NCBI RefSeq assembly: GCF_000143415.4
Contig: NW_003314266.1
Coordinates: forward strand, 580,463 to 644,462
Direction: 5' to 3'
Length of the DNA stretch: 64,000 bases
DNA from: Selaginella moellendorffii
Lineage: Eukaryota > Plantae > Lycopodiophyta
The first letter of the stretch is position 1; the number at the start of each line of letters is the position of its first letter. Positions 1 to 64,000 of the stretch are shown here, piece after piece. The position numbers were made by a program, and so were the translations under genes. Below the pieces are notes generated by a model that was given only the letters and a program-made list of their open reading frames with translations, did no database searches and was not told the DNA's origin.

Positions 1-1330
1 GGCCCCGTTCGTGGTGGTGAACGACAACGAAATGGCAGCACAGGTTCTTAAGGTCCACGACCTCGAGTTTGTAAGCCGGCCGGACGACGAGTACTTCCGA
101 ATCGTCAGCCAGGATTGGAACGATCTCGTCTTGGCGCCCATCGGTGATAAGTGGAGGACTATGAGGAGGATTTGCAGCACACACCTGTTTAGCAACAATA
201 TGCTCAAGGCAAGCGCAGGATTCCGGGAGTCGGAGATGAAGCATACAGTCAAGTCCATTCTCCAGCAATCTGGGACAACGATCAAGCTGCATGAGGTTTT
301 GAGCAAGCTCTTGTCAAATTCGCTATGCCTGGTGCTTTTTAGCGAGCGGGGGCTGAAAGTGGTGGATCTCATCCAAAACATAGCTGCTCTAAGCTTGAAC
401 GTGAACATCGGAACCCTGCTTCCGGCACTTGACGGGCTGGATCTTCATGGTGTCTACAAGAAGCTCAACACGGAGCTCGTACCTCGCCTTAAGCTCTTGC
501 TGGAAGATCAAATTGACAAACACCGGCGCAAGAAAGATGAAGCTGGGGACAGGTTCGTCCCTCAAGACTTCACCGACGTTCTTATATCTCTGGAGGACAA
601 AGATAAGTTGCCAGACATCTCCATTTTGGCACTACTCTGGGTACGAAGTTTTACCAGCATCTAGTTAGATCTTGGTCGTGATCTCTTAAAGCTCTCTTTT
701 TTATTGCGACAGGACATGGTTGTTGCGGGGCTAGAAACTTCACTAGCGACGCTCGAGTGGACGATGGCGGAGCTCATAAACCATCCCCGAGTCATGTCCA
801 AGGCTCAAGAGGAGATTGACAGCGTTGTAGGGAGAGCTCGCGCGCTGCAAGAATCAGATCTTCCAAGCCTTCCATACATCGAAGCCATTGTCAAGGAATC
901 ACTGCGTCTCCACCCGGCGGCCCCATTGGGAATTCCTCACATTAATCCCAATCCCGTCAAGCTGGGCGGCTACACCATCCCTGGCGGCTGCAAGGTTCTC
1001 GTCAACATATGGGCCATTGGACGCGATCCCGCTCGCTGGTCCAACCCACTAGCGTTCCAGCCGGAACGCTTTCTCGGCTCCTCCATATCTGTGAACGGGC
1101 AGAACTTTGATTTTCTTCCATTTTCATCTGGGAGGAGAGTTTGTCCTGGCTATCCACTGGCCATGAGATCGATCCTGTTTTTCGTGGCCAGTTTGCTCCA
1201 GGCATTTGATTGGAATGCTGCTAACCCGGCTGGGATCGACATGGAAGAGCGTACTAGAAGTATGACAACAAAGCTCAAGGCTGACTTGCTTGTAAATGCG
1301 TCCATCAGGGTCGATCAAAATATAATATAA
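1..1330 (+). CDS. Cytochrome P450, CYP71 clan, array copy 1 (5' end outside window); exons <1-640 and 713-1330
   Basis: I-helix AGLETS, ExxR (KESLR), PERF, heme motif PFSSGRRVCPG; GT-AG intron 641-712 joins the two ORFs in frame. Confidence 0.93.
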
Positions 1331-3605
1331 GCATTGAAGACCGCCTTGGCGCCTATTAACTATGCGAGATGGAACGGATGACGGGAGACCAAGACCAAGA
1401 TGGCGAAGACCATGAGTGATGAGGGTAGGTCCCATTTTCCTCAGTCGTGCACAGGCCTTTATATTTATCTGACCATGTAATAAAACAGGACATGTGATAA
1501 AACTGTTGCGCTGAGCGTGATCGTTTAGACTGAGGTTATGAACTTCTCGCTTCAAAACTTGAATGTTGTTGACAGAGCCTTTACTTGGCTCACTGTTATC
1601 TTGATCTTCAAGAGTTTGAGTTTGTTCAGCCGACAACAATACTGGACTGGTCCTTTCGTTGATGTGGAGTGCTGAATTTTGAATTTTTTTCATAGAGCAA
1701 TGCAAGCTCCTCGTTTCTTCGCATGAGTTGTTTCAGTGAAAACAGAAACGCGCGTTTGCCAGTTCTCTATAATATGGCTATAATCACAGACCTTCACATG
1801 CCCAACATATGCAAGGGTTGCTCTATGAAAAAAATTCAAGCAGATCGAAAGGACCAGTCCAGTATCAAAAAAATTATCATTTAAATTGCCTTTCACAACA
1901 TTGTACTTTTAAATCTTTACCACTAGGTGACCCTTATATTGTTGAATGTTATGTCTAAGCTCTAAAGTGGCAACAAGCTATTCATCATCAGGTTTAGACC
2001 ATTCCTCTAAGTCATCAGCTTCATCATCAACATGAGTCTTAAGTACTTGAACTATCATGCACTTGTAAAAATCTTCAAAATTCTAAGCTTATGTCCATTT
2101 ATTTCTTGGTAAAGCTACTCTAAGGGAATCTAGCAACCTTTTTGCTCCTTCAAGCCAACTTCCACGGGCTTGGCATTCATCTTGCCCCCATTTCCTTCCA
2201 TTGTCGCAAATGTATTGCCTAGCCTCCATAAGAAGGATGATCACCTTCTCATCAGTCTTGACACCTATATAATATATATTTTACATGAGTTAATCTTATA
2301 TTTACCCCTTCCCCTCCCAACAATAGCCCAGCTAGGGCTGCCCACCTTCAATCTCCTATTTGCCTGTATAGTCACTTAATTTAGCTGGAAAGTTTATCCT
2401 ATATATTTGACTTTCTAAGTTGTGACCAAACAGGTTCTTGCTTTTTATGAGCTGCAACAAACTTTAAGGCCAAATTTACTTTCATTTCAACTACATGATT
2501 TATATAGTTAGCATTGGCTTTACAAAAATTGAAGGAAACCGTCTTTAATGGATTAAATGCAGCCAATGCAAACTTAGGGCTAAAGCATATGGAGCTTTAT
2601 CAAATTTTGTGATAAATAAGGTAGAACAACAAGGGATGTGAGTTGGAAGATTAGTGATTTTGCCATAATTTTGTTGAGGGTCCAAGGCAAATGAATCAAA
2701 ATTATCAGAATGCTATGAGTATTGTTAGAAAGTATGGAAAATTTAGCATATTTATCACTTTTACATGAAATCCTAAATGCCAAGAAATTTCAGAAAACTT
2801 GTTGCCTAGACAGACCACATATAATAGACCTGATTTAGTAGCTCAAGTGTTTTATACAAAAAAAATTAAATTTGATAGAAGATATATACAAATACAGTAT
2901 TTTAAAGATATTAATAGTAATGTATATGTTATCGAATTTCACCACATTGTTATATACTTATGATTTTAAGGAGTGAGAATAAAATAAGAACTATAGATAA
3001 CTATAGATAATATTGTGTGTGTGTGTGTGTTGGAGCCTAATGGAAACATCACATGTGATTTGATGTTTTCTTTCAAATGGTTTGTTAATTTATGAGCTCT
3101 CCTTCTCTTCTAAGATGAATGACATGAGCAGCTCGAGCAGATGAAAACAGTTGATGGGGAGTTGACATGTGACTATTGTCACTCTCATTTGTTTTCCACA
3201 GGCATAGTCTTACTTCAGCTCGTGTTGAATGCTCTCGAGATGAGGCAGATGCAACATTTGCAAAGGAAAAGCTGGCGTTGATGACGCAAGAGTATGAAAG
3301 TCGGTGATATTCGTGCATTGCTGTCATAGAAATTGCAAATTCTAGCGATTACAAAGGAGCTCAATACTCAAGAGAAACGTGGAGCTTTCTCAATCTGTAA
3401 CTGATTACCAACATAGGCTCAGAGAAAGCACTCAAAACGTCCAAAGAACCGAAGATGAAGCAAGAAGGTTCTCGATAGAGGTAAAAGAAATTCAATCGGA
3501 CACTCAACCTGCTCAAGTGAAGACACTCCTACAATTACAGATTGGATGGCCTGTGTAGGCCCTCATGACCTTTATAAATAGCCTACAATGTAATGTAATG
3601 CTTGG

Positions 3606-4640
3606 ATGGCGGGCTTCATCTTTGAGTATGTGAAATCCGGTAGGTTGCTGTGCAAGCATTGCAAGCTCAAACTTGCCAAGGGCGATCGGCATTGTGAGCA
3701 AGGGCGTCGGAATTGACATGACTGGTAAAGATTTTCCATTCTTTTCTAGCAATTTCTTTCTTTTCTTCTTCTTGCGGAAGGCATCACTCCAAATGCATTT
3801 TGGAGATCCAAGCTCTCCTGTCGTGGGCGTTCTCAAGGCCAAAGGTTCGCTGCATTGAAAGTACTTTTTTTTTGCAGAATGCGACGAGACAAGAGAGCTT
3901 TCTGATTTGTACAGGCTTCGGATCAAACTATTATGAAGGATATGCTACAGGGAAAATACTAGAGCGCTCATGCCCATGAAGAGGTCCTGCGCGTCTTTGG
4001 TGTCTCTGAGGGGAAAGCTGTTGTGCCGAGGGAAACTCGACAGCTTTGGCATGTGAAGTTGTCCAGCTTTGAGCCATCTCAATTCCCTACATGCTACAAG
4101 GTTTGCGTTTTGCATTTAACGCTTTTGATTGTATTAATCTTTCAAGACGCATAGGATGTATCTCTGCCCGTTGGGAGTCATTTTACTCGTTAACAATGTA
4201 AGCTTCTCTTACGATAATGCACCGGATCATGGTACTTTTACTCGATTTGCAGCTAGATAATAGTGGAATGTTGTCGGTTGCAGCTTTCAACTTTGACAGC
4301 TGCCTTGTGAACACTGATGTGAAAAGGAAAAGCTACAGGCCTGCCACGAAGAGGGGTATAAACTGTGAAGTGCTTGCTCATTGCTTTCACTTGTTCTTTT
4401 TTGTGTTAGGTGGTGTCCACAAACGAGTCCAACATTGGTAGGTGGTCATGTCCCAACTTGAGGGTGTGAAGCGAGGCAGCTTGAGGCTTGCAACATCTCT
4501 TGCAAGCGCTTTGAGAATGCTGGGGCAACTGGAGCTTTGGTAAGGAAATCTTACCATCGCCAATGCTTTTGTCTTCCAGATTCCACTGTGGAAAAATTGT
4601 GATTCGCTACTGGTTTGATGGTGACGGTTTTACAAATTCC
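3606..4640 (+). pseudogene. ZDP: Degenerate zinc-finger DNA 3'-phosphatase (ZDP/PNKP-like) gene copy
   Basis: ATG 3606 reads MAGFIFEYVKSGRLLCKHCKLKLAKG, then (frameshift) RIGIVSKGVGIDMT..HHSKC = PARP-type Zn finger; VAAFNFDSCLVNTDVKR (~4277), KLQACHEEGYKL and TNESNIGRW match the HAD phosphatase part; frameshifts, deletions and catalytic Asp to Asn. Confidence 0.8.
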
Positions 4641-4699
4641 TAGAGTTTGGATAGGAAAGTAAGTTGGTTTATTTCAACGGTATTCCATGATCTTTTGAT

Positions 4700-7600
4700 G
4701 CCTTTCAGGAATCTTATGAAACAACTCAAAATTCAAAAAAAAATTCAAATCTGTTGGGACTTGCTTCAAGCTTTTAATAAGAGTAAGCTTAACTTATAAT
4801 TTAGGTTGTGTTGAGAGTTGTTTTCAAACATTATTATGACTTTAAACATTTTTAAATTTTAACACAGACAATTAAAGACTCACATGTGAATAATTTGCCA
4901 TATCTAATCCAGTATGCACAAATTCAGTGAATGAAAGGAATTATGGTAAGAAAAATTTCTTTGGGTTTGCATCTATTGTAATTATTGAAGGTATCTCTAT
5001 CTCACCTATCTCAAGGTATTGAACGTAATTTTGCTCAACATTTATATAAAGACAAATATGGACATGTATGGGATCTGGCATTTCAAAATGTTGCCATTAG
5101 ATAAAGTATATATGATTATTATCAAATCATATTAGATGACTTTGGATGCATATGCTATTATAGATTTTATAGTGAATAAAACTTGCAATTTTAAATTTTA
5201 GTTTATAATTAATTAGAATATATATAAGTATAATTATAGAATGGCTAGAGATTTAAATTCAAAACAGAGAAAGATGACCCAGTTATACTTTGCCACATTA
5301 TAACTGCCTCAAGATCATTTTGAAGATAAATGACATAACACAATATGGACTATAAGAAGTTGATGCAAATAGTGGAAATGAATAAAAGGATACTGTGATT
5401 ATCCCACTAGAGCTTCTTTTAGACACTCAAAATTGCATTCTTTTGGTGGCTGAGGCAAGCACAAATGTTTGTTGATGTTGATAATCTAAGGTACCTTTGA
5501 AAACACCATGACCCTTGTATAAAAAGACTACAAAAATTTAATATACCTTAGCATAGATAATCCTAAACAAAAAATATATAGCTATTAAATTAAAATAAAA
5601 AGTAATAGTGTATCAGTTGAGCACACTCTACTACATCATCAAAAAATTGACATAACTATAAGAATCAATCAATCAATACTCAGAGCAGCAGTATAACTCA
5701 GAAATAAGCTATGTCAAATATTTATTAGAGCATATTTTGATGTAAGATATATACAGATTCAAAATGTTTTCTTATGTATTTTGAATCTTTGGAACCTTTT
5801 CAATTTCAATTTTACATTCAAAAAGTTTTAGGAGGCAAATACTTTTTAGGATGGCTTCTTATATCTCTGTTTTTTTATAGGTCCCATATAAACTCCCATG
5901 TTTCTACAGGTATTGTTTTTTATAATTTTCCTTTTAAAAAAGTTTTTATATTTTAGATAATGGTATAAAATTTTATGTCAAGAACATATATAAAATATAT
6001 TCATGAATATTGTAATATGTTAGATCTAATTTCATAAATATTTTATAAAAAATATATTTTATAATACAAGAGAATGAAGAAACATCAATGTAAATAATAA
6101 ATAAAATAACCTTATGTTTTATTTATTGATAAGTCATTATATAACATTGAATAAAGTAACATATACAAAATAAAATAGTATTATCGTGAACACATATTAA
6201 TTTGTTAGATCTATGTATGTGTATAATCATGATCTCATTTATATAATTGCTGAATAATAAGTAGTATTGACAAATTTATTACTAATATATTTTAAGTTTT
6301 CTAGATTTTTAGTAATATATGATTTTAATCTTTGGCTAGAGACAATATTGTAGAAAATTGTCAAAAATTTTAAAATTTCCCAAGGATTTTGAAATTATAC
6401 CTTTCATATATAGCTTACTAGCATGATATCACCTAATTATAATCTTGATGAAGCATGGTTTATTATTTTCTTTATCAATCTGGATATTTAATTGGGAGCT
6501 TTTCTACTACATTCTAGCCTAAATCACTTTTATTGAGAAGTTTATATAAACCAGTCTATTTAGTATTTTAATCTTGTATTTCTATTCTCTATCTTTCTTG
6601 TATCATTCTTACAAATATGACACATAATTGTGTTCTATTTGGAAACCATTAACTTCTATATTTTTTAAAACTTAATTTACCCTTTTGAACTAGCTGGATA
6701 TTTTAGTCATGCTTAGGTAACAACTCTCAGGGATTGAAATAATACAATTGCAGAAAAAAACTCTAGAGCAATATCAAAAACTTTATACGAACTATGTGTC
6801 ACTATTAAAAGAAAAGATCAAATTTATGTAAAGCTGCTGGCAGATTAAATAAGGTTATGAGCAAGAAGGCTAATAGAAAATATAAAGGAGGATTTGATAT
6901 TAGCATGTGTATGAGATAGCTTATACCTATTACATACCAAGAATCATTCTCTATTGTCATGGGGTTTAATATAAATGTGGTATTAATTAGGATAAATTTA
7001 CTTAGTGGGTTTAATAATAATGCAAAGCTCAGGTAGTGAATTTGAATATTAAAATATAAGAATTTAAAATTAGGCTTGTAAAATGTTATTAGTTAAAAAC
7101 CAGATAATGGATTTAGTATTTGAAGCAAGAAAGAAAATATAAAGATATTGCTACTCTTTTGAAATATATATTAGTATTAATATTAAAAAAGTAATTTAAA
7201 TTTTACTAATTAGAGAAATATTTATTTAGTGTTATATACATTTGAAAGAAGAAATTATTGAGGATATATCAAAATATTTGTATTTTTATAAGTTCTCATT
7301 TGATGTTGTCAAGATTGCATGGAGTTATGCATCTAAGTCGACTATGAGAATTGGTCATCCCTTGCTGAGTGTGGCAAAGTTTCTTGAGTTAGAGTTCTCC
7401 TTGTTTGATATCTCCTACCCGGTTGTAAGTTCCTTAACGCAATGCTCCTAACTGCCATGGAATCAAAGATGTGCTGGTTGTGTTTTTTGCTCTCAATATA
7501 CAGACTTCAAGAGACTTGTGTTGGTTTGGGCGAAGCCCATTTCCATAAGAATGGAACTAGCTCATTGCTGCTAATCCAAAACCAGTTTTGTCATGTTCAG

Positions 7601-9500
7601 TAGCATCACCACCATCACAAGGATCACTATGCAAAGCCACCATTGCTAAAATCTGAGCAGGGCGAAAGGAGAATCTGGCAGGCAAAGGATGAGGCTGGGA
7701 ATTGTGAAATCTTGTGCTCTTGTTGTGGCAGGTTGAAGGTAAGGACTTTGTTCTTTGTGTTGTTTGAGAGTTCTAAGTGAGTTTCTGGTTCTTCCTCATT
7801 TTTTTCTCTCTTTTGTGTTTGGTAGTATGCTGGTGTAATGAAAAAGAGACACCACCTACAAGATTTGTCAGCAGGTACATCATCTGTCATCATGTTTGCT
7901 GATTTCAATCATTCTTTAGTTTTGAATGCAACCGAGTTAGAGTTCCATTCCTGAGAGTTATGACACAACACTTAAGAACTTATCTGCAAATGTGGATTTC
8001 TACACAAGGGTCACCAACTTGTCGCTGCTTCTGTAGCTGCATGATGTTTGTGATTTTCTTGCTCAAGCTGGCTATGAGAAAAAACAAAAGTTGTAGAAGG
8101 CATAGTTTAGAATCAAAGCTGTAAGTCTCAGTAGTAACTGGTAGTAGTAACAAGGTAAGGAACTTTGTTGTTCATGCCGGCTGAGATTTTTAAGCAAGTT
8201 TCTAGCTTACCTTGCTCTTATTCAATGATTCTTTTGATCATTTTTTTTTGCTTTTTCATTTTCATAGTGTCTAATGCCTCACCTTTGTTTTGCAGCCTTT
8301 TAAATGCTACACAGCACCAATCCAATCTCTTGCCACTCCTATTGCTCTCTCCCTGATGACCACTTGAGGTTTGTGTAGTCTTTTACTTCACGTGCTCGCT
8401 TGATTCCTTAAAATTGTGCTTAAAAACTTAACTATGAATGTGAATTTCCACAGAAAGGTCACCAAACTGTCACTACCACCATCACTGCATGATGTCCATG
8501 ATTTTGTGGCTCAAACCTATCATAAGAAAAACTAGTTAGTGCAGGAAAGAAATGACTAGAAAGAAATGAAAGACTTGCAAACCTGGTAAAGCTGTAGAAT
8601 ACACAGATTGGAATTAAAGTTATAAGTCTCAGTAGCAACCTATAAAATTACATGCTAAGAAAAAGCAAAAAAAAGAAATAAATTGAACAATTACAATTCC
8701 AACTACATTTTTTCAAATTGAAAATATTCTCTATTGGATCCTTGCTAGTAACAAATATTTATTACAAAAGTATGAAACATAAATGGAGAAGTATATTCTA
8801 CCCTAAAAAAGTGAATGTTATCAATATATAAAGAAGTGTAATATATATTGAAACTATTAAGGGAAATCAAGTTGAAGAAGCATTTAGAAACTGTTAATAT
8901 ATGTGGCAAAGGGAATGTAGGGGATATTTAGTTATAATTTACATGTATGCTCATATACAATTGAAAGACTGAATATTCATTTACTAAATTTACAAAATAT
9001 ATATTTTAATAAGGATGAATAAGAAATTACTCTGGAAAAAAGTTGTTGTACAAAATTAATTTATATAATATTATCAAGATGTAAAATATAAAATAATAAT
9101 ATATATATATTGATGAATATGAAGGTTGAAGGCCTTGATGAATGAAGTAATACAACATATATGGGAAATATGGTAAACAAGAAAATATAATGAAAATAGT
9201 AAACAAGTAAATATTTATTTTATTTAAAAATAGATTTTTGTAGTTCTTCAAATAGTATAGTAAGATTCTAAGATAAACTCTTTGTTTCACTTCCAAATTC
9301 AATATAGATGATAAACTATTTCTAAACCTCATACCAGTATGATGGAGCACATCATACATTGCAAGGAGGGATCTAGGTTCAGCATTTTGCAAATAAGGAT
9401 CTAGAGTAAGCAACATATGTGTTGTGATACTTTCCAAGCACTTTTTGCTCGAACTTCATATATATGGCTTCTTGATGGTCAATTTTAATAGAATTGCCTC
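4700..9500. other. AT-rich, CpG-poor insert between P450 copies 1 and 2, probably decayed transposon sequence
   Basis: Composition, no credible long ORF, internal diverged direct repeat; no diagnostic transposase motif recognised. Confidence 0.4.
7990..8639 (+). repeat. Diverged direct repeat pair (~7990-8138 and ~8438-8639)
   Basis: Shared blocks atgtg(g/a)atttc..ggtcaccaa..ctgcatgatgt..gctcaa..taagtctcagtag in the same order. Confidence 0.7.
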
Positions 9501-11012
9501 GAAGCCTCTTGGTTGAATAGTGAAAAAGGAGACAAGCTCACAAATACCCATTGTGCAGCTAGATGTTTCTATCACACATGCTCACAAAAAAAAAAGGTAA
9601 TATTTTCTCCAGTGATCTTGGGATCTATCCGAGAACAGCAACATCAGCAGCAGCCGTCTGGTATCTTTGAGGTGGAGAACATCAGAATTTCGTCCAGATG
9701 TGTTGCAGCACCAGTGAGGGTGCAGGCGCCTCCATTCTAATGGCCTCGTCTCGAGCAGCATCGTTCTGGGTGAAAAAAGAATCGTTCCTTCACACATCCA
9801 GTTGCAGTAAGTGAGGAGTGCTGATAGCTTTCAGTTTCACCGAGGCTATAAATTGCGGGGTGCAGTTCTCTTCTTTTGGTCTGCCAAAATGTGTGGGAGT
9901 GATGAAGTTTTATGTCAAAACAAAGGTGATATAAACATTACAAGGAGTACCTGGAAAAATCCCCACTCTGCACACACACAATTTTAAGGGATAACTTCCC
10001 GTGTTCGATGACACCGGCAAGCAATATGATCGAGCAGACACACGGAAATCAAAGCCATTCTGTACCAAAACCTGCGACTGCACAGCAAGAGCTATTTTGT
10101 AAGTCAGGAACTTGTAAACCATAATATCCCAAGAGTTTTGCGATAAATCCAGGGAGCTGTGATGGCTATGAGAGGCATTTCCTTTTGCTCGACTGGGTTG
10201 TTCTTTTCTATCACCAATTGCTCTCCATCTCCACTCGGAACTTGTCTTTTTGGCCGACCAAGCCCGAGTCTTACAGGTACTCAGCAGGTGCATGCACTTG
10301 CAATTTACAAAGAGTCTCCTTGGAAAGATTTCAGAAACGCTTGGCCTCGATGGCGGCGAGTCCGACTTCCTGGAGATAAAGTTTGGAGAGTGCATCTACT
10401 AGACTATTCGGGTTACAAACCATTACCGTCCGTATCACTATGCTGCTCCAAGACGACTCCAGATTTTGCAGATCAGATTTACTATCATTTTTCTAAGAGT
10501 CCTTACCTCTTTCTCTTCAGATAATAACCAAGCCGTGGTGAAGACCGAACGCTTATCTTGGGCAATGTTTCAAAGCCCGTTACTCGATATGCTCGTTGCT
10601 CCTGCTGTGAATCCCGGGTTCGGGCAGTACAGGTCGAGCTTCCTCAACAAATGAGTTTTCATTTCAGGAATTTGGAAGCTGAGCAGGCACTGCATGGAAA
10701 ATAGCCTCGACCCATTTCTCTACACTTTTCTCCCGAAGATTAAGAGCTGGGGTCTCAGCTCCCCCCGGCCTTTGCACCGATGATGATAGTGTGTAACGAG
10801 AATGGAGGCGAACGGCAAGTTTTGGAGCTCTTCTTGGCCATCTGGAAGAGGCAGCGGTGTCACAAATCTCTAAGGTACCAGCTGCTTTATTTTTCCATGC
10901 ACGTCTCCTGGAATCTCGAGCAAGAGTATCACGATTCACATCACGCTTGTCTTCATTGGAACGCGAGTTCTCTATAATAGGGCAAGGCCTGTAGATCCAG
11001 GCTAACGAATCG

Positions 11013-12521
11013 ATGGACTTAGATGCGGCCTTGCTCGTCTTCGGCATCAGCTGCATCGCACTACTACTTCTCATCCGGAGAATTCGATCGCCACAACAGC
11101 GGCTCCCTCCAGGTCCGTTTTCCTTCCCCGTTTTTGGAGCGCTCTTCTCCCTCGAGGAGCCACTCCACCACCACTTTGCGAAGATCAGCAAGAAGTATGG
11201 GCCGATTGTCTACCTCAAGATCGGAATGGCCCCGTTCGTGGTGGTGAACGACAACGAAATGGCCGCAGAGGTTCTTAAGGCTCACGACCTCGAGTTTCCA
11301 AGCTGACGACGAGTTCTTCCGGATCGTCAGCCACGACTGGAACAATCTCATCATGGCGCCCATAGGTGATAAGTGGAAGGCAATGAGGAGGATTTGCAGC
11401 ACACAGCTGTTTAACACTACTATGCTCAAGGCAAGTGCAGGATTCCGGGAGTTGGAAATGAAGCATACAGTCAGATCCCTTTTCCAGCAATCTGGGACAG
11501 CGATCAACCTGCAAGAGGTTTTCAGTAACCTCTTGTCAAATTCAATATGCCTGGTTCTTTTTAGCGAGCGGGGACTGGAAGTGGTGGATCTCATCCGAAA
11601 AAGCTTGAACTTGAACATTGGAACGCTGCTTCCGGCACTCGACTGGCTGGATTTTCATGGAGTCTACAAGAAACTAAACAACTTGCTCATTCCTCGCCTG
11701 AAGCTCTTGCTGGAGGATCAAATCGACAAGCACCGACGCAGGAAAGATGAAGCTGGGGACAGGTTCGTCCCTCAAGACTTCACCGACGTTCTTATATCTC
11801 TCGAGGACAATGATAAATTGTCAGACATCTCCATTTTGGCACTGCTCTCGGTATGTTTTACCAACATCCCGTGATCTCTCATGTTTCCTTCTTGCGACAG
11901 GACATGGTTGTTGCGGGGCTGGAAACTTCACTAGTAACGCTCGAGTGGACAATGGCGGAGCTCATAAACCATCCCCGAGTCACGTCCAAGGCTCAAGATG
12001 AGATCGACAGCGTTGTAGGGAGAGCTCGCACGGTGCAAGAGTCCGATCTTCCAAACCTTCCATACATCGAAGCCATTGTCAAGGAATCACTGCGTCTCCA
12101 CCCGGCGGCCCCACTGGGACTTCCTCACGTGAATCCCAAGCCCGTCAAGCTGGGTGGCTACACCATCCCTGGCGGCTGCAAGGTTCTCGTCAACATATGG
12201 GCCATTGGACGTGATCCCGCTCGCTGGTCCGACCCAGAAGCGTTCCAGCCGGAGCGCTTTGTCGGCTCTTCCATCTCTCCCAACGGGCAGAACTTTGATT
12301 TCCTTCCATTCTCATCGGGGAGGAGAGTTTGTGTTGGCTATCCAATCGCGATGAGATCCATCCCATTTTTCATGGCTAGTTTGCTCCAGGCATTCGATTG
12401 GAGTCCTGCTAACCCGCGCGGGATCGACATGGAAGAGCGCTCGAGAAGTATGACGATGAAGCTCAAAGCCGACTTGCTTGTCAATGCGTCCATGAGGCTC
12501 AAATGTCAAAATATAATATAA
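11013..12521 (+). pseudogene. Cytochrome P450 array copy 2, frameshifted; intron 11851-11900
   Basis: Sister copies read AGC CGG CCG G(A/C)C; this one reads AGC T GAC at ~11301-11307 (net 5-nt loss, TGA in frame); further in-frame 4-codon loss at ~11600; the rest is intact including PFSSGRRVCVG. Confidence 0.88.
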
Positions 12522-12817
12522 TTGAGCTTTGAAAAAATTCCAGATTTTTCTATCATTGATTTTGGCCGTAATCTCCAAACATACCACAACCACACTTTCA
12601 TTGTTTGTGATCGCGTAATCCAGGCACTGCACAAGCAAAGGAGAGTTCTTTTCTTGCGTACGTGGGCCGTTGGATTTGTTGCATCCGACGGTGGATGGTT
12701 TCTAATTATAACTTATGATTGGATGGTGGGGAAAAAGAATGTGGGTTCGATCACTACGTGCTAGCAAATATGTCAAGGACAGGGCGGGAGCAATCCAAGT
12801 GCCGAATTCCACAGCAT

Positions 12818-12979
12818 GAAATGCAGTGCCTGCTTTGGATTGACAACCCATCTGGCGATCGAGAGGCCTGGATGGCAGAGACAACATACTCGACGATTTA
12901 GTCTATGTCTTTTAGAATGAGCGTGGGCTTTGGATCGAAATGCAGTGCCTGCTTTGGATTTCGGCTTTGGATCGAAATG
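12818..12979 (+). repeat. Short interleaved direct repeats (gaaatgcagtgcctgctttggatt x2; gctttggatcgaaatg x2)
   Basis: Copies at 12818-12841 and 12937-12960; and at 12927-12942 and 12964-12979. Confidence 0.75.
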
Positions 12980-13789
12980 ACAGTGAGAGGCCAAGATCCA
13001 AGCACGCAATGGAGGGAGGGGATGAGAAGGTGAATTCATGGTGTAGCTGCAAGCCTTTACATTTCCAGGAGAGTTCCGATCCCGTCGATCAAAGCTACAC
13101 CAAGGTCATTGTTGTGCGAAAACTGAAGCAGGCAACGTCCCACAAATTTTTGTTTTTGCCCCAGCACAGCTCTTTGCTGACAGGGAGCAAAGCTTACACA
13201 TTTGTGAGCTGCCTTCGTGCTCTACATTCAAGCTTTTTCCTAGAGCCTACAAAACTACAGTGAACAGAGGTGTTGGATGCATGGCGGACACCTCACAAAT
13301 CCGTGTATTGAAAACTTGATACGCATAGAGGTGCTGGAAGATCCTAAACGAAGTTGGCGATCCCACCAAATGTCTCGATAAGAAAGTAACCTTAAGATCA
13401 GCGTTTAAAAAACTCTTTTTGCGTCTAAGTAAATCAACTGATTCACCTGAAGAAAATCGGCATCTCAACCAATGAAAGAAACTACTTCCCCAAAGAAAGA
13501 GAGGGTTGTAAGCCAGAGAAGCAATCTGAATACTGCGTGATGCTCATTTTAAAAGGTCGAACAATATCATTTGGAAATCGAATATTATTTTCGGTCTATG
13601 GCGCTGGGTTAAGAGCAGCAAAATCTAGCCGCCGAGAACAGCAACATCAGCAGGTATCCTGGAGAAGAGGGAATTTTTGCCAGCAAGTTAAGTCGTGTAG
13701 CAGCGCCAGGGATCTCCGAGAGGGCAGGCACCTCCATTCTAGCGCTGCTGCCAATGCAGGGCCAATGCATCGCCGTGGCAAGTGCGATG

Positions 13790-14030
13790 GTCAGTCGCAG
13801 CCCTCATGGCGTGCATTGGCGAAGAGATCAACCAGCAAAAATCTCTGGAAATAAATGGTGGTTGTAGAGAAGGGGTGCTTGTAGAGAGGGGGCGAGAGAT
13901 CATGCACATCTACGTGTCATCAACATGTACTCGAAGCTTTGAGGTGAGAAGCGATGTGTTATGGACCGCAATAATGATGGGGCATCACGAGAATGGAGGT
14001 TGGAGCTTTTCTGGGCCATGCCAACCTTCT
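13790..14030 (+). pseudogene. PPR gene remnant upstream of P450 copy 3 (related piece at ~10765-10860 upstream of copy 2)
   Basis: Translations VAALMAC..ERGREIMH and DVLWTAIMMGHHENGG..LELFWAM resemble PLS-class PPR motifs; disrupted. Confidence 0.55.
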
Positions 14031-14307
14031 GGACGAAGCAGTGTAGGGAATGCTGTTCGCTCCAAACGCCGTGGCATGGAAAACGGTGCTGGGGGCCAGA
14101 AGTGGAACAACGATAGTGGCGTTTGAGGGAATAGTCGCCGGCATACATTCTCGCGTTGTCACCACTGGTGACTCACCAGCTGTTCTTTTTTACATGCAAA
14201 CTGAAGTCTTACTATAGGAATCACGAGACCGGTGGATGCCAGAGATGCACTGGACCATCATTTCTCTATAATATGGCGATGCCGTGTAGATTCAGACCAT
14301 CGAGTCG

Positions 14308-15825
14308 ATGGACTTTGCTGTGGCCTTGTTCGTCCTTGCCATCGGCTGGATCACTCTATCTCTCTTCATTGAGAGAATTCGATCGTCGCGGCTCCCTCCA
14401 GGTCCATTCTCTTTGCCCATTTTTGGAGCGCTCTTCTCCCTCGAGGAGCCACTCCACCACCACTTTGCGAAGATCGGCAAGAAGTATGGGCCGATTGTCT
14501 TCCTCAAGATGGGAATGGCCCCGTTCGTGGTGGTCAACGACAACCAAATGGCAGCACAGGTTCTCAAGGCCCACGACCTTGAGTTTGGAAGCCGACCGGA
14601 CGATGGGTTCTTCCGGATCGTCAGCCACGGCCGGAACGATCTCGTCCTGGCTCCCATCGGTGATAAGTGGAAAGCAATGAGAAGGATTTGCAGCACACAC
14701 CTGTTTAGCAACAGTATGGTCAAGGCAAGTGCAGGATTCCGGGAGTCAGAGATGAAGCATGCAGTCAAGGCCATTTTCCAGCAATCCGGGACAACGATCA
14801 AGCTGCAAGAGGTTCTCAGCAATCTCTTGTCAAATTCGCTGTGCCTGGTTCTTTTTAGCGAGCGGGGGCTGGAAGTGGTGGATCTTGTCCGGAGCGTAGC
14901 CGCTCTAAGCTTGAACTTGAACATTGGAATTCTGTTTCCGGCACTCGACCGGCTGGATTTTCATGGAATCTATCAGAAACTCAACACGCAGCTCATGCCT
15001 CGTCTGAAGCTCCTGCTGGAAGATCAAATCGACAAGCATCGACGCCGGAAAGATCAAGCTGGAGACGGATTCGTCCCTCGAGATTTCATCGACGTTCTTA
15101 TATCTCTGGAGGACAAGGATAAGTTGTCCAACATCTCCATGTTGGCACTGCTCTCAGTAAGCTTCTAGATCGTGGTCGGTATCTCTTAAAAGCTCTCTTT
15201 TATCCAGGACATGATTCTCGCGGGGCTGGAAACGTCACTAGTGACGATCGAGTGGACAATGGCGGAGCTCATTAACCATCCGCAAGTCATGTCCAAGGCT
15301 CAACAGGAGATGGACAACGTTGTAGGCAGAGCTCGCGCTGTGCAAGAGTCCGATCTTCCAAATCTTCCATACATCGAAGCCATTGTCAAGGAGTCATTAC
15401 GTCTCCACCCGGCGCTCCCACTGGGATTTCCTCACTCGAATCCCAAGCCAGTCAAGTTGGGCGGCTACACCATCCCTGGCGGCTGCAAGGTTCTCGTCAA
15501 CATATGGGCCATTGGACGCGATCCCGCTCGCTGGTCCAACCCAGAGGCGTTCCAGCCGGAGCGTTTTCTGGACTCCAACCCCATCCCTGCCAACGGCCAG
15601 AACTTTGATTTCCTTCCAAGGAGAGTTTGTGTTGGCTATCCACTGGCCATGAGATCGATATCGTTTTTCGTGGCCAGTTTGCTCCAGGCATTCGAGTGGA
15701 GTCCTGCTAACCCAGCCGGGATCGACATGGAGGAACGCACAAGAAGTATGACGATGAAGCTCACTGCCGACTTGCTTGTAAATGCGTCTATCAGGCTCGA
15801 TCAGAATATATTGATAAATAATTAA
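14308..15825 (+). CDS. Cytochrome P450 array copy 3; exons 14308-15156 and 15208-15825; heme motif carries a 4-aa deletion (possibly non-functional)
   Basis: Membrane anchor + PPGP hinge, AGLETS, ESLR, PERF; DFLP-RRVCVG instead of DFLPFSSGRRVCVG; frame open. Confidence 0.85.
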
Positions 15826-16283
15826 AATGACCAAATGCCTTGACCTTTTTCTCTTCATATGCCAACCTATACCAAGCATTCGTGTACTTCAAAATTGGGA
15901 TGGTTCCATATTTGTAACTAAACACCAGTGAAGAGGCATAAGTTCCTAACAATGCTGAAAATAGATGACAAATTGCTCTGGCTGTGGCATATTTAAATCC
16001 ATCTCATGCTTCTTTGGGGGCATTGCAAAACCTTGTAAACAGTGTACTCATGAACGAAACAAGGAGTTCTTCAAGATAGACATCCAGTGATAAATTAATG
16101 CACCAGAAAAATGAAGAAGTTTTTATGTTTTATGTTTTATTTGATTGAAATTTTATATGTTAGTCTCATGGAATCATTGACTCGTGGATGCAAGAGAGCA
16201 ATTACGATACTCTTGTCTTGATGTTTACTATAACATGGCTATAACATGGCCATGGCATATAGATCCAGACCAGCTTAGAATCA

Positions 16284-17816
16284 ATGGACTTGGTTGTGGC
16301 CTTATTCGTCCTAGGCATCAGTTGGATCACAATATTGATCCTGGCTGGGAGAATTCAATCGTCGCAACGGCGGCTCCCTCCAGGTCCATTCTCTTTCCCC
16401 ATTTTTGGAGCGCTGTTCTCCCTCCAGCATCCACTCCACCACTACTTCGCAAAAATTAGCAAGAAGTATGGGCCAATTGTCTACCTCAAGATCGGAATGG
16501 TCCCATATGTGGTGGTGAATAACAACGAAATGGCAGTTCAGGTTCTTAAGGTCCACGACCTCGAGTTTGCAAGCCGGCCGGCCGAGGAGTTCTTCCGGAT
16601 TGTCAGCCACAACTGGAACGATCTCATCCTAGCGCCCATCAGTGATAAGTGGAAGAGAATGAGGAAGATTTGCAGCACACACCTGTTTAGCAACAGTATG
16701 CTGAATGCAAGCTCAGGATTTCGGGAGTCAGAGATGAAGAATACAGTCAAGACCATTTTCCAGCAATCGGGGACAACAATTAACCTGCAAGAGGTTTTCG
16801 GTAAACTCTTGTCAAATTCGTTATGCCTGGTTCTTTTTAGCGAGCGGAGGCCGGAAGTGGTGGATCTCATTCGGAACATAACCTCTCTAAGCTTGCAGTT
16901 GAACATTGGAGCCCTGCTTCCAGCACTTGACGGGCTGGATCTCCATGGAGTCTACAAGAAACTCAACAAGGAGCTCATTCCTCGCCTGAAGCTCTTGCTG
17001 GAAGATCAAATCGACAAGCACCGACGAAGGAAAGATGAAGCTGGGGACAGGTTCATTCCTGGAGACTTCACCGACGTTCTTATATCTCTGAATGACAAAG
17101 ATAATTTGTCCAACCTTTCCATTTTGGCACTGCTCTCAGTAAGTTTTATAAACATCTAGATCGTGGTCGTGATCACTTTTTCTTTCTTGCGACAGGACAT
17201 GGTTATTGCGGGGATGCAAACTTCACTAGTGACACTTGAGTGGACAATGGCGGAGCTCATAAACCATCCGCGGGTCATGTCCAAGGCCCAAGACGAGATC
17301 GACAGCGTTGTGGGGAGAGCTCGGGTGGTGCATGAGTCTGATCTTCCAAGCCTTCCATACATCGAAGCCATTTTCAAGGAATCACTGCGTCTCCACCCTG
17401 CGGCCCCACTGGGAGTTCCTCACATGAATCCCAAGCCTGTCAAGCTGGGAGGCTACACCATCCCTAGCGGCTGCAAGGTTCTCGTCAACATATGGGCCAT
17501 TGGACGTGATCCCGCTCGCTGGTCCGACCCAGAAGCGTTCCAGCCGGAGCGCTTTCTCGGCTCTTCCATCTCTCCCAACGGGCAGAACTTAGATTTCCTT
17601 CCATTCTCATCGGGGAGGAGAGTTTGTGTTGGCTATCCACTCGCGATGAGATCCATCCCATTTTTCATGGCTAGTTTGCTCCAGGCATTCGATTGGAGTC
17701 CTGCTAACCCGGGCGGGATCGACATGGAAGAGCGCTCGAGAAGTATGACGATGAAGCTCAAAGCCGACTTGCTTGTCAATGCGTCTATGAGGCTCGAATG
17801 TCAAAATATATTATAA
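16284..17816 (+). CDS. Cytochrome P450 array copy 4, intact, 491 aa; exons 16284-17138 and 17196-17816
   Basis: Anchor, PPGP, I-helix AGMQTS, ESLR, PERF, PFSSGRRVCVG; 57-nt GT-AG intron at the same position as in the other copies. Confidence 0.93.
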
Positions 17817-17866
17817 AAGTTAAACTTTTATAACATTTATCAACGTATTGTTAAATTAGCGTGTCA

Positions 17867-19244
17867 TCATGTGAGGCGTTGGATGGCGTCAGGCTGTAAC
17901 ACGACCGTGACGCTCATCCCGCCGTCCATTTCCGCGGAAGGGAAGAGGTAGATCTTGCCCTCGTGGAGATCATTGGTCCCAAAGCTCGACCCCAGCGGCC
18001 GCCCAAATCCAAAGTCACACTCCATCACCGGATGCCGCGGGGAGCTCACGACGATGTGGAAGGGATAGATCCGGTATCGTGTGACGAGCCTTGCAATCTC
18101 TCGGTCCATGAATGCTGTGATCTTCTTGGCTCTCTGCTCGTCGCCCGCCGCGATTGCCCGGTGGATCAGCTCGGCGGCGTGGGAGAGGGGCTCTCGATCG
18201 AGCTCCTCGGCGGCGGCGCTCACCAAGGAGTAGATCACGGCGTTGCCGAAGTAGGATTCGGGGACGGATTCCATCTTGCCGCGGCCGCTGGCGAGGATGA
18301 TGAAATTCGATGCCGATCCACTGGGAAGAGCTCTCGCGATCGTCATCCTCTTCCAGAAATTCGCGCACACGACCTCGTACGTGGTGAATCTCTTGCCGTC
18401 GCTGGCCGAGATGCCAGCCTCGATCTTGAGGCTCTCGATCGCGGCTCGATCCAGCTTGAAGATCTTGGTGCCAAGCGGTAGCGGCGGCATGGATTTGGCG
18501 CTCTCCAGTGGCAAGAATCCACCGGCGGCTCCAGCCGCGAGTAGCTCATCTCGATCCATGGCTGGAGTTTCTTCGTTGTAGCTGTAGAATGGACCAGGGA
18601 TCTCTTTCGGGGAGAGGGAGCCCTGGTCGAGGCCGGATCTCGCGAGCTTGGCCCAGCAGGCGATGAATCTCCAGGCGCTGATCCCGTCCATGGCCTGGTG
18701 GCTAAACGCGACTCCAATGCTGAGGCCTCCACACTGGAATCTCGTCACCTAGGCACAGTACAGCCAAAAGATCTCGTCCTCTCTCGGTCTTGCAATCTTT
18801 TACCTGGACGAAGAGCAAGGGATCCTCGGGCTTCCAGGGATGGGCCGGCTCTGGGGATCCAATCTCAGACAGGGAATCACAGAACTTGGATGGCTCGAAA
18901 TCCGGAGCGAGATCGCCCAGCCGCATCGATGCCTCCGCGACGCTCAGCTTCACGCCGCGATCGCTCGTGCAATCCAGCTCCAGCCCTTCGAGCGTCTCGC
19001 CGGTGGATCGCATCCGCCCGGCAAGGGGATAGAACACCACCAGCGCCTCGGCCAGGCTCCTCTTGAGATCGCCCATCACTCGAGCGAAGAGATCATCCTC
19101 CACTCCAGGCGGCGCCGCGAAGAAGAGCACGCGCTTCTGGTATGGCACGTACCTCATGATCCTGTCGAATGCGGTGAGCTCGAATCTAGCAGGAGGGATC
19201 GCCGCCGCGGGCTGGATCATCTCGCTCGAGACGATCGAAACCAT
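17867..19244 (-). CDS. BAHD acyltransferase; exons 19244-18804 and 18748-17867
   Basis: FYPLAGR motif, catalytic HxxxD (HQAMD), DFGFG (DFGWG variant); 55-nt phase-0 intron after Gln in LFVQ|VTRF, the conserved BAHD intron position. Confidence 0.93.
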
Positions 19245-19337
19245 ATGAAAGAACAGAGTTTCTCTTTGCGAATATTCTTCTTTTATGCTTTCGAGATTAA
19301 CCTGTTTAAGGGCAAAAAATGGTTTTGTTTTCCAAAA

Positions 19338-19411
19338 AGTTCTGTAGCTCAATTGGTCAGAGCGTTGGTCTTATGAGCCGAAGGTCGCGGGTTCGAGCCC
19401 CGCCAGAACTA
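19338..19411 (+). tRNA. trnI-UAU: tRNA-Ile (anticodon UAU)
   Basis: Cloverleaf: acceptor AGTTCTG/CAGAACT, D arm GCTC/GAGC, anticodon loop CTTATGA, T loop TTCGAGC; A and B boxes present. Confidence 0.93.
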
Positions 19412-19533
19412 TTTCCATTCTCTTACAACCGACATGACTAATCAATCAGTGGATGTATTTATTTGTTCATCAATGTATCCCATCGTCTAGATTTTTTTGC
19501 TACTCTCTATTCTTTCTTTCTTCACGTAGAAGA

Positions 19534-20901
19534 ATGGTTCGCGAGCGCGGGCGCGTGCGCCCTCAATCGATCACGCTCCAGTTCCACGCCGCCGCTCGAT
19601 GCCGCGCCGGCCAGCTCGCGATCCAGATCGAGGGAAGCGACATCCAATGCACGATGGACATGCTGTTGAGCTGCAAGCTCTTGCTGCGGCGATACCATGA
19701 CGGCGAGCAGCTCCTGGACTTGGATCTCCCGGGGGGAGCCAAGACATTCCACACCATCCAGAGGTACGTCCATGGCGATGCCATCACGCTCACGGTCGAG
19801 GCCGCCCTCGACCTCTACCTGGCGCTCCAGATCCTCGAGTGCGTCCTCCCGTTGCGCTCCCACTGCCGCGATTTCCTGCGGTCCACCGTCCTCGTCTCGT
19901 GGAAGACGATCGTGCGGGCGCTGCTTCTCATCGACTCACCCAGCGGCCGCTTGGATTGGTTCGTGGCCGAGTGCCGCTGCAAGCTCGTCGTGTTTCTCGA
20001 GAGCCTGGGCGTAGCCGAAATCGAGGACTGCCTTCGCATGAAGTTTATGAATCTCAGCCAGCCCCAGGTCCTGCGAGTGATCAAGCTCTTGCGGCAGCCA
20101 AGCGAGGGAGCTCGCAAGGCTCTCGCTCTCAACGAGAATCTCATGGAAGCTCTGGCCAGGATCTACCACCGCATTGGAACAAGGCCACGCCCAAACAAGG
20201 CGCAGCTCTTGCATCTCCTGGGCGATCTCATGCAGCATCCCCACCCCCGGCTCTACCACAGCCAAGGAGGCGAGGCTGAAAACTTCGCGGCCTTCCTCGC
20301 GGTGGCTCTCGCTCCACTGCGCGAGGCTCCCAGCGAGCTCCTGGAGAAGTACTCGTTGGTCCTCTCCAGGCTGCGGGCCTGGGAGATGGCGCGGCTGGAT
20401 CCACACTGTGTTCTCGCGATGGTGGCGCCGTGGAACGAGCTGGAGAGGTCCACGGCCCAGGCGGGCAGAGTCTTCGCGGCCGTGGAAAGGTATGTTGGTC
20501 ATGTCCTCGAGCAGGATGCCAGGGGCCACGGCCGGGACGAGCATTTCAAGAAGGTGGCAAGCTTCGTTGCCTTTGTTGCATCATCCAGTGTGGACGACTC
20601 TCACAGCAGCTTCGTGAGCGATCGTAAGAAAAAGCCAGCCACGGCCGCGACTCCAAAACCCTGCAAGCGCAAGCTGGACCTTGGATCATCCAGTGTGGAC
20701 GACTCTCACAGCAGCTCCGTGAGTGATCGTAAGAAAAAGCCAGTCGTGGCCGCCGCGACTCGAAATCCTGGCAAGCGCAAGCTGGGCCTCGAAGTTATAT
20801 CGATCAGTAGCGACAGCGGCAACGATTCGGAGGGTCACACCATCGCCAGGTTCAAACCCAGACCTCGTAGAAGTCTCAGAAGGAAGTCCAAAGCAATTTG
20901 A
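19534..20901 (+). CDS. Intronless, highly diverged BTB/NPH3 (NRL)-like protein with a basic repetitive C-terminus
   Basis: DLPGGAKTFHTIQRYVHGDAITLTVEAALDLYLALQILEC resembles NRL BTB DFPGGAEAFELxAKFCYG..LxCAAEYLEM; RVFAAVERY resembles the NPH3 LYRAIDIY motif; GC-rich ORF; start could be 19453. Confidence 0.6.
   Translation: MVRERGRVRPQSITLQFHAAARCRAGQLAIQIEGSDIQCTMDMLLSCKLLLRRYHDGEQLLDLDLPGGAKTFHTIQRYVHGDAITLTVEAALDLYLALQILECVLPLRSHCRDFLRSTVLVSWKTIVRALLLIDSPSGRLDWFVAECRCKLVVFLESLGVAEIEDCLRMKFMNLSQPQVLRVIKLLRQPSEGARKALALNENLMEALARIYHRIGTRPRPNKAQLLHLLGDLMQHPHPRLYHSQGGEAENFAAFLAVALAPLREAPSELLEKYSLVLSRLRAWEMARLDPHCVLAMVAPWNELERSTAQAGRVFAAVERYVGHVLEQDARGHGRDEHFKKVASFVAFVASSSVDDSHSSFVSDRKKKPATAATPKPCKRKLDLGSSSVDDSHSSSVSDRKKKPVVAAATRNPGKRKLGLEVISISSDSGNDSEGHTIARFKPRPRRSLRRKSKAI
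20581..20793 (+). repeat. Intragenic tandem duplication (105 + 108 nt)
   Basis: SSSVDDSHSSxVSDRKKKP..KRKLxL encoded twice (20581-20685, 20686-20793). Confidence 0.9.
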
Positions 20902-20977
20902 CTGTAGCAGTCCAGTTTTTTATTTCTATGAAGCTTGTGATCTTTTGACAAGTCAGCTTGAACTCGAGCATGAATCT

Positions 20978-21638
20978 CTAGTCAATGTTAGTGCCCTCAA
21001 ACTGTTCTTCGATCTCTCCTCTCATAATCTTTAGCATCTCCTCCGAGATTGAGAAGCTCCTCGTGAGCACCTCGTCCAAGACTGGGGGATCGGTTGCGAA
21101 GAGGCCGCGATTGACATGCAAGAGCCCCGGACGCTGGCTGTTGAACGAGACGAAGGCTTGCGGCCCACATTGAGCTGGAAATGCACAAGCCCCCAGGGAA
21201 CACAAACAAATCTCCGCAAGTCAGGTACGTAGCATACAATTTGTAGTCCGTGTCCACGAATCCCACGTACATGAGATCGCCCTCGAAGAGGTAGAACGTC
21301 TCCGAGGCCCGGGGATGGACGTGCGGGGGATTCATCCCATGCTTGGCCGCGTAGTCTGCTCGCGCCGAGGACAAGCCCATGGTGTTCACCCCTGGAAACT
21401 CCTCCACGCTCGCGCGGGTGATCCACAATCCCAGCTCGTTGTTGGTGTTGCCGCGATTTGCGAGGCGTGAGAACTTGAAGTCGCTGGCGGTCGTGTTCTC
21501 GCTCGGCTTGCAGGGAAAGCCGTTGACTTGGATCTCCGAGTCAAGATCCGCAACGCAGTGATCCTGGAGTGGATCTGGATCGGCGGCATTGGCGAGAAGT
21601 AGCAGCAAGAGCAGCGATGCGGCGAAAAGAGAGATCAT
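20978..21638 (-). pseudogene. Germin-like protein pseudogene (two frameshifts)
   Basis: Signal peptide, DPDPLQDHCVAD, PPHVHPRASE; LVHFQLNVG and FNSQRPG..DPPVLDEVL lie in two other frames (breaks at ~21186 and ~21155). Confidence 0.88.
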
Positions 21639-21855
21639 CGTCACCAAGATTGTGGCGGAAGAAAGATTGCTCGAGTTCTGTGTGGAAGGCTCTTCTTTTT
21701 AAGTACGTCAAAGTAATGATTCCCTTACAACTAAGATGATCGCGCTTGCTTGTTTCGATGCGGATGATCTCTGTGGAACGCAAAGAGCATGAAACGAAAG
21801 TTGACCATTTGCTTGTGGTTGAAAGTCAAGTCAATTGCTAGGGCGAGCGTAAGCA

Positions 21856-22522
21856 ATGGCAATGGCGACCATGGCGCTATCCCCGTCGAGTTTCTGGGCT
21901 AGCGGGCGCTTGTCTTCTCGCAAGGCAGTCGTGCTCTCACGCCCAGTTCCAATTCACCGCAAGGTAAGCTGCTGTGCGTCTCCGGCGTCGTCATTTGAGC
22001 CGAGCAAACTGGGACTGGGAGCAAAACTCCCCGGCATTTCATCACAGGTCAGCCCTTTCTCTCGATTCTCTTGCATCCTTGCTAACATCCTCGCAGCTTG
22101 GAGCGCCTCCAGTCCCTCGCCTGGACGACCACCAGGACGTCACCGACGTGAGCTGCGATGCCACCACACTCAAGCCCTCCAAGAGCGCAAAGAGGACGCG
22201 AGCGCTCCAGGGCTGCCCTCAGAAGAGGGGCATTTGCCTGAGGGTGTCGGTGGTGACGCCCAAGAAGCCCAACTCGGCTCTCCGCAAGATTGCAAAGGTC
22301 CAGCTCTCCAACAAGAACGTCGTCAACGCCTACATCCCCGGTGAGGGCCACAATTTGCAAGAGCACTCTTGCGTGCTGGTTCGTGGTGGCAGGGTCAAGG
22401 ATTTGCCCGGCGTCAAGTACCACTGCGTGAGAGGGACGCTGGATCTCACCGGGGTCGCCAACCGCAAGCAGGGAAGATCAAAGTATGGCACGAAGAAACC
22501 CAAGGACGCTCCAAAGAAGTGA
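21856..22522 (+). CDS. rps12: Nuclear-encoded organellar ribosomal protein S12 (uS12) with N-terminal transit peptide; exons 21856-22047 and 22097-22522
   Basis: [41 protein letters not shown]; 49-nt GT-AG intron with branch point GCTAAC joins a Ser/Ala/Arg-rich leader in frame. Confidence 0.95.
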
Positions 22523-23036
22523 TACGCTTGCGTGGAAACTCGTTGACCAGGGCTGAAATCTGCCGTTGACCCTCGCGACGGTTTTTGTGAATTATCCAGA
22601 AATGGTCTTGTAACAAATTGAAAGTCCATTTGAAAGTTGGAATTTGACCACAGAATGTGTGAATTTTAAACCCATGCAACCATCCAGTCATTGGGAGTCA
22701 AAAGCCCATTTTTTTATAACGATCGATCCGAAAGATGAGATCAGATCGCCAAATCCAGCAAAAGGGTCTCCCCGGGATTTTGTTCTTGTCGTGCAATAGC
22801 AAAGCCCAATGCAGTGCGTTATAATCTAAAGCTCACTCGCTCAATCCCTCCATCGCGTTCTCTCTTTGTTTGTTTGCCTCTGTTACACAAAGAGACGAGC
22901 AAACATTCCCACTGTTAAGTGTGTGTAAGTGCCCTTCTCCATTCTCCCGCGGCCAATGGATTTGTTCGTACTGGGGTGGCGATGCGACCGTCCGTTTGAG
23001 CTTATCCGACGGATCTGCGCGTGTTGCATGCCGCCG

Positions 23037-23076
23037 GCGCGTCAGCTAGACACGTGTCCGCAGAGCTACACGTCAG
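23037..23076 (+). promoter_or_regulatory. G-box/ABRE cluster upstream of the small membrane-protein gene
   Basis: GACACGTGTC at 23049-23058 with neighbouring ACACGTCA and GCGCGTCA. Confidence 0.45.
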
Positions 23077-23499
23077 CCCGGCAGCTGACCGGCAAGTGCC
23101 CGGCGCCAGCCGGTGGCTCGCGCTTTATGGAATCTCCACTTGGGCATTTCCTCGGGGGAATGGGTCCTGCTCATTTCGCCACTGCCTGTGCGTTGCGTCG
23201 ATTTAGGGTTTGGATCTTGTGCTCTCGATTCCTCTTCTTGCCGGTGATCGGCACGGGGATTTCCTGGCATTCTCCACGGATCTTGGGGAGAATCGCCGCG
23301 AGTGAGCAGAGAATCGCAGGGATTGTCGATTCCTGTGCGATTCCGTGCTGGTTCTGGAATCTGTTGGATTCCGTGGCAGGCGCCTGGTGAAATTCTCACA
23401 GCGAGGAGCCGATCGCTCGAGATCTCAATCTATGCGCTCGTAAGTGTCTTGCAAGAAATTATCGGGGGGCGTGGGGGGAATCTCTCCTGTTCTTGCAAG

Positions 23500-24042
23500 A
23501 TGTCGGAGATCACATTCCTCTTCCGGAGCCATCCCTTGGTCACTGGATTGCTCCTCCTCGGCCTCAGCCCGGTGTGCGTTCTCATCCTGGTGCTCTTCTC
23601 GCCGCTGCTGGTGACGTTCATGCTCTTCATGCTGGGGATCGCGGGGCTGGCCCGATCGAGGCGCCGGCTGGGGCGTCACAAGAGCCGGCGGAGGCGCTAC
23701 AAGCACCGCAGCGCCGGCGATGGATTCTTCTGGGGCGACGATCTGGTAACAAGCGGGAATGAAGGGCTGGAGAGCGAGAAGCAGCAAAGGGTGAACGAGT
23801 ATCTGGAAGACCAGCTCAAGAATCTCGAGGACCTCAGGCCGCTGGAAGCTCCATTCCTGGGAATGGACGACGCCTGGGCGGCTCCTCTCGATCCTTCCTC
23901 CTCTTGGGACGGATTGGACGACGACGACGACGACGGTTTCTTCCCGGACAATTGCGGCGCTCGCAGCGATGTGTCCGACCTGGGGGATGAAAACTCCGGG
24001 AGTCTAGAGGCTTGGCAGCAGCAGAGAATTGGCGGCACATAG
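23500..24042 (+). CDS. Small plant membrane protein of unknown function (hydrophobic hairpin, basic stretch, YLEDQL motif, acidic tail)
   Basis: GC-rich 180-aa ORF; ~38-aa Pro-containing hydrophobic segment followed by RSRRRLGRHKSRRRRYK; likely 5'UTR intron with donor GTAAGT at 23440. Confidence 0.7.
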   Translation: MSEITFLFRSHPLVTGLLLLGLSPVCVLILVLFSPLLVTFMLFMLGIAGLARSRRRLGRHKSRRRRYKHRSAGDGFFWGDDLVTSGNEGLESEKQQRVNEYLEDQLKNLEDLRPLEAPFLGMDDAWAAPLDPSSSWDGLDDDDDDGFFPDNCGARSDVSDLGDENSGSLEAWQQQRIGGT

Positions 24043-24512
24043 CTTCCGGGTTCTCGTGTCGATCGAGCGCGTCGGTGGGATTTTCACTGGATCATGGTTT
24101 TGTGGGTGAGAATTTTGGCAGGATTTCTCTTACACCCCGTCTCCATCCACTTGATTTCTCAGGATCGCCGCGCCTTCAGGATCGTGTGGTGGGGTTGTGT
24201 GGACGGATTGATCAACCAAATTAAAGTCCGCGCATCGTCAATAAAAAAAATTGGGGATATTCCAGCCCTTAATTGTCAAAATCGTCGTGCACAGGCTTGT
24301 GTTGTCTCGTCTTTCTAACGCTTCGAAATTTTCTTCGCGTGTACTTGAACCAAACCATATAATCTATATAAAAAATCTCCATCGATCCAACACAAATGTC
24401 AATAAGCTGCTTTCCCAAGGAAAGTAAAACATCGCTATCATAAACGTTTATTACGTGGAAGGAAAGAAAACAATCGCTGATACTGTAGTAAAGTACGCGC
24501 AGTTTACCAATG

Positions 24513-25523
24513 CTAATTTACCATTGGAGTCGATAAATCGGCACAATTACCACCCATGCCTACCAGCGATTTACTAATGCCCAGCGTTTTCTTCGCGAGA
24601 TTGAATTCCAGGACGTGGTCTTGCTGCTGGAACGTTCCAATCGCCGGGGTGGAATCCTCGCCCCCATTGACAATCCCCACGCAAAACAATCCGGGCTCTC
24701 GCGTGGGCACCAAGTAATTCGCCGCCCCAATCTCCCACACGAATCCCCCGGCAAACGCGAGCCTGATCGTCGGCAGGCTCTCCATCGCCGCCGCCGAATC
24801 GATCCGGTAGCAGAGGTCGAGCGCCCCAAATCGAGCGTTGGCGCGGCTCACATTGGATTGGGCGACAAGGCGATCGCGCAGGGCTCTGTAGGACGCGCCT
24901 GGCAGTGCAGTGTAGCGGCGATGCGTCCCAAAGAGGGCATCGCGATCAAGCGCTATCCTCACGCCACCCAATTCAATGCTCGCCACCCGAGCACTGTAAA
25001 AGCCTGACGATGCTCTCAGGCGCGAAAGCCCTAATTTTAAAATTTTAAATCCCCGGCCACTCGCGCCAAATCTATAGCTGGTGGCGCCAAAAAAGAGAGC
25101 GCCATAGCCGGCAGAGGGCAAGCAGTAGGAGAAGGTGAGAGGGAGGCCAGCTGCCCTCGCCAGCTGGGCGTGTAGGGCTGACTCAGCAGGGCCCAGGCCA
25201 GCGATGCGTACGGGGGCGCACGCTACCTGGATCTTGCGTAGGACGACAGGTGGACCAGTGGTGGTGGAGAGCGTGAAGCTTGTGTTTGCCAGCGTGGGCT
25301 TGGAGCAGGGATAGAGAGGGAGCGTAGCGCCGGTGTCGATCGTGAATGGCGTGGGCTTTGGATGATCGCCCTTGCGATGGATGGCGAGAATGGCGAGAAA
25401 GCTTTGATCGCCGGGCTCGCTCGTCGTTGGGAGGCGAGAGGAGGGCTGAATTGGGGCAACGAGCGCGGCATTGGCGATGATGCCATGAAAGAGCCAGAGA
25501 AAGGGGAGGATCCGGGTGATCAT
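24513..25523 (-). CDS. Secreted pepsin-fold protein, xylanase-inhibitor (TAXI)/atypical aspartic protease-like
   Basis: Signal peptide; IDTG; FSYCLP, LDLCY, LPTIRLAF, IGTFQQQDHVLEFNL; second catalytic DSG motif absent; in-frame upstream ATG at 25646 possible. Confidence 0.8.
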   Translation of the reverse strand: MITRILPFLWLFHGIIANAALVAPIQPSSRLPTTSEPGDQSFLAILAIHRKGDHPKPTPFTIDTGATLPLYPCSKPTLANTSFTLSTTTGPPVVLRKIQVACAPVRIAGLGPAESALHAQLARAAGLPLTFSYCLPSAGYGALFFGATSYRFGASGRGFKILKLGLSRLRASSGFYSARVASIELGGVRIALDRDALFGTHRRYTALPGASYRALRDRLVAQSNVSRANARFGALDLCYRIDSAAAMESLPTIRLAFAGGFVWEIGAANYLVPTREPGLFCVGIVNGGEDSTPAIGTFQQQDHVLEFNLAKKTLGISKSLVGMGGNCADLSTPMVN

Positions 25524-25741
25524 GGCGGAAAGGAATGGAAGATCTCCTAAGAGCAGCAGCAATGAATGTAGAAGGCATGATGTGGTGCTTAAAAGCAATG
25601 GCAGTGTCTCCCATTCCATTCCTTGGTGTTCAAGCCTGTCTCCCATGACTTTGGAGTAAACTTCACGGATTTGATTTGAAACTTCGCGCCAACTTTTCTA
25701 GGGCTTCACAGCAGGAATATTTCTAACGAGGCTTTGTTGGG

Positions 25742-26915
25742 TTTTCCAAGGAAACAGATACACGACGAAAGTTTCCCTTTTGCGATTCGGCCTTTCGTCT
25801 TTTAGGTGATCCGCCACGGTAGGGGAAGAGTCTCACGGAGGAGGTTCTCTGGAGATCACTCCAACATGGGCATTTGCGCTGCCACTTTTATTTTGGTCTC
25901 ATTGCTGCTGAAGCGAGCGATTCACTACGCTGACAAGATGTATACATCCATAAGAGCTTTGATCGAGGATTGATCGAAATTGGAAGTGGGTACGCAAGCG
26001 TCCGGAGAAAGTTCTCGATAAAGTAAAAGAATTATTGATTCTCCCGAGACTGAGAGCATGCTTTTTGGGATTTCTTTCTCTCCTGCTAAATGTGCTGCAT
26101 CCGTCCATAGCCAAAATCTGTGTGTCACGCAACTACATCAACCATTTGCTTCCCTGCAAGATCAATGCGAATGAGGTGCAATTGCTCGGAGAGAGCCCCA
26201 AGAGCAGCCCATTGCCGCCAATCAAGGAGGCTAGTGTTCCTCAATGTAGACAAAGATCATCCACGAAGAGTTCTGGCTGGCGGAAGAAACACAGTCTAGC
26301 AGTGCTTCCAAAAGGTATATTACATTCAAACAATCACCATTGTCTCATTGCTAGATCCCATTCATCCCGGCTGAAGGTGTTCATGAGCTCCACATTTTCA
26401 TCTTTGTGCTTGCCATTGGCCATGTCGCCTACAGTTGCTTTACATTACTATTAGCCAGCCTCCAGGTCTTAAAAATGATCTAAGATTATATCAACAATAT
26501 GGTTTGATATTTTACACAGGTTCATAAGAGGGCACAGGCTCTGCCTGGTAATCTTATCCATAATTAAAATAATATTATTTATTCGTGTGCAGGTGGAAAA
26601 ACAGAGCACATTTTTGAGGAAGCATACCAACTCAATTTGGAACACGTCTCATACTCTCCGCTGGATCATAAGTTCAATACTTAAAAATACTTAGCCTGAC
26701 CTTATGATGTTCTAGTCCTGTTTCTTTGGGCAATTTGGTAGTGTGACATTCACAGAATGCAATACTCTCTGTCAAAAATAAGAAAAACTTGTTTCACACA
26801 AACACCTTCTTTCTTGTTGGTAGAATCACAGGCTTGCAAATACATTTGACTTTCAGAAGTATGTACTTATGTTTTTGAGGACAATTTCAAAATGATTGTT
26901 AGCATAAGGTGAGTG
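25742..26915 (+). pseudogene. MLO: Truncated, deletion-riddled copy of the 5' half of the MLO gene at 30422
   Basis: Collinear similarity to ~30258-31735 including promoter and introns; ATG changed to ACG; many short deletions and frameshifts. Confidence 0.9.
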
Positions 26916-27159
26916 TTGGTAATCACTTAATTATATGATAATATTATCATTATGACAGTTAAAGTGATAGCCATAGACAATCCAAACTGCGAGGAGCTCA
27001 ACTATATGATGGTGCTCAAGCCATTGAAGTTTGGCCCGCCATGCTTCTTGAGTCATTGAAGTTTGGCCAATCAAATATCAAAAACAATGATTGCAAACAC
27101 AAAACTAACACATAAACCATGTTACAAACCATTATTTCAAACTAGAAATACTCACAAAA

Positions 27160-27815
27160 CTCCCATTTCGCGTCATCGCCAATGCAGCACTTGTCACCCC
27201 TAATCCAGCACTCGTCGCCCCAACCCAACCCTCCTCTTGCCTCCCAACAATAAGTGAGCCCAGAGACCAAAGCTTTCTCACCATTCTCGCCATCCATTGC
27301 AAGGGCGAAGTCCATGCCATTCATGATGGACACCGGTGCAACAATTCCCCACTGGTCTACTTGTCATCTTACCACAGTGACTCAGCAGGGCCTAGGGCAC
27401 ACGCCACCTGGATCTTGCCGACTCAGCCCAACACGCCCCTGCTTGCCCAGTCACATCATCTGCCGAGCATTGAATTGGCTGGGTGGTGAATTAGGATAGT
27501 GGATGCTACAGAGCTCTGCATGATCACCTTGGTGGTGAGGATCGAGCCTGATACTGATGATGTCTGGCAGGGAGGAGTTGGATCAGATTGGAGATGTGGC
27601 GACCAGGCCCACGAAACTCCATTGTGAGCTGTGTCAGCGCTTGCTCTACTGGATCGATTTAGCAGCTGTGATGGGGAGCCTGCTAACAATTAGGCTCGCA
27701 TTTAGCAAGGGACTTGGTGACCACACAGAGCTTAGATTGTTTTGACTGGGGATTGTCAATGGGGGTGAGGATTCCACCCTGGCAATTGGAACGTTCCAAC
27801 AGCAAGACCACATTT
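27160..27815 (+). pseudogene. Degenerate inverted copy of the TAXI/aspartic-protease-like gene at 24513-25523
   Basis: Blocks such as caaagctttctc(a/g)ccattctcgccatccat and ggggattgtcaatggggg(t/c)gaggattccaccc match the minus-strand gene; CpG transitions and large deletions. Confidence 0.88.
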
Positions 27816-28360
27816 ATAGCGGCCCTTGTGCTGACATGGCTCAAAAGTTCAATGTGGAAGGGGGACAGATTGTTAGCGAGGATCAGCTGGCGTGTTCTTG
27901 ATGTATCAGGGGGATAGATTAAAGGGGAAGGGGATTTTGGAGTTAGTGTGAGGTTAGGAGATCGGGCTTTGTCTTTGGGATACACAGCATCTTCTCACTT
28001 GGTCTTACACCCAGAACCGTTATAGTGTCATTGGGTTAATAAATCACTAGTATATACATGTTTTTTCTAGGGTCACTAATGACCCTCTCTCCCTAAATTC
28101 CTTTGAATGCCACAGAAACATCATTAGAGGCTGGGCAATTGTGTTGTTACAAAGGAGGAATTAAGCACGCAGTAAGAGTATAGAGCAGCTGTAGAAGTAG
28201 GTGTCCATTTTCCACCTATGGTTGTTCACACCTACACACCACTACATGGTGGGAAGTGGTCGTAGATGTGGGAGGATTCACTATGGCTTGGTAGATATTG
28301 TACTTTACAGTGTTCATTGCCCTTTGAGCAACCCCATTTGGAATGCTCATGGTTTGCTTA

Positions 28361-28610
28361 ATATCTCTAGAATATGCTTGGATATTCTAGGATATTTTAC
28401 CATTTAACAGTTGCTATATCTTGTATTTATAATTTATAAACTTTTTAAAACCTTTTTTAGTATATTCTTTCTTATTCTTGATATGCAATAAGATTAATCT
28501 TTTGTTTATAAATTAGAAACATACTTATAGCTATAAACTTCATTTGATTAATTAGATTAATAAATAGGAATAACACTATTATTGCTACATGCAACATGTA
28601 GCAAATTTTT
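28361..28610 (+). repeat. Dispersed AT-rich repeat, copy A (copy B at ~59609-59890)
   Basis: Shared gatattctaggatatt(t/c)taccat(t/c)taacagtt..aatttataaa..tagtatattctt..ttgatatgcaataa..tataaatta. Confidence 0.75.
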
Positions 28611-30421
28611 TTGAGATTAAACCATCATTCATAACGTTGATTGAGTTGTTAATTGACTAGCTTTGTCTAAAGCTAGTTGAACCTTGATGTATAAAACAAC
28701 CCCCTTCCAAGTAAGAAGCTTGAAGGGCTAGAGCCCTATAAAACATCTCTTTGTATGTAGTTCAATTCTAATAAATTGATATTGAAATTCCTTAAACTTG
28801 TCCCTCTAAAGTATAAAGGGCAATTATAGAGATCTTGTATTAGGAGATCTCTTAACTTCTCTTACAAGCTCTCAATTCTTCTAAATGCCCTTAAATGCCT
28901 TAGCCTTATAGAGAGGAATATTTTAGGAACTAACATATTTTAAGTATGTTCCATATCGCAAAAGGTGACTATGATGGGATTGAGTAAACTCTATAGTGTA
29001 AAGAGAACTCATAACAAAGCTATAAAAGTCATGCTAAAATGCTACACCAAATGAGGGAAATGTGAAATGAAGAAGAAAACCAAAGAGACTAAAGGAAAAA
29101 CCCAATGGGACAAATTCTAAAGGCAAATTAAACACTAGAAAAAAAATGGGAAAAAAAATAAAGAAAACAAAGTTGAAAAGATAGAGAAGAAAAATAAAAT
29201 AAAAAAGCAAAAAGGCAAGAAGCTTAAAGGATAACAAAAAATAAACTTAGATTATGGCTACAAAGTCTTCAAACCTTCGTGAAATTCCTTGAATAAGCTC
29301 TTAAGTTGCCTTTCAAGAGTGGATAGTGACAACAGGATGTATTGCTCAGTGGTGGTAAATGCTAAAGTGAAGAAGATAATGAACGTGTGAAGGAATAAAT
29401 AAAGGCAAATGTAGGAAGAGGTGAAAGTTAATAATGAAAATTTGAAATTGAAAGTTGCAACTATTATAAACAACTTAAAATGTTGGAAACTTCACTTGTT
29501 TATTCGTGGCATTTATCGACAGATGCCTGGAGCAAGAGAATGTGTTAGCAATTAATAGCTTGCTTAAGAAAGTGGCTTGGGCATATGCTGAATGATGCTA
29601 GCTCAAAGAAAAACCACTGCAAAAGTTCTAATATGGCACAATGATGTAAAGTTTCAAATATATCTTTTAAATTGGATGTCAGATTTAAATAATCTCTACT
29701 GTTGTTAAAAGGTATTTATGGCCATAGTGGAGTGCCCAATGCAAATATTTGTTGCAAAGAATGGCAATATTGTGTAGAAAAAATAGTGTGTGATCTAGTA
29801 ATGTGATAGTGATGAAAGTGATTGTCACAAATGTAACTATAGATATTGAAAATTATCTGTTACCAAATTATTTCAGATATTATTATCTTACTGTCATGAA
29901 TTCAAAGCTAGTTTGAAAACCAGTCAATAGACCAGAAAAGCGTTAAAAAAGGAAATCTTAAACTATCATTTAGTTATGAAGATTTGTGATCATTGCCAAG
30001 GAGTGGCATCAATGAATGTAAAAGCCACGATGTTAAGGCTTAAAAGCGCTGGTGTCTTCCGTTCCATTTCTTTGGTTTTTAAGCTTGATTTTGGAATTTG
30101 ATTGCACCAAAATTTCTAGGGCTACAGTAGCGTGGATCAAGTCCTCACTTAGATCGTGGCATAACGTAGAGAGAATTAAGAGGGATCATGAAGAATTTCT
30201 AGCAAGGCTTTATCTCCTGCCAAATCCGTGTTGAATGGTTCGTGGATTCTAGGTGACTTTCCATGGAAACAGTGTGGAAACAGTGATTAATGTTCTCATG
30301 CACGACGAAAGTTTCTCCTTTGGCGATTGATGTGATCTCTTCTCTCTCTCTCTCTTTTTTAATTTGTTTTAGAGCATGTTGACGCTATTAAAATGGACAT
30401 TCGTCTTTTGGGCGATCGGCC

Positions 30422-32774
30422 ATGGCCGGGGAAGAGTCTCACAGCAGCTTGCAAGGCGGTTCTCTGGAGATCACTCCAACATGGGCATTTGCGCTGGTTT
30501 GTGGCGCTTTTATTCTCGTGTCATTGCTGCTGGAGCGAGCGATTCACTACACTGGCAAGGTATACATCCAGAAGAACTTTGATCGAGGATTGATTGCAAT
30601 TGGAGTGATTGACAGTGGGTACGCAAGCGTCCGGAGAAATCTCTAGACAAAGCTCTCGACAAAGTCAAAGAAGGTTGCGCCAAGTTTATGAATTCTCCCG
30701 AGAACTTATCTCTTCATCTCTCTTGCCTCAGAGCTCATGCTTTTGGGATTTCTTTCTCTTCTGCTAAACGTGCTGCAGCCGTCCATAGCCAAAATCTGTG
30801 TGCCACGCAGCTACATCAACCATTTTCTTCCCTGTAAGATCAACGCGACTGCGGTGCAATTGCTCGGTGAGAGCCCCAAGAGCAGCCCATCCCCGCCGCA
30901 CTCAAGGAGGCTACTTTTTGTCAATGTAGACGAACATCACCCTCGAAGATTTCTTGCAGGCGGGGGCAACACAGTCTCGGAGTGCTTCCAAAAGGTTAAC
31001 TATCAAATTATGCTATATGGCTATCCAAAAAAATGTTGCTATTGTTGTTGACCAGGGAAAGATCCCATTCATCTCAGCCGAAAGCATCCATGAGCTCCAC
31101 ATTTTCATCTTTGTGCTTGCAATTGGCCATGTCGCCTACAGTTGCTTCACATTACTATTAGCCAGGCTCCAGGTTTGAAAGGGTATTTAGATTATCAAGC
31201 TCCTAAAAATGTGGTTTGACATTTTACCCAGGTTCATGCATGGAATGCCTGGGAGAAGAGGGCACAGGCTCTGGTTTGCGTGGATCCACCAGGTATTCTT
31301 CGTTTAATATTATTAACAGAATTCTTATATTCTTATAAAAATTATCATTACTATTCGTGTTTGACAATGCAGGTGTGGCCTCAAATAGTGGCCTGAAAAG
31401 ACAGAACACATTTTTGAGGAAGCATACCAGTTCAATATGGAACACATCTTCTACTCTCAGCTGGATCGTAAGTCAAAGCTTAATTTCAATTTTACTTCGT
31501 CTTACCTGGTGTTCCAGTCCTGTTTCTTTGGACAATTTGGTAGCGGTGTCACATTCACAGAATACAATACTCTTCGTCAAGGTTTTATCCAAGTAAGCAA
31601 AGTTTGCGGGCCTCATACAATACTTTCTTCCGTTTTTTTTCTTAGAACCACAGGCTTGCAAACACATTTGACTTTCACAAATACGTACTCCGTGTTCTTG
31701 AGGACGATTTCAAGAAGGTAGTTGGCATAAGGTAAGTGCAAATATTATGGTTGGCTATCATTTATTATTATGAACAGTTCTCTATTGTGGGTGTTTGTTG
31801 TTATATTCGTCCTACTTAATGTCAATGGTATGCGACTTTTAGTTTGATTGGGCCCTGTAATAAAGCTCTCATTCTGCAGGGTGGTATACGTATTTCTGGA
31901 TTGGATTCATCCCTCTTGTGGTATTATAGAGCTGGATTAAGGTAGAATTTTCACGAATAATTCTGCAGCTGCTACTTGTGGTTGGAGCCAAGCTCAAGCA
32001 TGTAATTCTCACGCTGGCTGTCGAGATTGCCGAAGAGCAGAGTGGCGTGAGGTGCGTGGTTGTGAATCTACGAAACAATTTGTTCTGGTTCAAGAAACCA
32101 CAGATCATGCTTTACCTTCTTCACTTTATACTCTTCCAGGTAACTGATCATTCCCAAAAAATATTATAAATATGTTCGTTGTTTTATTTTTTCAGAATGC
32201 ATTTGAGCTCGCTTTCTTCGTCTGGGTTTGGGTCAGTTTCTGTACCCTTGGTGTGTGACATTCTCCAAATTTTTATTTCTTTTTTATTATTTTTTTCAGA
32301 CAAGTTTCGGTTTTGGTTCCTGCTTCAGAAACAAGCTCAGCTTTGTTGTGGCACGCCTTGTTATTGGGTAGGGAAATTTTTGTAGAATCTCTTTTAACTC
32401 TTCCTCCTTTTGCTAGATTTCTCATGTTGGGTCTCAGCAGCTATAGAACTCTGCCACTCTACGCATTAGTAACCCAGGTATATCATCCAACTTTAACGAG
32501 GAACAATTAATCCTGTTTAAATTTCTGTTTCAAAAAGATGGGAGACGACTTCAAATTCGGGGAGCAAATCCAGAGCGCTCTCACAAACTTACGTGCAAAA
32601 GTCAGGGCCACCAAGAAAAAAGGTGGCGGACAATCAGACGCAAGCTCCAACGGCCACCAGCATAGTCCAAACTCTAACAACCATCAGGAAAGGAGCTCAA
32701 ATGGACATGACCAAAGTTCTCATCAGGAAAGAAGTTTGCAGGATAGTCCCAATGAGATCGTCCACGAACCATAG
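30422..32774 (+). CDS. MLO: MLO family seven-transmembrane protein, multi-exon
   Basis: SLEITPTW, ELMLLGFLSLLL, HELHIFIFVLA, FWFKKP, LHFILFQ|NAFE, TLPLYALVTQ|MG; exon 1 is 30422-30559, last exon starts 32538; short GT-AG introns. Confidence 0.93.
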
Positions 32775-33989
32775 ATTTGGACTAAATGACCATTAATGTT
32801 TATAGAATCTTATTTACATGCAAAAACAACTGGTAGATCTGTGTTGGTGGATAAGAAAGGCCATGCAAGTTTGTGGGCACTCTTTATAAACCCCACCCCA
32901 TTTCTCTCTCGACAGTGTCGTGTCTCAGTTCATATGTTTTGATCGTTTCTCTCATCCCATGGCAACAATGCTGGTAATTCTCATCGCTATCTTCGTCTTT
33001 GCCACTAGAGAAATCTGAAGATTCAATATATACGAATCGTAAGTAAAATTCAGTTGAATCACGCAATGAAAAATTTCATAACAAATTTCACAATCTAGAG
33101 CTAAGCTTACGTAGCATGTGACACATTATGTGCCATGCCTACATGGCAGTATTGTGGGAGGAGTAGAACAATCGGTGGATCGTTTGACTGGTGCGGCGGA
33201 TTGACGAGCGCTCTCAGCCGAGAGATAGCAGCAGATTGGAGCAATCTCGTGGATTGGAGGTGGGGTTCTCATCTATGGCACAGCTCTGGCCTTCCATTCC
33301 GATACATGGCACAGGGATCTCGCAATGTCGGCCACGATGTCGTGCGGCCAGCTCCATCGCCCGTCACGAATTTGGGTCTAGGACGAGAGTAGGTGCGAGT
33401 GAAGATTTTCTTTTTCTTTTTCCGACACCTACATTCGTTTCTATCCGGCTTATGGGAATTCAAGGACAACAAAGGAGGGAGCTCCAAGAGTTTTCTTCTA
33501 GGCAGCAGAGGTCTAGAAGGAAAACTCGTTCTTTCCAAGGCTAAGGCCGAGCAGGAGAAAAATGGTGGCTTACTGCTGCTGATCCTCTTCGCCAGGTTCC
33601 GAGAGTATAGATAGCGAGCGAAAATCCAACGAGGAGCCTGAATTCGAGTAAAGGAACTTCCAGCGATGAAAGCCACTCGTTCACCACTACTGCTAGCGTG
33701 GAGGACGACAAACCAAAGTCCTGGTTCGACAGGATACCAAAGAGATGGCAGATTGTAGCCTTGTGGTTCCTCCTGTGCAACATGGATCGGGGATGGCTTT
33801 TGAACTTTCGTTTCTCTTTTTGGATGGAAACTGGCTCGCTTGACTAGAAAATCTTTGTGAACATTACTATTCTCCCAATGGCTTCCGAGTTCCATTGGAA
33901 CTTCACCACACTCGGGTTAGTGCAATTGTCATTCTTTTGGGGATATCTTCTCACACAGGTATCTTGAGTGGAGAATAAGGTTTGACGCT

Positions 33990-35200
33990 TCTTTCTTGCA
34001 GATTGCTGGAGGTGTGTGTGCAGACAGCATTGGAGGGAATTTTAGCCATCCTTCTTGGCTGGCGGAGATATCAAAAGGCAGGCAACCACGACGCTTCTCC
34101 AAGCTCTCCCAGCCGACGAAAGGCGTCCCTTGAAGTCGTGGTGACAATGGCGGAGAACTTTACCAGGCTACTTTTCCTCCTCGCTTCCAGGTCGTCACCG
34201 CGGACAATGGAGTGTGTTTTGCTCTCAAGCCCGTGGCCAACTAGTTAAGTCCTTTCGTTTTCCCTTAGAAACTTCTCTGGCTTCGCTAGCTTTTGTGTCA
34301 AGTCTAGGCCATCTTTCTCTCGATCTCTCTCTGTTTTATTTTTCTCTTTGGCGTCTGACTTGTGGGATCCACAGGTGTGACTACTCGGTGCTTCCCGCGA
34401 TCACAACACCGTACGTGAGAATAACGTAAGACGACTTTGTTTTTTTCACCTCCACTGACTTCTCTAAAACACGCAGAGACGGAAGTACATTGTAACGAAG
34501 AAACAAAACCGACGTAAGCCCCTTTGCTTCTCTTGACTTGTGGCAGAAACCAGCACAAACTTTCTTCCATCCTTTCTCGTGTTTTACTCTCTCGTTTCTC
34601 CAGGTTGAATTGAATTGCCGGGGCCACAGGAGGAAGGTATGTATATATGCGCTCAATTTTGGCTCTTCGTTGTTGGTTAAGCATTTGCAGCATTGTTTTA
34701 TGATCTACAGGTGATGCAATCCATTGGTTTTCTTGGCAACTTAGCCACGTCCATTCGCCTTCTCTGTTCCCATGTAAGATCCTCTCCATATCTCGCTTTA
34801 AGTGGAAGTTTGGTTTGATATTTGGTCTCTTGCAGGGTTGGATGCTTTCTCGCAGTCGGGATTGTGTTCCAACCATCAAGATATTGGCCCTTGCTATGTG
34901 GTAAGCAATTAATCTGGCATATCCTACTTCTGGTCAGAATTGATACTGAGCTTGTAACAGAGAGTACTCCCCAATATGGCCGGAGTTCTTCCTGGTGTCC
35001 TGCTGCAACAGCTCGTCTTGGTAAAGGTTCCTACTTCTACTCATAATGAACTAAACTTCTGAAGAAACTCGTTGCTTTGTTTTAAACTATTTTTGTTCTC
35101 ACTAATCTCCAGGAGCAACACATTCAGCAAGCAGTGGACCAACCAGACAAGAGCAGCATGAGCCAAGCAAGACCAGCCAGGCAGCCACACCCGAGCAAGC
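33990..35200 (+). other. Unidentified multi-exon gene or gene remnant abutting the hAT element
   Basis: Regular alternation of short exons with pyrimidine-tract/CAG acceptors and GTAAG/GTATG donors (~34426, 34513, 34637, 34774, 34901); no family recognised. Confidence 0.35.
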
Positions 35201-35559
35201 AGTGATCCAGCTCCATCAACAAAGCGATGTGGGGCAACGGGAACTGATACCTAAGTGCCAAAAAGGGAACCACCTACTACAAAATTAAACGGCCAAGTGT
35301 CACATAGGGACATGGGGAGTGGAGGCAGTGGAGCATCTATGGGGCAGTCCTCTCAGGGAAGTTATATGTACTCAAATTGGAAATGCAACTTTTGATGGCC
35401 ATTTGCCTACATGCAGCTTGTTGCAAATGCCAAGCTGGGGCATCTGGAACACAGAACTCAAATGACTCTCAAATAGTCTTTTGAAAATCAATATCACTGA
35501 AATGCAATTGTGGCTATAAAGAGGTTCATCTATGCTTATGCTTTTCCTTTTAACATCAT

Positions 35560-37085
35560 TTGTTCATCTTTTTGGGAAGACATGGTGGATGCTTTACTTG
35601 TTGCTGGAAAGGGAAACAAATCTACTATAATCAAATATGAAAGACTTCATGTTTAACATTTGAATGAAGAATGTGAAAGTTTGAAGGAGAGGATGCAATA
35701 AATCAAAGAAGGATGGAAACATTATGGTTGTAGTATCACTTTGGATGGATGGCAATGCAAATTCTTGGCTGTGAGTTGTCAAGGTTGTGTGTTCCTAAAA
35801 TCGATGGATGTTTCAAATGCAATCAAGACTGATTTATATCTCTATGAGTAGTGATTCTGGAATTTGAACCCAAGAATATTGTCCAACTAGTCATAGATAA
35901 TGCAGACAATTGTGTGGGCATGGGCCAACTTATTGGAGGAGTTCCCTCGCATCATACATGGTCATTGTGTTTGCTATGTTCTTGATTTGTTATGCGAAGA
36001 TATTGGCAAACTTAAATGGGCACAACCATTGATTAGTGGATGTGAAAAGGTGGTTACCTTCTTCACAAAGAAACCAAAACTTCTAGCTGCTTTCCAGAAG
36101 ATTGCACCATGGGATTTTGTGAAGCCAACAACAACATAATTTGCTTATAGTTACTTGGTTACAAGCCAATTTGTGGATGAGAAAATGATGTGAGCTATCT
36201 AATAGCTTAATTGTAAGTGATGTCTGGCTTGATACGTGGAGCTATGTATCTAGAGCAGACGAAGTGAAAGTTCTAGTGAAAAACAATAAGTTTTGGATGC
36301 AATGTTCTGCATTTGTTGTGATCATGGCCCCGATTCTAAAGCTGTTAAAAATAGCTGATAGGGATGGCACAAGGATGGGCATCATCTTTGAAGCTATGGA
36401 TCAAATGCAAGAGAGCTTGTAGAAATTGGCTAATGATGATGTGGTGGACAATAGAGAATTGAACCACTTAAAGCATTCAATCTGGTCCAAACCATTGGCT
36501 TAATCGTCTATAAAGTGTGGGCCCTTGTTTACATCCATTGTGGATGGACATGGAAGAGGATGTTGAAGGTAACCATGCATACTTTGAACAAATTTCAAAG
36601 GGGGATTTGAAGCTTGAGGAAAAGTTAATGCTTCAATTTCATGATTTCAAGAAAAATTGACCTACAGAAACGAGACATAATCCTGCATCTCAAGGAAACA
36701 TGTGTAACACAGGAATTTTTTGGTGGGGAGAGTATGGATCTTAACTCCCTGACCTGCAGAAGGTGGCTATGTGAGTGCTTACCAATGCATTTCAGTTTCT
36801 GATGCTGAAAGAAATTGGACCACTTGGAGCATTGTCCAGTCTAAGAAAAGAGCTCAGTTGCTAACTGTGAATATGGAAAAGTTAGTGTATTATTACACTA
36901 ATTTGAAGCTAATCCAACTTATAGAGATAAAGGGCACACCTTGTAAGGAGATTGATCCAGATGATTTGGATTTAGGAGCCAATTGGGAAAGGTTTTTGCA
37001 TATGTAGCAAAGGATGCAAGAATTCCAAGAACTTTTATAAGAGACAAATGAAAGTGTTGTGAAAGATGAAATTGATGATGATGAA
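35560..37085 (+). mobile_element. hAT-superfamily transposase remnant
   Basis: GCSITLDGW, VQLVIDNA, HCVCYVLDLLCEDIGKL, and hAT dimerisation domain SDAERNWTTWSIVQSKKRAQL..EKLVYYYTNLKL; many stops and frameshifts. Confidence 0.88.
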
Positions 37086-37745
37086 GAATATTCAAATATT
37101 TAAAAAGTGTTTTTAAAATCTTTTACATTTCTTTAGGTTTTTAGGTTTGTTACTAATAAACTTGTTTGGAGCAAAATTTGACATTTGCAAAGGCATTTTG
37201 GTTTATGCGTTTAGAACGTTTGTGAGTTTGCTCGATCAGTATGAAGCAAGCTCTAGCAAGCAGTGATCCAACTTGATCCAACTCCATCTAGTAACACCGC
37301 TCTGCGACGAAGAACAAAAAAGGCTCGTTCGAACTGGAAGTCCTTTCTCAAGGCTACCAGCTGAAGCTTTCTCGAGAGTGTGGACCTTACCAGAGACATT
37401 ACACCGGAAGAACTTGATCGCACTGTCAAGCCGAAGGAGCAGAGCTTTCCCGCTGATGGCGTCCAATAAGAGAAGCTGCGAATGTGGCCAACGTCCCGGG
37501 TATATAAAGGTGGAAGCTTGGAGCTTGTGTTCGCTGTCTCAGTCTTTAGATTCGATGAGTTCACAGTCACTAAGAGGGACAAGACCATGGACGATCATGT
37601 CGATATCGATGTGAAGAAGGCCTGCTGCTATTTGGGAGGAAGAAACAAGTTTTTGCCCTCAAAACTTTTAGATCTTCCAGCAAAGTACTAGCACTCCACA
37701 AGATATCCAGTGAATGATTCTCGCCACCTTTGGAATGAAAAGGAG

Positions 37746-39659
37746 ATGGAAGCGAGAGAGCTCGTGTCGATGATCCGGAATGGCGGCTTGCAGGAAGCCC
37801 ACGCAAGGATCCAATCCCATCCCCATTGCGCAGGCACTTACCTGTGGAATGTGACGCTCACGGAGCTCGCCAAGAGTGGCCGCCTGATGGAGGCCAAGAG
37901 CTTCTTCGACAATGCGATGCCGATCCACGATACCATCTCGTGGAATGTGATGGTGGTGGGATTTGCCCGGAATGGGCATCTTGCGGACGCCGAGAGAGCC
38001 CACCGCGAGATGCCACAACCGAGCCTTGTGTCGTCCACGGCAATGATCGTTGCCTACGCGGAGAATTTTCGATTGCACGACGCGAAGGAGCTCTTCGATC
38101 GACTGCCGGTCCTGGATCTAATCTCCTGGAACGCACTTCTAGCAGCATTTGCCCGGGCATGGGATTTCGTGGGTTCGCAGAGGGTGTTTCGATCGATACC
38201 CGAGCTGGATCTCGTGTCCTGGACGACGATGGTGGTCTTGTTCGCGAGATCTGGCAAGGCGGCGGTGGCGAAAGAGCTCTTCTCCCGGATGCCCGAGCGA
38301 AATCTCGTCGCGTACAATGCGATGCTGTCGATAAGCGCAGAGAGAGGCGATCTGGAAGGAGCTTGGTCGATCTTTGCCACGATGCCGGAGAGGAATTTGG
38401 TGTCATGGACGAGCCTGATGGGTTCCTGTGCCGAGGCCGGGGACCTCGATCGCGCAAATGCCCTGTTCCACGAGATGCCCGAGAGAAATCTCGTCTCCTG
38501 GACGGCGATCCTGAACGCCCACCAGGGAAACCTCGATGCGATGGAGGAGATCTTCGCCCAGATGCCTGCGAGGAATCTAGTTTCCTGGACCGCGATGATC
38601 AGCGCCTACTCCCAGGCCGGGAAGATCGAGAGAGCCAAGAATCTCTTCGAGCGACTGGAGGAGAGAGACCTCGCCTGCTGCAACGCGATGCTGTCCGGCT
38701 ACTCGCGCGGCGGCGATCTCGCCGCGGCCGAGAATCTCCTGGCGAGAATGCCATCGCTGGACCTGATCTCCTGGACCCTGCTCCTCGCCGCGCTCTCCCA
38801 ATCCGGCGCCCTGGAGAGGGCCAAGCGCTGCTTCGATGCCCTGCCGCAGCAAGACATCGCGACGCTCAACACGATGATCGCCGCGCTCGCGCAGTGCGGC
38901 CAGATCGACGCCGCCAAGAACACCTTCGACTCCATGCCCGAGCACAACGCAGTGTCGTGGACGGCCCTGATCACCGGACACACGTACGGCGGAGATCTCC
39001 CCTCGGCCAAGCACGCGTTCGATTCCATGCCCCAGCAAAATCCCACCGCCTGGAACGCCCTCCTCTTCGCGTATGCCCTCAACGGCCATCTCGCGTCCGC
39101 GCTGGACATCTTCCAGCGAATGCCCCACCAACGGACGCACGCCACGTGGGCAGCGCTGCTGACTGGATATGCCCACCACGGGCATAGCGCCCAGGTGGAG
39201 AGCTTGTTCCGCGAGATGGCGATGGTGGAGATGCCCTGCGAGGCCGCCATCACGGCGCTGCTCGTCTCCTACAGCCGCGCTGGGGATTTTCGATCGGGGG
39301 GGAGGCTACTGGCGACCATGGCGGGCGATTTCGAGATCCGGGCGAGCAAGCAGCACTACTGCTGCGTGATCGATCTGTTGGGTCGAGCCGGGCATTTGGA
39401 TTCCGCGATGGAGCTTGTGAGAAGCATGCCGTTTCATCCCAGCCGGCACGACTGGACGTGCGTGATGGCAGCGTGTGGGAGGATCGAGTGCGATCCAGGC
39501 GATGGAGTCGTCATCCGGGTAGCCGCCAAGCGCTCGCTCGTGGAAGACGAGCGACTGGAGATCGATCGAGACGTGGGGATGGGTCAGTGGAGTGGGGGTT
39601 ACGTGTTGCTCGCGAATTCGTACATGCTATCCACAGTGAATCTAAAGGCTCAAACTTGA
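37746..39659 (+). CDS. PLS-class PPR protein made mostly of ~31-aa short repeats, ending in an E domain (no DYW)
   Basis: Repeats of F.xMPERNLVSWTAM..; HYCCVIDLLGRAG..W..YVLLANSY. Confidence 0.92.
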   Translation: MEARELVSMIRNGGLQEAHARIQSHPHCAGTYLWNVTLTELAKSGRLMEAKSFFDNAMPIHDTISWNVMVVGFARNGHLADAERAHREMPQPSLVSSTAMIVAYAENFRLHDAKELFDRLPVLDLISWNALLAAFARAWDFVGSQRVFRSIPELDLVSWTTMVVLFARSGKAAVAKELFSRMPERNLVAYNAMLSISAERGDLEGAWSIFATMPERNLVSWTSLMGSCAEAGDLDRANALFHEMPERNLVSWTAILNAHQGNLDAMEEIFAQMPARNLVSWTAMISAYSQAGKIERAKNLFERLEERDLACCNAMLSGYSRGGDLAAAENLLARMPSLDLISWTLLLAALSQSGALERAKRCFDALPQQDIATLNTMIAALAQCGQIDAAKNTFDSMPEHNAVSWTALITGHTYGGDLPSAKHAFDSMPQQNPTAWNALLFAYALNGHLASALDIFQRMPHQRTHATWAALLTGYAHHGHSAQVESLFREMAMVEMPCEAAITALLVSYSRAGDFRSGGRLLATMAGDFEIRASKQHYCCVIDLLGRAGHLDSAMELVRSMPFHPSRHDWTCVMAACGRIECDPGDGVVIRVAAKRSLVEDERLEIDRDVGMGQWSGGYVLLANSYMLSTVNLKAQT

Positions 39660-40097
39660 TAGGCTTTTAGAACAGTTCCACTTTCACACTACAGTTCTTT
39701 ATGGGCCACACTAAAGTTTTTCTTTGCAACAGTGACATTCCCAAAGTCTAGATTAAAATTCTCCAGCAGAGAAAACAAAGTGACTGTCCTAGACAGAACT
39801 TTCAAAGGGTAGCTAGCATACAGTGTCACTACGTAGTGATCTTCTGGAATGCGAGGAAAAACTTCAAAGAACAGCGTGGAAGAAGATCGAATCACTCGTT
39901 TGTAGAAAAAGGTGGCTCAAAAGTTTGAAACGTATCACATAACTTTGGATTCTGACACGAAGAGTCGCGATTTAGACAGAAAAAAGAGGAGCCAACATTC
40001 TAGATGTATAGGTAGTAGGGACACCACATGAAAAACCACAATCACAAAAGTTGGCAGCTTATTGACAAGAGCTTCCAGTCCATGGAGCTTGTCGATA

Positions 40098-40772
40098 TCA
40101 AGTCATCCCGATGAGCTCCCGGAGCTTCTGGAGGAGATGAGCATCGATCTGGAACGCCCTCTCGATGACATCGTCCAGGATGGGCGGGTCCGAATCAAAC
40201 ACGGCCTTGGCAACCTGGGAAACTCCGGGGTTCTGCGAGTTGAACCCGGCCACCGCCAGCGCGGGCTCCTTGTCAATGTTGATCTGGAAGTGGATCAACC
40301 CGCGGGGGAAGACGAAGAGCTCGCCGGGATAGATGGTCTGCGCGAAGAGCTTGTTCTGCGGCGCGGTGGTGACGAAGCCCACGTAGAGCTTCCCCTCGAC
40401 GAGGAAGAGGAGCTCGGTGCCCCGGGGGTGGACGTGCGGGGGATTGACACCGCCGGGAGCGTAGTCGAGGCGGGCAAACGAGACGCCCAGAGTGTTGAGC
40501 CCAGAGAAATTGCCAACGTTTGCAGCGGTGACGATGGAGCCGAGCTTGTTGTCGGTGTTGCCCGGGTTCTTGAGGACGCCCGACTTGAAGTCCTCGGCCG
40601 CCACCGCGGCGAAGGGCTTGCACACCACGCCATTGATCGTGGTGGCGGACGTGTTGTCCGCGACGCAAACGTCCTGGAGCATGTCCTCGTCGGCAGCGAG
40701 GATTGGCGTGGGGGCGATCGTCATCGCGAGGAGAAACGCGAGGATGACCACCATGATCGACATTGGTGCCAT
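40098..40772 (-). CDS. Germin-like protein (cupin), intact and intronless
   Basis: Signal peptide, LQDVCVAD, GVNPPHVHPRGTE, GLIHFQ, FNSQNPG; His/His/Glu/His metal ligands present. Confidence 0.93.
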   Translation of the reverse strand: MAPMSIMVVILAFLLAMTIAPTPILAADEDMLQDVCVADNTSATTINGVVCKPFAAVAAEDFKSGVLKNPGNTDNKLGSIVTAANVGNFSGLNTLGVSFARLDYAPGGVNPPHVHPRGTELLFLVEGKLYVGFVTTAPQNKLFAQTIYPGELFVFPRGLIHFQINIDKEPALAVAGFNSQNPGVSQVAKAVFDSDPPILDDVIERAFQIDAHLLQKLRELIGMT

Positions 40773-41069
40773 GAATCCTAGAGAAACTATCACTCGACGA
40801 GCTTCTCTTTTTAACTGACTAGATGAGCTTGGGAGATGGAGGGTGTGGTTTTAAAGAGGGTCTGGGACAATGACAGGGCAACCTCTTTGATGCGCGGAAT
40901 ATGCGAACGCTGCGCTGGCCTTGGAGTCCAATTAACACACGGCAGGGAAGAAGCATCTTGGCCGTCCACGTGAGATGTTGATCGACGGTTGAGGCGGGGT
41001 TATGGATGTTGAAATAAGGAAGCCAAGGCTAGGGTTTGATATCTTTTGGGGCGAAGGCGGCGTTTTGGG

Positions 41070-41330
41070 GTAAGCGCTAGTGCTCTGTTTCTAGGAGATT
41101 TTCTTGTAGATCTGGTGTCGCGGCGTTGCTAGGTTGTTTGTGGGGTGGATTTGTGCTCGGTTCTTAGATTTTCTTGTAGATCTGGTGTTACAGGGTTGCT
41201 GGATAGGTTTTCTTGTAGATCTGGAAGTGAGGTCTTGTGCTTGTGCTCGGTTTGTAGATCTGGTGTTTGTCTTATTGTTTGATGTCTGGGTTGTGGGCTC
41301 AATTTCTAACTCGATCTCTTGGCTGTGTAG
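41070..41330 (+). promoter_or_regulatory. 5'UTR intron of polyubiquitin with four TTGTAGATCTGG motifs
   Basis: Donor GTAAGC at 41070, acceptor TGTAG at 41330; motif near 41104, 41174, 41213, 41252; telo-box-like TAGGGTTT at ~41030. Confidence 0.7.
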
Positions 41331-41334
41331 GTGA

Positions 41335-42957
<1,623 letters not shown>

Positions 42958-43047
42958 TCCAACGATAAGTTTCATGACGATGGCAAAGCTTTCTCTTGTA
43001 TCATGAAAATCTTATTCGAATAGAGGAAGCAATGTTATTACAAGTTT

Positions 43048-43377
43048 CTAAGATAGTGTGGTGGAGTTTCCGCAATCCATGATGAAGCTTAGAAAGTAGG
43101 CTGGCGATATACACTCGACAGTGGTGTCGTGGAGAACTCTCTTAGACCTGGACGCGTCCTTGTTGCACGAAGGATCTCCAAGGAAGTAGCCTTTGCGCAC
43201 GCCATCGAAGATAAATCGAAAGCCACCGATTGCGAATGGAGAGAGCGAGGAGCATCGCCCGCAGTCCGCGAGAACCCGCGACACCGTGAGGCAATCCTCC
43301 TCCAAGATCATCAAGTAGCTCCCTGTTCCGAGGCTCAGCAAGAGAGCAAACAAAAGAGAGCAAAAGCTCCTCCTCAT
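43048..43377 (-). CDS. Small secreted six-Cys peptide, MiAMP1/beta-barrelin antimicrobial-peptide-like
   Basis: Signal peptide, then SY..C-x9-CGRCS..GGFRFIFDG..C..C-x2-P..FLSFIMDC; TATA-like TATAAG ~45 nt upstream. Confidence 0.65.
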   Translation of the reverse strand: MRRSFCSLLFALLLSLGTGSYLMILEEDCLTVSRVLADCGRCSSLSPFAIGGFRFIFDGVRKGYFLGDPSCNKDASRSKRVLHDTTVECISPAYFLSFIMDCGNSTTLS

Positions 43378-43492
43378 TATCGTCATCGTTATCACTTCTC
43401 ACGTGAAGAACATGAGCTCCTCTTATAAATTACCGAGAGAGAACGTTTGGTTCCTCGCGTTCCTATGTACACACCTGGGAGGAGCAGCGAGA

Positions 43493-44959
43493 TCACTGCT
43501 CTGTCTCGAGAAACTGCCAGCTTCCGCCGCTCGAAGTCGTGCTCTTCTCGTGGCTGAAGGATGAGGTGGACAGAGCTGCTGCGAATTCGTCGTCGTTGTC
43601 CTGCGGAGCTAGATCGCTGATGAGCTCCGGCTGCCAGTTGAAGATACTGCCCGCTTGGCTTGCGCTGTGGAAGCTGTCGAGGACGAGGCCTTCCACTTTC
43701 TTCTTCAAGAGTTCCACGTCTTCGTGGAGGATGGAAATCTCGCCTCTGAGAGAAAAGAAAGTTAGCAACAGAAGCATAAGAACTAGGAGATAAGAGCTTA
43801 CTGGAGCGAGTCTACAACAGTCCCTTGTTTCATGAGGAACTCCCTTAGCTGTGTGGGGCAGACAAGTTTAGTTTGCAAGGAAGGCGGAGTAAAGAAGACC
43901 AAGCGTACCTTTGTGCAGTTATCAGCCTCTAAGTCTAGTTCGATGGACTCTTGTGTGATTTGTGCCAAAATGTCCTCTTCTTTTTGCAGTAGCTCCCGCG
44001 AAGCGGCTTCCTTTCGCAGCCTTTCCTCGTCAGCAACACGTTCATCTTCTTTGGCCTTGGCGATACGGTCTTGCAGTGTGGCTTTCATCTGGAATGACGT
44101 GCGGATAAAGAAAGCTCCAAAATCTCTACGTCTCTTACCTCTTCGAGAATATCGGAGGCCTTGAGCCACTCCGTCCGCACTTGCTGCACCCGAGAAAAGA
44201 GTTCTCTCGCTTCAGTTCCAAGCACTGCTTTCTCGCCGTAAACCTCTCCAGAGTGCTGTGATTCAGTGCGTTAGAATGGTATAGCATCTGTCGAGAAGAG
44301 CAACTTACCACTGCATTTGCTTCTCTAGCCTCGGCAACGGTCTTTCGAACTTCTTCGGCACTAGCATGTAAAGCTTCGACTCCCTCCAGGGCTTGAGCTT
44401 TCGCCGACCGAGCGGCAGCCTCGGCTTGCTCCGCAACTCTGCGCAGTTCTTTCATCTCTTGGATAGAAACCATCAAGTTTTGCTGCACGAAGAAACAGAG
44501 ATCAAGCTTGAAATGGAAATTCTCTAGTCCCACCTTGTCAGTCTTGGTCTGCTCAATCATTTGCTCGATGGTCTCGCAATCCACTGCGTACATGGAGCTG
44601 GAAGCGCTCTTCCACACCCCCGGATCATCGGAAGAGACGAGCTCAGCGTTTTCGTCAACATTGTCGGTGTCAACAATGTCGGTGTCGGTGGAATCCATGG
44701 CTGGAGCCTCGGAGAATTCTCGATAATCTAAAATCTGCGTCGACTCAATCGACCGACGCGCCTTCCAGTCCAGGACCTCACCCTCTATGAAATCGATGCC
44801 GGCTTGGAGGTCATTCTTGTGCTCGATCGCAGTAGCTCGAATGATCCGGCGATCAACCTACACGCGCAAGAAAGAAATGTCACATACCATCTACTACAGC
44901 AGAATCCAAGAAAGAAAAACCTGAGGATAGAGCTTCTCGAGAGCTGCGCACGTGTCCAT
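43493..44959 (-). CDS. CUE-like N-terminal domain plus coiled-coil protein, multi-exon
   Basis: MDTCAALEKLYPQ|VDRRIIRATAIEHKND; coiled-coil exons; LREFLMKQGTVVDSLQ|GEISILHEDVELLK; canonical short introns. Confidence 0.8.
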
Positions 44960-45176
44960 CGATCGAGGGAGAAACGGCAGCCCTGCGCAGCTGCCCAAGA
45001 ACCCTAAAATTTCGAAGCCCTACAAAGAATATAATGCTCTTTTTGGCGCCACGTCAGATCCAATCCGGACAGTTAGTGCTTTCACCGCAATGGATGGCTG
45101 GGATTTGCTGTGAGCGAGAGCTAGGGTTCTTCTTTTTGGCCTCTCGGGATTGAGAGAGAGAGAGCTCGCGCTCGTC
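44960..45176. promoter_or_regulatory. Probable bidirectional promoter between the CUE-domain and GRP genes
   Basis: 217 bp between divergent ATGs; telo-box-like AACCCTA in both orientations (~45000 and ~45122); GCCACGTCA at ~45048. Confidence 0.55.
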
Positions 45177-45876
45177 ATGGCGGAGGTCGAGGTGGAGTAC
45201 CGCTGCTTCGTCGGTGGCCTGGCGTGGGCTACCGACGACATCAGCCTCGGCGAGGCATTCAAATCCTTCGGCGATGTCATCGAATCCAAGGTACCGTGTT
45301 GTGATCCGGGGCGCATTTCGCCGAAATCTTGCCCCTAGCAGCGGCGCCTGTGCCAAGATCCCGCGCTCGCGCCCGGATCGAGAGAATGCGGGCGTTCTTT
45401 CGCCGTGATTTCTCACCAGAATGTGTGCGCAGGTGATTAACGACCGGGAGACCGGCAGATCTCGCGGATTTGGCTTCGTCACGTTCCGCGAGGAGCAATC
45501 CATGAAGGACGCGATCGAATTGATGAACGGCAAGGACCTGGACGGGCGGAACATCACTGTTCACCAGGCACAGCAGAGGCCCGCCATGAGCAACGCCAAC
45601 AAGTCGAGCCGCTATGGCGGATCGAACAACTACAGTGGTGGTGGTGGTGGCGGCGACCGTGGCTACACCAACGAGCGAGGCAGTGGTGGCTACAGCGATC
45701 GCGGCGGCTATGGTGGGAGGAGGAATGGTGCTGGTGCTGGTGTTCCTGGCGGTGGTGGCGGTGGCGGTCCCGAGACAGGGAATGGTGCTGGTGCTGCCGG
45801 CGGCGGTGGACGCCGCTATGGCGGTGCTCGATCAGATGGCCGCTCCGACGTTGACAATTGGAGAAGAAACGAGTAG
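45177..45876 (+). CDS. Glycine-rich RNA-binding protein (GRP7/GRP8-type RRM); exons 45177-45290 and 45433-45876
   Basis: RNP2 CFVGGL, RNP1 RGFGFVTF, conserved intron after SK, Gly-rich tail ending NWR. Confidence 0.93.
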
Positions 45877-46038
45877 TCCCGGATCGATCAAGCTCGACTT
45901 CCAAGCCGAGAAGAAACTTACGTACGCGTTCTAATTGCCGCTGTTGGTGTGATATGGTATGATACAACCGGTGGAATACAAAGGTATGGTCTCTCTTTCG
46001 ATTTTCTATCATCTCTTTGGATGGGCTTTACGCGATCC

Positions 46039-47523
46039 TCACGCTGTCTTCAAGCGAATAGCGGCCAGCTCCGACTCGACGTAGTCTCCGGCAAGCGTCG
46101 CGGGATAGTTCTTGGCTGCTTGGGCCGATGCGAAGTGGCCCAGGGGCTCTAAGATCGCGTCCGAGGCAATGTGGCCGAACACCTGCGCGAGAGTTGGATG
46201 TGACGATGATGAGAAGTGGAGAGTTCTTACCGTGGAGGAGACTCTCCACAGGCTGCGTCCGGCCTGCTCCGCTGCCTCGGCTGCTGCGATGGTCTCCTTG
46301 GTCACTATGACTTCGTGCATTCCAGCGCTACACTCGCCGCCGGTTAGCCACTCGAGCTGTGAATCCAGGCGAGGAGGAAAAAGAGCTGAGATGCCTGCGA
46401 GAAAGGATGGATGGAGCTTGCGTTACCTCTTTTCCGGCTTGAACGAGCAAGCATCCGGGAGGAACACGGACGAGGAGCTTCTGGCCTTGCTTGAGCCAGA
46501 TGTTGAGGCCGGGGAAGCGGCTTCTCCCGTGAATGGTGAGGAAGTTTAAGTCGTAGTGGTATCCGGCGAAGACGCTCCCTTCCTCGGTGAACTTGGAGAG
46601 ATCGCTACCTGTAGGAGCCAGAAGATGAGGTCCCTAAGACAACGAAACTTAGGAGAGATATGGAAAAGAAAACGAGGAAGTCTAGAGTTCCAGTGTTCTT
46701 GCGCTACCTGAGACATCAAGGATGTGAATGCGTCGGGAGGAAGGCCAAATCCAATCGCAGCCATCTCGGCAACAATCTATGCAAACGAAAGTTTTGGAAA
46801 GTGTCAAGGAAAGAAACGAGAAAAGAGAGGCTTTTACCTCCACAGCTGCGATCATCTTGCGTCCCCATCCATCCATAACTTCGATCCAGTCGGGGAATCC
46901 TTCCGGGACTACTGGATCAGCGTTAAACTCCTGCGAAGATCATTGGAAGTTTTAAGAAATGCTAGACTCGATCGATCTATAGTTCTTAGAAATGCTAGAG
47001 TCGATCGATCTCTCTTCGAGTACCTTGAATCGCGTGTTGGCTGGACGGGGGCCGACTCTCCACATGTAGCGCCATTTTGGATCGGCCCCTACGGGCATTC
47101 GAGGCTTCTCGGAGTCTGGGATTTTCTCCATGCGTGCTTGGAGATCTTTGTCCAGAGCACACCGGGGAACTTCCACTCCCTCTGGTGTCACTCCCACCTA
47201 GAAAGAATTTGAAATAGAATGATCGAGGAAAGAAATTCTAGCCTAGAGAAGAAGTGCTCGATTGGATCGAGATCTACCTGGTAGTGTAGATGACGACGCT
47301 CTTGCTGCCGCTTGAATTCGTCCGCCATGCCGAAATATCGCTCCATCATGTTGAGGAATCGATCGTTGTCCTCGGGCGTGCAGCGCGGATCGCGAAGAAC
47401 AAGGGCGCCGGCCTCTCGCAGGCATTTGGCGACCTCCAGGCAGGAATTCCTCACATTCTCGGGCAGGGGCTGTGATCCGCGCGCCTCGAGGTATGGCTCC
47501 AGCTCCACCACTGGAAGATCCAT
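46039..47523 (-). CDS. 2-oxoglutarate/Fe(II)-dependent oxygenase-like protein, multi-exon
   Basis: MDLPVVELEPYL, HYQ|VGVTPEG, KWRYMWRVG, HxD (YHYDLNFLTIHG), distal His (AGMHEV), RxS (WRVSST). Confidence 0.9.
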
Positions 47524-47597
47524 CCTAGCCCTACCCAAAATCGCAGTGAGCGGCAAAAAAATGTAGCAAGAAAACGAACTAGGGTTCTTCACGGGAA

Positions 47598-50500
47598 ATG
47601 CTTCTCGATGATAGGGTTTTGATCTCTCCGCTGGCGCCACACGATCGATCGAGAATCCCGGGTTCCAGGAGCTGCTCCTTCTCGCAGGAATCGCTACTGA
47701 CACAGAAATCGCCGCTATTCGAGAGAGTAGTCGCCGATACCCACCAGGTACGCGATCGATTCGTCGATCTTCTCCGGCAATGCAGCCGATCCAAGGATCT
47801 GGCACGGGGGAGGCAGATTCACGCCAGCATTGCCAGAAGCAGCGCTCCTCAAGATCCAGTCGTGGGGAACTGGCTCATACAGATGTATCTCAAGTGTGGG
47901 AGCTTGATCGATGCCTCGCAGGTGTTCTACCAGCTGCTGGAGACGAGTGTGGTGAATCTGGTGGCCTGGACCGCGCTGATCGCGGCTTATGCCCGGAATG
48001 GGCAAACCAAGCTCGCGATCCGGCTCTTCCAGCAAATGCAGCTAGAGGGGAATTCGCCCGACCGGATCACTCTCGTGACGATCTTCGAGGCGTGTGGCAA
48101 CCCCGAGAATCTGGAAGATGGTAAGAAGATCCACGCCTATCTCTCTTGCAACTCGGACGTAGTTCTTGGCAGCTCTCTCATCACCATGTATGGAAAGTGT
48201 GGGAGTCTAAGCGAAGCTTGTTTGATGTTCCAGAGCATGGAGGAGTGGAACACCGTGGCGTGGAACTCTCTCATGGGAGCTTTCGTCCAGCATGATCGAG
48301 TGGAGGCGGCGATGGAGCTCTACTGGGAGATGCTGCAGTGTGGATTCTTGCCGAGTAGACCGACTTTCCTGACGGTGTTGGCGGCCATCTCTAGCCTCGA
48401 GTCTCTACGACACGGTAAGCTTGTTCACGACACTCTTGTTGAGGCTGGTCATGAGGATGATGTTGTTGTCCAGACAGCGCTGGTAAACATGTATGGGAAG
48501 TGCGGAAGCGTGGTGGAAGCAGTGGAAGTTTTCGACAGGATGCCCCGGCACGATGTGATATTGTGGAGTGCCGTGATCTCGGCTCACGTCAACTGCGCCG
48601 AGTACGAAGAATCTCTCAGGCTTTTCCGGAAGATGCAGCTCGAAGGGAACAGGCCAAACAACGTGACGCTGGTCAGTGTTTTGAGCGCTTGCGAGGGGCC
48701 GCAGGCACTGGAGACAGGGAAAGGGATTCATGAGTGTGTTGTGGAGGCCGGGTACGAGGGGGACTTGATCGTCGGGAATGCCATTGTGAGCATGTATGGG
48801 AAGTGTGGCAGCTTGGAAGACGCGTGGGATGTCTTTCACAGGGTGCCGCGGAGAAGTGTGGTGACTTGCAACGGGATGATGGGGGCTTGTGCCGTGCAAG
48901 GGGACTCGTCAGGTGCTCTCAAGCTCTTCCGGTATATGGTGCACGAAGGCATCGGGTTTGACAACATCACCTTCCTCAGTGCTCTCTGTGCGTGCTCGGG
49001 CACCTCGGGCTTGTCTCACGGCGAGTTCTTTCACGCTCGCATGTTGGAGCGCGGGCTTGAGCTGGACATATTCGTCGCGAATGCACTCGTCAACATGTAT
49101 GGCAAGTGTGGGAAAGTAGAGGCTGCCGAGCACGTCTTTGAAGAGCTCGCAGAGCAAGATGTTCGTACATGGAACGCGATGATTCTGGCCTACGTCCAAA
49201 ATGAAGAGGAGAGAAGCGGACTTTTGGTGTTTCGACACATGATGCAGAGTGGATACAAGCCGGACGAAGTTACCTTCGCGATAACTCTCAACGCTTGCTA
49301 CCATCCCAGGTTCTTGAGGGATGTTCACTCTCTCATTTCTGAGACGGGGATATCAAACACAGTCGTTCAGAACGCGCTGGTTGTCATGTACGGGAGATTT
49401 GGTCTGCTGGAGGAAGGTTATCAGGTGTTTGAGAAGCTGGATCAGGAGAGCATTACGAGCTGGAACGTCATGATAGCCTCCTGTGCTCAGAGTGGACAAA
49501 TGGAGGCGGCATTTTCTCTCTTCAGGGAAATGCAACACCAAGGAGTGGTTCCGAACAAGGCAACACTCCTCATCATGATCAATGGCTGTTCCACCTCGAA
49601 CGAGGCAAAACTTCTGCAGTGCTACTGGACAGACGAGCTGCTAGAGTCGCACAACATATTGAAGGTTGCTCTTGTGAGTCTCTACGGTCGATGTGGAAGC
49701 TCTCGTGAAGCTCTGGACATCTTTGGAAGACTGGAATCGCCGCCTACAGCGTGCTGGAACTCGGTCATCTTCGCTCATGTCCAGAGCAGGAGGGACTCCG
49801 AAGCGTTGAAGATGTTCTGGCGGATGCAGCAAGCCGGTGTTTGGCCAGACAAAACCAGCTTTGTGGCCGTCGTCAAGGCGTACTCCAACGTGGGGATGAC
49901 AGAGCCGGAGATCGACTGGTTACGAGCAGTGATAGCCAACAGCGACGTGGAAGACGGAGTCCCCATTGGAAATGCTCTCATCAGCATGTATGGGAGGTGT
50001 GGCAGCTTTGGAAAAGCTCGAGACCTCTTCGACAGCATGGCCGAGCGAGACGCGGTCACTTGGAACACGATGATGAGCGTCTCGGAGCAACTGGAGCACG
50101 GGAGAGACTCCATCCAGCTCTTCCGACAGATGCTACAGGAAGGAACTCCTCCAGACAAAGTCACCATCCTCACCGTCCTCAACGTCTGCGCGAGCCTCCC
50201 AGCGCTGCAAGAAGGCAAAGCGATCTGCGCGTGGCTGGACCACACTCCACTCTCGGCGAACCAGATGATCGGCAACGCCATCCTCAACATGTACGCGAAG
50301 TGTGGATCCAGAGACGAAGCTCGCAGGATCTTCAGCGTGATGCAAGGCCGGGACGCCGTCTCCTGGAACGCGCTCATCGGGGCATACGGATCCTACAGCC
50401 GGGGGAGGTACGCGTTCCAGATCTTCCAGGCGATGCAGCTCGAAGGCAGCACCCCGGACGCCGTGACTTTCACCACGATCCTGTCGGTGTGTAGCCACGG

Positions 50501-50813
50501 TGGTCTCTTGGGCGAGGCCGTCAAGTGGTTCCGGTGGATGAGAGAAGACTACTACGTGGAGGCCGAGACGGGGCACTATGGCTGCATCGTGGATTTGCTG
50601 GGACGCCTGGGACGAGTTCCAGAGGCCGAGGAGGTGGCCGAGAAAATGCCCGCTGGGACCGATCCAATCGTGTGGACGACGCTGCTGAGCGCTTGCCAGG
50701 TCCATGGTGAAACGCAGCGAGGGAAGAGAGCCGCGGAGAGACTGGTGGAATTGGATCCAGAGGTGACCTCCGCCTACGTTGTGCTATCCACGATCTATAG
50801 GAAGGAAGAATAG
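47598..50813 (+). CDS. PLS-class PPR protein, 1071 aa, with E domain (no DYW)
   Basis: P-L-S triplets (ALVNMYGKCG..A..VF), HYGCIVDLLGRLG, WTTLLSACQVHG, AYVVLSTIY. Confidence 0.95.
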   Translation: MLLDDRVLISPLAPHDRSRIPGSRSCSFSQESLLTQKSPLFERVVADTHQVRDRFVDLLRQCSRSKDLARGRQIHASIARSSAPQDPVVGNWLIQMYLKCGSLIDASQVFYQLLETSVVNLVAWTALIAAYARNGQTKLAIRLFQQMQLEGNSPDRITLVTIFEACGNPENLEDGKKIHAYLSCNSDVVLGSSLITMYGKCGSLSEACLMFQSMEEWNTVAWNSLMGAFVQHDRVEAAMELYWEMLQCGFLPSRPTFLTVLAAISSLESLRHGKLVHDTLVEAGHEDDVVVQTALVNMYGKCGSVVEAVEVFDRMPRHDVILWSAVISAHVNCAEYEESLRLFRKMQLEGNRPNNVTLVSVLSACEGPQALETGKGIHECVVEAGYEGDLIVGNAIVSMYGKCGSLEDAWDVFHRVPRRSVVTCNGMMGACAVQGDSSGALKLFRYMVHEGIGFDNITFLSALCACSGTSGLSHGEFFHARMLERGLELDIFVANALVNMYGKCGKVEAAEHVFEELAEQDVRTWNAMILAYVQNEEERSGLLVFRHMMQSGYKPDEVTFAITLNACYHPRFLRDVHSLISETGISNTVVQNALVVMYGRFGLLEEGYQVFEKLDQESITSWNVMIASCAQSGQMEAAFSLFREMQHQGVVPNKATLLIMINGCSTSNEAKLLQCYWTDELLESHNILKVALVSLYGRCGSSREALDIFGRLESPPTACWNSVIFAHVQSRRDSEALKMFWRMQQAGVWPDKTSFVAVVKAYSNVGMTEPEIDWLRAVIANSDVEDGVPIGNALISMYGRCGSFGKARDLFDSMAERDAVTWNTMMSVSEQLEHGRDSIQLFRQMLQEGTPPDKVTILTVLNVCASLPALQEGKAICAWLDHTPLSANQMIGNAILNMYAKCGSRDEARRIFSVMQGRDAVSWNALIGAYGSYSRGRYAFQIFQAMQLEGSTPDAVTFTTILSVCSHGGLLGEAVKWFRWMREDYYVEAETGHYGCIVDLLGRLGRVPEAEEVAEKMPAGTDPIVWTTLLSACQVHGETQRGKRAAERLVELDPEVTSAYVVLSTIYRKEE

Positions 50814-51138
50814 TATTGTGTGAAGTCAATAGAAGACTCGTTGACTTACTAAAACCAGTCAACCGTAAGCTGACCAGTGGTCCTCTTTTTGCATGGTGGT
50901 CTGGGTTGAACTGACAAATTCATATACAGAAGCTTGCTTTTATTTCTCCAATCTCCATCGTAACCCCAGATCGCCTCCAAAATAAGTCACAATGTCACTA
51001 GTCCTCGTTGTCAAGTAATTCGCTAGGTTGACATGGTTTCAATCTCTCCACTTTGATCCTGAGCCGTGTCAAATGCTAAGCAGCAACCTGGCCAGTGGTT
51101 TCAACGAGTCATGAAAAGAGTTGCAAAACAAACTTACC

Positions 51139-51695
51139 CGACAACCGGTCAGTGCAGATAATTCGTGATTGCCAGAGAAATCGGGCCACTGAGGATCACA
51201 TGAAGTATCTGTGACAAAGAACTCCCCCTGAGTACCATCCTCCAGGCATATATCCGGCCTCGTGAAGTAGGATGCATTCACCATTGCAGCAGTGGCTTTG
51301 CATGTAGCTTCTCAATCTTTAACTATATTGTAAAGCTGAGAAGAATACTTTCGCATGCCGGGCTGGTCTTCGTTGAATGCTCCCCAGAAAGCGTCTCAAG
51401 TTGTATCTCCCCCATACTCACTAAAGGCACAGTTTGTTGGCTGACTAAAATGGACACCTGAGATTTTAGCTGGAGCATCCTCCCAGCTTGGTCCAATGCA
51501 TTCATCACGCACAAAGTCTCCCCAGTGACGATCACAGTTTGTTGGGTTATGAAAATAGACTTTTGCTGCATAGAAAGAGGAAATAGCAAATTCCACGCAA
51601 AACTCTTCAACATCGTTGGAAGCTGGGAGGATGCCTGTTGGCACACTCCACCCATCATTGACAAATTCTCCCCAATGCACACCACACTTGCCAGC
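51139..51695 (-). pseudogene. Pseudogene of a Cys/Trp-repeat protein (CxxHWGxF..D repeats)
   Basis: One frame with two in-frame TGA (51396-51398, 51312-51314); repeats CGVHWGEF, CDRHWGDF, *DAFWGAF, CDPQWPDF and F..P..C; bounded by splice-like sites. Confidence 0.65.
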
Positions 51696-52836
51696 TTAGA
51701 AAAAAACCAAAAGAACATAATGAGCATCGTGGATATTGAGAAAGAGAGAAGAGGTGATTTTTGAACGGATTTGTCACCACATGTTTGTGATATTTTTAAA
51801 TTTATGGATGACTGACTTACATTTGTGAGTTCATAGCTTTAACCTTCATGAATTCATTTTTCATATCAAGACATAACTCATTTTATAACACATCAATGAT
51901 CAATAAAATTTTAATGCAACTCAGAAAAAAGGAAACAATATCAACCTAATTTTACATGAACTATTAATGATAATTTCAAGAGGATGCAAAGCACAGCTAA
52001 AGTAGTACATAGTCCTATGGTATTGACTTTGTGAGTTGAGTGTTTACTAGGCAAGTGTTTATAAGTGTTTTTAAGAAGTTTAGACTTGTCTCCTAAGAGT
52101 GTGATAGACCGAGAGTTTTGCAGGCGTCTTGTGAGGATTCCAGGCGAAGAGCCTGTCGTCCTGTGAGTGTGCAGTGAATTCCCTTATGTGGCATCTGGAG
52201 GTTTCTTGCTCCTCAACGCTTTTGCAGTGTTCAAAACGTCCAAGGCTTTCCTGGCTAAAAGCCTCACCGGCATTTACAGCGAGCTTACCTCTGCATTTTG
52301 GTGGCTGCATGCGGGCAAACTTAATGCACATTGCCTAGTCGTGGCCTTGGCCAACACTTCTGCATTGCAAGACTGGAGATACGTGGAATAGTCACAACAA
52401 GTTCGATCGTTCCACCCTTATAGGGGCACACAGCACTGCCCAGGTTGCTGCTTAGCATTCGGATGGGACCATGGGAACAATTGTTTCTACATGGCACATG
52501 CTCAACCATTTCATAGTGAGCATGCCAGGATACAACATTTCGCTGGAGCTTGCCCCGTTGGAGCGTATGCCAAAACAGGGCATCTGGATGAGGAAAATCT
52601 GGTAGATGGGATGTTACGTGTCTTGGCTACGATGGTCAACCTCTTATCGGAAAGAGGTCTTGTCAGTGAATCAAATGTACTCGATTATATGTATATCAAA
52701 TGCCCCTCTGGGACATGGCGCCCACTAAATCTCCTAATCTCTGTTCTTGTGGCATCGCAATGGTCACGCTTACGTTCCGTGAAGACAATGTAATCGCGAA
52801 GACAACATCGAGCAAAAACATTACAATAGCACGTCA

Positions 52837-52907
52837 TGCGCAGCCGGGGAATCGAACCCCGGTCAGTACCGTGGGAGGGTACTATGATACCACTACACCA
52901 GCTGCGC
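52837..52907 (-). tRNA. trnG-CCC: tRNA-Gly (anticodon CCC)
   Basis: Acceptor GCGCAGC/GCTGCGC, anticodon arm GTACC-CTCCCAC-GGTAC, T loop TTCGATT; T5 run ~20 nt downstream. Confidence 0.96.
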
Positions 52908-54125
52908 CTTGACATTAACAAGACTTTTGCTCAATCCACATGGCAGTCTTCCACGAAGCGAGCTGGATTTTTTGCCAACACTCGGATAGCGTGCTGGTCG
53001 CTTGATGATTTCGTCAGGAGAGAATTCAAGGTGTGTCCAATTTGGAAGCACGTCTCAAAGAGAGAGAGACATCACTGGATTCACCCTCGGCAAGATTTCC
53101 AACGCTTGGCGTCTAGTCATTGATCCACAAAGATATATATATACTTGCAAAATCAAGAAGTGATTCGTGAGTGAGACGGGTGATAAGATCACTTGATCTT
53201 TCGACCACGGATTTGCCTCATCCGAACGTGGCGTTGCCTCGTTCCACCACGGCCTGCCTCCTGCCGTGGGGTGATCCAGATCTGGAGGTACTATGTTGTA
53301 TAGATAACGAGAGGTTTTGAATTTGCAAACATGCAAGACCTAATCAGATTAAGATGTATAGGCAAAGTGCCAGCGCTCTATGATCTGGAAAACTTTTGAG
53401 AACTGGTCCCAGAGACAAAGAAAGAGGATTGGCATGACAAGTATTTCAGTTGCTCACCAACTCTATCTGTAAGCTTCACTCACCCAACCTAAACTCCAAT
53501 TAATCCCCCCAAATCACATACTGTAGACAGGGAAACTGGCATCACAGACACAAGCCAAGTATGCAATGCCAGATTCATTGCCAAAGCCTCCAGCTGCTTC
53601 TAGTAGGCACTTCTCGTGGGTGGCAGCAACAAAGTGGATCTGACACCTTCTCTCTCCCATTTTTCCTTTAAAAAAATGCCATTGTCACTCACCAGCAGTT
53701 TACAAGCGACAAAATCGTTCCTTAGTGCCCTGTTCTTGTGATATCAATGCGCGCCTGGGTGGGGACCTCTTTCCTCATCGCTGAAAGAAAAAATCCGTCC
53801 GGGACGGTTTGCGATGGACAAGTGTGGATGGCTTCTTGTGCCGTCTTTGCAAGCTCTCGCATAAATCAAAGTTTTTCTATGATGTTAGAGAGCTCTATGG
53901 TGACTATCAAACGATAATCTTATCTTATCTATACATAATTTGATCATGGTGGAAGAAGTCGCCATTCACAAAGACGGGTGAAAAGAGCATGCCAACGTTT
54001 CCCACATTGGCGCGATTCTAGGAGTCAGATGCCTTTAGAATATTCCCCGAGGGGACACGTCGACTGAGCCTTATCCTACGGGCATATACGCATGTTGGGC
54101 AATGTATATTCGCATGTACGGGTCG

Positions 54126-54185
54126 CTGACACGTGTCCAGGGCTCGTCAGCCCTAGACGGTCGGCGGGGTGGGGACCACGTCAGC
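54126..54185 (+). promoter_or_regulatory. G-box/ABRE cluster in the TIP copy 1 promoter
   Basis: GACACGTGTC at 54128-54137 and CCACGTCA at ~54176; TATAA at ~54223. Confidence 0.6.
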
Positions 54186-54345
54186 CGTGGAAAAACCTTG
54201 GCTTAACCCCGCCGTTATCTTTATAACGGAGGAGCTTTAAGCCCCCTTGAAAAAGCTCTCTTTTCTTTCTCCTCTCCCCTCACTCTCTTCTCTCTTTTTT
54301 TCTTCTTTGTTCTTCGTTTTTCTTGGGACTTTTTGATCGAAGATC

Positions 54346-55222
54346 ATGGCTCGTCTCGCAGTCGGAGGTGCCGATGAGTACAGGCAACCAGATGCGATGA
54401 AGGGAGCTCTCGCGGAGTTCATTGGGACGTTCTTGTTCGTCTTCGCTGGTGTTGGATCGGCTATGGCTTTTGGTTCGTTCGCTCACCTCTCGCTCTATCT
54501 TGCTTCTTAAGCTATACCCTTTGATTGATCGGGGAAAAATGCGATGTTTGCAGCCAAGCTGGAAGGACCGATTCTCACACCCGCTGGCCTGGTGCAAATC
54601 GCGCTCGCGCACGGGATCGCCCTCTTCGTCGTCATCGCCGCCACCGCCAACATCTCGGGAGGACACATCAATCCCGCCGTCACGTTTGGCCTCGCGGTTG
54701 GAGGCCACATCACCATCGCCAGGGGAGTCCTCTACTGGATCGCCCAGCTCCTCGGGTCAGTGCTCGCGGCTCTCGTCCTCAAGCTCACCTTCCTCCACGA
54801 GGTAACAAGCTTTAGTCGTCCGTGAGCCACCTTGACTAACTTGACTGCTTTGGAACTTCCAGAGTGTTCCCATTCACGCCGTTGGAGCTCACGAATCTCT
54901 GATCTCCGCCCTGGTGATCGAGATCGTCACCACTTTCGCTCTCATCTTCACGGTCTACGGCACTGCGGTGGATCACAAGCGTGGAGTCGTCGGAACCATC
55001 GCCCCCATCGCGATTGGATTCATCGTGCTCGCCAACATCCTCGCGGCCGGGCCTTTCAGCGGCGGATCCATGAACCCGGCCAGATCCTTTGGCCCAGCTC
55101 TGATTACTTTCAACTGGACGAACCACTGGATCTACTGGGTCGGGCCTCTCATCGGTGGTGGCCTTGCTGGGCTTGTTTACAACGAGATCCTCATCACTCC
55201 ACCACCTCCAGAGGAATACTAG
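54346..55222 (+). CDS. TIP: Tonoplast intrinsic protein (aquaporin) copy 1; exons 54346-54472, 54554-54801, 54863-55222
   Basis: [35 protein letters not shown]; ar/R filter reads H-I-G-R. Confidence 0.95.
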
Positions 55223-55680
55223 AAGCTCTCCGAGCAGCTCGAGATTGGTCGGCACGGCATGGATTGGATCGTTTCTTTGGGTTGATTTGCTCTGTTTGTT
55301 GATACTGTGTTTTCTACTCTGTTTTTCACCTCGATTTTTCCTCTTTTTTTCCCCCTCTTCTTCGTTTTACCCTTTCTTTTCCTGCGCTGTATGATTAGGG
55401 ATTACAGTCGGAGCAAAGAGATCGTCGAGATTCCGCACATTGGAAATAAACCCAAGAAGCAATCGATGTCAATGCAAGTAGTTCTTTTCTCAATTGTGCT
55501 GTGCTCGTTGTTTCCCGCCAGAGTGTTATTTAAAAAAACGTCCTAGCCCTAATGCACGAACACTATGACAAAAGTGACAAACACGTCCTGCTAGTTGTAC
55601 ACTGTGGATCTTGACTCTGGGGAAGATGATGGTTTATCGACCGGTTGTGGCAGCGAGCGAGGAAAATAAAACGATGGCAA

Positions 55681-55720
55681 GGAAAAAAATGTGCTGGCGA
55701 GGAAAAAAATGTGCTGGCGA
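55681..55720 (+). repeat. 20-nt perfect tandem duplication
   Basis: ggaaaaaaatgtgctggcga twice. Confidence 0.9.
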
Positions 55721-55931
55721 TGGAGATAATGGCCAGTCTTATCGCCTGTGGTGCTGTGATGAGAGACAGCTGTGGGACTCAGCAGTGATCCACGATCGTT
55801 ATCACAATTTTCGCTCGAGATCGTGGTCATCATAATGGTTTGTTTGGGAATTGGTACTTCCAACTCTTTTGCAAAATCATTGAAAACCAAGAACACGAAA
55901 GAAGATTCAGGGGAGGGGGAGAAATTCCTTC

Positions 55932-56818
55932 CTAGTATTCCTCTGGAGGTGGTGGAGTGATGAGGATCTCGTTGTAAACAAGCCCTGCAAGGCCACCACC
56001 AATGAGAGGCCCGACCCAGTAGATCCAGTGGTTCGTCCAGTCGAAGGTAACTAGAGCTGGGCCAAAGGATCTGGCCGGGTTCATGGATCCGCCACTGAAA
56101 GGCCCGGCCGCGAGGATGTTGGCGAGAACGATGAATCCAATCGCGATGGGGGCGATGGTTCCGACCACTCCACGCTTGTGATCCACCGCGGTGCCGTAGA
56201 CCGTGAAGATAAGAGCGAAAGTGGTGACGATCTCGATCACCAGGGCGGAGATCACAGATTCGTGGGCTCCAACGGCGTGAATAGGAACAGCCTAGATGTT
56301 CCAAAGCGAGAGAGTTTCCATGGGATCACAAGGATCAAAGTTAGTCCAAGCCAGTCAAGCGAGCGCGGCGACTAGAAGAGCTTACCTCGTGGAGGAAGGT
56401 GAACTTGAGGACGAGAGCCGCGAGCACTGACCCGAGGAGCTGGGCGATCCAGTAGAGGACTCCCCTGGCGATTGTGATGTGGCCTCCAACCGCGAGGCCA
56501 AACGTGACCGCGGGATTGATGTGTCCTCCCGAGATGTTGGCGGTGGCGGCGATGACGACGAAGAGGGCGATCCCGTGCGCGAGCGCGATTTGCACCAGGC
56601 CAGCGGGTGTGAGAATCGGTCCTCCCAGCTTGGCTGCAAGACAAGACGAAGTTTTGGTAAGTTCTCCTGCGAGAATCTAGCAGCTACACACCGAAAGCCA
56701 TAGCCGATCCAACGCCCGCGAAGACGAACAAGAACATCCCGATGAATTCAGCGAGCGCGGCTTTCATTGCGTCGGGTTGCCTGTATTCGTCTGCCCCTCC
56801 CACCGTGAGACGAGCCAT
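55932..56818 (-). CDS. TIP: Tonoplast intrinsic protein (aquaporin) copy 2, inverted and convergent with copy 1; three exons
   Basis: Near-identical protein, both NPA motifs, same intron positions. Confidence 0.95.
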
Positions 56819-56942
56819 TTCGGATCGATCGAGCGATGAAAGAAAAAACAAAGGAAGAAAAACGAAGAACCAGAAAGAGAGATTGGCTTGGCCTCACAGA
56901 GATGGAAGATTTTTAAGGCCGGACTCATTCGTTGCTACCGGG

Positions 56943-57037
56943 TGACGTGGAGCCCACTGGCACCGCCCTAGCGCCACCCTGGGCCCCGCCACGTCAGCTG
57001 GACCAGCCTGCTGACTCACCGCCTGGACACGTGTCAG
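56943..57037 (-). promoter_or_regulatory. G-box/ABRE cluster in the TIP copy 2 promoter
   Basis: GACACGTGTC at 57026-57035 plus two CCACGTCA sites. Confidence 0.6.
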
Positions 57038-57471
57038 GCGCGAAGAGTTCGTAAACAGTCTCGTGTATAGTTTGCATTTGCGTTTGTGTTTGAGGAGGGC
57101 ACACGATGCGCTCGTCCGTGCGATTTGCTCTGCAAAAGAATCGAACACTTGTCGCTACCACCTTTGGGGGTTTGTTTGATCGATCAATCAATCAATCCAC
57201 GACTTGATAAGGATGTTATATGAAATCAGGAAGGCTTTTTATCCTACATAAACAAGATGCCCCTTGAAGGCATTACGCTAAGGTTGTAGAATTATATAGA
57301 CAGAACGGGCAAGCCTTTCTTTCTCACTTTATTTGATCTCAACCAGTTGGTAAGCAACTTAGAACTTGACTAGCAACAAGGATTTCATCGGAGTACATTG
57401 AAAACCATGAGAGGACCCTCTTTGATACGACAAGCTACAAACAAAAATAAAAGATTTAGAGAATACCTAGG

Positions 57472-57537
57472 TCTGGAGCATTAACAGCCGGGCAGAAAGT
57501 CACAGTGCTTTTTCTGCCCGGCTGTTAATGCTCCAGA
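57472..57537. repeat. Perfect 27-bp inverted repeat with 12-nt spacer
   Basis: tctggagcattaacagccgggcagaaa (57472-57498) and its exact reverse complement (57511-57537). Confidence 0.97.
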
Positions 57538-57619
57538 GTGCCGGCTTTTCCGTGACACCAAAGCACAACAAAAGCACAAATTAGTTAACAGTGAGTCATG
57601 CTTTACTTATAAGGGGTTG

Positions 57620-58590
57620 CCCAACCAATCAGAATTTTTTGTTTTTTTAAACCAGCTTTTCTTCTTGCATCTTTTTCTACCTTGTCTTTTTTAGTTTTCT
57701 CCTTGGCCTCAATGTGAGCAATGTATTCTAGATTAGTGAGTGAAGTTTCATAGGGAATAGAGATGAACCTCTACTTCTCTCTTGTTTGTGGTTGGTTTTA
57801 AGTTTGAGTGGAGAATGGCATTGTGAGTTGAGCTATAAATTCTTCCATTGTTGGCTCATGAGCTTCTTCCATTCTATAGTTTACATTTACAGCAATTGTA
57901 GCACTTAAATCATTATCATTGTTATCATCTGCACTTATATCAAATATAAGTCTTTTCATCTTCATCTTTTTAAAGTTTTTTACTTGTGCCTTCTAAAGCT
58001 ACAGCCACGTGAAATTTGGATCCATAGTTGCACAATCGAAAAGCTAGAGTCCAGTTTTCTTAAAGCTAGCAATGATGTTTGCAAGAGTTAGAGCTTTGTC
58101 CAAGTGCTCTTCTCACCATTCCTGTTAAGATCTTTGTTGGAGTGTGTCTATGAAATTTTGCCTCCATGTACTCAGCATGGATGGCTTTGAATGTTATCTT
58201 GAAATGTTTGAAACAATATACATTAAGAGGTTGCATGTAATATGAAGTATGAGGTGGCATTATGACGATATCAATTCCTAACTCGAATGCTTTCTTTAAA
58301 GTAGCAAGAGCCATGACCATCCATCACAATGCAAGCTCGATTTGTTAAAGAGATGCCACTTGGGATGACTTTTGCAAAGTGTTCAAGGAAGTAGGTAAGC
58401 CCATTATTGCTCATCCATGCATTGGCTTGTACTTACATAGATGCTCCAAGCTCACACAAGTCCAACTAGCTTGTTGCTCAATTATGCTCTTAAAATATGT
58501 AGTGATTTAGAAGTTTTTGGCCATTCGTAGCAACAGCACAAATGATTATTATCCTTTGATGTTCATTTGGAATGACACTAAAAATTGTAC
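57620..58590 (-). mobile_element. pogo/Fot1-like (DDE_1, Tc1-mariner superfamily) transposase remnant
   Basis: ICAVATNG..YIF, ANAWMS..YFLEHF, CIVMDGHGS, MPPHTSYYMQPLNVYCFKHFK; frameshifts and stops. Confidence 0.85.
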
Positions 58591-58619
58591 AAGCTTGTTT
58601 ATATAAGTAACCAAAGGGA

Positions 58620-59050
58620 ATGACTTGAATATAAAAAAAAAGGGCTCATAAATAATAATGCACCATTTTTTCCAATCAATTAAAGGTCTTGGGATATTTG
58701 GGGTTAAGCATTATTGAGTTTAAGTAACTTGCTTGTAAGAGAATGACTCGAGAAACAATATGTTAAGGTTTAAATATAAAAGAAAAAGGGTTTATAAATA
58801 AAAATACACCCCCTTTTTCAATCAGTTAAAAGTTTTAAGATATTTAAACAATTTTGAGTTTAAGTAATACTAAACTCCTAAGAAGTCCAAATTTAAAACT
58901 TGAGAGATGATCCGTTAAGGTTTAAATATAAAGGGAAAAGGCCATGAATAATAATGCACTTCCTTTTCCAATTAATTAAGGGTTTTGGAATATTTGGGGT
59001 ATTGAGTTTGAGTAATATTATTCCAAAAAGTTCAAATTTAAAAGATTGCA
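58620..59050 (+). repeat. Three diverged ~150-bp tandem units next to the DDE remnant
   Basis: aatataaa..aaagg..aataa..cac..ttttcaat..ttaa..atattt..ttgagttt.agtaa repeated at ~58628, ~58770, ~58920. Confidence 0.75.
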
Positions 59051-59608
59051 ACTTCTTGAATACCATATAACAGCCTTACTAGATCAAGTGTAAAATAAGG
59101 ATTTTATTTAGGGTGATTTTAGTTAATTTTTGTTTCTTCTATAAATCTTTGTTGGGTTTTGTTAAGTACACCAAGAAACATTTAAGGGTTTCTAGCTCAT
59201 TCAATTAAGGTTTGAAGTGATCTAAACTCTAGAACTATAAAAACAATTGAATGTGACTAATAAAATTGGTTGGTGCCACATCAAATTGTTGGATGCCCGA
59301 TTGGATTACACTCTATGGCATTTGTAAAAACTTGATATTAATCAAGACTACAGTTCTCATCTTAGTTTTTTTATTTGTCTTCCAGTAGTTGTAATATTAC
59401 CTTTTTGTCACAATTTTGCAAAAAGTTTAATTCTTATGATTCTAATATTGCATATAATTCCAATATTTTTAAAAATTGGTACCTGGCTCTATTTCCACAT
59501 AGTCATAGATCTAATCAATGTTTTGTGCTTAATTGCAAGGTTTACAATATTGTTCTATGTTTAAGATTTTATTATACTCTTTGGTTCGCTTAAGCAAAAC
59601 TTGTAGGT

Positions 59609-59890
59609 ATATCTCAAATATACTTAGATATTCTAGGATATTCTACCATCTAACAGTTTTTATTTATTTAGATTAATCTTGTATTTAAAATTTATAAATT
59701 TTCGTAAACACTTTCTAGTATATTCTTATTTATTTTATGGTTGATATGCAATAATATTAATATTTATTTATAAATTATAAACATGTTTATAATTATCAAT
59801 TAATTGAATTATTCAAAAATACTAAATAAGAATGACACTACTATTAAGCAAACCAAGTGTTACTGTATGCAACACATAACAAATTATTTT
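59609..59890 (+). repeat. Dispersed AT-rich repeat, copy B (copy A at ~28361-28610)
   Basis: Same shared blocks as copy A. Confidence 0.75.
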
Positions 59891-61399
59891 TCTAACTTTT
59901 GTGGTTGCATATATGTAATTAGTGTTTAATGCTAATATTTTCAATTAATATAACTCTATTTAAGCTAAATACACCAAGAATACACCTATATTGTCTCATA
60001 AACAATGTCAGATTAGCATCCAAACCCACATCATATTAACATGAAAAGTATTTTTCTTAAATAAAAACTTCTTTAGAGATTGAGTTGGAGTTTCATTGTA
60101 TTTTATCTTATAAGTTACTTTCTGTTTGTGTTTGAACAAATTTAATTAATATGAATTCTTAATTAAAACCAATAATATAAATTTCTAATAGATTTGTTAT
60201 TTAATTTATTTACATTATTTAATCATGTTCAATTGTGTTATATATATAATAGCTTTTGGTAGTTTTTATACATGTAAATATGTTAAGAACTTTACTTACA
60301 ATATCCCAAGGTACATCTGTGATATTTAATTAACAAGAATTGTTTTGATCTATATTTAGTTTTTTATTATAGGTTTAAATGTAAATATTTAATATTCTAG
60401 AAAAATTATTTGTTTAAATTTAATTTGAGTTTTTATTAGCTAGAGAAATACTATTTTCTATATAGATGTAAATATACCTAGGATATTCTTAAATATTTTA
60501 GAATTTCTAATTATTTAACTTCGCATTAACATAAGAGACAACAATATCATAGCTGAACTATCTATTATATGTTTTCATTGGGGAGTCTGGTCATGGGAAG
60601 AAGAGGCATAACATGGTGTTTACAATCCAAGAACTTTTCAATTCTTCTCTAGTTTTCTTCATGTAAACTTCTTAAATTGATCAACATATGGTTTAAAATT
60701 TAGAAAATTCTCAGCAACAATCCCTTTTATAGACAAATTTGGAGCTGAAAATGGTGAATTATATCTTGATTAGGTCGTGATAGATATAACGTTGTGCGGT
60801 TTGTCCTAGGGCGCGAACGAGAAAACGAGTGTTAAGTGTGGGAGAGCAAGGAGAAGCGCGAGAAGGCTCGATGCTGGGTGAGTGCCCTCTTTCCTTCCTC
60901 CCCAATTGCCCTCTTTTTCTCCCCTCATGGCTGCGATTTTTTGTTGTGAGGCAGGAAATGAGAACGTCGTTGTTACTCCACGTCGAGTCATGATCGATGA
61001 GCGTGCGACAAGAGCTGTAGAGCACAAGCTCGTTCGGCTTGCCTTGCTCACCGGCGAGGAGGAAAATCAAGAGCTCTACAGCCCAAGTGACTTGATCATC
61101 GGAACAGCTCCCAACGCTGAGGCTTTCTCCAGGTGAGCAACCAAGAATGCTTCTAACCTGGATGCTTCTAATGTCGATGCTTTCAGGTGGGCATCAGGAA
61201 ACAGGAAGTTCCTTTGTGATTTCATCTGAGGAAAGATCATTGCAAGGGAACTTCCGTATGACCCCATGGACAAGCTCAATTAAAAGTGGGAGTTGCTTTT
61301 GATGCATAAGCAGGTGGATTGCTAGTGGTGGTAACAGCTATTAGCTACAAGTTAAATTTCAGGGGGACTTTTACAAGTTCAACGTGATAGTGCAAGTTT

Positions 61400-61962
61400 G
61401 TGGCTAAAGTTCTATTATTCCTTTTGGTATCGCAACTTTGAGTACCTACAGCACTTTTGTCATCAAGATCGCAACATCCCAGACGCCCAAGAATCTTCAT
61501 GAGCAAGCTGCAATCTTCTTTGGACCAAACTATCCTTGCTGCAAGCTCTATATTGGTCTCAAAAGGTTCAGTGAAAGAGCTAATGGAACTATTGGTATGT
61601 TGGCTTCGATCTATGAAAGGCTAGGAGCTGGCGGAGGGGCAGGCAGAGTTGGAGCTGGAGCAGTGGGAGGGGGATCAATGCCCATCTGGCTTGTCTCGTT
61701 TGGGACTTGCCCTTTGGGCTCAAATGCAACCTGGAAAAATTCAGAGATTCTCACAGGGGTTGGATATGGTGGTTTCATTTTGAATGGTCCTAGACTTGCA
61801 TCTTATACTCTGCATTTCCCAGCTTCACAAGTTTTCATGACGTTTGTTCCTACTAGAAGTGGAGCGGTGAGAGTTGCACCAGCTGGTGCACCTGTAAATT
61901 ATGAGTTGGATCTTTACTATATCCAACAAGCTTTTTTATGCCCTTTTGAACCCACGTATTAA
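61400..61962 (+). pseudogene. Probable pseudogene of an unknown small secreted protein
   Basis: 174-codon open frame without an early ATG; out-of-frame signal-peptide-like (V)AKVLLFLLVSQL just upstream; Cys/aromatic-rich, Gly-rich insert. Confidence 0.35.
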
Positions 61963-62222
61963 AATCTATACACCTTGAGTTATAATCTAGCTTCTGATGA
62001 GTAATACGAAAAGAGTTTACCTTAACATGTATTCTATATTAAATGCTGATAATTTGGATCTTTATTTGTTCTCTCTTGGATGTTGTCCAGGTTTTGTGAG
62101 AAGCGACAAAAAGAAAACACATGGGGAGCGAGCGAGTTTTCCACTAATACACAGACGGCTAGCCTGTCAGTGCAGCTCACGCCCATGACAAGGAAGGTAA
62201 ACTGTGTTGGCCAAACCATTCC

Positions 62223-63580
62223 TCAAAATAAAAGCACATAAGAGGAGAAGTTTTCTGGCTCCAGCTCCATGAGCTTCTCCACAGCCATTCTCCCACGCCT
62301 CACATCGTCGTGCATTTTGGATGCGCCCAACATGATGGTCCATGGAATAGGATTCACAGTCGATGACGAACAAACCAGAAAACCTGTAGTTTCTTCGACC
62401 ATACTCAAGAGGCCGCATTTTCCCGATCCACCACGCAAAACGTGTTTGCCAGTCCGAACGATGCCAAAGTCCTGCGTTGCATATGTGTAGCAGTTCCAAG
62501 AATCCTGAAGCCTTCCATCGACGCTGCAAGCCGAGAGGATTGCGAGAAGCGTCACACTGTCCGGAGAGAAACCATTCAAAACCATCGCACGAAACGTTTC
62601 TCTGGCCATACAACCGTGACCCCGGTGAGAATATCCGGATATCAGAGAGTTCCATGACACGGAATCTCTCTCGTCCATGGACTGGAAGATATTATCAGTC
62701 ATCTCTACAAATCCAGCGCTAGCATACGCACCCAAGATTGCGTTCCAAGAGATTACATTGCGATGTGGCATCCGGTCAAACATAAATCTTGCATAATCCA
62801 AATGCCCATTTGAGGAAAATGCTGCGACTATTGTATTCCACGATAAAACACACTGTTGCGGCGTTAAATCGAATATTTTCTTTGCGTCAACTAATCTTCC
62901 AAGATGTGCGTAAGCAGCAGTAATGGTGCTCCACGACACCAAATCTCTCTGCGGCATCCTGTCGAAGAGAAAGCTCACAACTGGAGCTCCCGCTCATGGG
63001 AGTAGGCCGTAATCATCGTGTTCCAGGCGATTACGTCTCTCTCGGGCGCGATCTCAAAGAAGCTGCGAGCGAGGCCCAACTCGCCGTCGTGGACGAGCGA
63101 TCCGAGCATGGCGTTCCACGGAACGACACTCCACTGCGGCATTCTCTCGAAGAACAATTGCGCGAGGCGGGAATCGCCCTCCTTTCGGGCATAAGCGCTC
63201 ACCATCGTCGTCCACGACACGACGTTCCTGCGATCCATTGCCTCGAACAGCGCCCTGGCCTGCCGGATGTCGCCGTTTTCCACTCTGCCATGGATCATCA
63301 AATTCCACGAGAAGACGTTCTTTGCGTGGATCTCGTCAAAAGCTTCCCGGGATTCCTGCAAATGCCCACACTGGGCATACATTTGGACGAGATGGTTCGC
63401 GAGGTACGTGTTGGTGGTGGATGGATCGCCTTGTGAGTCGAGGAGCTCACGGTGAATCCTCCTCCCCTTTCTCACGTCTCTTCCGATGCCACACTGCCTC
63501 AATCTCGATGCGTAGCTCTCCACGATGGAGTGCTTGGAAGTGGCAGTGGACTTGAGGCATTGCTTGAGCACTCTCTTCAT
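62223..63580 (-). pseudogene. PLS-class PPR gene with frameshift and degenerate E domain
   Basis: PPR repeats continue across a frame change at ~62978 (ELQL / SFLFDRMPQRDLVSW); HYxCxVDLLG motif corrupted. Confidence 0.85.
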
Positions 63581-63718
63581 CCATGGACGCAAATACGAAA
63601 ATAGGTTCTAACCACTATTTTCCTCTATGAATCAAAGTTGACGAAAGTCAACGGAATGTGAAAATCAAGTCTATGACCAAATTGAAATCGCCCTGGCATA
63701 TCTCGTTCCGTGATGATT

Positions 63719-64000
63719 CTACAAAGTTTTGGCCAGCCGCTGCATAGCTCGAAAGTGAAGCGACGTCGATGGCATGACAAGGGGCCAGTCCTTCTCCGGA
63801 ATACCCTCAATGTCGTTACCCCAAGCTGCAAGTGTCCTATACTGCAGGAGGTCATACTCGATGAGACTGTTCACCTTGCCCACGGAAAGCTTGTTGCAGA
63901 GCGTCATGTAGGGCGTAATACCGTCCTTGTGTTTCACCAAGGTGGACACTACGGCCTTCCAATCGTCCTTGGTCCAGCACGGCTTGCTAGGCTTGTTGGC
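63719..64000 (-). CDS. 3' end of an unidentified protein-coding gene starting beyond the window
   Basis: Open frame runs from the window edge: ..WTKDDWKAVV..SLIEYDLLQYRT..D..WPLVMPSTSLHFRAMQRL; coding-like composition. Confidence 0.55.
   Translation of the reverse strand, partial: ANKPSKPCWTKDDWKAVVSTLVKHKDGITPYMTLCNKLSVGKVNSLIEYDLLQYRTLAAWGNDIEGIPEKDWPLVMPSTSLHFRAMQRLAKTL

What the first reader, a model, noticed from the sequence alone, without database searches (positions are those of the whole stretch)
21856..22522. Mitochondrial-type ribosomal protein S12 carrying a plastid-type transit peptide: possible cross-organelle ribosomal protein replacement
Seen: the S12 core has RTRAL, CLRVS, RKIAKV-LSN, YIPGEGH and HC-RG. 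Known: these are land-plant mitochondrial Rps12 states; plastid Rps12 reads KSPAL, CTRVY, RKVARVRLTSG, YIPGIGH and HIVRG. However, the C-terminus (RGTLD..GV..R.QGRSKYG.KKPK) and GCPQ-RG look plastid/bacterial. The separate first exon ([21 protein letters not shown]) is Ser/Ala-rich, uncharged at the start and without acidic residues in the first ~45 aa, like a chloroplast transit peptide. From memory, to be verified: S. moellendorffii mtDNA encodes no ribosomal proteins, and rps12 is degraded or lost in several Selaginella plastomes. Inference: a mitochondrion-derived gene was retargeted (or dual-targeted) to the plastid ribosome and either re-adapted or became chimeric at its C-terminus. For the decoding-centre protein this would be unusual.
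Basis: partly seen in the sequence, partly recalled or inferred. Interest (0 to 1): 0.85.

Follow-up and report, generated by a model that had tools for sequence, protein, structure and literature searches.

The report
Mitochondrial-type uS12 with chloroplast-like leader
Selaginella moellendorffii expresses a second nuclear copy of its mitochondrial-type ribosomal protein S12 with a chloroplast-style import leader; because Selaginella chloroplast genomes have lost their own S12 gene, this copy probably supplies the chloroplast ribosome, but its location is untested.

Summary
Window 21856-22522 is a two-exon gene with a 49-nt intron. It equals RefSeq model XP_002961665.2 (205 aa) and is transcribed and spliced in four studies.

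The S12 core keeps 47 of 48 near-invariant columns. It carries 9 of 13 states derived in land-plant mitochondrial S12 and 0 of 4 states derived in cyanobacterial/plastid S12. The best tree puts it at the base of the land-plant mitochondrial clade (98/86). AU tests on about 110 columns cannot formally reject other placements. The "plastid-like" C-terminus consists of ancestral states, so I see no chimera.

That copy has an arginine-rich leader, an intact PTLNQL start and a telo-box beside its ATG. The window copy differs on all counts:
- no charged residue before position 18
- no telo-box
- a longer branch
- no PTxNQLIR start, which every other complete mitochondrial-type sequence I examined keeps

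Papers report no ribosomal protein genes in the mitochondrial DNA and no rps12 in Selaginella plastomes.

I read it as a plastid replacement of mitochondrial origin (about 0.55). Localisation is untested, and I could not test for a plastid-derived nuclear rps12. This would be a new member of a known kind. The scan also flagged the same gene on the other haplotype (s1-433286).

The parts
21830..22670 (+). Transcribed region (mRNA of about 790 nt after splicing)
   Evidence: Spliced transcript contigs in 4 runs of 4 studies start at 21830-21946 and end at 22650-22674. Adapter remnants at 21830 and 22670 mark cDNA ends.
21856..22047 (+). Exon 1 coding part: 64-residue leader. It is Ser/Ala-rich, with no charged residue before R18 and no acidic residue before E48.
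   Evidence: Translation, RefSeq model P0232, leader statistics.
22048..22096 (+). Phase-0 GT..AG intron of 49 nt
   Evidence: The same 49 nt are skipped in contigs of all four runs. The paralog LOC9649666 has a phase-0 intron at almost the same distance upstream of the conserved 'AL' (36 versus 37 codons).
22097..22192 (+). Start of exon 2: 32 residues standing where the universal PTxNQLIR..R N-terminal tail of S12 should be. The motif is absent and an acidic patch (DDHQDVTD) is present.
   Evidence: Translation. The rpsL_bact profile matches only from position 16. Three columns conserved in at least 98% of the other 48 rows (T, Q, R) are lost. The only other mitochondrial-type sequences that lack the tail are five truncated or fused models.
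22193..22522 (+). S12 core (RTRAL ... KKPKDAPKK) and stop codon. The PNSA loop, GHNLQEHS and [10 protein letters not shown] are intact.
   Evidence: PF00164 and TIGR00981 matches. 47 of 48 columns that are at least 97% conserved are kept. Best PDB match is Arabidopsis uS12m 6xyw_Bk at 3.7e-51.
21648..21829 (.). Short divergent promoter shared with a germin-like (cupin) gene on the minus strand. It has no telo-box.
   Evidence: The nearest AAACCCT matches are at 20656 and 23205. The cupin ORF is at 20997-21647 on the minus strand.
21728..22524 (.). 797-bp run identical between the two haplotype scaffolds. It covers the promoter-proximal DNA, both exons and the intron.
   Evidence: Alignment of L122 against L123: flanks are 97.9% identical, and the run ends 2 bp after the stop codon.

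Best explanation
The gene encodes a functional bacterial-type ribosomal protein uS12 that descends from the mitochondrial rps12 lineage.

Inferred history: mitochondrial rps12 moved to the nucleus in the Selaginella lineage. Two nuclear copies now exist, either by duplication or by two transfers. One copy (LOC9649666/LOC9646270) kept the canonical N-terminus and has an arginine-rich mitochondrial presequence. The other is the window gene.

Inferred role: the window copy acquired a chloroplast-type transit peptide encoded by its own first exon. It is imported into plastids and takes the uS12 position at the decoding centre of the plastid 30S subunit. There it replaces the plastome-encoded rps12 that Selaginella has lost.

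Shown: gene structure, expression and splicing, an intact S12 core, mitochondrial-type character states, the existence of the second paralog, and the contrast between the two leaders and promoters.

Taken from papers: loss of rps12 from the plastome and of all ribosomal protein genes from the mtDNA.

Inferred only: plastid import and incorporation into the chlororibosome.
For: 1. The gene is real, expressed and spliced, and equals the RefSeq model.

2. The S12 core is intact: 47 of 48 near-invariant columns are kept. Between the two paralogs, core dN is 0.16 while dS is saturated (about 1.9), which indicates long-term purifying selection.

3. The core is of mitochondrial type:
- 9 of 13 land-plant-mitochondrial derived states are present, and 0 of 4 cyanobacterial/plastid derived states.
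- The ML trees place it with land-plant mitochondrial-type S12 at 96/86 and 98/86 support. Cyanobacteria plus plastid rows form a separate clade at 99-100.
- Forcing it to join the land-plant plastid rows costs 18.9 lnL.

4. It shares with LOC9649666 a change seen in no other mitochondrial-type sequence I examined (E/D to V in 'N[KR]NVV'), and a phase-0 intron 36/37 codons upstream of the conserved 'AL'.

5. The two leaders contrast:
- LOC9649666 has 5 Arg in its first 20 residues, the first at position 7. Eight other nuclear uS12m leaders also have their first Arg at positions 2-8.
- The window leader starts [13 protein letters not shown], has its first charged residue at 18, and has 6 Ser/Thr in the first 20.

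6. A telo-box (AAACCCT) lies 10 bp upstream of the LOC9649666 ATG. None lies within 1.2 kb upstream or about 680 bp downstream of the window gene. PMC3212954 reports telo-boxes enriched in mitochondrial and cytosolic but not chloroplast ribosomal protein genes, including in S. moellendorffii.

7. There is a need for such a protein. rps12 is reported missing or pseudogenised in all 16 Selaginella plastomes compared, S. moellendorffii included (PMC7827865 Table 3), and in S. uncinata (PMC4174432). The mtDNA has no rps genes.

8. There is precedent in the same genus. A 2026 preprint infers that a uL33m paralog serves the plastid, and tentatively a uS15m paralog too (10.64898/2026.10.06.756942).

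9. The branch is longer than the sister copy's (0.33 versus 0.20 on the core; 0.79 versus 0.32 with the N-terminal region). This fits a move into a new ribosome.
Against: - There is no localisation data, and no trained targeting predictor was available. The leader argument rests on simple composition rules.
- I could not establish whether S. moellendorffii also has a plastid-derived nuclear rps12. All three word-index searches were saturated by mitochondrial-type or bacterial S12. The representative search returned mostly bacterial proteins with mis-called starts.
- AU tests do not significantly reject the window copy grouping with cyanobacteria plus plastids (p 0.13 and 0.44) or with land-plant plastid rows (p 0.084).
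- No ortholog from another Selaginella species was found, so co-occurrence with plastome rps12 loss across the genus is unknown.
- The 2026 preprint surveyed three Selaginella species for retargeted mitoribosomal paralogs. Its main text names uL33 and uS15, not uS12.
- Trans-spliced rps12 is often missed in plastome annotation. Mower et al. did check by BLAST.
- Both plastid and mitochondrial S12 conserve the PTxNQLIR tail, so its loss does not point to the plastid in particular.
Confidence: 0.55

Rival explanations
1. It is a second mitochondrial uS12 isoform. Both nuclear copies would serve the mitoribosome as sub- or neo-functionalised paralogs. Plastid uS12 would come from a gene I did not see: a plastid-derived nuclear rps12 or a cryptic plastome gene.
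For: The core is of mitochondrial type. Plant mitochondrial presequences are also Ser/Ala-rich and lack acidic residues. No localisation data exist. A third S12 gene was not excluded. The 2026 preprint does not list uS12 among the Selaginella retargetings in its main text.
Against: The leader has no charged residue in its first 17 positions, unlike all nine nuclear uS12m leaders compared. It has no telo-box, whereas LOC9649666 has one next to its ATG. This reading leaves the plastid ribosome without an identified uS12, although plastome rps12 is reported lost.
Confidence: 0.2
2. It is dual-targeted. The leader is an ambiguous targeting peptide that delivers the protein to both plastids and mitochondria, as reported for the nuclear RPS16 of mitochondrial origin in angiosperms.
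For: This is the mechanism known for plastid rps16 replacement (cited as pathway 2 in PMC6486807). From my own knowledge, ambiguous leaders tend to be Ser-rich with few N-terminal arginines, as this one is.
Against: A dedicated mitochondrial-looking paralog is retained, and its core is invariant between the two haplotypes. That makes mitochondrial delivery of the window copy unnecessary.
Confidence: 0.12
3. It is plastid-derived, or a mitochondrial/plastid chimera. The gene, or its 3' half, would descend from plastid rps12 by transfer to the nucleus or by gene conversion.
For: RGTLD and [18 protein letters not shown] read like plastid or bacterial S12. AU tests cannot formally reject a plastid position (p 0.084-0.44). 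Mosaic S12 genes may exist elsewhere, for example Zostera P0285.
Against: None of the 4 cyanobacterial/plastid-specific states is present: the window copy has K not R in CPQKRG, N not S in LSN, E not I in PGEGH, and K not R in KKPK. The 3 'plastid-like' C-terminal states are the bacterial consensus. Two of them also occur in Nephroselmis mitochondrial S12 and one in the paralog. Nucleotide identity to the paralog is even across the core, 0.70-0.80 after the first window.
Confidence: 0.03

Closest known systems
Nuclear RPS16 of mitochondrial origin replacing plastid rps16 (Medicago, Populus and others). The bS16, bL19 and bL21 cases are summarised in bioRxiv 10.64898/2026.10.06.756942.
   Same: The plastome gene is lost, and a nuclear paralog of the mitochondrial ribosomal protein is inferred or shown to serve the plastid ribosome.
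   Different: Those cases have experimental or structural support, and RPS16 uses one dual-targeted product. Here there are two separate genes with different leaders, the protein is uS12 at the decoding centre, and localisation is untested.
Selaginella uL33m paralog predicted to replace plastid uL33c, and the tentative uS15m case in lycophytes and hornworts (same preprint)
   Same: The genus, direction (mitochondrial type to plastid) and logic are the same: plastome loss plus a paralog with a plastid-type leader.
   Different: It is a different protein. The preprint's main text mentions uS12 only for apicomplexan plastid genomes. Its Table 2 is an image I could not read.
Ordinary nuclear-encoded mitochondrial uS12m after gene transfer (Rosaceae with a CPN60-like leader, Papaver, Geraniaceae, Silene, Zostera; S. 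moellendorffii LOC9649666)
   Same: It has the same mitochondrial-type core, an added leader exon, and an intron just upstream of the mitochondrion-derived part.
   Different: All of those keep the PTxNQLIR start and have arginine within the first 2-8 residues. The window copy has neither.
Reverse replacements: plastid-derived uS13 and uL10 serving plant mitochondria, and the scan's own uL6 case in this genome (s1-355793)
   Same: A nuclear duplicate is retargeted across compartments by swapping its leader.
   Different: The direction is opposite.

Membership tests
Bacterial-type ribosomal protein uS12 (PF00164 / TIGR00981 rpsL_bact) | Profile match above the curated cut-off | tested here: met
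   PF00164 scores 136.7 bits (cut-off 22.3). TIGR00981 scores 191.5 bits (cut-off 112.95).
Bacterial-type ribosomal protein uS12 (PF00164 / TIGR00981 rpsL_bact) | Decoding-centre elements: [11 protein letters not shown] loop, [19 protein letters not shown] | tested here: met
   All three are present unchanged. 47 of 48 columns that are at least 97% conserved are kept.
Bacterial-type ribosomal protein uS12 (PF00164 / TIGR00981 rpsL_bact) | Conserved N-terminal tail PTxNQLIR..R | tested here: not met
   The profile aligns only from position 16. The conserved T, Q and R columns are lost. Among the mitochondrial-type sequences examined, only five truncated or fused models also lack the tail.
Land-plant mitochondrial-type uS12 lineage (by descent) | Derived character states of the lineage (RTRAL, CLRVS, IAKV, GVKYHC) | tested here: met
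   9 of 13 derived states are present. The undoubted mitochondrial-type paralog has 7 of 13.
Land-plant mitochondrial-type uS12 lineage (by descent) | Phylogenetic placement inside or at the base of the clade, with alternatives rejected | tested here: inconclusive
   ML placement has 96/86 and 98/86 support. AU tests do not reject a cyanobacterial/plastid position at 0.05 (p 0.13, 0.44, 0.084).
Plastid/cyanobacterial uS12 lineage (by descent) | Cyanobacterial/plastid-specific states (CPQRRG, LTSGFE, PGIGH, KRPK) | tested here: not met
   0 of 4 are present.
Cross-compartment ribosomal protein replacement (mitochondrial-origin protein in the plastid ribosome) | The original plastome gene is lost | not tested
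   Taken from papers only: PMC7827865 Table 3, PMC4174432, PMC6486807, PMC6590440. I did not examine the plastome sequence.
Cross-compartment ribosomal protein replacement (mitochondrial-origin protein in the plastid ribosome) | A separate paralog remains for the compartment of origin | tested here: met
   LOC9649666/LOC9646270 on other scaffolds. It has a mitochondrial-type leader and an intact core.
Cross-compartment ribosomal protein replacement (mitochondrial-origin protein in the plastid ribosome) | No nuclear copy of the original (plastid) type | tested here: inconclusive
   The searches were saturated, and only the top 120-150 hits are visible. None of those was a Selaginella plastid-type S12.
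Cross-compartment ribosomal protein replacement (mitochondrial-origin protein in the plastid ribosome) | Import into plastids and presence in the plastid ribosome | not testable with these tools
   Only the leader composition and the promoter motif speak to this.

The most novel reading that the evidence does not exclude
In Selaginella the plastid ribosome's decoding-centre protein uS12 is a retargeted descendant of mitochondrial rps12. This copy has discarded the otherwise universal PTxNQLIR N-terminal tail and has reverted at a few C-terminal positions to the bacterial/plastid state (RGTLD). That would make it the first uS12 cross-organelle replacement in plants, and a natural experiment on how much of uS12 a bacterial-type 30S subunit needs.
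Probability: 0.5. Interest if true: 0.6.

Novelty: new member of a known kind. Interest (0 to 1): 0.5.

Why it matters
uS12 sits at the decoding centre and controls translational accuracy. It is plastome-encoded in nearly all land plants.

If a mitochondrial-lineage copy serves the Selaginella chlororibosome, even core decoding proteins are interchangeable between organelle ribosomes. It would also help explain how Selaginella tolerates its extreme plastome reduction: tRNAs are imported and many rpl/rps genes are lost.

The two paralogs have the same origin but different leaders, tails and promoters. That makes them a clean pair for import assays and for testing what the conserved S12 N-terminal tail does.

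If the protein turns out to be mitochondrial, the finding is an ordinary gene duplicate.

Tried and rejected
- **Three word-index protein searches** (window exon 2; the LOC9649666 core; a 274-aa Rosa uS12m chosen to shift the length window above bacterial S12). The aim was to find orthologs in other Selaginella species and any plastid-type nuclear S12.
- **Exhaustive representative search with a cyanobacterial S12.** The long hits were mostly bacterial proteins with mis-called upstream starts. P0423 is a plastid-like S12 on a 138-kb IMG contig, not Selaginella.
- **AU topology tests** lacked power on 109-126 columns. I therefore relied on polarised character counts.
- **Chimera hypothesis rejected.** There are no plastid-specific states, and nucleotide identity to the paralog is even along the core.
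- **Allelic comparison for selection was uninformative.** The gene is identical in both haplotypes, synonymous and intron sites included.
- **The scan's own notes** hold no record of another S12 gene in this genome. That proves nothing.
- **Smith 2009** (S. moellendorffii plastome paper) is not in the library.
- **No targeting predictor** such as TargetP or DeepLoc was available.

Full report
**What is there**

Window 21856-22522 (+ strand) holds a two-exon gene:
- Exon 1: 21856-22047, 64 codons.
- Intron: 22048-22096, 49 nt, GT..AG, phase 0.
- Exon 2: 22097-22522, 141 codons plus stop.

The spliced product equals P0232. This is RefSeq XP_002961665.2 / XP_002964733.2, 'uncharacterized protein LOC9658441 / LOC9658251', Selaginella moellendorffii, 205 aa.

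The window lies on scaffold GL377566.1 of GCA_000143415.2. The other haplotype scaffold, GL377570.1, carries the same gene.

Transcript contigs from four runs of four studies cover about 21830-22670 and all skip exactly the 49-nt intron, so the gene is transcribed and spliced as modelled. Contig depth cannot be used to rank expression.

**It is an intact S12**

Exon 2 matches PF00164 (3e-40) and TIGR00981 rpsL_bact (3.8e-57, profile positions 16-123 of 124). The best solved structure by sequence is Arabidopsis mitoribosomal uS12m (6xyw_Bk, 3.7e-51). Spinach chloroplast uS12c follows at 2.7e-48.

In a 109-column core alignment of 75 sequences, 48 columns are at least 97% conserved. The window protein keeps 47 of them, including [19 protein letters not shown] and [11 protein letters not shown].

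**Origin of the core**

I collected four groups of sequences:
- Land-plant mitochondrial and nuclear mitochondrial-type S12, plus Nephroselmis and fungal mitochondrial S12.
- Named bacteria.
- 14 cyanobacterial S12, found with a pattern for the plastid/cyanobacterial motif TSGFE[IV]TAYIPGIGH.
- Two angiosperm plastid S12: exon 2 on a contaminant contig (L008), and Vicia P0380 with its pieces re-ordered and XX at the junction.

ML trees (LG+C20+F+G4) place the window protein with land-plant mitochondrial-type S12, at the base of that clade (96/86 with the N-terminal region included; 98/86 on the core only). Cyanobacteria and plastids form their own clade at 99-100.

The alignment is short and AU tests lack power:
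- Window plus all cyanobacteria/plastids: p 0.13 and 0.44.
- Window plus the two land-plant plastid rows: 18.9 lnL worse, p 0.084.

I therefore polarised characters against the bacterial consensus:
- In 13 columns land-plant mitochondrial S12 has a derived state. The window has the mitochondrial state in 9, the ancestral state in 3 and another residue in 1.
- In 4 columns cyanobacteria and plastids have a derived state. The window has it in none.
- The undoubted mitochondrial-type paralog scores 7 of 13 and 0 of 4.

The three ancestral states are T, L and V in RGTLD..GV. All three are the bacterial consensus. L and V also occur in Nephroselmis mitochondrial S12, and V occurs in the paralog. 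A chimera is not needed.

**The second paralog**

S. moellendorffii has another nuclear mitochondrial-type S12, on other scaffolds: LOC9649666 / LOC9646270 (P0010 / P0234, 242-243 aa).

The two cores are 82% identical in protein and 72% in DNA. dN is 0.16 and synonymous sites are saturated (dS about 1.9), so the split is old and both copies are constrained.

Both copies share a V where the other mitochondrial-type sequences examined have E, D or, in a few rows, another residue ('N[KR]NVV'). Both also have a phase-0 intron 36 or 37 codons upstream of the conserved 'AL'. This fits duplication of an already nuclear gene. Two transfers from the same mitochondrial lineage are not excluded. The AU test does not reject the two as sisters (p 0.21).

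**How the two copies differ**

| Feature | Window gene (P0232) | LOC9649666 (P0010) |
|---|---|---|
| Leader start | [17 protein letters not shown] | MGSWQARRRALGFAFSGRAR |
| First charged residue | R18 | R7 |
| First 20 residues | 1 Arg, 6 Ser/Thr | 5 Arg |
| First acidic residue | E48 | position 34 |
| N-terminal tail PTxNQLIR..R | absent; an unrelated stretch with an acidic patch stands in its place | PTLNQLVR intact |
| Telo-box (AAACCCT) | none within 1.2 kb upstream or about 680 bp downstream | 10 bp upstream of the ATG |
| End branch, core only | 0.33 | 0.20 |
| End branch, with N-terminal region | 0.79 | 0.32 |
| Allelic differences between haplotypes | none, in a 797-bp identical run | 8 residue changes, all in the leader |

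- **Leaders.** Eight other nuclear uS12m leaders (Rosa, Papaver, California, Silene, Rhododendron, Zostera, Ambispora and one unnamed) all have their first Arg at positions 2-8.
- **N-terminal tail.** Every other complete mitochondrial-type sequence keeps this tail. The only others that lack it are five truncated or fused models.
- **Telo-box.** PMC3212954 reports telo-boxes near the start codon as enriched in mitochondrial and cytosolic, but not chloroplast, ribosomal protein genes, including in this species.

**Organelle genomes (from papers, not tested here)**

The S. moellendorffii mtDNA has no rpl or rps genes (PMC5654404).

For plastome rps12:
- It is among the genes 'entirely absent or degenerated' in S. 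uncinata (PMC4174432).
- It is scored missing or pseudogene in all 16 Selaginella plastomes compared, S. moellendorffii included (PMC7827865 Table 3).
- Loss of its intron is attributed to loss of the gene, after BLAST validation (PMC6590440).

**Interpretation**

From general knowledge, no ribosome is known to work without uS12. If so, the Selaginella plastid must import one.

Two nuclear genes of mitochondrial type are in hand. One looks mitochondrial in leader and promoter. The other looks plastidial in leader and promoter and has evolved faster. The simplest reading is that the window gene supplies plastid uS12. I put this at 0.55, with a further 0.12 on dual targeting.

The main weaknesses are:
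- There are no localisation data and no trained predictor was available.
- I could not determine whether a plastid-derived nuclear rps12 also exists. All three word-index searches were saturated, and the exhaustive representative search gave mostly bacterial proteins with mis-called starts.
- No ortholog from another Selaginella species turned up.

**Novelty**

Replacement of organelle ribosomal proteins by paralogs from the other compartment is established for bS16, bL19, bL21, uS13, uL10 and others. A 2026 preprint (10.64898/2026.10.06.756942) already infers a uL33m paralog in Selaginella plastids, and tentatively uS15m. Its main text mentions uS12 only for apicomplexan plastid genomes. Its Table 2 and supplements were not readable.

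I found no paper describing this Selaginella uS12 gene pair. If the localisation holds, this is a new member of a known kind. Its added interest is that uS12 is a decoding-centre protein and this copy has lost the conserved N-terminal tail.

The scan's first stage flagged the same gene on the other haplotype scaffold (s1-433286). That is the same DNA, not independent support.

Noticed in passing
P0285 (Zostera marina nuclear 'ribosomal protein S12, mitochondrial') and P0295 (Logan transcript): Both have a mitochondrial-type N part (CLRVSTRT / CLRVSTVS) and C part (KFHCIRGVKDLLG). Their middle reads like plastid or bacterial S12 (RLTSGFEVTAYIPGIGH / RLTNGFEVTSYIPGVGH). They pair at 98/97 in the tree. 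They may be mitochondrial/plastid mosaics. PMC5435185 describes the Zostera gene only as a transferred rps12 with about 75% similarity.
   Followed up: partly
L001:2985-2991 (S. moellendorffii GL377631.1, upstream of LOC9649666): A telo-box (AAACCCT, minus strand) lies 10 bp upstream of the ATG of the mitochondrial-looking S12 paralog, in a 72-bp divergent promoter shared with a P4-ATPase gene.
   Followed up: partly
window 21728-22524: The S12 gene sits in a 797-bp run identical between the two haplotype scaffolds. Flanks are 97.9% identical. The run ends 2 bp after the stop codon, where indels begin. Synonymous and intron sites are identical too, so protein-level selection alone does not explain it.
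   Followed up: partly
window 20997-21647 (- strand): A germin-like cupin gene (PF00190) is transcribed divergently. Its start lies about 200 bp from the S12 ATG.
   Followed up: no
L008 (NZ_LFJJ01000417.1, 'Candidatus Burkholderia verschuerenii UZHbot4', 1113 bp): This contig in a bacterial leaf-nodule symbiont assembly encodes angiosperm plastid rps12 exon 2. It is most likely host plastid contamination.
   Followed up: no
P0140-P0168 (Rosa, Fragaria, Rubus, Argentina): Rosaceae nuclear uS12m genes carry a CPN60-like N-terminal leader, and many are named 'chaperonin CPN60-like 2, mitochondrial' in RefSeq. This is leader capture by exon shuffling, and the names are misleading.
   Followed up: no
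P0380 (Vicia sativa plastid S12, AMM06270.1): The deposited protein is circularly mis-joined: exons 2-3 come first, then exon 1 reading on into the intron. This is a typical annotation error for the trans-spliced rps12 gene.
   Followed up: no
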